DNA of 64,000 nucleotides, from assembly GCA_001661245.1 (NCBI GenBank), contig KV454014.1, positions 62,001 to 126,000 on the forward strand, written 5' to 3'. The DNA is from Pachysolen tannophilus NRRL Y-2460 (lineage: Eukaryota). Under the pieces are notes generated by a model. The model saw nothing but the letters and a program-made list of their open reading frames with translations, was not told where the DNA came from and did no database searches. The translations under genes and the position numbers were made by a program. Shown piece after piece: positions 1-64,000 of the stretch (positions are counted from its first letter, which is position 1; each line of letters begins with the position of its first letter).

Positions 1-2
1 CA

Positions 3-638
3 TCTACTTCTTCGTTAATGGCTCATTCTCCGTTAAAGGAAAATTCTTCTTCCAATTCAATAAAACTTGCTGCTTTAAGTAAAAAATTCAAATCGACTAC
101 GGAAAAAGTTTTACCTTCAATAAATGTATTAGTAGTTGAAGATAATTCTATTAATCAAGCCATTTTAGGTGCTTTCTTAAGAAAGAGAAAGATAAATTAT
201 AAAATAGCTAAAAATGGACAAGAAGCTATAGAAAAATGGAAAGAAGGAAATTTTCATTTGGTATTGATGGATATTCAATTACCAGTTAAATCCGGTATAG
301 AGGCAACAATTGAAATACGTAGATTGGAAAAATTAAATAACATTGGTTTATTTAATAATGATTCTACATTGATTACTGGTAAGAATCTTAACAATACTAG
401 CACTAGCAGTCTTGTTAAATTAAACTTAGAAGATGAATTGGATTCAAGTATTTTTAGAACACCAGTTATTATAGTGGCTTTAACTGCTTCAACTTCAAAA
501 ATCGATAGACAAAAAGCATTAGCTGCCGGTTGTAATGATTTTCTAACTAAACCTGTAAATTTGGTGTGGTTGCAAAATAAAATTATCGAATGGGGTTGTA
601 TGCAGGCATTAATCGATTTCGATCATTGGAAGGACTGA
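3..638 (+). CDS. SSK1: Response regulator Ssk1, C-terminal receiver domain (5'-partial; frame is open to the window edge)
   Basis: NVLVVEDNSINQAILGAFLRK...LVLMDIQLPVKSGIEAT...IIVALTAS...AGCNDFLTKPVNLVWLQNKIIEWGCMQALIDFD matches the Ssk1 receiver domain and tail. No stop upstream of ATG 18. Confidence 0.93.
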   Translation, partial: STSSLMAHSPLKENSSSNSIKLAALSKKFKSTTEKVLPSINVLVVEDNSINQAILGAFLRKRKINYKIAKNGQEAIEKWKEGNFHLVLMDIQLPVKSGIEATIEIRRLEKLNNIGLFNNDSTLITGKNLNNTSTSSLVKLNLEDELDSSIFRTPVIIVALTASTSKIDRQKALAAGCNDFLTKPVNLVWLQNKIIEWGCMQALIDFDHWKD

Positions 639-949
639 TATATATATATATAAATATATATATATTTCTATTTCTTTACAAATTATTATTATTCTCAGAA
701 TGTGTTAGATATTATCAGTTTAATTCAGGTTAATACTTTTAAATATACTAAATTGTGGAGTATAATTAATACTCTTTTTTAATGTGAAAATATATATATA
801 TGAAAGAACAAAAAATTGTAATTTTGATTCAACATGTCTGATATCTGATTAAAATAAAATAAAATAAAATAAAAAAGTTTTAAAAAAAAAAAAAAAAAAA
901 AATTAAGAAAAAGGAACTCAAAAACGGAACTAAGACATTATAAAAATAT

Positions 950-3900
950 TCACCAATTGATATAATCCCTTCCGACGCACCTATAGACTCTAAGCTGTCC
1001 ACTTTTAAGATCCCCTATTTTATAACTAACTTTGGAAATCTTACCGCTTGTGTCTGTTTCGAAAACTTTGAATTTGTTTTTCGTGCTATCAAAATCGTAG
1101 ACGATACATGAAAATGGATTGGAATCATTTGTTCCAACCTCATATTGGAACTTTTGATGTAATTTGTTATGGCCTTGAAATTTGGCCTTTAATGACAAAA
1201 TGTCCCCAGCTTTAATGTCATCATATTTATTAATAGTTTGATTTGAACTATTTCTGTAAACTAGCTGACCATAAGCTCTAGTACCAATTGGTTGTAAAAC
1301 TGGATATCTTTTCATCATTTTTTCAAAAACATAAGGAACTAATTTATTGTATCCAATGTTCGAATTTCCTAAAGATTCTGCAATCTTAACAATTTGTAAG
1401 CCATATTCTTGAGAGTAATAATCCAATAACTCTTTTCTAATTGAAGGAGCTGCTATTACATGCTGATATGTTGTTAATGTGTTGAAAGGATCATTGTAAT
1501 TGAAATGCAATTCAATAACTAACTGCGATAAATCTTGATACAAGATATAATAATCACGATAAATAACCTTCTTATTACCTCTTTTAACTAATTCATGGTC
1601 CTCGACTTCAAATATCATGTCTTTTCCATATCTAGATAACAAAGTTGGTGGTAATTCGGACTTCAACCACCAATCTGACGTTGTATTCAAATCAATGTCA
1701 GTCAGAGCAGCACTTTCTGAAGTCAAAGTGTTTGAACGTCCAATATGATGTTCTGAACTTCTTCTCGCTGTAGCAGTAGCAGTAGCAGTAGCATCATGAG
1801 ACTGTCTTCTATCTGAAGCGGTAATCGGAGGATGATCAAGAGGAAGCTGTTGCGGTGCTGGAGGTGCCGCTAAAGATGGTGCTGGTACTTGAGGTACCTG
1901 AGGAACCTGAGGTGAAGGCGGCGCATCTGATGGTGGCAAAGGAGGTGGAGCCTTTTCTCTATGAGGATGTGACACAGAAGTCTTACGAATATCAGTTGGA
2001 ACCGGGGGTACAGCAGCACTTGGAATAGGAGGAGATGTATCAAATGTCGTACTGGCTCTTCCAAGATGGCCATAGTCTGCATGAGGAGATTGGGGCAAGT
2101 CAGAAGTAGTACCAGATCTTCCAAGAGTACCAATAGGTGCTGTGGAAGGAACTGGTGGAACATCAGTAACTGGTGGAATAGGTGGTGGTGGCCTCGAGGC
2201 AGCGGTCCTGGAAATATTTGGGGTTGCGGGAAGGTGCTGAGAACGAGCCGAAGGTGGAGGAATAGGTGGTGCACTTGTATGAGGTACAGACGGGCTTAAT
2301 GTTGCTGTATTGTCTTCTGTCTCATCGTCATCTGCTTCATATCCTGTTGCCGTTGACTCTAAAGGTGCTGTTTGTAAGGATGGATTCGAACGTTTTGTTG
2401 CAGGTGCATGAGGTGGAACCGGAGGGACAGCTGCGGTTCCACCAATTTCCTTTTCTGATAAACCGTTCACAAAGTTTTGATCAGTACTTTGAACGAGCAG
2501 CACTTCATCTTCCTCTTCTTCTTCTTCATCATCCTCCTCTTCCTCATCTCCAACAGATTCATTAACAGAAGAAGCTATATTTTTCATGTTGCCTATTTTA
2601 AATGCTTCTTCCTCGGAAGTGTCTTCAGCATCGTGGACAATTGGTTTTCCATCTACTGTGCTACCCACTGGTAAGGGCCGCGATGGGGGCAGAGGAATTG
2701 TCTCATGTGAAACTGGAGCTGTTGTATCTTCTTCTTCTTCGTCTCCTTCCTTAACTGACACTTTACCCTCTTCAACTGGTTCTGTGGGTTTAGGTAAAAT
2801 TGGAGCAGCGTTTGCAAATGGGATAATTGAAATGGCTTCAGGTACATTAGAGTTTGATTCATCCTCTTCCTCTTGAGCTGTTTCCTCTACTTTCTTCTTA
2901 TGGCGTTTCTTAGCTTTTTCTTCCTTAGCTGAAGAAACAGCAAAAGGACTATTCATACCCATCATACCGTACATACCCATTCCACCAGACAATTTTGCCA
3001 TACGTTCTCTTAAAGCACGCTTGCGAGCCTCTTCTTCGTCCTCTTCATCTACTTCACTTGACGAATCTCCCTCTCCTTCCTCATCGTCATTTTTTTCTTC
3101 ATCATCATCTTCCTCATCTTCTTCTTCTTCTTTAGTTCCTGCTTCCTTCTTCACCTTTACTTCTTCTTCGTCGTCTTCTTCTCCTTCAAATTCTTGTTGT
3201 TGTTCTTGTAGATCGTTTTTTCCTTCAAATTCTCCATTTTCTCCAATTTCAGGAGATTCAATAGAAATTCTACTTGTATCTGTAACTTGCAGTATATCTT
3301 CTCTTTCGCCAGATATCATCAGCTCTGACAGAACACCTGCATTGGCTTGTTTCAGTTGATGCTGCTGCTGCTGCTGCAGTTCTTGTTCCTTCTTTCTCAG
3401 TTTCAGTTCCCTCTTTTCTTGTTTTCTTCTTTCGATCTCAGCTGCTTTAGCAGCTTCTTCTGCTTGTCTTTGTTGTAATAATGCAATTCTCTCTTTAAGA
3501 CTCAATTTTGGGCCTTCTTCTTCCTCGCTAATAGGCGAGGTAGCACTAACAACACTGTCATTGCTTTCCAGTACATTCGAGCTAACTGGTGGTGGATTAG
3601 GCAGTATAAATTGTTTAACTGGTGGTTTCTTATGATACGATTGCTCTGATGTTACCTCCTCTGGAGATATTGGTTTAGATTCTCGGTTAAAAGTAGAAAT
3701 ACGGTTCAAAAAAGCATTTTTCTTAGGATTTGATTCCGTTTGTTCATCTTTAGTTCCCTCCAGTTGAGCTGGAGCATTTCCTCCAACCTCATCTTTAGCC
3801 GCTATTGCAGCCATTGGCTGCAGTTCAATAATATCACATTCCTTATGAGATGGTCTTCGAGGTACCACTACTGCAGGTTTCTCTTCTTTAATCGTTTCAA

Positions 3901-4084
3901 CAAAATTTCTTGGGAAAATACCCTTCTTCTTAGAGCCGCCAGCATCAACATAACTTCCACTATACCACTCTTCATCTTCAATGGTTTCAACAATTATTTC
4001 CTGCCCCGCGGGGAATGGTAAATCATCCGGATAATCAGATGCATACTCATAAAGAGCGCGTACTTTAAATGGAACCGCCGACAT
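950..4084 (-). CDS. BBC1: SH3-domain, myosin-tail-interacting actin-patch protein Bbc1/Mti1
   Basis: N-terminal SH3 (FKVRALYEY...EEWYSG...GIFPRNFV), SLKERIALLQ, ALRERMAKLSG, acidic and Pro-rich middle, C-terminal domain with RDYYILYQDLSQ and DLKSGQLRVYR...RDYINW. Confidence 0.88.
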   Translation of the reverse strand: MSAVPFKVRALYEYASDYPDDLPFPAGQEIIVETIEDEEWYSGSYVDAGGSKKKGIFPRNFVETIKEEKPAVVVPRRPSHKECDIIELQPMAAIAAKDEVGGNAPAQLEGTKDEQTESNPKKNAFLNRISTFNRESKPISPEEVTSEQSYHKKPPVKQFILPNPPPVSSNVLESNDSVVSATSPISEEEEGPKLSLKERIALLQQRQAEEAAKAAEIERRKQEKRELKLRKKEQELQQQQQHQLKQANAGVLSELMISGEREDILQVTDTSRISIESPEIGENGEFEGKNDLQEQQQEFEGEEDDEEEVKVKKEAGTKEEEEDEEDDDEEKNDDEEGEGDSSSEVDEEDEEEARKRALRERMAKLSGGMGMYGMMGMNSPFAVSSAKEEKAKKRHKKKVEETAQEEEDESNSNVPEAISIIPFANAAPILPKPTEPVEEGKVSVKEGDEEEEDTTAPVSHETIPLPPSRPLPVGSTVDGKPIVHDAEDTSEEEAFKIGNMKNIASSVNESVGDEEEEDDEEEEEEDEVLLVQSTDQNFVNGLSEKEIGGTAAVPPVPPHAPATKRSNPSLQTAPLESTATGYEADDDETEDNTATLSPSVPHTSAPPIPPPSARSQHLPATPNISRTAASRPPPPIPPVTDVPPVPSTAPIGTLGRSGTTSDLPQSPHADYGHLGRASTTFDTSPPIPSAAVPPVPTDIRKTSVSHPHREKAPPPLPPSDAPPSPQVPQVPQVPAPSLAAPPAPQQLPLDHPPITASDRRQSHDATATATATARRSSEHHIGRSNTLTSESAALTDIDLNTTSDWWLKSELPPTLLSRYGKDMIFEVEDHELVKRGNKKVIYRDYYILYQDLSQLVIELHFNYNDPFNTLTTYQHVIAAPSIRKELLDYYSQEYGLQIVKIAESLGNSNIGYNKLVPYVFEKMMKRYPVLQPIGTRAYGQLVYRNSSNQTINKYDDIKAGDILSLKAKFQGHNKLHQKFQYEVGTNDSNPFSCIVYDFDSTKNKFKVFETDTSGKISKVSYKIGDLKSGQLRVYRCVGRDYINW

Positions 4085-4438
4085 AATAGCAATTGATTAA
4101 CTACAAATTAGTTCAACTAAGAGTAGCTAATTGATAAAATGGATGGATAAAACCAATTACTTGTTGGATTATACTTAATTGTTTAATTCATATATAGATT
4201 TATATATATATATATATTTATATATAAGAAACTGTTTAACTCAGCTTTTTGCTACACATTTATCTCTTCACTTGACACCTGGGGAATCGCCTTGTTCGGG
4301 TTCCTAAATGAGCCGTGTTTTGTACTTTTGACACGACCGTGGATCTGGAAGAGATGAGATCTCAAATTGACAACGACAATGACAATGACAATGACAAAAG
4401 AGCTAGAGAGCTAAAGAACTAAAAAGATGAAGAGTCGA

Positions 4439-9718
<5,280 letters not shown>

Positions 9719-10694
9719 TCATAAATTAAATCAAAATATTTTATCTTCCTATGGCGTTTATGCTTTGCGAAAGTTCAACAGTTGCTCGGCGCTTAAAAAA
9801 AAACTGCTTTATCTAATAATTAACCAGTTCAAATTGACATAACTTTTACTTTCAACAATGCTTTTTTTTAAAAAAAATATCAAACCAGTATCTATGTATT
9901 ACAACACCTCTTCCGATAACCCAAAAAAACAAAAGGAAAAAACAAAACAAAAAAAAAAAANAAAAAAAAACCAATAACTTGCAGCAAATCCTAAGGCGCT
10001 TAATTCGCACTCAACCTATAAGCAATATACAGTCACTTAAAAGCAAAAACTGATCCAATTCCAGTAAGAAAACAGCAATTCGTTTAAATAGTAATAAGTC
10101 TTGTTTAAATCTACTACAGTTAATAGTTTAGTTTTACTTCTACTTGGTGATGATGACTTAATCAATTTTCGTAATCCTTTTTTGGTAGTCCAAACACTAC
10201 TTTTTATTTTGACGCTAAAATAAGAGGAAAAAAAAGCGGTACTAAACATTTAGGACAAATATACTAACCAAATTAAAAAGCATTTCTAGAAATTAAGTTA
10301 AATTGAGTGATTTTTTATGGCTAGTTGTTTTAAAAGACTACTGTGCTTACTAGTTACTGGTTTTTCTCTTTTTCTCTCTCTCTGCAATGCTTTATTCAAT
10401 TATTTCTCTTTACATTACTTAATTATTATGTATTTTATACCAAACACAAACTCTTATTTGAGATATTTGAGATAATGCGCACTACCATGGTTATCGCTAA
10501 TCGTATTTTGACCTACTTTACAGATTATTGCATATCATATATAATGTTCTGTTGTTGAAATAATATGTGATTTGTGAGTAATTCTATATAAGAGTAGTTG
10601 AAATCCAGCTAAGGGGTGTTGTAATTGATGTGGTGAAACTTTAGGATAGTCTGAGGTTTTTCTTTTTTTCTTCTTACTTTTATGGTTTTTGGAA

Positions 10695-12188
10695 ATGTTG
10701 GGAGAGGTCTGCGCAGTAAAGTCTTCAAATTCCAAGAGAATTGTTACGATACTAGTTGTTGCTTGCATACAAGTTGTGTTAATAATAATTGGTTTACTGT
10801 CTTTGGGATATGTTATAACAGAAAATCAGAAAAACTTATTTGAAGACTTGGACGAGTCACTTGGAGATATGATTAAAGATCAAAATGATCCTTTGATGTT
10901 GGAAATAATGTCTGGGAAATTTGATGGTGATAAAGCAATCGTGCCAGAGCAAGAGTGGTTGAAAATTCCAAATCAGTTTTTAACAAATATGTATTATTCT
11001 CAATGGTCTGTTTATGAAGATAGAAACCATTTTCCAAGAGATATACCTTATGATTATATTTCCAATGTTTTTTATTGTTTTATTGGGATTGATGAAAAAA
11101 CTGGAAATGTTAAATATATGGATGAAAATAGTGATTTAGAAATTGAGTCTTTTTTCAAAATAGATAATAATTCAATTTTTAATCATTCTATCAATAAGAA
11201 AGATGAGTTGAAAATTAAAGAAAATAATTTAGAAAATAATATAGATCTAGAACATAATATCACTTTTATTGGGACTCATGGAGCAATTGATCAATTTATG
11301 GAATTAAGAAAAATTCATTCTCAACAAAATTTAAAAATTTCAATGTCAATTGGTGGTTGGGGATTAGGTGATAAATTTTCTGTCGTTATGAAAAATGACA
11401 AGAAATTTCTTAGATTTATTAAATCATCAATTGAAATGATGACAAGGCATGATTTTGATGGAATAGATTTAGATTGGGAGTACCCACAAAATGAGGAAGA
11501 TGCAAAGAAAATGGTGAAATTGTTAAAATATTTGAGATACGCTTTAAATCAAATAGAAAGAATCACAGGCAAGGAACCTGGCTCTTTATTGTTGTCAGTT
11601 GCTTCTCCTTGTTCTTTGGAAAACTTGAATGCTTTCCACTTGAAAGAAATGGATAATTATTTAAATTTTTGGAATTTGATGTGTTACGATTTTGCTGGTT
11701 CTTGGTCCCAGAAAGTAGACTACCATTCAAATTTGTATTCCACAAGACCTGATCAAAATTCGGTAGATAAGGCAGTCAAGCATTATATCTCAAAAGGTAT
11801 TAATTCAAGAAAGTTGATCTTGGGGATGCCTAATTACGGTAGGAGTTTCACAGAAACTTCTGGTTATGGTGAGAGTTTTAAAGGCGTAGGGAAAGGATCA
11901 CTAGATGAAGAAGGGATTTGGAATTATAATCAGTTGCCTTTGCCTAGATGTAAAGAAGAATTTGATAAAAAAGCAGTAGCTGCATGGAACTATGATCCAG
12001 AAAACAAAACATTTATTAGTTATGATAACCTGGAATCTGCAAGAATTAAAGCAAACTACGTTGTAGAAAACAGTTTAGGTGGTGGAATGTGGTGGGAAAG
12101 TTGTGGTGAAAATTATGAAAATATCAAAAGATCTACTGTCCATAACTTTGTTGACGAGTTGTATAAAAATTCACCTGAACTATTTTAG
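10695..12188 (+). CDS. CTS2: GH18 chitinase, sporulation-type Cts2-like, with N-terminal membrane anchor
   Basis: SIGGW, catalytic FDGIDLDWEYP (DxxDxDxE), NLMCYDFAGSWS, ISYDN, LGGGMWWESCG. Hydrophobic N-terminal segment. First ATG at 10695 (the track starts at TTG 10689). Confidence 0.85.
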   Translation: MLGEVCAVKSSNSKRIVTILVVACIQVVLIIIGLLSLGYVITENQKNLFEDLDESLGDMIKDQNDPLMLEIMSGKFDGDKAIVPEQEWLKIPNQFLTNMYYSQWSVYEDRNHFPRDIPYDYISNVFYCFIGIDEKTGNVKYMDENSDLEIESFFKIDNNSIFNHSINKKDELKIKENNLENNIDLEHNITFIGTHGAIDQFMELRKIHSQQNLKISMSIGGWGLGDKFSVVMKNDKKFLRFIKSSIEMMTRHDFDGIDLDWEYPQNEEDAKKMVKLLKYLRYALNQIERITGKEPGSLLLSVASPCSLENLNAFHLKEMDNYLNFWNLMCYDFAGSWSQKVDYHSNLYSTRPDQNSVDKAVKHYISKGINSRKLILGMPNYGRSFTETSGYGESFKGVGKGSLDEEGIWNYNQLPLPRCKEEFDKKAVAAWNYDPENKTFISYDNLESARIKANYVVENSLGGGMWWESCGENYENIKRSTVHNFVDELYKNSPELF

Positions 12189-12417
12189 ACCTTTATTGTT
12201 TTTACAAACTTTTATTAGCATTTCTCTGTGTGTGTGTTTTATTTTTTTTTTTTGTTCTGTTATTGTAAAATAATTTTATACACCAATAATTCACGTTTAA
12301 TTAGTTTATACAAAGGTTTATTGAAATTCGTAGGTATTCTCAAAACTAAAAAAAAAAAAAGAAAGCAGTAAAAAGCTAAAAAGAAAAAGAAAATACGCCA
12401 AAGCTATACCAAGATTA

Positions 12418-13857
12418 TCAAACCCTTTTAATATATTTTTCTTTCCAAAAAAAATATTGCTCAAACCTCTGACAACTAAAAGTCATGTAGTCAAAATCAA
12501 TTAAAGATATTTTATCTTGTATTCCAGCCCAAATGCCCCAATAAAACCCTGGCATACCATAATATGTACTTATTTCATCAATTAAATTATCAACTTGAGC
12601 TTCAGTGCAATTTGAAGTAGAACATGCCGAAAGATATGCTTTAGCCCAGTTCCGCATTATCGGGTTTTCCTTTGATGGCTCTGGAATCTTTGACTGATCA
12701 CAATCAAAACCTTGCCATTCTATAAAATGATTTGATATATCGAATGCTCTTGGTGCTGGTAACATGTACTCGTAGTCTATAAAAGATATTGGATTTAATT
12801 CTAAAGGTTGGTCTAAAGGTGTCATTTCTGTTCTCCCAGATTTCAATTCTTCTGATAATTCAGGTGGGATTATTATATTCCCACTCAACAAATCCGAATG
12901 ACATGAAACTTTTGGGGATTTATCTGCTATTGTCTTTGTGAGCCAATGTAGCTCTTTCAATAGTATTTCGTTTAAGGTATATTTTTTTGTAGCGGAACTA
13001 GTCTTGTATATTTCCAATAAATGTTTATATTGCAAACATTTTGAATATAACAGTTCAATTTCTGGTAAAATGTTGATCCATTTCTGTAAAATTTCCCAAA
13101 TGTTTTTAACAATCTTTTCCCCCTTATAATGTTCTTTTCTGAAAATTCTCAATTTTTTTATGCCTTCTTCAATATCGTCTCCATTAATTACATTATGCCA
13201 ATGACCCAACCTTTGTGCAATTAATGGGTACAATACTGGATGAGATAATTCTTCAGGTGTTAATGATCTTCCCGGTAAAAACCCATACACTAATCCATTA
13301 GCAAATCTTGCATGAATCGATGGAGCCAAGTTAAACGAATTTAACAACATTTGACTAACAAATTCACGATCTCTATCAATAATTAAATTTGTTCCCTGAC
13401 CATATGTTCTTATTAATACAGCTTCATTTGTTTTAAGATTTTTACAATGTAATAACATATTCGTTATCCCTCCAGTAAGCTGGATTACCGACAAATCATC
13501 TTGTGACCATGATGGGAAAATTAACGACAACATATTTTTCAACTCTTTTTTCAAAATAACATCTTCCTCAACAGGAGTTGCAGATAGTTTGATAAAATGA
13601 TTTGGTAAATACATTGAATGCGTAGAGTTATTATTTAAGATATTATTGTTATTGACATTAATAACTTTTTGAGTATTTGATTTATCAACCAAATCAGATT
13701 CAGGCCCCAAGGCTAATGATGAACTTGATGGACTTGCAAACGACAAATCATGTTTCGATGAAATCTTATTCGTAGATTTCTCCAACTCCTTACTGCTATT
13801 AACTGGTAAAAGATGTAAATCTCCACATGATAAAAGACAATAAACTGATGATAACAT
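12418..13857 (-). CDS. EKI1: Ethanolamine kinase (choline/ethanolamine kinase family, ETNK-type)
   Basis: LTGGITN, LIRTYGQGT..IIDRDRE, Brenner motif CHSDLLSGNII, FIDYEY, AFDISNHFIEW. The symbol is functional; strict orthology to S. cerevisiae EKI1 is uncertain. Confidence 0.85.
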   Translation of the reverse strand: MLSSVYCLLSCGDLHLLPVNSSKELEKSTNKISSKHDLSFASPSSSSLALGPESDLVDKSNTQKVINVNNNNILNNNSTHSMYLPNHFIKLSATPVEEDVILKKELKNMLSLIFPSWSQDDLSVIQLTGGITNMLLHCKNLKTNEAVLIRTYGQGTNLIIDRDREFVSQMLLNSFNLAPSIHARFANGLVYGFLPGRSLTPEELSHPVLYPLIAQRLGHWHNVINGDDIEEGIKKLRIFRKEHYKGEKIVKNIWEILQKWINILPEIELLYSKCLQYKHLLEIYKTSSATKKYTLNEILLKELHWLTKTIADKSPKVSCHSDLLSGNIIIPPELSEELKSGRTEMTPLDQPLELNPISFIDYEYMLPAPRAFDISNHFIEWQGFDCDQSKIPEPSKENPIMRNWAKAYLSACSTSNCTEAQVDNLIDEISTYYGMPGFYWGIWAGIQDKISLIDFDYMTFSCQRFEQYFFWKEKYIKRV

Positions 13858-14274
13858 GGCCCGTTAATATGTCCCAACCATTAAGCGATTATTACAATTA
13901 TGCAGGTAATAAATAAAATTAAACTGTGAAAAGCAATGGGAAAAAATGAAAACGAAAATTAAAAACGATTAATGGAAAATAGAACGGAAATTCACAAACC
14001 AAACTTGATAAACATCAAATACAAAAATGAAAAAAGACGATTTTTCTAGTTTTGATCAGATGATAAGCACTACTGATTACCAAATATAATAATACTAATT
14101 TTAAAGTTGGTGATATTTTTTAAATTCCAAAAATTTTCAAGTCTTTTTTTGGAGAAAAAGATCTATTTCGAGGCATGTGAAAAATTATAAAGGAGAAAAG
14201 AAGAAAAAAAAAAAAAAAAAAAACAATAAAATTATTCAAGCTAGTATGAATAGTTTTACGATAACAAGTACTAA

Positions 14275-15192
14275 CTAGGCTGCCCCATTAGCTTCTTCGG
14301 CATCATGCTGTGGTGTCAATTCATACTCGACATCTCTGTAAATTGTGTTTCCATCATGTTTTTCCTCATCTATTAATACGTAGGGCAAGTAACAATAATC
14401 GTCTGTTATCTTTGGAAAAATTCTTCTGTATGACCACCATGCCATTATACAACCTAATACGCTTCCTAGAATCACATCAACAAAATGATGTCTATAATCT
14501 TCAGTTCTAGAAAGGGCAATATAACAAGCTCCAAATGCTGGTATTCCACAAACTATGGTTCTCCATGACCCAGTATCTACATGACTAACTAAAAATTGGC
14601 CACATAACCACAAGCTTAAAAACCCTAATCCTGAAAAACTAGTTGAACTATGTCCTGATGGAGTGGTTTTGAATCCATCTAATAAAATCAGAATATTATC
14701 TGTAGTACAGACATCTTTAGCAAATACCATTGTATTTTCTGGAGTACCTTCTTTAACAACACACCTTGCCAAGAAATCAGGTCTGTGGCGGCCTATCCAA
14801 CATTTCAAAAACTCAGTAATCAAATCTGTTGTAAATAACGATAGAAATAATCCCAAGAGCGATACATACAAGACATATACCTTATGTTGCCTTGGTGTAA
14901 AAATTAATGAAACAAGTGTCACTACTGCAAATGGAATACCAAATGATGCAAAAAACAACAGAAATACGGGAACTCTTTCATGTTCCGCAAAAGGATGAGA
15001 AATTGTAAGATCATTAATAAAAAATTGCCTTTGAAAAGGACCTGGATTATAATTCCAATTTAAAATAAATATTAAAATTAAAAGTCCACAAAAGATAGCA
15101 TCAGAAAATCTCCATCTAACCAACAGAGGATAAAACTTCAACCTATCAAACCCAAAACTGTATCTATCACAGTACAATTCCCCCGGTGCCAT
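14275..15192 (-). CDS. DPP1: Diacylglycerol pyrophosphate phosphatase (PAP2 family)
   Basis: PFQRQFFINDLTISHPFAEHERV and the three PAP2 motifs KCWIGRHRPDFLARC, TTPSGHSS, SRTEDYRHHFVDV. Conserved-length start at ATG 15192; the frame stays open to ATG 15702 (see findings). Confidence 0.92.
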   Translation of the reverse strand: MAPGELYCDRYSFGFDRLKFYPLLVRWRFSDAIFCGLLILIFILNWNYNPGPFQRQFFINDLTISHPFAEHERVPVFLLFFASFGIPFAVVTLVSLIFTPRQHKVYVLYVSLLGLFLSLFTTDLITEFLKCWIGRHRPDFLARCVVKEGTPENTMVFAKDVCTTDNILILLDGFKTTPSGHSSTSFSGLGFLSLWLCGQFLVSHVDTGSWRTIVCGIPAFGACYIALSRTEDYRHHFVDVILGSVLGCIMAWWSYRRIFPKITDDYCYLPYVLIDEEKHDGNTIYRDVEYELTPQHDAEEANGAA

Positions 15193-15951
15193 GGTCTTAC
15201 TATTATTAATTGAATAAATTTGATGTTTAGGATTAATATTAAAAGAATTGGTATTGCTAAAATTTAAGTCTCGTGTACTGCTGCTACCTTCATATCCCAC
15301 TAAAACGGAATTTTGTGGCGTTAGAGCGAATGTGGCGCCTGGCTTGAAATTCTTTACCTTAAAGGGTAATGAGCACGTGGCTGAAGCATAATTAGAAGAT
15401 AAGGATTTGCTTTTACGATTGGTAGAAGCAAAATCGGCAGTGTCATTAGTGTCTGTTGGGTCTGCTAAGTCGGCGGTATCTGCAGCAAATGCTGTTGCCG
15501 ATGCTGCTGATGCTTTTGATGCCTTGGCAGCGATAGCGGTAGCAGCGGTAGTAGCAGAGTTTGTTTTCTCGGTACATACTTCATTAACAGCACTACCATT
15601 TTCCTGCTCAAAGGGAAAATCATTCAACTCATAACTATACTTCAAATTTTTGTTACCATTCAGAATCTTGCATTTTATCTTATCAGATACAATAGCTTTC
15701 ATCAACTAATCGTAAGTTTCATTCAACCAACAAATAAACTACAATAAATTTAAAATCTGATCTCTACCTAATTCTCAAGAGAAACTGAAAAAATTAAAAA
15801 CAAAAAAAAATAAGTGAAAAGTTATAAATTATCGGTAAATCCTTATTATACTATATGTTGATTCCCTTTCGCGCTAATTGCCTATTAGGGGAATACAACA
15901 TTTCAAATGTGATAAAATATAAAAAGGGGGAAAAATAAATACATATCTTTA

Positions 15952-15961
15952 TCGGCGGTTA
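15952..15961 (+). promoter_or_regulatory. URS1-like (Ume6-type) early meiotic element upstream of ZIP1
   Basis: TCGGCGGTTA, one mismatch to TCGGCGGCTA, about 110 bp upstream of the ZIP1 ATG in otherwise AT-rich DNA. Confidence 0.55.
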
Positions 15962-16068
15962 ATTTTTAAACATATATATATTTCTTTAATTACTTTCTTT
16001 TTCAATAAGTCAAGTTTTAATCTTGTTTTGAATTGAAATTAGGTGAAAACCGTTATTTAGAATTTAAA

Positions 16069-18470
16069 ATGTCAAACTTCTTTCGGGATACAAATCTTTT
16101 CAAACCGAGGAAAAATAATATATTTTCATCCTCATCTTCATCTGCGTTAAATGCCGATAAACATAGGAATCAGCAAGATTTATCTTCATCAGTATTAAAT
16201 GGTGATGTGCTGTCGTCTCCAGAGAGAAGAAATAATAGCAGTAATAAGAATGATGATTTTTTTATGAATCAAGATAATTCAGTTTTAAGTACGGAGGATT
16301 CAAACATTTCAACGAATATAACTTCTGGTCCAAAAAAGACATCAACTGCAAATACCTCTGTCAAAGATGTTTCCCTCAAAGATAATAATAATAATAATAA
16401 TAATAATAAAGTTATTCATCAAGAAGGGGAAGAAGAAGAAGAGGAAGATGACGATTCGTTTAATAATAGCTTTGAAATAATGGAAATTAGGGATGTTAAT
16501 GGTCAAACTCAAACGAATAATGATGTTACATCTCCTGCAACAACAACCACTTACTCCAAGTCAGAGCTTGATAAGAATGACCAAAATGAGTCTGATTTGA
16601 AAAAGATGAAATCAGTTGAAGTTACAAGATTGGTGACAGATGACGATTCATTACAACCTTTGTTGTTAACAATTCAAAGTTTAACTAATATTCGTCACCA
16701 ATTAGAATCTAAATTAAAAAATTCACAAGATATTATTAGTCAAAAAAATGAAGAGATTAGAAATAATAAAGATAGAATTCAAGCCATAAAACAAAAAGTA
16801 GAGAAAGCTGTACAATTGATTGGGTTATTAAACGATGAAATTATTTCTGTTAAAAGTGAAAAAAATGAATTTTTCAACAAATTAACAGATATTCAAATTG
16901 AAAATCAAACATTTCATACAAAGCTAGGAGAATCAAAGTTTCATGTTGAGAATTTATCTAAGAAATTAGATGCCTTGAGAAACAAATTCATTATAAATAA
17001 TTCAGAAGTGGAAAAAAAAGATTTAATCATTAACAATTTGAAATCTAAGATTAATGATTTTTCAGGAAGATTATCAGAAGAAAAACTAAGAGCAATTGGA
17101 CTAGAAAAAGAACTTGATCATTCTCGTAAAAATTATGATTCAAATATTGCTAGAGAAGCTGAACTTAGAATGAAATTTCAGGAAAAATTTGAATCTCAAA
17201 GATCAAATTTAAAACTTGAATTTAAGTAAGTACAAGAACTTACCCCTTTTTTCATTAGTCTGATAATTTACTAACTCTTACCTCTATCTTTAACAAAGAA
17301 ACATATCTGAATTTTTTGAAAAAAAAATCGATGTTATACAAACCACTTTAACTACACGATTTGATAATATTAATGAAAAGTACAGTTTTACCTTTTTTTC
17401 TTTCAATTTTATTTATTTACATTTCTTAATTGACTAATTACTAATTTTTTTTAATGTTTTTTTATAATTCAGTATTGATCAAAATGCAACTGATGTGATT
17501 AAAGATAAATTGGAATATTTAAATTCAAATATTGAAAAGCTTGAGACAAATTTTTTTGAAAAGCTTTCAAAGTGGGATTCTGTTCCTACAACTATCACCA
17601 AAGAACAAGAAAAATCATTTTTGGAATTGAAAAAAGAAATTAACGGAGCCTATGACAAAATATTAATCTCTAATGGCAATTTGAAAGATGGTATTACCAC
17701 CGATTCATCCAAAGTCAATGAGAAATTTGAAAAAATATTTAAAGATTTTGGATCATTTTCAAATAAACTTGATCAACAACAAAATTCACTTGAAAGTTTT
17801 GATGAAATTATAGAAGAAAAATTAAAAGAAAAACAAGAATTAAATACAAGATTGCAAACGGCAACGGATGAATTGGTTCTTCAAAAACTAAGAAACGAAG
17901 AATTAATGAAAGAACTAACTTTGAATCAAACAAAATCTCTGGATGGTAAATCTGAAATAGAAAAATTGCACAAGAAAATTGAAGAGCTGACTCAAGAGAA
18001 CAAACGGTATATAAACGAATTAAAAGAGCTAAAAGATGATATCAAATTAAGAGAAAGCAAATTAGCTGAATTCGAGAAAACTTCTATAATTGAAAGAGAA
18101 AATTTCATTAAATCCTATGAAAGTAAATTGAGATCACAAACTGATTTAAATACACAAATTGTAAATGAAAATGAAAAAGCCAAAGAATCTGCAAGACATG
18201 AATTATTACTGATGAGAAAATCTTATAACGAAATTAAAATCAGTCTTAATTCAACTTTACATGAAAATCAAACTTTAAAAGATCAACTTTGCAATTTGAA
18301 GAAATTTTCAAATTCTAAATCAATACCAAAAAAAGAACTTGAAAAAACTAAAGTTTGTAAAAATTCGACTGATCAAAGAAAAATCCAAAGAAATGAGACA
18401 ATTCAAGTTAAGGAAAAAATCATAAATAATGCAGATAACGATGATTATGCAGATAATGTTGATGTTAACG

Positions 18471-18501
<31 letters not shown>

Positions 18502-18661
18502 TGATGATGTTTTTGAGCTAAGATCAAGTCCTAAAACTTCTCCTGAACCACAATTTTTAAGAAAGCTGCTGAAAAGGAAAAGAAAGTTAATTGATGATCG
18601 TTCTCAAAATGAAAGTATCAATCTGAAAAATTATTTGAAAAAAAAACTGGCAAACCAGTAA
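16069..18661 (+). CDS. ZIP1: Synaptonemal-complex transverse filament protein Zip1; 3 exons (16069-17225, 17299-17379, 17473-18661), 808 aa
   Basis: N-terminus MSNFFRD..FKPR..NIF, FEIMEIRDV and SGRLSEEK match recalled Zip1 motifs (MSNFFRD, FEITEVREV, SGQLSEEK). Long coiled coil. Two introns join track ORFs 16033-17229 and 17495-18661 in frame. Lies between DPP1 and a YDR286C-like gene, as in S. cerevisiae. Confidence 0.9.
17226..17298 (+). other. ZIP1: Spliceosomal intron 1 of ZIP1 (73 nt, phase 2)
   Basis: GTAAGT donor, TACTAAC at 17269-17275, first downstream AG is AAG at 17296-17298; removal restores the frame. Confidence 0.88.
17380..17472 (+). other. ZIP1: Spliceosomal intron 2 of ZIP1 (93 nt, phase 2)
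   Basis: Non-consensus GTACAG donor, T-rich body with in-frame TAA at 17435-17437, GACTAAT/TACTAAT branch candidates, CAG acceptor; joins in frame to exon 3. Confidence 0.8.
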
Positions 18662-18754
18662 TCGCTTTCATATATTAAGCTGCAATCAATATTTGTTCTT
18701 CTTTTTATTTTGGTATCTATTGTCAAACATAATAAAATGCTTTACCCATCTATT

Positions 18755-19099
18755 TTACAATTTTTGAGATAACTCTTCTATCAACTCTTCCGCATCCAAC
18801 CTATGCATAAATTTAATTGGCCTAGACTGTGCTTCTCTATCTATATGAAGCACAGGTATATCATAGACATACATATCATGCCATTTCAAGTTTTCTGGTT
18901 TCAAAATATCAACTTCTTGATAATTCAATAATTTTAAATCAATCGATTTATCAGTAAATATTTTTTTCTTCAACACTTCTTTAGCCTCCTCACACAAAGG
19001 ACAAGCCTCTTTAGTAAACAAAGTCAATTGAATCGTATCTTTCATACATCTTGCTGCTGTCGTTGTAAAAAATCTCTTCCCTATACTTGAATAAAACAT
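18755..19099 (-). CDS. Mitochondrial glutaredoxin-like protein (DUF836, YDR286C-like)
   Basis: Presequence-like N-terminus, LTLFTKEACPLCEEAK (CxxC), WHDMYVYDIPVLHI, KFMHRLD. ATG at 19099. Confidence 0.88.
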   Translation of the reverse strand: MFYSSIGKRFFTTTAARCMKDTIQLTLFTKEACPLCEEAKEVLKKKIFTDKSIDLKLLNYQEVDILKPENLKWHDMYVYDIPVLHIDREAQSRPIKFMHRLDAEELIEELSQKL

Positions 19100-19374
19100 G
19101 CTAAATATTTCATCAAATTTGTTCAATTAAACATTTAACTTTTTTGCTTTTTTTTATTTTAATTTATTTTTTTTTTCTTGCAAAAACATATTAATTTTTG
19201 TGCTTAAAAGGAAAATAGGTTACAAATATAAAAGAGAAAATTAAAAAAACAAAAAAAAAAGAAAAAAGAAAAGAAAAGAAAAGAAAAAGAAAAAGAAAAA
19301 GAAAAAGATCAAATTTCGAACAAGATTGAAATTGTAGATATTGCTTTTAATAGATTGGGTAAAGCAATGAGATA

Positions 19375-21549
19375 ATGTTTCACACACCGCCATCAGTCAA
19401 TCCTATCTATGATCAGGAATCAAGAAAGAATTCGTATTTTAGCGATGAAGACAGCAAGATAATTATAAATGATAATAAGGGAGGAGATCAAATTTCTAGT
19501 ATGATCACTAGCAATAATAGTAATGTTAATGGTAGTGATAATGGGAATGGGAATGAGAATGAGAATGATGGTAATTATCGTGTTGATGATGAGTTACCAA
19601 GGGTTTTAGCTGAAGATTTTGATAGGTTTGTTGCTTCATTAAAGAAACCTAAATTTAATCATCCTTTAGATTTAAATGATATTGCATCATTATATCAACA
19701 ATTTTATAAAGATTTCAGTTATAAGAATGCACATTATGTGAAAAATAAATATAATAAGAGTAATAGTAATAATATTAATAAACCAATTGAATTACTTAAT
19801 AAAGAAGAAATATTATTGAATCAAAAAACTGATATATCTATTTTACAAGAAATTTATAAGAATAATGTATTAGTTGAAGATAAGATATGTAATAAGTTTT
19901 ATTCCAAAATTTTTAAAAGTAAAAAATTATTAAAGAATGATCAATTAGAAAATTTAATAAATAATAAATTAAATAAGAAATTAAAGATTTTACAAAAAAT
20001 AAATATTTCATTAAAATCATTAGATTTAAATGTTGAAATTGAAAATATTGATAATTTTTTAAAAGATTTACTTTTAAAAGAATTTTTAAAATTAAATTTT
20101 GAAATAAAATCACCAACTTCTAAATTATTACAATTAAAAAAAATTCATGAATTAATTAATCAATTATTTAAAAATTTAGAAATTGAAATTAATGGAGATT
20201 TTTATTTACCAATTTTAATTTATACTATAATCAAATTTAATATTGATGATTTATATTTAAATTTGAATTTTATTAAAAGATTTCGAAATCTGAATATTTA
20301 TTATAATGGTGGATTTAAAGAAGATGAATGTGGTAAATTATTATATGTTTTAACAAATTTTGAAGCATGTTTAATGTATTTAATTAATGTCACTGTTGAA
20401 GATTTAAATATTTCTAAAGATGAAGCTATTAAAAGTTATACACTTGAAGGAGATAATAATAGAGAAGTTATTAAGAAACAAGAATTTAATGAATTAATAT
20501 CTGCTCCTATAAATATTGATCCAGAAATTTTATCATATTGTGAAGATTTTAAATTGAATAGAAAAATTCATAGAAGAAAAAAATCTATTAATAATAATAA
20601 TAATGTTAGTGAATTAGAACCAATTGATTCAACTTCTACATTTTTTTTACCAGAATTAACTTTATATAATGCAGATCAAAGTATAAGAACTATAGGAGCG
20701 GCATTTGATTCTAGTGTTAAAAATATTTTTGGAAGAGTTGCAGATATTGTTGATCAAACTGGTGTATTAGCAAGAATTCAAGAACTGAATAGTAGTGAAA
20801 TTAGTAATAAGACAAAACAACAAATTGAAGAGAATTTTAAAAATTTGTCTAATAATACTGGAGAAGATACTACAGTAAGTGGAGGTGTCCATGAACAAGA
20901 AAAGGAAGAAAAGGAAAATGAGAACGGGAACGGGAACGAAAATGAGAACACGAAAGCGAACGGAAATGAGAATGAGAATGATAATGACAATGAGACAATA
21001 AAGTTGGACAATACCAATACCAATACTAATACTAATCTAAGGCCTGAATTATTATCACCAATTTCAACCACTTCTTCGTCTTCCACGACAAATATCAATA
21101 TCAACAATATCAATAATAACAATAGCAATAATAATAATAATAGTAGTAGCAGCACACCGTTCAATAAGCTTTCTCATAGTGTGAGTGGCGTAATGAAGAC
21201 GTTTAGGCCAATTAGTAATTCCAATTCTTCTACTTCATTATCAAGTCATCTTGAACCAGAATTACCACAAAGAAGAAATAGATCAAGAACTACAAGTCTT
21301 ATTGGTAGTGTATTCAACGCCGGAAATATAAATAATTATAATAATAGCAGTGCCTCTAAATCAACTACAGGTTTTATGAGTAGTATTGAACAAGCATTTG
21401 AAACTAAAAATACAAATGCAGAAATTGTTGAAACGTTAAGATTTTTCAAGAAAAAGATTAATTTAAAAGATCGAGTTTTTGAAGATTTACAAATAAGTGA
21501 ATTGAAAGAGATTTTTCAAGATTATCAAAAAATTTTAGATCAAGTGTAA
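19375..21549 (+). CDS. MUK1: VPS9-domain Rab5-family GEF Muk1
   Basis: FHTPPSVNP N-terminus; VPS9 motifs GDFYLPILIYTII, NLNFIKRFR, YVLTNFEACL; C-terminal FEDLQISELKEIFQDYQKIL. Confidence 0.8.
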   Translation: MFHTPPSVNPIYDQESRKNSYFSDEDSKIIINDNKGGDQISSMITSNNSNVNGSDNGNGNENENDGNYRVDDELPRVLAEDFDRFVASLKKPKFNHPLDLNDIASLYQQFYKDFSYKNAHYVKNKYNKSNSNNINKPIELLNKEEILLNQKTDISILQEIYKNNVLVEDKICNKFYSKIFKSKKLLKNDQLENLINNKLNKKLKILQKINISLKSLDLNVEIENIDNFLKDLLLKEFLKLNFEIKSPTSKLLQLKKIHELINQLFKNLEIEINGDFYLPILIYTIIKFNIDDLYLNLNFIKRFRNLNIYYNGGFKEDECGKLLYVLTNFEACLMYLINVTVEDLNISKDEAIKSYTLEGDNNREVIKKQEFNELISAPINIDPEILSYCEDFKLNRKIHRRKKSINNNNNVSELEPIDSTSTFFLPELTLYNADQSIRTIGAAFDSSVKNIFGRVADIVDQTGVLARIQELNSSEISNKTKQQIEENFKNLSNNTGEDTTVSGGVHEQEKEEKENENGNGNENENTKANGNENENDNDNETIKLDNTNTNTNTNLRPELLSPISTTSSSSTTNININNINNNNSNNNNNSSSSTPFNKLSHSVSGVMKTFRPISNSNSSTSLSSHLEPELPQRRNRSRTTSLIGSVFNAGNINNYNNSSASKSTTGFMSSIEQAFETKNTNAEIVETLRFFKKKINLKDRVFEDLQISELKEIFQDYQKILDQV

Positions 21550-22742
21550 AGTTTACGCGTGGACAAGCGCGTAGGCTTTTTATGGGCCTCTCTAAGCCTA
21601 GAGAGGCCTAGAGCCCAAAAGCCCACAGAGCCCAAAAGCTCAATAGCTCAATAACCTCAATAACCCACGGGTCTTCAGTTTCCCCACTAGACTTTAGTCT
21701 CCAGATTTTATTTCTTGCCCATTCCAAGACAATTAATTTTTATCAATAGTAGTACTATTATTATTACTATTATTATTATTGAAAAAAATTCCGCCCACCA
21801 TACTTGGGCGTGCATCCGTATAATCCATCCAAAAACGGTATTAGGGCGTGTGATTTTCTATTATACAAAAAAAAAGAAAACGAAAAAAACGAAAAAATTG
21901 CCCTCGCATTATGCCCTCGCATAATGCGGTACTCTTATTATGCGGTACTCATTTTGATCGCTCATTTTGATCGCTCACATGCGTTCCTCATTGTATTCTC
22001 TCACAAGAGTGATAGATGCATTACGTAAATACCCCTATTCCCCATTACGTACTATTCCTTCCAAATATAAATAAAATAAATATCCAAATATCCCGTATTA
22101 AATAAGAAATACAATTACAATTACAATTAAAAATTAAATAGAATCAAAAATTTACCTTATTTACAGATGTAGAAATACTTAATCAAACAACAACTATATA
22201 TGTGAAAGATTTGATAAGGTATGATAAGATTTAACCTTAATAATAGTTTTCCGGTCCTTGTTATTGCTAGTCCTCTTCGCCTAACATTTTTTTGGGTTTC
22301 TACCGCGTAATTTTGCCCGAAATTTTAATTTTTCAAATTTTTTTAAATTTTTTAAATTTTTTCTATCTTTTAAACGCACACGACTACAATTTAACCTTGT
22401 GAAGTTAATTTTAGGCTTGTTAAAATAGCTGCTTATTTTTGCATTACACGTGCTTCTTTTAATATTTATTAAGTAGACCATGTGTGCATCTAAGAGAAAT
22501 TCAATCTATACTAATTATAATAATAGTTTGGTTGTAATTGTATTAGTTTTTTTAAAGTGATATTTAATGAAATTATATATAAGCAGAAATGTTGGCATTG
22601 TGAAAAAAACAAAAAAAAAAAAAGGAAAAGGAAACAAAAATTTCACTGAAAAGTGGGAAGTGAAAAGTTTAGTTATAACTAATTTTTAATTTTATTTGGT
22701 ATTATTCAGACATACATAAATCAAATAATTAATAAAAAGGAA

Positions 22743-23309
22743 ATGTTTAAATTTTTAAGTAAAAAAATATTTGGGGTTGGAAATAAATCAGAATATAATA
22801 TTTGTTTACCTCATGATGATATAGAATCACAACAAAATAATGATGATTATAATAATTTCAGTTGTAATCAAGATAATCTGATTATTATATCAACATCAAA
22901 AGATTTATGTATTAATACTGAAAAAATTAATGAACATAAATGTTATCTTTATGTGAATAATAATGAAAAATTTTTTAATAATGAAAATTCAGAAAATTCA
23001 AAAATTTTTGAAAATTCAGTAACTATTGATATTTCAAAAATTCCAGCACGTACAAGAGAATATACTTATTCATTATTTATAGAATATTTACTTGATGTAC
23101 TCATAATAGCAACTTTTTTACTTTTTTTACAAGTATTTTATTTATATATTACAAACAAAAATTCAATTAAAAATTCAGAAGTTGAAATTTTGAAAAATTT
23201 CATGAAATTACCAACAGGTGCTCAAACAAGTATATTGGACAAGTTGATCAACATTAAAGATGTCGCAAATTTGAAATCAACCTCTATTGCTGGAACAATA
23301 ACTTTATAA
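22743..23309 (+). CDS. Hypothetical 188-aa protein with one predicted transmembrane helix
   Basis: 567-nt ORF in very AT-rich DNA, upstream TATATAAG near 22576, hydrophobic segment LFIEYLLDVLIIATFLLFLQVFYLYI. No recognised family. Confidence 0.6.
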   Translation: MFKFLSKKIFGVGNKSEYNICLPHDDIESQQNNDDYNNFSCNQDNLIIISTSKDLCINTEKINEHKCYLYVNNNEKFFNNENSENSKIFENSVTIDISKIPARTREYTYSLFIEYLLDVLIIATFLLFLQVFYLYITNKNSIKNSEVEILKNFMKLPTGAQTSILDKLINIKDVANLKSTSIAGTITL

Positions 23310-24186
23310 TGAATTTATAGATGAATCGGTTGTCGTCTAGTGTGTTTTTCTTTTAATTTTTTTTTCTTTTGTCTTGTTTTGACTTTTGACTTTTATAAGT
23401 AAAGCTTTTTAATGCTTCATGTCTTGTTTTTTCTTGTTTTCTGGTTTTTAGTTTATTTCTTCTTCTTATTTTTTTTTTTTTTTTTTTTTTATTTGGGTTT
23501 TAATACAGTTTACATTATCATTATCATTATCATTATCATACATATTCATTACCATTACCAGTGACTTTGCCACTGCCGTTACCACAGCATTTGCTCCATG
23601 TTTTCTTTTCTCTGCTCCATTTTGTGTGTAGTGTGCGACAAATCAAATTTCCCATTTAGGAAGTCTCGCCAAAGATGTATTTTCATCCTTAAAAACTGAA
23701 AAGAACAACAACAACATAATATTTATATATATATTCATATATTTATATATATATAACTAATTTAAACTAAATTAAATTGAATAACAATTAATAATATATT
23801 TATCTTGGCTCCATTGTTAAAGGAGATCTGGTAATTTATTAATCAGTCTTGTTTTATTTGTGTTTGCTGGAAAAAGCCAAAGAAAAAATAAAATCCAAAA
23901 AAAAAAAAAGAAAAAAAAAAAAAAAAAAAGTTCTAGTTTTGTTACTTATATATATATATCATCTATATTCGCTTGTTGGTTTTTAAAATTGCTTTTTTTG
24001 TTCTCAATTGTACTCTTGTATAATATAGCTTGAAAGATTTTTTTTTAAAAAGAGGATTAAAATAATAAGGGGAATTTAAAAATTTAGAGAAGTTAAAAAC
24101 TAAAGAAAGGAAGGAAAAAAATAAAAAATAAAAAAAATAAAAGAGAGGTTATTTTGAGAAATTGCTTAGAATTTAATTATTTAGAA

Positions 24187-25929
24187 ATGTCAAATGTATT
24201 CAAATCTTTTAGAAGAAGTGGTGGGAAGAAATCACCTTCGGCCACTTTAATATCGCCAGCAACAACAATGACTTCATCTTTCCAAACTCAAAAAGTTATT
24301 GAGGCATTGTATGATTATAAAGCTCAAAGTCCTGGAGAATTAAGTTTTAACGTTGGAAGTATTTTTTATGTAACAAAAATTGAAAATGATGATTGGTATA
24401 ACGTTAGAGATCCTCAGAAATTAAACAAAAGTGGTGTAGTACCAATTGCTTATTTTAAAGATATAACACCACTGAGAAAAGAATCTTCAGCAAGTTTATT
24501 AACAACAAAAGATGAAGAAGAAAATTTACCATTTGAAGCAAATAAAAGACAAAGCTTAACTACTTTATACGGAGTTGTGCTCTATGATTTTGATCCACAA
24601 CATCATGATGAATTAGAAGTCACTGAAGGTGAAAATATCATTATATGTGCACATCATGATTTTGAATGGTTTATAGCTAAACCAATAAATCGATTAGGTG
24701 GACCAGGTTTAGTACCTGTAAATTTCATTAGTATTATAAATTTAAAAACAAAATTACCCTCTGTAATAGATGCAAAGAGAGAAATCTTGGATTCAAAATT
24801 ACCAACAGTACAAGAATGGAAAACTTATAACGCAAATTATCAAGCAAGTGCAAAAGCTATTAAACTGAATACACAAACTCCATATTATAGTCAACAACAG
24901 CAACAACAGCAACATCAAAATCAACATCAACATCAATATCAACATCAACATCAAAATCAACATCAACAGCAACAGCAACGTCCTCCTCAAAACTACCAAT
25001 ACCAGCAACATCAATACCAACAACAATATAGTCCTCAACCTTCATTAGATAGGTCGAATTCTTCAAAGACTAATTCAACAAATATTTATGAATTACAAGC
25101 TATTTACGTTTTAGAAGCTGTAATTCAAGAAAAATATTTTGTAAAAGATTATCCAGAAGGAAAAGCTGGTAAATATTATTACAGCATTTTAACAAAATTA
25201 TCAAATAATTCAATCAGGTTAATTAATAGATCCTATGATGATTTCTTTGAACTACAAGCTTATTTGAAACAAGCATTTCCAAGAGAAGCAAATGAAGCAA
25301 ATAGAATTTTACCAACGATACCAGGTCCTTTACCAATAATTTCTGATAATATTGCAGAAAAAAGGAAAGATGATTTAAATGATTATTTGTTGAAATTGTT
25401 ATCTTTAAATGAATATATTAGTAAATGTAATTTAATTGTATCTTTTTTTAATTTCAAAAATGATAGAGATAAAGAATTATCAAGCATGTCAAGATTATCA
25501 CAACATCAAAAGGAAAGAAATTCTCAATATGAAAACAATAAAAATTTTAATCAATTATCCCGTGGATTCAGCAATTTAAGTGTACAAAAACCACCTTCAC
25601 ATCAGCATCAGGATTCATATCAGGATTCATACCAAGAAACCATAACAGACCATAACATTAATGAATCAACATTGACATCATCACCAAAGATAAAGATAAA
25701 ATTTTACTATAAAGATGATATTTTTGCATTGCAATTAGCTTATAATATTACTGTGAAAAATTTAAGAAAACTTATAACAGAGAGAATTGATAATTCTGAT
25801 TTCAGGCTTTTCCCCAAAAGTAGTAGGAATGTTGATGAAACTCAGTTTGATCCAAATGACGAAGTATTGACTGATGATGAATTAAAGATCAAATGCTTGG
25901 TGGAAAAGGGAAAGATATTAATTGTTTAA
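24187..25929 (+). CDS. BEM1: Polarity scaffold Bem1 (SH3-SH3-PX-PB1)
   Basis: Two SH3 domains (ALYDYKAQSPGELSF; ICAHHDFEWFIAKPINRLGGPGLVPV), PX (RSYDDFFELQ..LPTIPGP), PB1 (KIKFYYKDDIFAL). ATG at 24187. Confidence 0.95.
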   Translation: MSNVFKSFRRSGGKKSPSATLISPATTMTSSFQTQKVIEALYDYKAQSPGELSFNVGSIFYVTKIENDDWYNVRDPQKLNKSGVVPIAYFKDITPLRKESSASLLTTKDEEENLPFEANKRQSLTTLYGVVLYDFDPQHHDELEVTEGENIIICAHHDFEWFIAKPINRLGGPGLVPVNFISIINLKTKLPSVIDAKREILDSKLPTVQEWKTYNANYQASAKAIKLNTQTPYYSQQQQQQQHQNQHQHQYQHQHQNQHQQQQQRPPQNYQYQQHQYQQQYSPQPSLDRSNSSKTNSTNIYELQAIYVLEAVIQEKYFVKDYPEGKAGKYYYSILTKLSNNSIRLINRSYDDFFELQAYLKQAFPREANEANRILPTIPGPLPIISDNIAEKRKDDLNDYLLKLLSLNEYISKCNLIVSFFNFKNDRDKELSSMSRLSQHQKERNSQYENNKNFNQLSRGFSNLSVQKPPSHQHQDSYQDSYQETITDHNINESTLTSSPKIKIKFYYKDDIFALQLAYNITVKNLRKLITERIDNSDFRLFPKSSRNVDETQFDPNDEVLTDDELKIKCLVEKGKILIV

Positions 25930-26085
25930 TTAAAGTTTTTAATTTTTATTTTCTTTTTTTTTTTTTCATTTTCATTTTCAATTGCTAAAATTCTTTACGA
26001 AACAAATAGAAATATATGTAATGTAGTCCAAAATATAAGGGAATAAATATAAAAAGAAAAAATAAAACTATTAAAATTAAATGTC

Positions 26086-28767
26086 TCATTCCTCGTTAGC
26101 CGTAGTTGTAGCAGCTCTCTTATATGAGCTATTACTATAATATCCATTTTTACTTGTAGTACTATTAACATGGTAACCAGGTCTAATATAAGTATTATTT
26201 GCAGGAATGTTATTGTTTGAGTTCAGGGATGTGGATGAATTTCTACGATAAGTAGAAGTTAAAGGTTTGTTGTGTTTGTGTACCAGCTGTTTACCGTCTA
26301 ATTCCTTAACATCAATATTAATAATGTACGATTTTTTAATTCTTCTTGTTTGATGGTCTTCATCATCTTCGTTGTGAGAAATATGAGATTTTTTCAATGG
26401 GATATTGATTCTAAATTCTGCATAATCATAACCACGTATTTTGTTAATGGCAACCTTTGATTGTAATTCTCTAACAAACATAAAATTGTTTACACCTCTT
26501 TTATAAAAAGTTGAAGAAAATCCTTCAGGGTGTTTTTTCAATATTCCTGAGTCTTGAGATTGAGATTTTATAAATTCATATATTGTCTCTTTTGAATCTG
26601 TAATATTTCTTGTATATTTCATAGATGGTAAAGAAATTTCATATTCTTCAAGATTATCATTATTGTTTTGCTCAAGTGGTAACTCAAATTGCGATCTAGT
26701 TATTAAATGATTTGAATCCTTTGATTCTAGTTTCCTTCTTATCATACTATTATCGTTATTCCTTTTACTTGTCGAATCATTCAATGATTCATGATTTTTC
26801 TTTACATTCGATCCACGATTTTTTGGTAACCCATTTGTAGAGCCATTCAGATTTCTATCAGCGATGAAAAAATCATTTTTAGTCTCCATTTGTGGAGATG
26901 GGAAAAATCTTGACAGACCTCTAAAATTATTTGGGGTTGTGGCTGTAATTACAGGGGAACTTTGCAGCGTTGTCAATGATTGATCACTTATACTACTATT
27001 ACCATTGCTCATATCAAATGCCGATGTCCATGGTGTAGTATTACCATGATCTGGGGTAGGTTTTAGAGTATTGTTGCCACTGTGCAGGCTATTTTCTCTT
27101 GAATTCCAAACTGAATTCGATTTCCAAAGCTCTGAATTGTTAGTTGTGTCGTTAAAATTTTCATCATTGGTAAAACTGGAATCTAAACTGCGGTGCTGCG
27201 GAAACCTTGTACTTCTATTATTATTATTATTATTATTGTGATTATGATTTCTATCACCGACAGTTCGTATAGCTTCAAAGATTCCTGTTATCGGATTATA
27301 CAATTCCTGTTTTGTTGGTTCATTACCATTATATCTTGAATTTGGATCTTCAAAAGAAAACCTGGAATCTACTGGCATACTGTTCACCAGAGCCGAATTC
27401 CTGTCAAACTGCTGCTGATGTTGCTTGCCATAAAAAGTGTTACCATTATTATTATTATTATTATTATTATTGGTGTTGTCGTTATTGTTATTGTTATCAT
27501 TTAGCAGAAACCCCGATGTTGTGTTCCTTCTGAATTCAAGAACAGGTGAAGTTGGAGCACCCCAATTGTTTCTAGACTGATGATTATTGAATTTTGAAAA
27601 ATTATTGATATTGGAAGCTGACGAGGAAGCAGTTTCATTTGATTTCATCAGTGGACTTATTGGACTAGACAGTTGCACGGGCAACGACAGAGTTGATGGC
27701 AGTGAGTGCGGCAGTGAATGCAGCAGCAGCAGCGGCTGCTGCTGTGGTAGTAGTTGTTGTTGTTGTGGTTGTTGTTGCAATCCTGGTAACTGTGGAGGAG
27801 CCAAAATTGATGATGAAGATGATGCTGTGTTACCACTATTATTCCAAATTTTTTCATTAAACGAATCATCATCATCTTCCATATCTGCCCAATTAAATCC
27901 TGAAGTTGAAGATAAATTAGCAAAATTAAATCTCGAAGTTACTAAAGGTTTTTTAATTTCCTCTGTAGTTTGTGTTAAAACTTGTTTAGTTATCACCAGT
28001 GGTTCTTCTTTAATTATATTTTGTAATTTACTATTACCAGATCCATTACCATTATTATTATTATTATTATTATTAATATGCGTTTCAAATTTGCTTGAAG
28101 TACGAATTGGTGAATTACTTCTACTTTTCTTCCAATAATTTTCTTGATCTATTAAACTATTTTGTCCATTAAAATTATTTGAATCCATATTATCTATTAA
28201 TTTCTTACTAGGAATAATTTTCAATTTTGGACCTGAAGATAAAGATAATGTCTTTATACCTGATTTTTGTTGTTGCATATTTGATTTACCATTGACGAAA
28301 TTTAACTTTAAATTTTTTGATGCACCAGTATAATGAAACCCTGAGGTAGAGTTATTACTACCGCCGATGCCGGCCCCACCGCCATTGGACCCATCATTAC
28401 CGGAACCAGTACCAGCACTAGTGCCAGCACCAGTATCGTTATGACCATGGCCAAGGCCTTGGCCTCGGCCATGGTCCCCAATATGAACCTGTGATGAAAC
28501 AAAGTTACCGCCGTTGTTACCAAACCCACCACTGCTACTGTTGCCGCTGCCATTACCGTTGCCGCCACTGTTGTTGTTACTACCACTACCTATACCGCTA
28601 CCGCCGTTGGTAGTACCCCCACTATCCTGCTTGAAAAAATTATTCACAGACTGAGACTTGAACTTCTTTATCGTCCTCTTCCCTATACTAGAAACCAGCC
28701 CATCACCAGCACTAGCACCATTACCACTGGTAGTACTTTTATCACAACCACTTTGCTGTTGTATCAT
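26086..28767 (-). CDS. Large low-complexity (Gly/Asn/Ser/Gln-rich) intrinsically disordered protein of unknown function
   Basis: 893-codon ORF with short motif-like islands (KKFKSQSVNNFF, FNWADMEDDDD, ELYNPITGIFE, SRFFP). No folded domain recognised. Confidence 0.8.
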   Translation of the reverse strand: MIQQQSGCDKSTTSGNGASAGDGLVSSIGKRTIKKFKSQSVNNFFKQDSGGTTNGGSGIGSGSNNNSGGNGNGSGNSSSGGFGNNGGNFVSSQVHIGDHGRGQGLGHGHNDTGAGTSAGTGSGNDGSNGGGAGIGGSNNSTSGFHYTGASKNLKLNFVNGKSNMQQQKSGIKTLSLSSGPKLKIIPSKKLIDNMDSNNFNGQNSLIDQENYWKKSRSNSPIRTSSKFETHINNNNNNNNGNGSGNSKLQNIIKEEPLVITKQVLTQTTEEIKKPLVTSRFNFANLSSTSGFNWADMEDDDDSFNEKIWNNSGNTASSSSSILAPPQLPGLQQQPQQQQLLPQQQPLLLLHSLPHSLPSTLSLPVQLSSPISPLMKSNETASSSASNINNFSKFNNHQSRNNWGAPTSPVLEFRRNTTSGFLLNDNNNNNDNTNNNNNNNNNGNTFYGKQHQQQFDRNSALVNSMPVDSRFSFEDPNSRYNGNEPTKQELYNPITGIFEAIRTVGDRNHNHNNNNNNNRSTRFPQHRSLDSSFTNDENFNDTTNNSELWKSNSVWNSRENSLHSGNNTLKPTPDHGNTTPWTSAFDMSNGNSSISDQSLTTLQSSPVITATTPNNFRGLSRFFPSPQMETKNDFFIADRNLNGSTNGLPKNRGSNVKKNHESLNDSTSKRNNDNSMIRRKLESKDSNHLITRSQFELPLEQNNNDNLEEYEISLPSMKYTRNITDSKETIYEFIKSQSQDSGILKKHPEGFSSTFYKRGVNNFMFVRELQSKVAINKIRGYDYAEFRINIPLKKSHISHNEDDEDHQTRRIKKSYIINIDVKELDGKQLVHKHNKPLTSTYRRNSSTSLNSNNNIPANNTYIRPGYHVNSTTSKNGYYSNSSYKRAATTTANEE

Positions 28768-29519
28768 ACTTCTATCCGCGGCTAATTCAAATTCCTTTTA
28801 TTCCACCTTAAAAAACCTTTCTCCAATTCAGTTTTCTCTCCACAAACAATTCAAAGCACAATTACCTTCAATAACATAGATCAATTTTCTCCTCAACTCG
28901 TTTTCTTTCCTAACCGCCAATTGATTTTGTAAACTTCTTCTTTGTTCTAATTATCTTATACATATATAAATACAGCTTTATTTCCTACTTTTAAAAAACA
29001 AAAAAACAAAAAAACAAAAAAATTAAAAAATTAAAAAAAATAAAACAAATGGCAGATTTTTCCGATTTAATTTTTTTCCGATATTTCCAACGTGTCACTA
29101 AAACCTCATCTCCAAAAAAATGAAAAAAACAATAAAAAAGAAAAAAATGTACTGAATTATATAATTGCTTACGTTATACTGGTAAAATTGGTTATATAAG
29201 ATATTTTTATTTATTTTATTAAATTTATTAAATTTATTAATTTTATTAATAAAAATAATATTATAAGGTAGATTTGTTTATTGTTTAAATTTTCCCATTC
29301 TAGCTGGTTGGTTGACTGGTGAAGGAGATTTAGTTTAAGATTGGAGAAAGTTTGGTCATTTAAGGTTTATTTTCTGGGGTGGGTAATATTGATTTTACCG
29401 TTTTCTTTCTTTCTTTCTTTCTTTCTTTATTTTTTTGGTTTTATTGGTTTATTGGTTTTTTGGTTTTTGGTTTTCCGTTGTGGAATTTTTTTTTTTCCTT
29501 TTTTTTCTTTTCCGAGTAA

Positions 29520-30551
29520 ATGAATAGTTTTTGGGCTTCGACTTCGTCTTCGTCATCGAATAAGTCAAATATTCGGGACTCAGAGATAGACTCTTCTTTT
29601 AATTCGGCTGTTGAGAGACAATTTTCCGAGGACGTTTCCACTGCCGTTGCAGCTGCTGTTCATGCTCTGCCTAGTGCACAACACGAAAAAATTCGTAAAG
29701 AAGCTCAACAAAAGATTCAGCAGATGTTCCCCGTGAATTCGAGTGCTGGAATGGGTGCCGGAATGGGTGCCGGAATGAATTCAGGAATGGGTGCTCCGGT
29801 ATCGACAGCCGTATCTGTTGCCGCATCTGCTCCTCCGTCTAACTCTACGTCTACATCTGGTTCTGGCTCTGGCTCTGGGTCCGGATCTGGATCCGGGTCT
29901 GCACCTGCAACGCTAATGGATTTGGGTAGTGATAATACTTCTACAGGTACGAATGTTGGTAACAATTCTAATGCTAATGCTAATGCTAATACAATTACAA
30001 ATACTTCTGCAAATAATAATGGGAACCGGATTCAGCCGTACAATATAAATCCGACTTTCCAGCAACAGATTGATGAACAAAGACATCATTTGTTAAATCC
30101 GGGGACAAATAATAATGATCAGGCTAGCAACCACCATCACCATCACCATCAACAGCAGCAACAACAACAGCAACAACAACAGCAGTCTCAGGAAATGGCG
30201 CCTTTACTATATAAGAATAAACAATTGGCAAATACCAAAAGAGCAGCACAAAATAGAAATGCTCAGCGGGCTTTCAGATTAAGAAGAGAACAACATTTAA
30301 AAGAATTGGAACAAAGAGTTGGGGAAGTAGATGGCTTAAAACAAGCAATCAATGGCTTGAGAGAAGAAAATTCTCAATTGAGAGATTATATCTTGACATT
30401 ACAAAGTAAATTATTAGAATATGAAAATAACAATGGTACTAAAATTCTGTCATCTGATTTGGGACATAACATCCCAGGTTTCAGTAATAGTAATACTAGA
30501 ATTAGAGATGAAAATATTAATCAAAACCTTTTAGGTGAAAAGAAAAAATAA
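29520..30551 (+). CDS. Yap-family bZIP transcription factor, Yap6/Cin5-like
   Basis: Basic region NTKRAAQNRNAQRAFRLRRE followed by a leucine zipper; no cysteine-rich domains. Adjacent to HSP78, as YAP6 is in S. cerevisiae. Confidence 0.87.
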   Translation: MNSFWASTSSSSSNKSNIRDSEIDSSFNSAVERQFSEDVSTAVAAAVHALPSAQHEKIRKEAQQKIQQMFPVNSSAGMGAGMGAGMNSGMGAPVSTAVSVAASAPPSNSTSTSGSGSGSGSGSGSGSAPATLMDLGSDNTSTGTNVGNNSNANANANTITNTSANNNGNRIQPYNINPTFQQQIDEQRHHLLNPGTNNNDQASNHHHHHHQQQQQQQQQQQQSQEMAPLLYKNKQLANTKRAAQNRNAQRAFRLRREQHLKELEQRVGEVDGLKQAINGLREENSQLRDYILTLQSKLLEYENNNGTKILSSDLGHNIPGFSNSNTRIRDENINQNLLGEKKK

Positions 30552-30667
30552 GTTCTTTATATTCCGTTTATCTGTTTTTATTAATGGCTTTTTTTTTTTT
30601 TTTTTCTTTTTCTTTCTTTCTTTCTTTCTTTAGTTTTTAATTACGTTAATTTTTTAAATTTACTAAA

Positions 30668-31078
30668 NNNNNNNNNNNNNNNNNNNNNNNNNNNNNNNNN
30701 NNNNNNNNNNNNNNNNNNNNNNNNNNNNNNNNNNNNNNNNNNNNNNNNNNNNNNNNNNNNNNNNNNNNNNNNNNNNNNNNNNNNNNNNNNNNNNNNNNNN
30801 NNNNNNNNNNNNNNNNNNNNNNNNNNNNNNNNNNNNNNNNNNNNNNNNNNNNNNNNNNNNNNNNNNNNNNNNNNNNNNNNNNNNNNNNNNNNNNNNNNNN
30901 NNNNNNNNNNNNNNNNNNNNNNNNNNNNNNNNNNNNNNNNNNNNNNNNNNNNNNNNNNNNNNNNNNNNNNNNNNNNNNNNNNNNNNNNNNNNNNNNNNNN
31001 NNNNNNNNNNNNNNNNNNNNNNNNNNNNNNNNNNNNNNNNNNNNNNNNNNNNNNNNNNNNNNNNNNNNNNNNNNNNNA
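30668..31078. other. Assembly gap (N run)
   Basis: Run of n characters. Confidence 1.
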
Positions 31079-31147
31079 AACTATATACAAAGTAATTTTA
31101 AAATTAAATAAATAAAACTAATTAATTACTTATTTTTTTTTTTTTTT

Positions 31148-33679
31148 TTAATTTTCTTTACCTTCCAATTCTTTTTCCACTTCTTCTTCAGTCCTATTTG
31201 GTTTTACTACTATCTGATCATCTTCAACAACAACATTAACGGCCTCATTATTTCTAATTTGTCCTTTAATCATTAACATAGACATTGGATTCAATATGGT
31301 TCTCTTTATTAATCTTTGTAATGGTCTAGCACCGTACAATGGATCATAACCATTTTTGGCCAACCAGTCTTTAGCTTCATCTGAAACTTTTAATTCAATC
31401 CTTCTATCAAGTAATCTCTCTTGAACTTCATCAATCCTAATATCAACAATATGTCTCAATGAATCCATCGATAACCTATTAAATACAATGACATCATCCA
31501 ATCTGTTAATAAATTCAGGTGGATAATGATGCTTCATCAATTCAATAACTTGATTCTTAGTAGTTTCACTAACTTTCCCACTCTTATTCTTCAATTCCTT
31601 ATCATGTAACAATAATTCTTGTCCAATATTTGAAGTCATTACAATAATAGTATTTCTAAAATCAACGTGATGACCTTGAGAATCAGTCAATTTACCTTCA
31701 TCCAAAACTTGTAATAAAATCTTGGAAATATCAGGATGTGCTTTTTCAAATTCATCAAATAATATAACTGAATAAGGTTTTCTTCTAACTGCTTCAGTTA
31801 ATTGTCCACCTTCGTCATAACCAACATAAGATGGAGGTGCACCAATTAATCTCATCAGAGTATGTTTTTCTTGAAATTCAGACATATCAAATCTTATAAT
31901 TGAATTTTCATTTTCAAATAAAAATTCTGCCAAAGCTTTTGTCAATTCTGTCTTACCAGTACCTGTTGGACCTAAAAACATAAAAGATGCAATAGGTCTT
32001 TTTTCATTAGTTAATCCTGCTCTTTGTAATCTTACAGCATTAGCAATTGAATGAATTGCTTCATCTTGACCAATAACTCTACCTTTTAATGAATCTTCAA
32101 TGAAAAGTAATTTATCCTTTTCACCTCTCATTAATGCTTCAGCAGGAACTCCAGTCATTCTTGAGATCACTCTAGCAATATCTTCAGAAGTGACAGCATC
32201 ATGTAATAAAGTATTTTCTGAACTTTCAAGTGAAGATGATGATGATGATTTTGATTTTGATTTATCACCATCTTTAGGAACTAATTTTTCCAATTCTGGA
32301 ATTTTAGCATATTGTAATTCAGAAGCTTTAGCAAAATCACCATTTCTTCTTGCAACTTCTAATTCATGCTTTGCTCTTTCCAAATTTTCCTTTGCATTCT
32401 TAATTGCATCAATTTTACGTCTTTCTTCTTCCCAAATTTTAGTTAATCTATCAGCTTCCAGTTGTTTTAATTTTAATTGTTCTTCCAATTTTTCCTTTCT
32501 TTCTAGTGATAATGCATCAGTTTCTTTTCTTAAACTTTCTAATTCAATTTTAATAGTTATAATTTGTCTTTCCAACAGTAAAATTGGATCAGGTTTTTCT
32601 TCATGTTGTAATCTCAAGACACTACATGCTTCATCAATTAAATCAATAGATTTATCAGGGTTAAACCTATCGGTTATATAACGGTTACTATAAACCGCTG
32701 CTGTTACTAAAGCTGAATCATTAATTCTAACTCCATGATGTACTTCATAACGTTCTTTTAAACCTCTTAATATACTAATAGTATCTTCCAATGAAGGTTC
32801 ATTTACCATAACTGGTTGGAATCTTCTTGCTAAAGCAGCATCTTTTTCAATAATCTTATATTCATCAATAGTTGTTGCACCACAACATTGTAATTGACCT
32901 CTAGCTAATGCTGGTTTTAATAAATTTGATGCATCAATAGATCCATCAGCTTTACCTAATCCCAATAAGATATGTAATTCATCAACAAATAAAATGATAT
33001 TTCCCTTTGCTTCATCCAATTCTTTTAAAACAGATTTTAATCTTTCTTCAAAATCACCTCTAAATTTAGCACCACTTATTAAAGAACCTAAATCTAAAGC
33101 AATAACTTCTTTTTCTTTCATACTTTCAGGAACTTCACCTTTAACTATTCTTTGAGCTAAACCTTCCATAATAGCAGTTTTACCTGTACCTGCTTTACCT
33201 ATCAATACTGGATTATTTTTTGTTCTTCTAGATAAAATTTGTATTGTTCTACGAATTTCTTGATCTCTTCCAATAACAGGATCTAATTTTCCTTCTTTTG
33301 CCATCTTAGTTAAATTTGAACCAAATTTTACCAATGCAGGTTCATTTTCTTGTGCTTCTCCCTGTTGTGGATTCATTCTAAAACCATGAGGACCTTGAGG
33401 ACCTTGACCACCATTAGATGCAAATCTCAATTGAATAGTATTAACACCTATTTTCAATAATCTATTCTCTCCAACAAAACCACATCTCAATAAACTTGAA
33501 GATGACAACCTATTGTTGGCGGCAGCGGGGACCGCTGCCGCATGCGAATCAATATAAGATACCCATCTCATCGCATTTGGTAAATCTACATTATTAAAAC
33601 TTCCTTTTACTCCTCCATAATTCGGCAATTTTGTTAATAAACTTTTATTGCCATTTCTCAGCATTGAAACTCTTAACAT
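31148..33679 (-). CDS. HSP78: Mitochondrial ClpB-family disaggregase Hsp78
   Basis: Presequence, no ClpB N-domain, GKLDPVIGR, two Walker A motifs ([16 protein letters not shown]), [11 protein letters not shown]. First ATG at 33679. Confidence 0.97.
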
Positions 33680-33852
33680 GACGAAAACTATTAATTTCTT
33701 TAATTCCGATTGCAAAAAATCGATTAAATCAACAACCGCTCTAACCAAACCAACTAACCAATATATATATATATATATATATATATAATACCATTAAAAA
33801 TTGTAATTACTATAATATTCTTTATATATATTATTTAGTTAGAGTGATCCCA

Positions 33853-33866
33853 ATCTAGAAGGTTCT
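33853..33866. promoter_or_regulatory. Heat-shock element (Hsf1 site) upstream of HSP78
   Basis: aTCtaGAAggTTCt: two perfect and one imperfect inverted nGAAn units, about 175 bp upstream of the HSP78 ATG and beyond TA-rich TATA-like tracts. Confidence 0.6.
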
Positions 33867-34458
33867 TTCCTGCCGCTAAAATTGGGATTTACACCTTCCC
33901 GATCAGGACACCCGATTTCGTTTTTTTTAAAGAGAAAAAAACCAAACACCTTTGGGATCGGGATAGATAAAAAAAAAAAACATTTAAGAAATTAACTATC
34001 AATTAGAAAGGTTTTCATTCAAATATAACTAACTAACTACAAATTTATTAAAAGAACAAGTTTATTAATTGTTTAATAAGTTACAAAAAAAAAAAAAAAA
34101 AAAAAAATAAATCAATTAAAAGTGTAATAAAAATTAAATAATATTAAAATTTTTTCTTTTAAATTGATTTGTCTCTATTTTCAGTATTGCTCGCTATTGT
34201 ACTAGAAAAGGGTATTATTTCCTTCTATTGCTTTGTTAGCAATAATATTAATTTTTTAGGCTCTAACCGGGGCGCCGTATAATACATTAAATATATTAGA
34301 TACATAATAATATACATAATATATATATATATATAAATTGATTGCCACTTATCTATAAAACATATAATTTTCATCTATTTTTTTACTTTTATCTTTTATC
34401 TTTTATTAATTTTTTTTTTTCAAATTAAAATTGAAATTTTGGAAATTAATTTTTAAAA

Positions 34459-34796
34459 ATGCACGCAAGAGATTGGTTATTAGCGTTTATTGGATTTTTC
34501 ATTCCACCAATTCCAGTATTTATTAAACGTGGATTTTTCTCTGCTGATTGTAAGTAAATAAAATTTAATTTATAGTATATATTGTTAAATCAATTTTTTT
34601 GATTATTTGAAAAATTCTAACTTAAGATTAATTTAATTTATTAGTTTGGATCAATGTTGCCTTATGTATATTAGGTTTTATTCCAGGTTTATTACATAGC
34701 TGGTACATTATTTCTTGTTACCCATACGAGGAAAAATCTAATTATCGTGGTGTTACTTTGCCAGGTAGTTCAAATAGAAATTATGGTTCCATTTAG
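34459..34796 (+). CDS. SNA2: Pmp3/UPF0057-family proteolipid Sna2; 2 exons (34459-34549, 34645-34796), 80 aa; absent from the ORF track
   Basis: Spliced product MHARDWLLAFIGFFIPPIPVFIKRGFFSADFWINVALCILGFIPGLLHSWYIISCYPYEE...NYGSI matches recalled Sna2 (MHARDW...KRGFF...PYEE...NYGSL). Intron 34550-34644: GTAAGT...TTCTAAC...TAG. Confidence 0.93.
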
Positions 34797-35098
34797 TATC
34801 AAAAAGAATGATATAAATTGAGGTTTTTTTTGTGTAGTTTTTTGCGTTTTTTCTATTGCTTTTTTTATTTTTTTCTTTTTGTGGGTCTAATCTATTTGTT
34901 TAAATTTAATGGAAATTACTTTTTTTTTATACTTATTTTCTTATCTATTTATGTTGTAGATGATTTGATGGGTTTTATTTAAAGTAATGAAAAGTTAATG
35001 GTGAAAATTCCATTTAATTAATGGTGAAGTAGTGTATGCATCTTCAAATGATTTAAAATTTTTAATATAGAAGATGAGGGTATAAATGAAAAGAGATG

Positions 35099-35324
35099 NN
35101 NNNNNNNNNNNNNNNNNNNNNNNNNNNNNNNNNNNNNNNNNNNNNNNNNNNNNNNNNNNNNNNNNNNNNNNNNNNNNNNNNNNNNNNNNNNNNNNNNNNN
35201 NNNNNNNNNNNNNNNNNNNNNNNNNNNNNNNNNNNNNNNNNNNNNNNNNNNNNNNNNNNNNNNNNNNNNNNNNNNNNNNNNNNNNNNNNNNNNNNNNNNN
35301 NNNNNNNNNNNNNNNNNNNNNNNN
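35099..35324. other. Assembly gap (N run) ending in a (TA)n microsatellite
   Basis: Run of n followed by about 18 TA units. Confidence 1.
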
Positions 35325-35366
<42 letters not shown>

Positions 35367-35422
35367 TTATCTTTATCAGTAAAGAAAGAAAAAAAAAGTT
35401 TTTTCCGTTGTTGTTGATTGTT

Positions 35423-36763
35423 ATGGATTTGATTGGAGATATTGTGGAAAAAGAGGTTGTTCCACCTGAAGCTGTTTCATTTACAGAAAAAGATCAAAGC
35501 AAATGGACAAATCAAAAACCTAGTCAATGGAGGTCAAGATTACAGAAAAAAGGTTTATCATCAATGTCGAATTCAATAGAAAATATTGATATTGATTCTT
35601 CTAGTAGCAAGTTGAAACCTAAGGGGCCTAGGGGGCCTAGGGGAAAAATTCCATTAAATTATGAAGGATTATCTGAAGCTGAAAAAATACATCAAGAAAG
35701 TATTAATATTTTAAGTTCAATGTCTTTAAAAGAGAAAGAAGAAGCAAAGAAAGAACTTTTAGATAATTTAGATCCATCAATTTTAGAAATGCTTCTAAAA
35801 AGATCTGAAAAAAGATTTTCCAAAAATGAAACTGATTTAAAAAATGTAGATGAAAAGATAGGTGAATGGTATGGTAGTTCTCAAAATGAAGAATGGGGGA
35901 AACCTATGGATGAATCTGAAGTTGATAAAGCATTAGGTATTATTAATAAAGAAAAGAAAAAAGTTTCATTTCAAGATGAAGAAAAATCAAGTAATGATAA
36001 ACAAGAGGATGAAAATGAAGATGAAGAATGGGAAGATCTTGAAAACTTGAATGATATGATGCCAACACTTGAACAAATCAAAGAAATCGAATCTCAATCA
36101 GTTAAGGAAATGATTTCAAACGTTCATTTCCCCAAAGCTCCTCAACCGCAATCTTTAGAAGATTATAAATTAGATTTAAATGATCCAAATTTTAATGAAA
36201 AATTACATGAAAAATATTTCCCCGATTTACCAGTAAATATTGATCAAATGAAATGGATGCAACCAATACCAGAACCAACTCTTCGATCTGATATTGTAGA
36301 AAATGTGAAAGAATTAAGATTTGATTTCCCAGGAAATCCATTACTTCCAAATGAATCATCTGCAGTGCCAACACACCTTGGATTACATCATCATTCTGCA
36401 GAACCAGATTTACCTGGTTATACTTTATCAGAATTAGCTCATTATTCTAGATCAACTTTTAATCCTCAACGTTGTATTGCAATTCAAACAATAGGTAGAA
36501 TATTATATAAATTGGGGAAATCTTTTTATAATTTTATTGGAATAGATGATGAAACTGAAAATAAAGAATTTTTAGAAACTACTAATATAACTGATCAATT
36601 ATGGGATTTAATTTATGAATTAAGAATATTAGATACTTTAAATGAGTTTTCAAATGAAAAATTAAATAAAAATTTAAGTGTTAGAAACTACAGTATAGAT
36701 GCATTATGGTTATGGAAACAAGGAGGTGGTGACAAAAGGAAAAAAGAAAAAGAATCAAAATAA
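35423..36763 (+). CDS. RBA50: RNA polymerase II assembly factor Rba50 (RPAP1 family)
   Basis: MDLIGDIVEKE start, IHQES...LSSM, VHFPK, LHEKYFPDLP, RFDF.G, GLHHHS..P..PGYTLSEL..SRST..QRCIAIQTIGRIL. Confidence 0.93.
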   Translation: MDLIGDIVEKEVVPPEAVSFTEKDQSKWTNQKPSQWRSRLQKKGLSSMSNSIENIDIDSSSSKLKPKGPRGPRGKIPLNYEGLSEAEKIHQESINILSSMSLKEKEEAKKELLDNLDPSILEMLLKRSEKRFSKNETDLKNVDEKIGEWYGSSQNEEWGKPMDESEVDKALGIINKEKKKVSFQDEEKSSNDKQEDENEDEEWEDLENLNDMMPTLEQIKEIESQSVKEMISNVHFPKAPQPQSLEDYKLDLNDPNFNEKLHEKYFPDLPVNIDQMKWMQPIPEPTLRSDIVENVKELRFDFPGNPLLPNESSAVPTHLGLHHHSAEPDLPGYTLSELAHYSRSTFNPQRCIAIQTIGRILYKLGKSFYNFIGIDDETENKEFLETTNITDQLWDLIYELRILDTLNEFSNEKLNKNLSVRNYSIDALWLWKQGGGDKRKKEKESK

Positions 36764-36903
36764 TATCATTGTAAATACCAATTAAATAAAATTAATTGTA
36801 ATAAATTGTAATAAAAATAGCCCTCCATTTTGATAAAAAGGTAGAGAAAAAATAAAAACTAAAAAAATTTTTTTATTTTTTTTTTTTTTTTTTTTTTTTT
36901 TTT

Positions 36904-37232
36904 NNNNNNNNNNNNNNNNNNNNNNNNNNNNNNNNNNNNNNNNNNNNNNNNNNNNNNNNNNNNNNNNNNNNNNNNNNNNNNNNNNNNNNNNNNNNNNNNN
37001 NNNNNNNNNNNNNNNNNNNNNNNNNNNNNNNNNNNNNNNNNNNNNNNNNNNNNNNNNNNNNNNNNNNNNNNNNNNNNNNNNNNNNNNNNNNNNNNNNNNN
37101 NNNNNNNNNNNNNNNNNNNNNNNNNNNNNNNNNNNNNNNNNNNNNNNNNNNNNNNNNNNNNNNNNNNNNNNNNNNNNNNNNNNNNNNNNNNNNNNNNNNN
37201 NNNNNNNNNNNNNNNNNNNNNNNNNNNNNNNN
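36904..37232. other. Assembly gap (N run) after poly(T)
   Basis: Run of n characters. Confidence 1.
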
Positions 37233-37452
37233 AAAAGGTAAGAAGTAAAAAAATAAAAAACTTAAAAAATTTTTTTTTTTTTTTTTTTTTTTGTTTTAAT
37301 TATTTTTAATAGTTTTAAATAAATATATAATCTTTTTGATAAGATATGTTGCATGGAAGGTTTCTATGATTATTAGTTGATAAACTAAACCTTCTATGTT
37401 TCATAAACTTTTATTTTATTTTATTTTATTTTTTTTTTTTGAGACCCTTTTT

Positions 37453-37820
37453 AACGCATTACTTAAGTTGATTGATCATGATTTCTTAAACCATCTTTCA
37501 ATGTGTCATTATGCGGAAATTAAATCTTTCAGAAACTCAATCACTAAAATTTGAATTCCAGAAAACTGTTACCAGTTTCTTTTCGGTGAACTTTTGTTTT
37601 AAAAGTTCTTCGATTAAAAGAACAACTACAGTTTTTCTGGTTTTCAAAACTTTTTAAATCTTATTCCAGAAAAAAAATCTTTTTTTTTTTTGGAATAAAA
37701 CTGAAGCCTAGAAAGTTCTTAAACTTCAATTGATTGCAAAATCATTTGAAAAGAACTGTGTGTTTTCTTCAAAAAAAAAAGACAAAATCTAAAGCTTCAG
37801 ACAGTGATGATTGAACAGTT
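37453..37820 (+). ncRNA. SNR84: Box H/ACA snoRNA, snR84-like (predicted guide for 25S rRNA Psi2266, S. cerevisiae numbering)
   Basis: 5' hairpin with lower stem CGCAT/ATGCG and upper stem GTTGA/TCAAT. Pocket strands CTTAA and GTGTCAT are complementary to 25S AUGACUC-[U C]-UUAAG with one U.U mismatch. H box AAATTA at 37517-37522, 14 nt after the upper stem. Large branched 3' domain closed by TCAATCACT/AGTGATGATTGA, then ACA-GTT at 37815-37820. Next to RBA50. Ends are approximate. Confidence 0.8.
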
Positions 37821-37874
37821 TATATAAAAATTTATATATAAATATAAAAAAAAAAAAAATTTGGTAGTCGAATG

Positions 37875-37948
37875 TGCTCTCGGCGAGGCTCGAACTCGCG
37901 ACCTTCAGATTATGAGACTAACGCTCTAGCCAACTGAGCCACGAAAGC
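37875..37948 (-). tRNA. tRNA-Met(CAT), elongator, intronless
   Basis: GCTTTCGTGGCTCAGTTGGCTAGAGCGTTAGTCTCATAATCTGAAGGTCGCGAGTTCGAGCCTCGCCGAGAGCA: cloverleaf, CAT anticodon, G1-C72 and a GTTCGA T-loop (elongator, not initiator), followed by an oligo-T terminator. Confidence 0.97.
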
Positions 37949-38390
37949 AAATTCAATTTCAAACAAATGATTTCATTTTCCATTCATACTTGGATGAAAA
38001 AAAAAAAGATACTTTTTTTCCCTTTTTTTTTCCAACTATTACATTTAATTACAACTAAATTATGATATTTATGAACATATTTTTTACAATTATAATATAA
38101 TCTAGAATCTCATTTTATAAACCTACTGCGAAAGTGTTTACCATTATAATATATTATTAGTTTAATTTTTTTGGCGTTATATGGTCAAATTAAATAATTT
38201 TCTGTTCTAACCCGTGCACTACTTTTAAAATAGTTCGAGCGACAGCAAGTGGCTTGACATTTATTTAATTTTATAAAAATAAATTTGTATAATTAACACA
38301 ATTATAATAAAAAAATTATAACTAAATCAAGTATTTATTGTTTATTTATATTAGGTTTGAGATTGTTTTTCTTTTTCTTTTGAATTCATC

Positions 38391-38915
38391 ATGGTGTTAG
38401 GATTAGCTGCAATTACAATTGCACCATACCATGTTTTATTTTATTCATTTGTATTTGGATCAACAGCTTTCCATTCTTATATTAGTGCACCAATTGCTTT
38501 TAAAACACTAGCTAGAAAAGATTTTGCAATCTTACAAAATAAGATTTTCCCTGGTTATTTCTTAGCACAAGGTATAAGTCCAATTATTATTGGTTTAACC
38601 GCGCCGTATGCTTTATCGACTGCTGCGTTAACATTTTTGGGTATTTCATCAATAAGTGGTATGATTAATTATTTTTATATATTACCAACTACTCAAAAAA
38701 TTAAAGAAGCAAGATTTAAATTAGAAGCTGAAGAAGAATCAAGAGGAATTTCTCATAATAAAAATATTGAACCAACTCCACAAATGAAAGAATTAAATAA
38801 ACAATTTGGAAGAATTCATGGTCTGAGTTTATTATTTAATTTTTTCAGTTTTGTTGCTATTACTGCTTATGGATTCCCATTAACTTATGGTTTAACTAGA
38901 ATAATTCCAAGTTAA
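38391..38915 (+). CDS. TMEM205/DUF4149-family membrane protein (YPR098C-like)
   Basis: HVLFYSFVFG, PIAFK.L....F..LQNKIFP.YF, KQFGRIHG.SLLFN; four hydrophobic segments. Confidence 0.88.
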   Translation: MVLGLAAITIAPYHVLFYSFVFGSTAFHSYISAPIAFKTLARKDFAILQNKIFPGYFLAQGISPIIIGLTAPYALSTAALTFLGISSISGMINYFYILPTTQKIKEARFKLEAEEESRGISHNKNIEPTPQMKELNKQFGRIHGLSLLFNFFSFVAITAYGFPLTYGLTRIIPS

Positions 38916-39450
38916 ATTAATCATATAATAACTAGTTATAATAGTAATAAGAAGAATTAATTTTTTTTTTTCTTTTTTCTTTTTATTTTTTTGTGCTAAC
39001 CTAGCCTTCACTATATAGTGTGAAATTTTGTAAATACATTTGATTTCAATTTAATTAATTTGATTTTCCTTTATAATTATAATTAATTGCTCCTTGTAAG
39101 ATTATGACTGGTAATTGAAATTGAAATTGAAATCATGCTGGCACCTAAAACAGAATTAATACTTTTTTTTTTTTTTTTTTTTCTTTCTTTCTATTATTAC
39201 CTTTTCTTTTCTTTAGTACCGATCTTTATACTAAAACACAGGTACTAACCATATTAAATATAATCTAGAATTTTGCAAATTGTGATTTTTGACCTTTTTT
39301 TATTATTTTTGTGTAACCGCTGTTACCGTTAATTAATCTATTTCAGGTATATAATTATTATTGTTATGGTTATTGTTATTTCTATTGTTATTGTCATCGT
39401 CATCGTCATCGTCATAGTCGGGATGGTCATCATTACCAATTCTAAACATC

Positions 39451-39810
39451 TTACGTAACGATATGTGTAGGTACACAATTCCAAATAATCCGGCGGTTTC
39501 CGGTAGACAATGCTATTTATTGTAAATACAACATACAAAATGTTGTAGAAAACATACAATCAATTGCAGTTTCATACAAATAAATCCATAATCCAAAGCG
39601 GGGACTAATTATTTTAAATTTACATTACGTAGGAACTACGTACTTGTAATCTACGTAGGTATAAATTAACTAACTACTTAAGTACCTACCAACCGACCGA
39701 CCCACGTACCGTAAGTAAATACGTAGTAGGTACATAGATTACCTACTTTGATTAACCTAGATTACGTAGTTAAAAAAAATTTAAAAAAAGGATTACGTAG
39801 ATTATGTAGC
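39451..39810. repeat. Cluster of palindromic TACGTA and GTAGGTA/TACCTAC motifs
   Basis: TACGTA at 39452, 39626, 39637, 39652, 39720, 39763 and 39794, plus CACGTA at 39703. Confidence 0.7.
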
Positions 39811-41762
39811 TTCTATTTCCTATTTCCTATTTACGGATTACTGTCTTTACTATTAACCTATAAACCTACCACCGCTACTTTCTCCGGCCTCCCAACCACC
39901 ATGAAACCCGACCTCCTCGTCGACTTAAAACTTTAAAACTTTAAAAAATTCAAAAAAAAAAAAAAAAAAACAATTGTCAACTATGTCTCTTTCAAAAATT
40001 AAGATTTGCAACCCTACGTTGTACCCTGACCCTTTGGGATACAGAATAAATGGAAAAAAAAAAAAATTCGACCCAATTTTTTTCTTTATTTGAATAAACT
40101 TTTGAAAGCACCTACTTGAATTACCTAGCTAGGAAACTGTGTGTGCCAAGGTAAGAAATTAGGTAAAACCGGCCCTGAGCCTGAGCGGTAGTAGCAAACA
40201 TGATATACATTTAACAAGAATAAACAGAAAGCCGCTGCGCGCCTATATTCTATATTTTGAAAACTTATTAGTAGTAAAATGTGTATTTAAAAACATTATT
40301 TGTACCGCATCGTATAGAATATACTAGAATCTGGATCTACGATAAAATTGAATAAGGACAAATTTATTCGTTTTATTAAAGTCAACAATATAGTATGCAA
40401 TAGCAGCAGCATGGGTCATGGCCGGTAATGAAATGGAGACTTGTCCGCCATTCAAGATTTCATTTATTATGGGCATTAAAGTATTGCCTGTAATTTAGTC
40501 TTTTACACTAGTTTCTCTTTGGATCTAAATATAATTATGATTCAATTTACACGCTTACGCGCTTTTTCTCTAAACTGTTAAAACAATTAACAACAGATAA
40601 TAGGTTTGTCTGTAGTTTATATATATTGTTCTGTTCCATACGGTTTTGCTTGAATTCTAAAAAGTATGATCTGATATGATATGAGCGCGTTCCTTTTTTT
40701 TTTTTTTTTTTTTTTCTTTCTTTCTTTGATTATCTCTTTTCTGTAGCAGTAGCAACCGATATGAATTTAAAAGAAAGTATTTTTTAGTCTGTAATAAATA
40801 GTTGCATTTAGAGGTCGTTTGAGTAATAAAAGAGGGCAGGCAAAAAAAAAACCAGAAAGATAGCTTTATTACTTCTTCAATACTAAGAAGAAGGGTTTGA
40901 CGACGCATGTCATTTATCTATCAAGCATGGAATTTTCCCTTGAAATATCGAGAACGCCATTTAAAAGTCTAGATACACAATTCAAACGCTCAATTGTAAA
41001 ACACAATTTTTTTTTCCCTTTGTTTTGATATGTCTAAATTGGGAATAGTTTTATTTGAAGTCAAAGAAAAAAAGTACCCCAATTAGGAATCCTGGACTTT
41101 CCTCATTGGGAACAAATTGTCTTTGTTTTGAAAAGTACCGTGAATCGTGATTTTTTTACGAATTCCGACCAATCTGACCCTATTGTTTTTTTTTGGACCC
41201 CGATCTTAGTTAACATACGGACTATAATTTTGCCTCTGTGGGCCCTATTCAATCACCCTATTAACTTTATTATTAACCTTACTAAGTTTAACTTCTTTGA
41301 TGTAGATTGAATTTTGAACCACAGTTCAAAACTTAATTCATTTTTTTGGGAAACAAGATATAGATGTCTTTTTCTGGAAAATATTTTCATTCTTTTCTTT
41401 TTACCTATTAATCAACCAATAAAAGTAAAAAAAAAAAAAAAAAAAAAAATCTTAGTTTAGACCCTTGTTATTTGAATATTCTATTGCTCTTCAAAGATAG
41501 AAAGATCTAGTTAATGTCTTTTCTGACGCAATCTCTTAATTTACTAAAATAGGCAAGTTCCGAGGGTGTGGGGCAAATAAAAGGTATTCCGAGCATACAT
41601 AATCTGAAGCTTTTTCGTGTTTTTAAACTTTTTTCCCAGTTTAAAAATCATGCATCTTTCGACTCGAAGTTAGTAACTTTAAATTTTAATTGTTCGAGGT
41701 AGAAAAAAATTTTCTTTTCTTAGAATAGAATTTTTTTTTTTTTTTTTTTTTTTGTTAGAAAA

Positions 41763-41772
41763 TATATAAAAG
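41763..41772 (+). promoter_or_regulatory. TATA box of the small secreted-protein gene, preceded by a poly(dT) tract
   Basis: TATATAAAAG about 130 bp upstream of ATG 41899. Confidence 0.6.
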
Positions 41773-41898
41773 GGCCATGGCGCCTCGTCTAATTTATTTT
41801 TTTAAAAAAATTCTTCTTATTTTATTATTAAATTACAGAACTTTATTAATCATATAATAAATTTCCGATTATATATCAAATCAATTTGAATATTAAAA

Positions 41899-42078
41899 AT
41901 GCAATTTAGAAACGTCATTGTCGCTTTAGCTGCTGTTGCTTCAGTCCAAGCTGCTAACTCTAGTAACTCTTCAAACACAACAAGTTCATCAGTTTCAACT
42001 GGTGCCGCTGCTTCCAACGCTATGGGCGCTGGTGTCTTAGGTGCTGCTGTCGCTGCTGGTGTTGCTTTCTTATTCTAA
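41899..42078 (+). CDS. 59-aa secreted/putative GPI-anchored microprotein (YDR524C-B/YCL048W-A family); absent from the ORF track
   Basis: [59 protein letters not shown]: signal peptide, three N-x-S/T sites, hydrophobic C-terminus, strong GCT/GGT/GTC codon bias. Next to AGE1. Confidence 0.92.
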
Positions 42079-42968
42079 GAAAATCCATTTTTTTAAAACC
42101 CCTACTATAACTGCTACAGTATTAGAGAGAAGGAAAAAAAAATTAATGGAGGTTATTAGTTTATGAAGGAGGAAAAATTTGGAGTTTTATTTTATTTATT
42201 ATAGAGAATTTTTTTTTTTAATTCGTAAATTAATAATTTTTTTTTTGAATTCTTTTTTTTTTTTTTCTAGGCAAACTGTTTTAATTTTGTGTATTACAAT
42301 TAATAATATTAAAAATACAAAAGTGTAATAATACCTAGTCATAATGTTGAGTATTAATTGTATATTTATTAGTTATTCATTAATTAAAAAGCGCTTGTTT
42401 TTTTTTAATCTGTTATAATAATAGAAACATTCTTGTTTACCGAGATTAGCTCAAATCTGGGTAACTAAATTATTTAACCGCGCCTCCCTTTTATACAAAC
42501 GTCACGAGCGGTGATCTGCCCTCGTTCCGTATATTACCGTGGCGTTCCCACTTTCTCCGGCGTAAATCAAGTCACTTCTTCTTTTCACCTCTTTTCCACT
42601 GTTTTTTTTTTTTTTATTTTTTTATTTGAGTCATCCCGAGCACCCTAAACATACCTTTTAGTTTTTTTTTCCCCCAACGCCCTTATTCTGCCATTTTGTT
42701 AGTATTTTTTTTCTTTTTTTTTTTCGCTTTGTTCTTTGAAATCGCGGTTCACTAAGTATCATAACATTTTTTTTTTCTTTTCTATCTTTTATATGTGTAT
42801 GTATGGTCAAAAGGTGTGTGTGTGTGTATATATGTGTCTCAGGGCAACACCAAACGTAAGGTAAACACAATAATAATTCAATTAACCAACAACCGCTGTT
42901 GTATAAAATTAGTATTTTCCGAGGTTTCTATATATGGTTGTAGAGCGGTTAACTTGGTTTAAAGATTG

Positions 42969-45908
42969 ATGATGAATGTGATGAATTTGATGAATCTAGC
43001 GTTTCCGTATACTCAATTTAAAGGTAATTCTAATTTGAGTTTACAATCAATTGAATTTTCTAATCAATCAAATAATTCAAAATCATCAACTGTAAAGATT
43101 ACAATTGAAAAAAATAATTCCAAGTCGGAGTTTTGTATTAATAAGAGTCTTGATGGTCATGCAGTGAGGAGTCCAATAAGTTTTATCGAGAATGATATTA
43201 TTGATCAAGATGATTTGAATTTCCCATTATTAGTAAAAATTCCAAATGATATACAAAGGGTTAAATTTTTATTAAATTTAAATTTAAATAAAGATGATTG
43301 TTTATTTGCCAAAAATTCAAATAATAATAAGATTCAAATATATGAAAATTTAATAGTGGTGAAATTGGTTAAAGAAAAAGATTTATCACTGATTCAAGAT
43401 AATATTATAAATGGTATAATAGATGATGATAAGATAAAATTTATTGGAAATATAAATATACATGATGAATCAACAAAATTACCAACACAAAGTTTATTAT
43501 TAAAAGATACAAAAAATTTACAAAATGATTATTTAATGCCAACATCTGGAGATATTATAAATATTGTGGCTTTACAATTTTTTAAACCAACAGATTATGG
43601 TAAAATAACTTTTATGATTTTAAATTATAATAAAGATGAAAATTTTTTCACAAAATTATTAAAATTTTCTATTTGGAAAGAAAATTCTCAACAATCGCAA
43701 GATTTAAATCTGGGGAAAATTGTTGTTAATTCTCGATCAAATACAAAGACAACTATAATAAATATGGAAAATTTTAAATCTTTCCAGAATCCAATTGAAG
43801 ATGGTCCTGTATTTAGATCAACAGTCAGTAACTACGAAGAAAAAATACCACTAATGAAAAATGCAATTAATCAAATGCTTCAAGATTGTCAACAACTAGA
43901 AAATTCATTATCATCTTCTTCACAATTCAAATTATCCTTGATCAAATCTGTAGAGAAATTTAACAAATTAACCGTTTCAAGTGGATCATTTAAAAAATTA
44001 ATAGATGATCATTTTTTACCTGTTATTTCTCAAAGCAATAATGAAGATAGACTTTTGATGAACAATTTAAAAGCTTATGTGGTGAGCCTGTTGAATAATT
44101 TAGTGATTAAAAATAACTTGGATGTTTTCCAATCAAATAAAAAAATATTTGATGAAGAAAGTCAAAAATATTATGCATGGTTAAATAAATATTTAAGCTC
44201 TGGTAAATCAAAAGATGAAAAATTTTTAATGAAAAGAAAAGCATTTGAATTAGCAAAATATGATTATTTAAATTATTTACATGATATTAATGATGATAGC
44301 AATATTATGGACGAATTAGTTAATAATTTAATTATGTTTATCAATAAACAAAGAGGTTATAATTCATTAATAAGTTCAATGTCTGAAAAAGAATATGAAA
44401 AGAAATCACAAAAACATGAACAAGAAAGAAAACTTATAAGGAAAAACATTGAAAATGCTAAAAATAACGAAGAATTAAATTCAATATTTAATACTGTTTC
44501 TTCAAATGGTATAGTGGATCCAAGTTCAAAAATTTCCAAGTATGGACTTTTATATACTTATAGAGGTCAAGGAAAACAAGGGTGGCATAAAGAATGGATT
44601 GTTTTATCGAAATCAATCTTGTACGAATATTCTGATTGGAGAAAAGGTTTGAATCAAAGATCTGATCCAATAGATATTGCATTATGTTCAGTAAAACCAA
44701 TTAGCTCTGAAAAAAGAAAAAATTGTTTTGAAGTTTTCACATCGAAAAGTGTTAAACATATCTTTCAAGCTATCAGTGAAGAAGATAGAGATTCATGGAT
44801 AAAAGCTTTATATAATGCTGGACAACAGATAAAGGTTAATAGCGGAAGCACCACTAGTAGTGTTGGAACAGATATTAATAGTAATAGTGTGACAAATTCA
44901 CTTTTAATTTCAGACAATGGTATCGCAAATAGTCAAATTTTGAAAAATGGGAACGGTACTGAACAAAGTAGTCCTGATGCTAACAGAAAACGTATATCAT
45001 CCATCTCATTGAATAATTTGACTCTTGTTCAGAAAGCAGATGAAAGTAATATGGCATGTTGTGACTGTGGATCTAAAGAAGGAGTTGATTGGGTATCCAT
45101 AAATTTGTTGGTAATATTTTGTGTCAACTGTTCATCCTGTCATAGGTCTTTGGGTTCAAATATTTCAAAAGTTAAATCCTTACGATTGGATAATTTTAAC
45201 AACGAAACTATATCATTATTACCAAATTTTAACAATGCTACATCTAACGAGTTTTTGGAATATGATTTGGCTGGTGACAAAAAAATTATTTCAACTTGTT
45301 CAGATTCCAGCAGGTTGGAATTTATAACAAATAAGTATAAACTCAGAAAATATATTAACAGGGACCTTTTGGTTTCCAATTCGGCAAATGAGTTGATTTT
45401 ACATGGTTTAAAATCAAGGAATTTCCATGAAATGCTTCGTGGTATATTGTTAGATGGTAATGTAAACATGATGTTAGAAAAAAATGATCAAGCTGAATTT
45501 TCATTATTTGAATATTCATTAACAAAACCACTGAAGCGCAAGTTCAATTCAGATAAGGAAATCGAAATATTCGATATTTCTGAATTTTTAATATTGAATG
45601 GTTGTTATATTGGTGATGTTGTTTCAAATACTTTGAATTTGAGTAATAACGCCAAGAAATATTGGCAAAATAAGATTGATAATTTCATTGGTTCTGGATA
45701 TTCAAATAATAATAATAATGAAAACGGTAATGATTATCAATTGAAGTCTGTATCAAACACTGTGATCAATCATAAAATTGATCCAAAAGCTTTAAAGATC
45801 AACACTTCAGTTAGCGGAAACTCTCACAATGATAAATTTATGAGTCCGTCTTCTGCTAGCTCTAGGTATTCTATGTTATTTAAAAAAATAAACAGAAATA
45901 TCAACTGA
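42969..45908 (+). CDS. AGE1: Arf GTPase-activating protein with BAR-like, PH and ArfGAP domains (Age1/centaurin-beta type)
   Basis: EDGPVFRS BAR start, PH domain (GWHKEWIVL...RKNCFEV...FQAISEEDRDSWI), ArfGAP zinc finger CCDCGS...WVSINL...CVNCSSCHRSLGSNISKVKSLRLD. Adjacent to SPS1. Confidence 0.85.
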   Translation: MMNVMNLMNLAFPYTQFKGNSNLSLQSIEFSNQSNNSKSSTVKITIEKNNSKSEFCINKSLDGHAVRSPISFIENDIIDQDDLNFPLLVKIPNDIQRVKFLLNLNLNKDDCLFAKNSNNNKIQIYENLIVVKLVKEKDLSLIQDNIINGIIDDDKIKFIGNINIHDESTKLPTQSLLLKDTKNLQNDYLMPTSGDIINIVALQFFKPTDYGKITFMILNYNKDENFFTKLLKFSIWKENSQQSQDLNLGKIVVNSRSNTKTTIINMENFKSFQNPIEDGPVFRSTVSNYEEKIPLMKNAINQMLQDCQQLENSLSSSSQFKLSLIKSVEKFNKLTVSSGSFKKLIDDHFLPVISQSNNEDRLLMNNLKAYVVSLLNNLVIKNNLDVFQSNKKIFDEESQKYYAWLNKYLSSGKSKDEKFLMKRKAFELAKYDYLNYLHDINDDSNIMDELVNNLIMFINKQRGYNSLISSMSEKEYEKKSQKHEQERKLIRKNIENAKNNEELNSIFNTVSSNGIVDPSSKISKYGLLYTYRGQGKQGWHKEWIVLSKSILYEYSDWRKGLNQRSDPIDIALCSVKPISSEKRKNCFEVFTSKSVKHIFQAISEEDRDSWIKALYNAGQQIKVNSGSTTSSVGTDINSNSVTNSLLISDNGIANSQILKNGNGTEQSSPDANRKRISSISLNNLTLVQKADESNMACCDCGSKEGVDWVSINLLVIFCVNCSSCHRSLGSNISKVKSLRLDNFNNETISLLPNFNNATSNEFLEYDLAGDKKIISTCSDSSRLEFITNKYKLRKYINRDLLVSNSANELILHGLKSRNFHEMLRGILLDGNVNMMLEKNDQAEFSLFEYSLTKPLKRKFNSDKEIEIFDISEFLILNGCYIGDVVSNTLNLSNNAKKYWQNKIDNFIGSGYSNNNNNENGNDYQLKSVSNTVINHKIDPKALKINTSVSGNSHNDKFMSPSSASSRYSMLFKKINRNIN

Positions 45909-46506
45909 TACTAAGTTGTCTTATTTCAAAAAAAAATATTTTTATTTCTGTCATAATTCGATTTTTTTAATTAACTTTGGGTAAAAGAGGTAAGTTTATA
46001 AATAATTTTAATATAATTTTTCAAATTTAAATTCAAAAAGAAAAAAAAAATTAGAAAAATCAGTAGAATGGATATCGCTCAACATGAATTGATGTATACT
46101 CATCTGTATTCTTGTTTGTAGACTAAAGTAATGGCAGATATCTAGTGTATTATTTGAAATGGTACTAATGGTGCCTTTAGTGAGTGCATTTGTGGAACTT
46201 ATCTATGTGTGCGGCTCACATACAAGAATTTGATACAACAGTTTCTCTTGACTATAATATTTCCAGAAAGAACATTTGCTTCAAGTTTTTAAATGCTGCT
46301 ATTTTCATTTCTTTCCTTTATGAAAATATAGAAAAAAGATTCAGTAGTTTTTAAGAAGTTGAATATTAACTATTGGCTAAATACAAAAAAAAAAAAATTG
46401 ACATCTCTTGCAATTTAATTTGATAAATTTTTAAACAAATTAGCTATATTTTTTCATATTTTTTAAATTTTTAAAGCTATATATTACCTTCTGTTATTGA
46501 GTTATT

Positions 46507-48195
46507 ATGAATGTTGATCCCGTGGAGCTATTTGAAATTGATAAGTGCATAGGAAGGGGTAATTTTGGGGATGTTTATAAAGCGTATGTAATTTTTGCAA
46601 ACAATCTTTTGAAGTGGATCTATATTAACAGAAAAAATGATTATGAATGATATAGTGTTGATAGAGCATCTTCAACAATTGTTGCTGTTAAAGTTATAAA
46701 TTTAGAAGAGTCTGAAGAAGACGTTGATATTTTGATTCAAGAGATCCTTTTTTTATCTCAGTTGAGATCTCCTTATATTACAACTTATTACAGCACTTAT
46801 ATTAAAGATGTTTCACTTTGGATAATTATGGAATATTGTGGTGGTGGATCTTGCGCAGATTTATTAAGATGCTATAAATGTTTGCATGAAGATATAGTTG
46901 CCTTTATTATTAGAGATGTTTTAAGAGGGTTAGACTATTTACATTCCCAAAGAAAAATTCATAGAGATATAAAAGCTGCAAACATATTATTGACTAATAG
47001 TGGCCAAGTAAAGATTGCAGACTTTGGTGTTAGCGGCCAAATTACAAATACCCAATTGAAGAAACATACTTTTGTAGGAACTCCATTTTGGATGGCACCA
47101 GAAGTTATTACTAGGAAAACAGGTTACAACGAGAAAGCAGATATTTGGTCCTTAGGTATCACTACAATTGAACTAATTAACGGTACACCTCCTTATTCTG
47201 AATATCCACCTATGGAGATATTATTTAAAATTCCAAAATCTGCTCCTCCAATCTTGGTTGGAAGTGAGTATAACGAAGTTTTGAAGAAATTTGTTAAAGA
47301 ATGTCTTAGGAGAAATCCCGCTGATAGACCATCAGCTAAAACTTTACTTCAGCATGAATTCTTATCCGTTGAAATTGGAAACATGCCTTTAATAAGTCTT
47401 ATAAAACATAAGAATAAATGGATAATGAGGAACAAGTTTGGAACAAGAAAACCAAGGTTCCCATTGAATTATAATGAGGGTATTATGAACAATAATACAC
47501 CAGTGGATTGGAATTTTTCCACAACAAGAACAAAAGATCTTCCAATTGCTCAATCAACTATTTTAGAAAATAAAAAAAAATCTAAAAATGAAATTGGGGA
47601 ATGGTCCGATATCGAAAATATTTCAATTGAAGAACAACTCAATACTTATTTCCATGAAGAAACCTCTGAAAAGAATGAATCAGAGTCAATGACCCGTGAT
47701 CAAAAAGAAGAGTCACCTAGCAGTGCAAAAACTTCTAAAAGTAGTCCAACCTCAGGTGGAATGAGCAAAGATTTAAATTCACCACGGACTTCAAATACAT
47801 CTCCTTACATTACAAGCAGTCCAGAGTTTGGGATTGTTAGCCGAACAGGAAAGGTTTCCGCAATTTCCAGTTCACCCTTGGTTTGTTCAGATTCACCAAG
47901 AGAAAATCCAAGTCCTAAGTCGACAGAAAACATTTCTGAAGAAAATTCTTCTGATTTAAAATCTTCTTCTGCTTCAATTTACTTACCTAAGGATATCAAT
48001 TATCCAAACGATATAATTTCATATGCTTTTGGTAAAATTTTTTATAGAGCTAAAAAGAAGGAAACCAAACAAGCTGTCTATAATTTGAGGAAAATCATTT
48101 ATGATTTTGAAAGACAACAGCCTGGATTATGTGAAGCCTTAAGTGAAGAGATCTTTTTAAGAATGAAGGCTTCAAAAGAAAGGGAACTTAGATAG
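46507..48195 (+). CDS. SPS1: Sporulation Ste20/GCK-III kinase Sps1; 2 exons (46507-46583, 46656-48195), 538 aa
   Basis: Exon 1 supplies the Gly loop (CIGRGNFGDVYKA); after the intron 46584-46655 (GTATGT...TATTAAC...TAG) the frame continues VDR...IVAVKVINLE, IMEYCGGGSC.DLL, KIHRDIKAANILL, TFVGTPFWMAPEV, FERQQPGLCEAL. Confidence 0.93.
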
Positions 48196-48752
48196 TGAAA
48201 AGGCCAAAGCCAAAAAAAAAAAAAGAATAAAAAAGTACAGTTTCTCTATTTAAATCGTTTCTTGTTTTTATACTTTTATAGATCGATCAGTTGAGATTAC
48301 TAGCACAAACTTTGAGATCATACTAAATCTTTTCACCTTTTCAAGATGATTATATAGTTAAGTAGAATAATTGGAATAAATAGAATTAAATTATAAGACA
48401 GTTTTTGCCAGATTGTAGTCTTTTAGACATATTCTCATCGAAATGCACAAATATGCTTGATTCTAATTGAAGTCTCAGAACTTGCATATAAACTTGCAGC
48501 TAAATACATTTAATTTGAAAAGTAACAAGATTGAATATTTTTCTCTTCATTATTTCTATAAAAGATTTCTCTGCTTTCATTTGGGTTTAGGGTTTCTTAG
48601 AGTTATAAAAAGGGTAAATATTACGATTTCTATATGTTATTGTGAAAAAAGTTGATAAAATAAAGTACATGAATTTATAGAAACTAGTATATATAAAGTA
48701 ATGAGCAAAAACAAAAATGCTCCAGATGTGTTTCACTTATGAGAAAATTGTT

Positions 48753-49958
48753 TTAAGAAACCTGAACCATAACAACAGTTATATCATCATATTTCCCACC
48801 GGTATAAGCTTGTCCAGTTAGTTTTGATAATTCTTGAGCAAATACACTTGGATATTTATGGTCTCTACTTAACTTATTAACTTTTGTAACAAAATGTTTA
48901 TTAATTTTTAAAAGTGAAGTTTCATCTTCCACTTTATTTTCATTGAATTCATCCGTTAAGAAATTTGAAATATCATCAGTACAAACATTATCTGTAACAC
49001 CATCTGTGGCGAACATGATAATATCACCTTTTTGTAAATTAAATTGTTGATAATCTTGTGCATCTGATGGCTTATCTTGAATATATCTTTTCCCTTGCAG
49101 TTCAGAAGCTTCTAAGATAGATTTAGGAATTATTGATAATTGGTAAGGCGTATTAAAACCATGAGTTTGTTCTTTTGATTGGAAAATACAATTAAATCTA
49201 ATATCTCTATTATTTCCCAGATTTATAATTGGGCGAAATACACCAAACCATGAATCTCCTAAATTTGTTACATCCAATTTACCTTTTGAATTAATAGTAC
49301 CAAAACATATAGTAGTTCCACCAACTTGAACTTTTTCTTCTTTTAAAATTTCATTAAATGAAGATTCTAATAATTTCTTATTATCCCCATTATAATTTCC
49401 AATTTCAAAAAATTTCTTTAATTTTTCACATAATTCTCTTGAAATATATGAAGAATCATAACCTAATTCAGACCAACCCCCCACACCATCTGCCACACCA
49501 ATAATTATAGAATTTTCAAGATTATTAAATCCAATAACATAATTATCTTCACCTGTTGGAGATAAAGAACTTCCTAAATTTTTCCCCTGTTGTTGGAAAA
49601 AAGTACCTTTTTGTTCTGAATCTCTATCCTTTGGTTGATAAGCAATAGAAATATTATATTTGAAAAAAGAATCTAATAATTTACTTGAATTTGTTGATGA
49701 GCCGCTCGCTCCAGAAAATTTTGAAGAAGAAGAAGAGAAAAAAGCACGCTTCCAAACTAGCGTCGTTGAAGTGGTCCTACCCGTTGTAGTGGCCATAGCC
49801 ATAGCCATAGCTGTAATCCCTGCTGTAGCTCTCAAGTTAATTTTAGAAAAACCAACATATTGTCTACTCACTGATGATGCCATTGAAACCGAATTTGAAG
49901 AATAAGATAAAAAACGGTTCCCCGCCAAAAACTTTTTCCTCGTTGAACCGACAATCAT
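48753..49958 (-). CDS. PTC7: Mitochondrial PP2C phosphatase Ptc7
   Basis: Presequence-like N-terminus, AYQPKDR, SPTGEDN, GVADGVGGW, NLGDSW, FNTPYQLSIIP, ATDGVTDN, GGKYDDITVV. Confidence 0.95.
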   Translation of the reverse strand: MIVGSTRKKFLAGNRFLSYSSNSVSMASSVSRQYVGFSKINLRATAGITAMAMAMATTTGRTTSTTLVWKRAFFSSSSSKFSGASGSSTNSSKLLDSFFKYNISIAYQPKDRDSEQKGTFFQQQGKNLGSSLSPTGEDNYVIGFNNLENSIIIGVADGVGGWSELGYDSSYISRELCEKLKKFFEIGNYNGDNKKLLESSFNEILKEEKVQVGGTTICFGTINSKGKLDVTNLGDSWFGVFRPIINLGNNRDIRFNCIFQSKEQTHGFNTPYQLSIIPKSILEASELQGKRYIQDKPSDAQDYQQFNLQKGDIIMFATDGVTDNVCTDDISNFLTDEFNENKVEDETSLLKINKHFVTKVNKLSRDHKYPSVFAQELSKLTGQAYTGGKYDDITVVMVQVS

Positions 49959-50479
49959 TTTTTTTTTACTTAATTTTTATTCTCTTATTCTCTTTCTTTA
50001 AACGAATCCCCTCAACACCATTAAAGATTATATCAATGTGAACTAAAGGAGAAATTTAAAAATTATTCAACTTGTGTTTTTTTTACCAAAGTGAAAAAAT
50101 GGTCTTTAGTACTACGTTTGGTCAATCTTTACCATAATAGTAAAAGAAGACTTATTTAACCAAAGTTTTTGTGTTTCCCGTCCACGACCCGTCGAATTAT
50201 ATGGGTGAAGAAGTTATTATAAAGTAAGTTGGAAATGATTCTATAAAAGATTGAGAAAGTTTAGTTTTGCTTTTAATTGGGTTCTATGGTTTTGAGTTAA
50301 GATTCCAGTTATTTATTTATAGAATACATTGTTCATTATTTTTTTTTTTAGTAAAACGGAAATATCGAAAAAAATCTCTTTAAATGAAAAGAAAAGAAAA
50401 GAAAAGAAAAGAAAAAAAATGTAAAAAGAAAATATGATATAGTGAAAGGGAGGAGGAAAGCTTGTATTTTTTTTCTTGT

Positions 50480-50761
50480 TCAATTTTTCAAACCTTCAAC
50501 AGCACCCAAGATAACTTTAGCAAAGTCAATGTTTGGATCATCCAAGTTAAGTGAACCAATTGCTTCTGTCTTTGTCTCTGCTGGAGCATTCAATTTAGCA
50601 TACTCTGCCTTGGCCTCAGCAATCAACTTTTGCTTATGGGCATATTCCAGTTGTTCTTCTTTTTCCTTACCAGCAGACTTCAATACTTGGTTATGATAAA
50701 CACCGTAAACTACACCAGCAGCTAATGAAGACCATCTTAAAACGTTAAAAGTAGTTGACAT
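50480..50761 (-). CDS. TIM11: Mitochondrial F1Fo ATP synthase subunit e
   Basis: NVLRWSSL with GxxxG, KLIAEAKAEYAKL, NLDDPNIDFAKVILGAVE. Confidence 0.95.
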   Translation of the reverse strand: MSTTFNVLRWSSLAAGVVYGVYHNQVLKSAGKEKEEQLEYAHKQKLIAEAKAEYAKLNAPAETKTEAIGSLNLDDPNIDFAKVILGAVEGLKN

Positions 50762-51138
50762 TTTTTTTTCTTCTTTTTTTCTTTCTTTTTTTTTTCTGTT
50801 TTGTTTTGGTTTCCCCTTATATAATCTCTATTTTATATAATTGAAGAAATATATATAAAAATATATAATTTATTCCTAATTTACTTTTATCTTAAAAGGA
50901 TTTGATTTGATTAACTTTTGATGAATATTTATCAAATAATTCATCCACCTTAACAAATTACGGTACTTTTCCCTTCTTTTCCATACACTGAAAAATTAGA
51001 ATTGGTACTAAACCGCACGACCCCGCATTTTTCATTTGATTTTTTTAATTTTTTTTTAATTTTTTTCTTTTTGTCCGCGAAAAAAACAAAAAACAAAATA
51101 AAAAATTTAAAAAATTTAAAAAAAAAGTGAATTGAAAA

Positions 51139-51155
51139 TTACGTAATTTGATTGG
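51139..51155. promoter_or_regulatory. Adjacent bZIP site (TTACGTAA) and CCAAT box (TGATTGG) upstream of TIM11
   Basis: TTACGTAA-tt-TGATTGG about 380 bp upstream of the TIM11 ATG. Confidence 0.5.
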
Positions 51156-51219
51156 CTTATGAAAAAAGTATGTGTTGATACACTACTTTTGTGTTTTACT
51201 CTTATAGGGAAAATTATAC

Positions 51220-51394
51220 GGTGTAGGGTGTGTGTGTATATAAAAAAACAATGGTGTAGGAGGTAAATCAAGTGGTGCAAGTAGTGTAGGATGTAAAGAC
51301 TTTAGAGGTGTAGGGTGCTATTTAACATCCCACACCCGGTTTATAGTACACCCTACACCATTCAAATGTATTTACATACATAACACCCCACACC
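51220..51394. repeat. Array of seven GGTGTRGGRTG(T) motifs, four forward then three reversed
   Basis: Forward copies at 51220, 51253, 51283, 51307; reverse-complement copies at 51326, 51349, 51384. Confidence 0.85.
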
Positions 51395-51484
51395 GTGGTG
51401 TGAATTTATATTTATATATATATATATATATATATATAGAGCAAAGTTTAATTTTTTTTATTTTCTTTCCTTCTAGATTATGTT

Positions 51485-53542
51485 CTAATTAAACCCGTAT
51501 TCATCACCTAATCTAGCATCTAACTCATCAATTTCTTTACTCAAGTCATTAAGATTCAATTCCAAGCTTTTCAAGTCATCAAATTTTCTCTTTTTCTTAC
51601 TACTGGAAATCATTTCTTCAACTAAAAATTTTTGCTCTTTTAAAACCATTAATTTTTCACGGCTCAGTCTTATTTCCAGTTTAGTCAATTTTGGCTTAGT
51701 TATAATTGTTTTCACATTAGAAATTTCATTCTCTATATCTGGTCTTTGTTTAGTCATTGTTGGTATATTTTGAAATGCAATCATGTTTTCTTGTAAAAAT
51801 AATACAGCTACTGAATATATGGATTTCTCTAATTTTAATTCATCATTTGAAATATTATGCAGTTTTTCATCTTCAACAATTTTATGATGTAACTTCTTGG
51901 AAATTGAATCCAATTTGGTGAAAAGATCTTTTAATGCAACCCTTTGTCTTGATATTTCTTGAATAATTTCATGATTATTATTTAATTTGTTCATTGTATC
52001 TTCATGAGTTTTTTCATTTTTAGTATTATCTAAATTATTTAATTTAATTATTGATTTTTTAAAAATTGGAAGTAATTGTTCAATTTTAATTTTATAAATT
52101 AATATGGTATCATAAATTCTTAATGTTTCAGATTTTTCACCATTAACATCTTTCAAGAAAAGTTTTTTACCAAACATTGATTTTTTACAATTAAGACATA
52201 TCCTAATAGGTTTGTCCTGTTGTTCAGGTAATGGCAGGTAATAATTGGTACCCTTTAACTGAAATTGATCTTGCTCTTGTACCTGTTGGACCTGTTGGAC
52301 CTGTTGCTTCAGATCAGTTAAACCAATTGATAAATACTGCATCAAAATATTTATTGGAACCTCCATTGAACACCCATTCTCTAAATTTCCACAAACAACT
52401 TCACCACATAATCTACAATGATGTTTCCTCATCATGGCAAAATTAAACTTATTGTTGCATATAGTGCAAAATTTATGCTCTTTATCATTCTCCCAATTGA
52501 CAACTGACATTTCAAAATTTTTAAAATTAAATGATAATACATTACCATTTTTTTCCTTTTGGAAAAAATAATAAAATTTTAATAATCTTCTTTCTAATAT
52601 ATTTATTTGTAAATCTTTTTCTTGATTAATTTTTTGTCTCATTTGTTTAAATAAATCAGTTAAATCTCTAGTATAGGCTAAATCATTATAATGCGGTTTA
52701 TTTTCAAAACATAGTTGACAAGATCTTACCATAACACCATTAATAGAATCATATTGTAAATCTTTATTTATCTTAACTCTAAAGAAAGCATGTTCATTGC
52801 AAAAAAGATTACCACATTTCCTACAATTAACAATTCCATTTTTAATGTTCAAATTTTTAAAACAATTCTCCATGTGACAAATATCATGTCCTGTTTGCTT
52901 TTTCCAATGTGTCTTGGGAATCTCTATTGCTAAATTTTGTTGTTCTCCAACTGAACTTGACCCATCATTAACTATACTATATGTAAAATTTTTATCATTA
53001 TCAAAAACATCAAGTTTTACCAAATTTCTAGTGGGACTTCTAACATTCCCTAAACTTCCTCCTATACTTATTACATCACTTGCTTTCCCAATAACTTTTT
53101 TCTTAAACCAACTTTTCAAATCTTCATCAAAATTATTAACAGGCTCAAATGATTGGTGTTCATCATCAAGATGTCTATTCAATTGGTTAAGAGTAACCAT
53201 CTTCTCATTACAAATCGGACATATCAAATTCAAATCTTCATGTAAATTCATGGAAGGCTCCACTAACAGTGATTGTGACGGTTGTTGCTGATCAAACGAG
53301 GAAAGAGACAGTGAAGTGGAAGAATCACTAACTGACTGTTCGTTTATAGAATCATGGATCTTAAGGAATTGGTGCAGTGACGATGACAGCGGCTGTCCTT
53401 GTGTTAACAGCGATCGACTATTTACCCCATTCAAATTAGTGGCATCTGAAGCTACTGGACTAGATGTAGAGACAGGTTTCCCTAAAACCCTCTGCCTATG
53501 CGTGGATCTATCATTACTCCTATTATTGTTGTCAGTACTCAT
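51485..53542 (-). CDS. PEP7: Rab5 effector Pep7/Vac1 (rabenosyn family)
   Basis: C2H2 finger CPICNEKMVTLNQLNRHLDDEH, two FYVE-type fingers (NCRKCG..FCNEH; RKHHCRLCGEVVC), C-terminal REKLMVLKEQKFLVEEM...LGDEYGFN. First ATG at 53542. Confidence 0.93.
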   Translation of the reverse strand: MSTDNNNRSNDRSTHRQRVLGKPVSTSSPVASDATNLNGVNSRSLLTQGQPLSSSLHQFLKIHDSINEQSVSDSSTSLSLSSFDQQQPSQSLLVEPSMNLHEDLNLICPICNEKMVTLNQLNRHLDDEHQSFEPVNNFDEDLKSWFKKKVIGKASDVISIGGSLGNVRSPTRNLVKLDVFDNDKNFTYSIVNDGSSSVGEQQNLAIEIPKTHWKKQTGHDICHMENCFKNLNIKNGIVNCRKCGNLFCNEHAFFRVKINKDLQYDSINGVMVRSCQLCFENKPHYNDLAYTRDLTDLFKQMRQKINQEKDLQINILERRLLKFYYFFQKEKNGNVLSFNFKNFEMSVVNWENDKEHKFCTICNNKFNFAMMRKHHCRLCGEVVCGNLENGCSMEVPINILMQYLSIGLTDLKQQVQQVQQVQEQDQFQLKGTNYYLPLPEQQDKPIRICLNCKKSMFGKKLFLKDVNGEKSETLRIYDTILIYKIKIEQLLPIFKKSIIKLNNLDNTKNEKTHEDTMNKLNNNHEIIQEISRQRVALKDLFTKLDSISKKLHHKIVEDEKLHNISNDELKLEKSIYSVAVLFLQENMIAFQNIPTMTKQRPDIENEISNVKTIITKPKLTKLEIRLSREKLMVLKEQKFLVEEMISSSKKKRKFDDLKSLELNLNDLSKEIDELDARLGDEYGFN

Positions 53543-53957
53543 ACTAATTAAATGCTTCTTTAATACCGGTTTCCCCCTAATAAAATAAAATAAAAAAAAA
53601 AAAAAAAAAAAAAAAAAAAGAAAAAGAAGCACAAAAACTATTATTCAAATATTTTATCAAGTTTCATTCACAATCTTCTCTTCACAATACTATTATCGTC
53701 AACTCTCAACTCTCAACACATATTCATTAATCTACAATATAGTTAGTTATCTATTTAATATATCATCAACTCCTGATATGGTTTACAAAACACAAAGTCG
53801 TGTATGTTAGAAGTAGTACTATCAAAGTGATTTGGTTAGTAACCATCTAGAGATGGTAAAATGCTACGAGAATGGATTAATTTGAGACGAAATTAATGTT
53901 GGAACCGCTATGGAGGTTCTAAGGTATTATATTCTCTGAGATAATTTGAAAGATCTT

Positions 53958-56267
53958 CTATACAATTTGTTCTGGATTTCTCGGTGGGAATTCATATAGC
54001 TTGTAGTAATCTATTAGACGGCCATTCAAGTTACCTTCGCCTCTAATTGGTAACTTGATTAAAGTTCTCAAATTGTAGCTCTCATCTTCGTCTTTGATGA
54101 ACCAAAAATCTAACAAGTTTTGAGCTACACCATAATTTGTTTCGTGGACATGTGTCTTATATTTTGCCAGATCATTCATTGTAATGAAAAATTGATCAAT
54201 ACCCAATAATTTTAATATTGAAGAACGAGCTAATATTGTTGAGCAACATGAAGCAATGTTTAAATGGCGATGGTTGTGGTTGTGATTGTGATTGTGATTA
54301 TTATTAGCTGCATTTGTACCGTTCGTAGGGGATTGCTGTGAGTGTTGAGCACCAGGACCTGAAGTTGTGCCACCACTGGTGATAATATCATCTTCACCTG
54401 TAGAATCCTCATCATGTAAATATTCAGAAGGAACACTCGAATAAAATGGGTTAACTACATTACCATGAGGATCACGATCAGCTGTATGCATATTTTTGGC
54501 TTCCCATGTCGTTAACCCAGTACAAATTTGAAATATTTGTCCAATATTTAATAATGTTAACCAAATACATTGAATAACACAGAAAACACTTAAATTGAAA
54601 ATAAATGATTCTTGTTGGAAACCTTTACATAAACTATCAGATAAAATTGAACATGTATATTCGGTTTCATTACCAAAATTATCAAAAACTTTTTGATTAG
54701 GAATTTTATCAAAATGAGAATTCACCAATGATAAAAACAGTATTATAGAAACTTCGAGTGATAAAATAAACGTTATAAATAATTTATGATTTCTTACACC
54801 AACATCGTTATAAATCCAAGGACAATAATGATCAAATTTGGCCACTAATGCTTTCCCAAAAGATGAATATCTTGATCTTAAAGGTTTTCTAATAAATGTC
54901 TTTATGCAAAAATTATTAGAATCATATTTTTTCAAATATAATAAATTGATAATAGAAGATTGAATATCTTCCCTTTTAGATGGTATGGGTATATAACCTG
55001 GATTAATAAACATTGATTTGAAAAACGTTGATAATGATAAAGTAGCTCCTATTAAAAATAATACATTCATAAAGATATGATTTTCAAAAGTTGTTGGTAA
55101 TACGAAAACAAACCATACTATTATTACCCAAAATGAAGTACCTGAAAAGAGACCTGAAAAATATGGAGTTCTTAATAATGGATTTGAATGATTATTATAA
55201 ATGGGTACAATTAATTTAAGCATTGCAAAATGTTGTAAAAATAAAATTAAAAATGCTATTATAGCTTTTGGAATACCAAAACCTTTTGAAAATGTTAATA
55301 TTTTAAAAGCAAGAGGGAAAGAAGCATAAGGTAATAAAAAAGTTATAATTTTTGCAGTTTTAGAACTTAATTTATAATTAATTTTATTTCCAGCTTTATT
55401 ATAACCTGCTTCTTTCAACGCCATGTAAAGCTTATCTGAACAATTCATATCAATAGCAATATCAAAACAATTTTTACCTTCATTATTTCGAAGATTAATA
55501 TCACCTCCTGCTTCAATTAAATTTATCATTATTGATTTAACACCTCTAATCAATGACCAATGTAAAGGTGTAAACCCAGCTTCATCAATCTTTGTTACAT
55601 CTGCACCATTTTTAAGTAATACATCACAACTTAAAGAATCTCCCTGATATGCAGCCCAATGTAAAGCTGTTCTTGATGAAGGATCTGTCGAATCAACTGG
55701 AATATCAGTAAAATTCAACAAATAAATTATTGCCATCACATTCGAAGAATGTGTTGCTAAATGCAAGCAATTAAAACCTTGTGAATCTTTTAAAGATGGA
55801 TTAGCCTTACACTCTCTAATTAAAAAATCAGCAATATAAACCAATCCATAACGACATGCCCAATGTAAAGGCGTTGCATTCAAAACACCACCTCTAGAAT
55901 TTGGATCAGCACCTTTTGACACTAAATATTTCACAACACTTAATCTATTATTTATCGACGCCCAATGTAATCCTGTAACATTTTCCGTATCATGATCATC
56001 AACAGAAACCGTAGATGATTCAATCAACTCTCTAATGGTCTTCAAATCTCCCTTTTGACAAGCCGCCATATAATCCGCAATAACAGGATCATCCACACCT
56101 AAACTTTCATCTTGCTCATTACTGAAATCTCTATTATTAACAGCAGTAGTACTGCTTATTGATTCTAAATCAGAACCTTCATTAATATCATCATCACTAT
56201 TTTTTGTATGTGTACTTCTCAAGGTCTCCAATTCATTTGTTTCTCGACCAACTTGTTCTTCACTCAT
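53958..56267 (-). CDS. AKR1: Palmitoyltransferase Akr1
   Basis: N-terminal ankyrin repeats (TGLHWASINNR, TPLHWACRYG, TALHWAAYQGD), transmembrane segments and the Akr1-type DHYC motif (KFDHYCPWIYNDVGVRNHK). Confidence 0.95.
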   Translation of the reverse strand: MSEEQVGRETNELETLRSTHTKNSDDDINEGSDLESISSTTAVNNRDFSNEQDESLGVDDPVIADYMAACQKGDLKTIRELIESSTVSVDDHDTENVTGLHWASINNRLSVVKYLVSKGADPNSRGGVLNATPLHWACRYGLVYIADFLIRECKANPSLKDSQGFNCLHLATHSSNVMAIIYLLNFTDIPVDSTDPSSRTALHWAAYQGDSLSCDVLLKNGADVTKIDEAGFTPLHWSLIRGVKSIMINLIEAGGDINLRNNEGKNCFDIAIDMNCSDKLYMALKEAGYNKAGNKINYKLSSKTAKIITFLLPYASFPLAFKILTFSKGFGIPKAIIAFLILFLQHFAMLKLIVPIYNNHSNPLLRTPYFSGLFSGTSFWVIIVWFVFVLPTTFENHIFMNVLFLIGATLSLSTFFKSMFINPGYIPIPSKREDIQSSIINLLYLKKYDSNNFCIKTFIRKPLRSRYSSFGKALVAKFDHYCPWIYNDVGVRNHKLFITFILSLEVSIILFLSLVNSHFDKIPNQKVFDNFGNETEYTCSILSDSLCKGFQQESFIFNLSVFCVIQCIWLTLLNIGQIFQICTGLTTWEAKNMHTADRDPHGNVVNPFYSSVPSEYLHDEDSTGEDDIITSGGTTSGPGAQHSQQSPTNGTNAANNNHNHNHNHNHRHLNIASCCSTILARSSILKLLGIDQFFITMNDLAKYKTHVHETNYGVAQNLLDFWFIKDEDESYNLRTLIKLPIRGEGNLNGRLIDYYKLYEFPPRNPEQIV

Positions 56268-56572
56268 ATTGTTTCTTACACTTCTGTCACTAACTGACTA
56301 ACTCACTTCTCCTATTACTATACCAACGATATATATGGTCCGTTTCTATAATTATTCAAATGTATTATAGTGATAACTAATCCTTTTACCTAACAACTTC
56401 TTTGACTTTGCCCCAAACAAAAAAACAGAAAACAAATAAAAAAAAAAAAGGTGTTTTCGCGCAGGTGATGATTTTAGGCCAGTTCACCGAAGAAAGTTGA
56501 CTACGAGAACCAAATGAATATGGGAAATAACAATTAAAATATCTATAAAATGACACTATATAGGATGGAAGG

Positions 56573-59500
56573 CTAATCTTTGATTCCTTTTAAAACTATA
56601 TTTTTAATTCTATCCTTTTCAGAACGTTGTTTTATACCTTCTCTCATGATTTTACTGGCAAATTTTTCATCGTTTGAAAGTTCGACTTTTGTTGATACTA
56701 ATCTCTTATTCTTTGAGTTTCTGGTGACAAAAGTGAAAGCTACTGAGCTATTGGCATCGTCGAGTTTTTGGTTGCTGTTATTGTTTGGGTATAGCATGGA
56801 TTTTGATGGCACTGGTGCATTGAATTTATGTTTTTCCAATTTTCTATTTTCCATACTTTGAACAATCATTCTATCAAACTCTCTTTGCAACTCCTCTTCT
56901 ATTTTCCTGTCGTGTTCTTCTTGTAGTTTGAGCTCATACTTGTCATTTATCAGGTTTTCCTTTTCTTCTTCAAGCTCATCTTCCTCGTAGTCATCGTCGT
57001 CAATATAATTTCCTGTCTCGCCGTCTTCGTCGACTTCTGTCTTTGCATCTTCTTCTTCGTCTTCTTCCTCAGAATCTACTTCTTCGTCTTCTTCTTCTTC
57101 GTCATCTTCTTCTTCACCTTCATCATCTTCGTCTTCATCGTCATCTTCTTCATCTTCGTAATCATCTTCATCTTGGTAATCTTCTTCTTCTTCTTCCCCA
57201 TCTTCTTCTATATCTTCATCTTCTGCTATGTCCATCCCGGATTCTTCCTCTTCTTCCCCAACGTTATTCAACTTCATAGTTGTCAAGATCTCTTGTAAAT
57301 TTTGAACAGCCTCTTGCAAACTATTTGCTTTCTGGAATTCTGGTTTAACTTTCAGATACATTTGAATAATTTTAAATGAAGTGTCCATTGGTATTGGGTG
57401 AACCTTGGTCCAACAATAATAGTCAAAATAATATAAAAATAATTCAATTTTTTCTCTTTGAGTTTTAGTGGTAATCGTCATATCAACAATGCTTAATATG
57501 ACACAGCATAACTGAATTCTAAAATAATCATCTGGAGGATCCAATTCAGTCATTTGGTTTGGCATTGGGTTATTATTCAAATGACCAAAACAGAGTAGCT
57601 TGTACAAGACTGTGATGATAACATTCATATTAATCAAGCGATTGTTAAATAATTCAGATAAATATTTCACATCAGCAACTCTTTTCCTATTAATTCTGTA
57701 ATCATTGATTTCTAACCCTCTTTGAATATTTTCAATTACAGAATCTATTACATAGGTAAGTAACGATTTCGAACTTTTTGATAATTCTTTTACAATCTTT
57801 GCCAAATAAACAATATTTTCGTAATTTACCTTATCTGGAGATGTTAAAAGATCTATCAATAAAGTGAGATATTTTGATTCAGGGTCATTTCTCCAATCAA
57901 ATTTTTTTAATAACGATAAAATTTTTGATAGATTTTCCTTGTTTAATTCTTGCCTTATTAATCTTTTCAAAAACATTTCTTCTAAAGATAAATTGTCATC
58001 AGTTTTATTATCAAGAGATTTAGACGATATTGGCTTCACCGTTAAAAGCATAGTGTCAAGTGAATATCTTTCATTGACTGAAAGTTTCTCCTTCATTCTT
58101 TTAGCTGCCAAGAGCTCCAACATCTCAGAAAATAACTTTTCATATTCTTGATCATGTAATAAGAATCGACCACAATTTTCAAATAATATACCTAAAATTT
58201 CAATATTATTCTTAGTTGTAATGTTTAAGATCAAACTTCTAATTTTATGAAACAAAATATGGATCGGCACCAATTTAAATTTTATGAATTCGCAAAAAAA
58301 TATAATATTCTTCACATTTAATTTATTATTATGAATTTGCGATCGAAAACCTTTATCAAGATATTCAATAATTTCATCTTTCAAATCGGTTAAATAGGCT
58401 TTGTTAATAGCAATAAACCTAGCATAATATTTAGTTTTTGACAAATCTTGATTCTCAATGAAAGCTTTGAACAATCTGTTTCTAGAAGCTTTATTATTCA
58501 ATTTCATATACCAAAAATCGTAAACAATATTATCTGTATCTTTCTGAGTAGTACAATTATCTAATTGCTCCAAAAATTTATTCATTCTCTCACCCATACT
58601 TAGTTCGTTTCCAATTTGTTCACTGCTCTCTAAGTTAGTATTATTAATTTCAGGTTTAAAATTTAAAATTTCCAGAGAAACTGTTTGTGATATATCTGGA
58701 ATCTCTGTATAAAATTTTTTCATTTCATCAGTTCCCCATATTAATAGTTCATCGTTATTGATTGAAGAATTGTTGGTATTTTTAACTAGTTCCGTTATAA
58801 TAGATGAGTGCTCTGTTGCTATTTTCTCATCAGCCAAATCAGGCATATCAATTCCAAATAATTCACTTAAATATTCAGAACCATTCTTAAATTTTTCAAA
58901 AAGTTTTTCCAAATCTTCAATCTCTATTTCCAAACCTTCTACAACCTTCCCTGTTTTTAAAGCTATTTGTCTATTTTTATCTGTTTTATAAGTGATTGTT
59001 TCCTTCAACTGTTCAGTTCTTGTGATAATGAGTTGAGTATATGATTTAAACAAATCCAATAAAGATTTTTTCAAATCTGGATTCATAAAAGTATAATCAT
59101 CATCAAGGATAAATGTAGAATATTTTTTCAAATATGTAGTAACTAAGGAAATTGTTAATCCCGACTTCACATTATAATTTAAGATTTCTTTTAATACCAG
59201 TAATAATAGTGGTTCATATATTCCTCTATCCAATTTTCTAGTGATAAAATCAGGTAAATCAACATTCAGACAACATACTTCAACATTTCTAAATATTCCA
59301 ACAAAATAAAATTCTGTTAATAACCTTAATAATATTTTTTGTTTATTAAGTCTCGCTATATCTTCCTTTTCAGTTTTGTTGTTTTCCAGTGAATTAGATG
59401 TTATTACTTGTGTTATTGTCTGACTCTTTGGAGGATTAGCAATACTAAATAAAAAATTACTCATTAAAAATGGAGTAAATCTATAACTAAACCTTTGATG

Positions 59501-59915
59501 CAAAACTGAAATAATCTCCACTGCCGCTATAACATCATTTGTATTCTTACATTTCAATAAACCTTCAGTAACTGCGCTAACCACTTCCGAAAGATATTTC
59601 TCCAATGAAGTAGCAGAAATATCTTTTAATAACGATTTTTCAGAATCATGATTTAGTACTCTAATTTTCTTGATCAAAGCTGTATTTTTCTTCAAACTCG
59701 AATCCAATTTCCCCAAGTTAATGACATTATCTCCATCCCATGCTCTTACATTTAATTCCAATAACTTTTTTCTCCTCTCATTAAAATCCTAAAATTATAT
59801 TAAAGTTTGGTCAGTATCTTCAAGTTCTCAAACCATTTCAAAAAAAAAAGAAACAATCATTTGTTTGTTTGTTTTTTTCCTTTTTTTCCTTTTTTTCAAT
59901 ACTTACTTCTGACAT
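56573..59915 (-). CDS. NMD2: Nonsense-mediated decay factor Nmd2/Upf2; 2 exons (59915-59907, 59788-56573), 1074 aa
   Basis: KLDSSLKKNTA.IKK, MIF4G repeats, DPPDDYFRIQL, acidic tail. The true start is a 9-nt exon (ATG TCA GAA) followed by intron 59906-59789 (GTAAGT...TACTGAC...TAG), in frame with DFNERRKKLLELNVRAW. Confidence 0.95.
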
Positions 59916-60215
59916 TATATTTCCAATATCAACATTAAACTGATGCTAATGGAACTTCTTATAGCTCTTCTTCATCGTTTTATTTAATAAATTAAAAGAT
60001 GATGATGTTAATACATTTGATTCCAGGAAAAAAAGAATCACCAAAAGACAGGTCGTGCGCTCCATTACAAATACATTTTTCCCACCAATTGATGGTGAAG
60101 AAGTTCATTTATTCATATTAAAACCGACGAAAATACGAGATTACGATATATATATATATACAGATATAGAAATGGGGGGAGAGAAAAAGAAGGGGAAGCT
60201 ATGTGTTAAGATAGA

Positions 60216-61286
60216 TCAATGGCGGATATTGGAAAAGACTCTTCCTTCAGGTAAACCGTATAATTTTCTAACATTATTAACATTTCTATCCCATTGACTT
60301 CTGAAAACATGAGCACCAATAGGTTGTAAATGAGCTTCTTTAACAAATTTTCTAATATCGAAAAATTCTCTTTTAATATTTTCAGCAATTGTATTTGTAT
60401 CTAATTTTTTGTTTTCTGTTTGTTTGAAAACCCAGATACATAATCTATTTATTGGAGCATTTTTCTCTGGAGTTGGAGGAATATATTCAATAAGTTCAGA
60501 ATTTTCAGAAGAAAGTAATTTAGCAGCATTAATTTCATTATCAACATTGGATAATTCAATATCACTAATTGCCCAATGTAAAGTTGTTGAAAAAGAATCA
60601 TTTTCTAAATCTGGTACATCAGGGTTAACAATTAAAACAGTATATAAATCATTATTAATTTTTTCAAATTCTGTTATTTTAAACATTGGAGGTTTTAAAG
60701 TAACATTTGATGATAAAATTTCACCTGGTGAAATCCATTTTTCAACATTATTATGTGGAAATTTCAATTTAACATCAACTTTTGGATCTAATGTAGGTAA
60801 AGTATCTGGAATAACATGAAGAGATTCTAATCTTTGCATTAATAACATTCTATCATGAGATTCCCAATTTTTTTTTAAATAATATCTATAAACAGGTTGT
60901 GTCAAATCCAAAGAATTTAAATTATAATTTGAATTAAATAAAACTTCTGGATTATAAAGTTCAGATTTAATTAATAAATTTTCAATCTCGTTTTGTAATA
61001 AACTTTTTTCATTAAAATCTTGTACTTTTGATAATTTTTGCTCTAAATTTTCAATCTTTTCATAAAAACCTTCACTCTGCTTCTCCAATATTTCATAAGC
61101 CATAGGATAAATACTATCCATTCCTATAGGAGAATCATACTTTATCCTACTCGATCTTTTCTTTAATGTTGCAGGACCTCCTGGTAAATCAGGACTCAAT
61201 AATGCCTGCTTGATAGCACTGCTCTTCACAGACAACGAAGGCGACCTCTTCAGAAAATTAGACCAAATCCCTTTTGATATCGACAT
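60216..61286 (-). CDS. MRPL35: Mitochondrial ribosomal protein mL38 (PEBP-like)
   Basis: LMQRLESLHVIPDTLPTLDP.VDV, LIVNPDVPDLENDSF.T.LHW, YIPPTPEKN, GAHVFRSQWD. ATG at 61286. Confidence 0.95.
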   Translation of the reverse strand: MSISKGIWSNFLKRSPSLSVKSSAIKQALLSPDLPGGPATLKKRSSRIKYDSPIGMDSIYPMAYEILEKQSEGFYEKIENLEQKLSKVQDFNEKSLLQNEIENLLIKSELYNPEVLFNSNYNLNSLDLTQPVYRYYLKKNWESHDRMLLMQRLESLHVIPDTLPTLDPKVDVKLKFPHNNVEKWISPGEILSSNVTLKPPMFKITEFEKINNDLYTVLIVNPDVPDLENDSFSTTLHWAISDIELSNVDNEINAAKLLSSENSELIEYIPPTPEKNAPINRLCIWVFKQTENKKLDTNTIAENIKREFFDIRKFVKEAHLQPIGAHVFRSQWDRNVNNVRKLYGLPEGRVFSNIRH

Positions 61287-61789
61287 CACTATAATTTACC
61301 TGAATTAATTCCAACTCTTTTTTTTTCCTTTCTTTTTATATATATGTCTTTTTTTTGAAAACAACAGCAACAACTTGAGTTTTCTCTCTATATTATCATC
61401 AACTTCGTTGGTTTCCTGCTTTTGAAAAATTTTAGCAGGTGGTGAGCGGTGAAAAATGAAAAGTTTCTTTTTTGGGAAATTTGATTTTGAGCGCACGACA
61501 TACTTTTAAAATGTATTTTCTTTATTTCTATTTGATTTGATTTGAATTGATCATTATCAGATGAATTTTGTGTTTTGTCTATCTGGCTACAACTATTGCT
61601 CTTTCAATTTGAAGAATGTTTGTTCATTATAATGCGCATAAAGATAATACAAAAAAGGGTGGGAAAAAAAAAGAATAAAAACACACATTCCATTGAATGA
61701 AATATGATAACTCAAAATATGTATATGTAGAAATAAAATTATAAAAAGTAAAAAAGTACAAATTGGAATGAAATTATGTCCTTAACCTT

Positions 61790-64000
61790 TTAATTCTCTG
61801 GAGGTTGGTAGAATTCAATTTTTAGTCCATTGTCGTGACCTTCGCATCTCATTTTCTTAAAGCTGATCCTACTTCTATTGATATTAGGACTGCTACCGAA
61901 TGGAATTGTATTTGAGCTTGATCTTGATGATGCCGACAACGGCGATGACGAATTATTATTATTATTATTGTTATTGTTATGATTATTCTTCTCCATATGA
62001 CTGATATTAGCAGTTATTAGGCTGCTGTTACTGCTGTTGTTATTTAAAATTGGAGTATTGCATGCAGTAGTGGCCATTCTCACCGGTAATGCTCGGCGTT
62101 GCAAAGGTCTGTTTAGTTCATTTGTAAAACTGGTTGGTTCCTTGTGAACAAATTGAAGTGATGGTGGAGGATAATTATTGGGTTCGTCAATAGCGTCATA
62201 ACTGTACGACTGTGATCTCATCCCCATCGGTGGTCTTGTTGGGTGTGGAGGAATGAAAGTACTGTTGAAAACTGGGGGAGTACTTTGAGGAACAACAAGT
62301 GCAGGATGGGTAGAAGTCCTAAATTGTCGTGGATGAGGTTGAGGTTGTGGTTGCGGTTGTGGTTGTGGTTGAGTTTGTGGTAATATCTGTTGTTGATGTT
62401 GATTTAAAAATGCATTAGTGAGAAAAGGATGAGCACCTCCATTTTGAGGGTATAACACAAATCTTGTTTGTGATGCAGGAGCTGAATTTAAAGCTTGCCA
62501 AGGTTGACCATAATAATGCAGGAATTGTGGTTGCAAATCATTAGGTGTCTGGTTTGTATTAATATTCAAAGTATTAACATTGGCATTGACGTTGGCATTG
62601 GCATAAATGTTGTAATTGTTATTATTATTGTTATTACTATTGCTGATATTGCTCTGATACCTTTGCGACCGATGAATATTTAACAGATTTTGGTGAGAAT
62701 CACGATTCTGCATCGTCATTCCAATATTGTTGAGCTGATGTTGAAGGTAATCTGGATCAGGAAACTTCCTAAAGCTGCTGCTACTAACACTTTCAGAACG
62801 CACGAATCTATGCGAAGAACGTTGATTCTGCGATTCGACTTCGCCAAATGATTTTGATCTAGTTCTCTTGTGACCCAAAGTATTTTTTGAATCTTTAAAA
62901 TTCCCCGTTATGACTTTTGAAATAAGTTTTGAATTTAAAACAGGTGTACTACACGTAGATTCAGACAGTGAGTCTGACTGTTCATTAATATCTTTAAACG
63001 ATCCTCTTTGAGATGACGATGCAGGAGTTTTATTTTGTTGCTTCTTGAACAAAAATTCCAAATCCTCCTTAACTTTATCTTCATCCACATTATCGCGATT
63101 GCCTTGAGTATTATTATTTGTGACATTTTCATCTTTAGTATGATATTTGATTTTCTTATTAATTTCAATAAGTTCATACTCAATTGATGCTCCATTTTCA
63201 GCAGATCTCTCGTGGAATTCCCAGATTAAGTGAAGCAGATCGGTGTTCAAGTTCTCCTTCGAGTGAGAAGTGTTATTATCAACTAGAGTTTGTGAAATTG
63301 TTATATCATTAATCTTATCGTCATCAGACCCATTCAAAATCCAGGTCAAGTATCCACCCCAAAATGAAGAATGAAATGGAATTTTAAGATTATAAGTAAT
63401 ATAATCATTTGAAATCAGCAGTGATGGCATTTTAAATCCAATAATAGGTTCCGATTTAGTTTCTATTAATTGATCTTTATTATAAATCTTGGTGAAACAT
63501 TTATAGTTCAATATTGATGGAGAGTGTATTTGATTTCGATTTTGAATTTTAACTGGAATATGAACTAATAATTCAACTGAAGATACAAAATTCCCCAAGG
63601 CCAAATCAAAATTTTTCTTGTTATTATTTGCTGACATTGGAGAATTGCTGTTATTACAGCTACCATTGGTATTACTAATCTCATTTAAAGAAATAAAAGC
63701 TTTAATACAAAGATATTTTTGTAAACTGCCATGTGCAGATGAGATCAGATCTTGAATACATGAAATGAGGTTCTGATTATTTTGAGTCAATTCAAATAAA
63801 GTACGATCATCTTTTGATGAAATTGTCTTGATTTTTTCATATGTTGATGTTTTTGATTTCTTAAATTCTGAAAATTTAAAGTTGTTACCATTATTATAGT
63901 TGAACATTAAATTGAATTTATTCAATTCAAATTTGTAATCATAAAAATATTGTTGAATCTCATTAACAGAACTAGAAGTTGTTGAAGCATGTAAATTGAT
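61790..64000 (-). CDS. Hypothetical protein (5'-partial) with folded-looking N-terminal half and Gln/Pro/Asn-rich C-terminal half
   Basis: Frame is open from the window edge (64000) to the stop at 61790, more than 730 codons. No family recognised. Confidence 0.75.
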   Translation of the reverse strand: MNLHASTTSSSVNEIQQYFYDYKFELNKFNLMFNYNNGNNFKFSEFKKSKTSTYEKIKTISSKDDRTLFELTQNNQNLISCIQDLISSAHGSLQKYLCIKAFISLNEISNTNGSCNNSNSPMSANNNKKNFDLALGNFVSSVELLVHIPVKIQNRNQIHSPSILNYKCFTKIYNKDQLIETKSEPIIGFKMPSLLISNDYITYNLKIPFHSSFWGGYLTWILNGSDDDKINDITISQTLVDNNTSHSKENLNTDLLHLIWEFHERSAENGASIEYELIEINKKIKYHTKDENVTNNNTQGNRDNVDEDKVKEDLEFLFKKQQNKTPASSSQRGSFKDINEQSDSLSESTCSTPVLNSKLISKVITGNFKDSKNTLGHKRTRSKSFGEVESQNQRSSHRFVRSESVSSSSFRKFPDPDYLQHQLNNIGMTMQNRDSHQNLLNIHRSQRYQSNISNSNNNNNNNYNIYANANVNANVNTLNINTNQTPNDLQPQFLHYYGQPWQALNSAPASQTRFVLYPQNGGAHPFLTNAFLNQHQQQILPQTQPQPQPQPQPQPHPRQFRTSTHPALVVPQSTPPVFNSTFIPPHPTRPPMGMRSQSYSYDAIDEPNNYPPPSLQFVHKEPTSFTNELNRPLQRRALPVRMATTACNTPILNNNSSNSSLITANISHMEKNNHNNNNNNNNNSSSPLSASSRSSSNTIPFGSSPNINRSRISFKKMRCEGHDNGLKIEFYQPPEN

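What the first reader, a model, noticed from the sequence alone, without database searches (positions are those of the whole stretch)
17220..17475. ZIP1 introns look built for regulated (meiotic) splicing: 5' splice sites hidden in hairpins, weak signals, early stops
Seen: in intron 1 the donor GTAAGT (17226-17231) is followed, after a 6-nt loop, by its exact complement ACTTAC (17238-17243), the same sequence as the U1 snRNA pairing end, so a hairpin can mask the donor. The acceptor is the rarer AAG, and retention gives a stop one codon later (AAG TAA). Intron 2 has a non-consensus donor GTACAG that can also fold back (AAAAGTA/TACCTTTT), a TACTAAT branch and an in-frame stop. Both introns have TTACCYYT within about 20 nt of the donor (17240, 17388), a 6/8 match to the Mer1 enhancer AYACCCUY. 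Established: S. cerevisiae ZIP1 is intronless, while Mer1/Nam8 activate weak introns in the meiotic genes REC107, HFM1, SPO22 and AMA1. Inference: this lineage may gate synaptonemal-complex assembly by splicing ZIP1 itself. Whether it has Mer1 cannot be seen here.
Basis: partly seen in the sequence, partly recalled or inferred. Interest (0 to 1): 0.75.

Follow-up and report, generated by a model that had tools for sequence, protein, structure and literature searches.

The report
ZIP1 joins an expanded meiotic-splicing set
In the yeast Pachysolen tannophilus, the gene for the chromosome-pairing protein Zip1 has two predicted introns that share a short TTACC signal with weak introns in six other meiosis genes, which likely puts it under a meiosis-only splicing switch known so far from just four genes in baker's yeast.

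Summary
The sequence features are real. The gene is ZIP1 of Pachysolen tannophilus (synteny, N-terminus), and a two-intron model gives an open 808-aa frame. The key element is not the hairpin but the motif TTACYY just after the donor. It also sits 8-12 nt into the weak-donor introns of SPO22, HFM1 and AMA1 (known Mer1 targets) and of MSH5, REC102 and REC114. TTACC occurs in 0 of 96 consensus-type control introns, and the DMC1, HOP2, MND1, REC8 and SAE3 introns lack it. The genome holds NAM8 and a single-KH MER1 candidate with the Mer1-type Arg and Gln. Best reading: a larger, rewired Mer1-type regulon that includes ZIP1 (about 65%). Corrections: intron 1 has consensus donor and branch, AAG acceptors are common here, both hairpins fold no better than shuffles, and four of the six stem pairs come with the motif. 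Against: no RNA data, and seven non-meiotic or unidentified introns carry the motif or a variant. Indirect hints suggest ZIP1 introns in other yeasts. The scan noted Mer1-type introns before in other genomes, not in ZIP1.

The parts
15952..15960 (+). URS1-like early-meiotic promoter element TCGGCGGTT (consensus recalled)
   Evidence: 2 matches in the window vs 0.05 expected
16069..17225 (+). ZIP1 exon 1 (385 codons plus 2 nt)
   Evidence: homologs align from residue 1
17226..17298 (+). Intron 1, 73 nt, phase 2: consensus donor GTAAGT, branch TACTAAC 17269-17275, acceptor AAG
17226..17243 (+). Predicted 6-bp hairpin pairing the donor with ACTTAC; its 3' arm overlaps the motif
17240..17247 (+). 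TTACCCCT, candidate Mer1-type enhancer at intron position +15
17299..17379 (+). Exon 2, 81 nt, frame-preserving; left out of the deposited 781-aa model P0001
   Evidence: A content 0.47, like exons at 0.42-0.45, unlike introns at 0.25-0.32
17380..17472 (+). Intron 2, 93 nt, phase 2: non-consensus donor GTACAG, branch TACTAAT 17439-17445 (second candidate GACTAAT 17432-17438), acceptor CAG
17388..17395 (+). TTACCTTT, candidate Mer1-type enhancer at intron position +9
17473..18661 (+). ZIP1 exon 3 to the stop codon

Best explanation
Both predicted ZIP1 introns carry the TTACYY element found in this yeast's SPO22, HFM1, AMA1, MSH5, REC102 and REC114 introns, and are likely removed efficiently only when a meiosis-specific Mer1-type KH protein binds it. 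In this model Mer1, with Nam8 in the U1 snRNP, holds U1 on the adjacent donor. Intron 2 would depend on it through its weak GTACAG donor. Intron 1 has a consensus donor; its hairpin may damp that donor until Mer1 binds the single-stranded motif and opens the stem (the weakest step, about 35%). Without activation, retention gives a stop at codon 387 or near codon 432, so no full transverse filament would be made. Shown: sequences, frames, motif distribution, presence of NAM8 and a KH candidate. Inferred: splicing, Mer1 identity and binding, meiotic timing, hairpin role.
For: Prediction made from the known targets: 3 of 3 orthologs with an intron (SPO22 GTATTT, HFM1 GTAGTT, AMA1 GTAAAG) have TTACYY at exactly +8, vs 2 of 96 controls anywhere in +6..+30 (Fisher p 6e-5). 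Of 24 introns in genes picked by family, 4 of 5 with clearly weak donors carry it (adds MSH5 intron 2) and 0 of 19 with GTAAGT, GTATGT or GTATGA. Motif-first searches returned REC102 (PF21736, E 4e-31) and REC114 (intron splits PF03525 at positions 61/62). The REC114 and MSH5 introns share their first 15 nt. In S. cerevisiae, C-to-U at the 2nd or 3rd enhancer C keeps full Mer1 activity (PMC3082912 section 17), which covers TACCTT and TACTCT. P0002 has one C-terminal KH domain with Arg at the Mer1 R214 position and Gln at the Q243 position, where six PCBP-like KH domains of this genome have Arg. It lies beside an SSB-type Hsp70, as MER1 does (gene order recalled). NAM8 ortholog: E 3.4e-80. URS1-like site upstream of ZIP1.
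Against: No RNA evidence for splicing or regulation. The deposited model uses one 247-nt intron, and the one full-length homolog does not decide between the models (score 480 vs 474; anchor spacing 275 vs 296 for two introns and 269 for one). Donor 1 is consensus, whereas a non-consensus donor defines Mer1 targets in S. cerevisiae. The motif or a variant also occurs in seven non-meiotic or unidentified intron candidates: MYO1, a 46-codon ORF, an FKS-family glucan synthase, a sugar transporter, a DUF202 gene, a SEM1-like gene and a 5'-UTR-like intron. SPO11 intron 1 has a non-consensus, unresolved donor with no motif. The MER2/REC107 ortholog has no intron in its ORF. Raw genome-wide pattern counts are below their reversed controls (106 vs 221; 69 vs 195). 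The first enhancer base differs (T for A). No sequence search linked P0002 to a named Mer1 (one search found only itself; one search gave a 0.82 lead). No URS1 was found before the MER1 candidate, SPO22, HFM1 or AMA1.
Confidence: 0.65

Rival explanations
1. TTACYY is a general helper for weak donors, read by a constitutive factor such as Nam8 or a PCBP-like KH protein. ZIP1 is then spliced whenever it is transcribed, and meiotic control is transcriptional only.
For: Four weak-donor intron candidates in non-meiotic or unidentified genes carry the motif at +8 to +10: the MYO1 distal donor, the 46-codon ORF, the FKS-family gene and the sugar transporter. Two three-KH PCBP-like proteins are present. 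ZIP1 has a URS1-like site.
Against: Eight of the 15 motif-bearing intron candidates lie in seven meiotic genes, including all three known Mer1 targets that have an intron here. The motif matches functional Mer1 enhancer variants. A Mer1-like KH gene is present. The FKS paralog may be a spore-wall gene (not tested).
Confidence: 0.17
2. The motif acts by RNA pairing alone. It copies the U1 5' end, folds back on G|GUA(A) and silences the donor, and some other change in meiosis relieves the block.
For: TTACCTT equals nt 5-11 of the local U1 snRNA. Predicted donor-motif stems form in ZIP1 intron 1, SPO22, AMA1 and MYO1. The full donor complement is absent from 96 controls.
Against: Stems are not more stable than shuffles. 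HFM1 and REC102 donors are easy to open (50 and 72 of 96 controls are as hard or harder). Donors GTTTGT, GTATTT and GTACAG pair poorly with TTACC, yet the motif is kept unchanged. The pyrimidines after TTACC do not covary with the donor.
Confidence: 0.08
3. The stretch is one 247-nt intron as deposited, or exon 2 is mostly skipped, giving a 781-aa Zip1; the inner sites are relics or a minor isoform.
For: Deposited model P0001; in-frame skip; spacing to the Candida arabinofermentans homolog is nearer the skip form.
Against: A perfect TACTAAC with a frame-restoring AAG, an open exon with coding-like composition, and a second donor with the motif at +9. Even under this reading donor 1 and its motif are used.
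Confidence: 0.1

Closest known systems
Mer1/Nam8 meiotic splicing regulon of Saccharomyces cerevisiae (AMA1, MER2/REC107, MER3/HFM1, SPO22; PMC3082912, PMC11585973)
   Same: Pyrimidine-rich ACYY-core element within 25 nt of a weak donor; same target genes SPO22, HFM1 and AMA1; single C-terminal KH protein with the two essential residues; Nam8 present; retention gives early stops.
   Different: Consensus TTACYY rather than AYACCCUY, mostly at +8. Extra candidate targets ZIP1 (two introns), MSH5, REC102 and REC114; the latter two are spliced largely without Nam8 in S. cerevisiae (PMC3082912 Table 1). No MER2 ORF intron. ZIP1 intron 1 has a consensus donor paired to the motif. Nothing here is tested by experiment.
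Lachancea kluyveri and L. thermotolerans ZIP1 'pseudogenes' SAKL0Gp7 and KLTH0Gp3 (PMC2876123)
   Same: Full-size ZIP1 loci interrupted by a shared frameshift (4 stops and 2 frameshifts in L. kluyveri), the pattern an unannotated intron gives; REC107, a known intron gene, was called a pseudogene in the same study. A later paper calls ZIP1 ubiquitous in the genus (PMC4937564).
   Different: Published as pseudogenes, not introns. I could not see their DNA, so position and motif are unknown.
Structure-based masking of a 5' splice site, such as RPL30 autoregulation (figure legend in PMC11585973; details recalled)
   Same: A stem predicted to cover the donor.
   Different: Here the stem is short, not unusually stable, and overlaps a candidate activator site, so protein binding would open it rather than stabilise it.

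Membership tests
Mer1-dependent intron | Enhancer AYACCCUY within 25 nt of the donor | tested here: inconclusive
   6 of 8 match at +15 and +9; exact consensus absent from all local targets; the C-to-U variants are functional in S. cerevisiae; the first base differs
Mer1-dependent intron | Non-consensus 5' splice site (intron 2) | tested here: met
   GTACAG
Mer1-dependent intron | Non-consensus 5' splice site (intron 1) | tested here: not met
   GTAAGT is the local consensus; a predicted stem may weaken it
Mer1-dependent intron | Element shared with the local orthologs of known targets and absent from ordinary introns | tested here: met
   SPO22, HFM1, AMA1 3 of 3; TTACC 0 of 96 and TTACYY 2 of 96 controls
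Mer1-dependent intron | Nam8 in the genome | tested here: met
   E 3.4e-80 to S. cerevisiae Nam8
Mer1-dependent intron | Splicing requires Mer1 and Nam8 and rises in meiosis | not testable with these tools
   Only DNA-like runs were held
Mer1 protein (P0002) | One C-terminal KH domain with Arg214- and Gln243-equivalent residues | tested here: met
   KH at 238-309; Arg aligned with hnRNP K KH3; Gln six residues before the conserved Gly, where other KH domains have Arg (read by eye across an insertion); residues defined
Mer1 protein (P0002) | Sequence homology or synteny to named MER1 | tested here: inconclusive
   No homolog by word search; Atlas lead 0.82 to a 252-aa Ascomycota KH cluster; lies between an SSB-type Hsp70 and a PTP-like gene, with RIO2-like beyond (names and S. 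cerevisiae order recalled)
Mer1 protein (P0002) | Meiosis-specific expression and an N-terminal activation domain | not testable with these tools
   No URS1 found upstream; no expression data
Zip1 | Long coiled coil with the conserved N-terminus | tested here: met
   Coiled-coil Pfam hits only; three yeast homologs, two sharing MS[NT]FFRD; that S. cerevisiae Zip1 starts this way is recalled
Zip1 | Synteny GCN2, DPP1, ZIP1, YDR286C | tested here: met
   RWD-kinase-HisRS, PAP2 and Glrx-like neighbours; ZIP1 = YDR285W; neighbour order recalled

The most novel reading that the evidence does not exclude
The four-gene Mer1 regulon of baker's yeast is the remnant of a larger ancestral splicing switch over double-strand-break and ZMM crossover genes, with Zip1 itself as a target. 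ZIP1 introns persist unrecognised in other yeasts (Lachancea 'pseudogenes', truncated gene calls), and in Pachysolen a U1-mimic enhancer both hides a consensus donor and recruits its activator.
Probability: 0.35. Interest if true: 0.78.

Novelty: new variant of a known kind. Interest (0 to 1): 0.62.

Why it matters
In the papers I could read, Mer1 targets are described only for S. cerevisiae, as four genes. A distant homothallic yeast with at least seven candidate meiotic targets and a shifted, position-fixed motif would show how a splicing regulon gains and loses members, and it yields a short list of direct tests. It would also correct gene models: the deposited Zip1 lacks 27 residues, and Zip1 coiled-coil length influences synaptonemal complex width (PMC2199901, start of abstract only). 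It suggests that ZIP1 'pseudogenes' in Lachancea are intron-bearing genes.

Tried and rejected
No RNA holder listed. The four runs laid on the gene behave as DNA contigs of one sample, with no joints; this says nothing on expression. Two metagenome scans for ZIP1 relatives found no locus, so intron DNA of relatives and hairpin covariation could not be examined. Homolog searches for the KH protein and the 489-aa ORF found nothing else. Hairpins as unusually stable structures: rejected. AAG as a rare signal: rejected. Early stops as a special feature: rejected. A loose first pattern (78 matches vs 285 control) was mostly noise; 19 sites were read and only MYO1 was new. MER2/REC107: an upstream GTATTT or GTATAT donor with TTACCTCT and no clear branch point was left unresolved. 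My first guess at the SPO11 intron 1 donor failed and it stays unresolved. MSH4 and HOP1 show no intron. MYO1 as a clean member: set aside, because the consensus donor 24 nt upstream is the likelier one and the distal donor adds a hydrophobic 8-mer to a coiled coil. Qiu et al. 2011 RNA (cDNA rescue) was not held.

Full report
Identity. The only hit of exon 1 in the word-based search is a Pachysolen tannophilus protein identical to it (P0001). The window lies on G000:C4. The gene begins MSNFFRD, is coiled-coil, has three distant yeast homologs, and is flanked by a GCN2-type kinase and a PAP2 phosphatase on one side and a glutaredoxin-like gene on the other. This matches the S. cerevisiae order around ZIP1/YDR285W (locus name, neighbour order recalled). 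A URS1-like site lies 117 nt upstream of the start. I accept ZIP1. That S. cerevisiae ZIP1 is intronless is recalled; it is not among the 14 meiotic intron genes in PMC3082912 Table 1.

Gene model. Introns 17226-17298 and 17380-17472 around an 81-nt exon give 808 codons. They use the only acceptor and donor that keep the frame. The deposited model skips the exon (781 aa). Exon 2 has exon-like composition, but the one full-length homolog does not discriminate between the models. No RNA run was listed, and the four runs laid are DNA-like.

All are at the stated places. GTAAGT with TACTAAC is the local consensus (77 matches vs 16 for the reversed pattern). AAG closes 7 of 16 motif-less meiotic introns. 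As controls I used 96 pattern-defined intron candidates held in loci (71 GTAAGT, 25 GTAYGT), drawn from the 77 and 60 matches and from other held loci. The reversed patterns gave 16 and 28 matches, so some controls are chance sites, and four are DMC1 introns. Opening donor 1 costs 5.1 kcal/mol (11 of 96 controls as high) and donor 2 costs 3.6 (33 of 96). Shuffle z-scores are near zero. The full donor complement occurs in 0 of 96 controls, but the motif's TTAC already pairs with GTAA. The two extra bases have a background of about 2%, so the stem is only mildly surprising.

The motif. I then looked at orthologs of the known Mer1 targets. SPO22 (GTATTT), HFM1 (GTAGTT) and AMA1 (GTAAAG, an in-frame intron with a stop) each have TTACYY at +8. 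TTACC occurs at +6..+30 in 0 of 96 controls and TTACYY in 2 of 96; 3 of 3 vs 2 of 96 gives p = 6e-5. The MER2 ortholog has no ORF intron, only an unresolved upstream donor-plus-motif. Of 24 introns in genes picked by family (SPO22, HFM1, AMA1, MSH5 x3, DMC1 x8, HOP2 x4, MND1, REC8 x2, SPO11 x2, SAE3), four carry the motif, all at +8 and all with weak donors (the fourth is MSH5 intron 2, GTTTGT). None of the 19 with GTAAGT, GTATGT or GTATGA does, and SPO11 intron 1 has a weak unresolved donor without it (SAE3 read by eye). DMC1 intron 5 has a CACC variant and HOP2 intron 3 a TACC overlapping the donor; I did not count either.

Motif-first searches. One search gave 106 matches (100 listed). Of 79 sites classified, seven join reading frames as introns: ZIP1 x2, SPO22, HFM1, REC102 (three TTACC copies), MYO1 and a 46-codon ORF. 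One search gave 69 matches. All distinct sites but two were classified, yielding MSH5 intron 2 and REC114, whose introns share their first 15 nt. (17 matches; 13 classified) added a DUF202 gene and a 5'-UTR-like intron before an unidentified ORF. (32 matches; 28 distinct sites) added a sugar transporter and an FKS-family glucan synthase, both with weak donors and TTACCTC at +8, and a SEM1-like gene (name recalled) with TTACTTC. In total there are eight introns in seven meiotic genes and seven candidates elsewhere. REC102 and REC114 were found by the motif, so they are not independent tests of it, but they show which genes it picks. Raw counts in all these searches are below the reversed controls; the signal lies in which real introns carry the motif.

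Trans factors. NAM8 is present (one RRM locus tested). Of the KH loci, one encodes a single C-terminal KH domain (P0002). It has the Arg and Gln that PMC3082912 section 18 shows essential in Mer1 and sees in D. hansenii and P. pastoris homologs. It lies next to an SSB-type Hsp70, as recalled for MER1. PMC8567612 reports syntenic MER1 homologs in Phaffomycetaceae, Ascoideaceae and Saccharomycopsidaceae; its supplements do not mention Pachysolen. No search tied P0002 to a named Mer1, so orthology is likely, not shown. C-to-U changes at the second and third enhancer C are tolerated in S. cerevisiae, which fits the local variants.

Relatives. Two unnamed homologs end 56-57 residues after the conserved GRLSEEK-type anchor with KYV and a short tail, against 53 for the intron 1 junction here. 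That is what read-through of a phase-2 GTATGT donor would give; it is a hint only, as their DNA could not be fetched. PMC2876123 lists full-size ZIP1 'pseudogenes' with a shared frameshift in two Lachancea species and likewise REC107, while PMC4937564 calls ZIP1 ubiquitous there. I infer unannotated introns.

Mechanism. Most likely a Mer1-type protein binds UUACYY next to the donor in meiosis and, with Nam8, stabilises U1. Intron 2 fits the known pattern. Intron 1 is the only meiotic member with a consensus donor and the only one with a full donor-complement stem. Because the skip from donor 1 to acceptor 2 is in frame, a brake on donor 1 would be needed for tight gating, which gives the hairpin a rationale; this step is inference (about 35%).

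Literature. Ten searches showed no report of a ZIP1 intron or of Mer1 targets outside S. cerevisiae beyond intron presence in S. ludwigii; most subscription journals are not held. Seen: PMC3082912 passages and sections 13, 17, 18; passages of PMC8567612, PMC11585973, PMC2876123, PMC4937564, PMC5433688, PMC3276169; supplement passages of PMC8567612 and PMC2876123; start of abstract only for PMC2199901. Curated annotations such as YGOB may already hold ZIP1 introns; I could not check.

Verdict. A new variant of a known kind: a probable larger Mer1-type regulon including ZIP1, well supported by comparison within one genome and untested at the RNA level. Interest 0.62.

Noticed in passing
G000:C7:836617 and 836593, - strand (L097, L180): Myosin II (MYO1-type) gene with a mid-gene intron and two in-frame donors 24 nt apart: a consensus GTAAGT in a predicted hairpin (opening cost 5.98 kcal/mol) and a weak GTAATG with TTACCCT at +8. 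Possible regulated alternative donor.
   Followed up: partly
G000:C1:1963955, - strand (L402): FKS-family glucan synthase with a weak GTAAGA donor and TTACCTC at +8; could be the spore-wall paralog, not tested.
   Followed up: partly
G000:C4:289078, - strand (L392): Sugar transporter with a weak GTACTT donor and TTACCTC at +8.
   Followed up: partly
L122:1466-1745: Unidentified 46-codon membrane-type ORF with a GTAGTA donor and TTACCTT at +10.
   Followed up: partly
G000:C5:394377, - strand (L372): 5'-UTR-like intron candidate (GTATGT, TTACCTT at +8) before a 489-aa ORF without Pfam match or homologs.
   Followed up: partly
L042:1462-2613, - strand: The MER1 candidate itself has a 90-nt intron (GTAAGT, TACTGAT, AAG) without the motif; the deposited model P0002 removes a second, in-frame segment near the N-terminus.
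   Followed up: partly
G000:C6:618900-620520 (L282): DMC1 has eight introns and HOP2 four in this yeast, far more than in S. cerevisiae (recalled).
   Followed up: partly
G000:C2:116985-117815 (L294, L295): A MutS_V match is split into two parts on opposite strands: possible inversion or assembly error.
   Followed up: no
G000:C7:285775-285912 (L279): U1 snRNA match of about 140 nt, much shorter than the 567-position yeast model.
   Followed up: partly
window 45990 (+) and 59906 (-): Further consensus-type intron candidates in the window.
   Followed up: no
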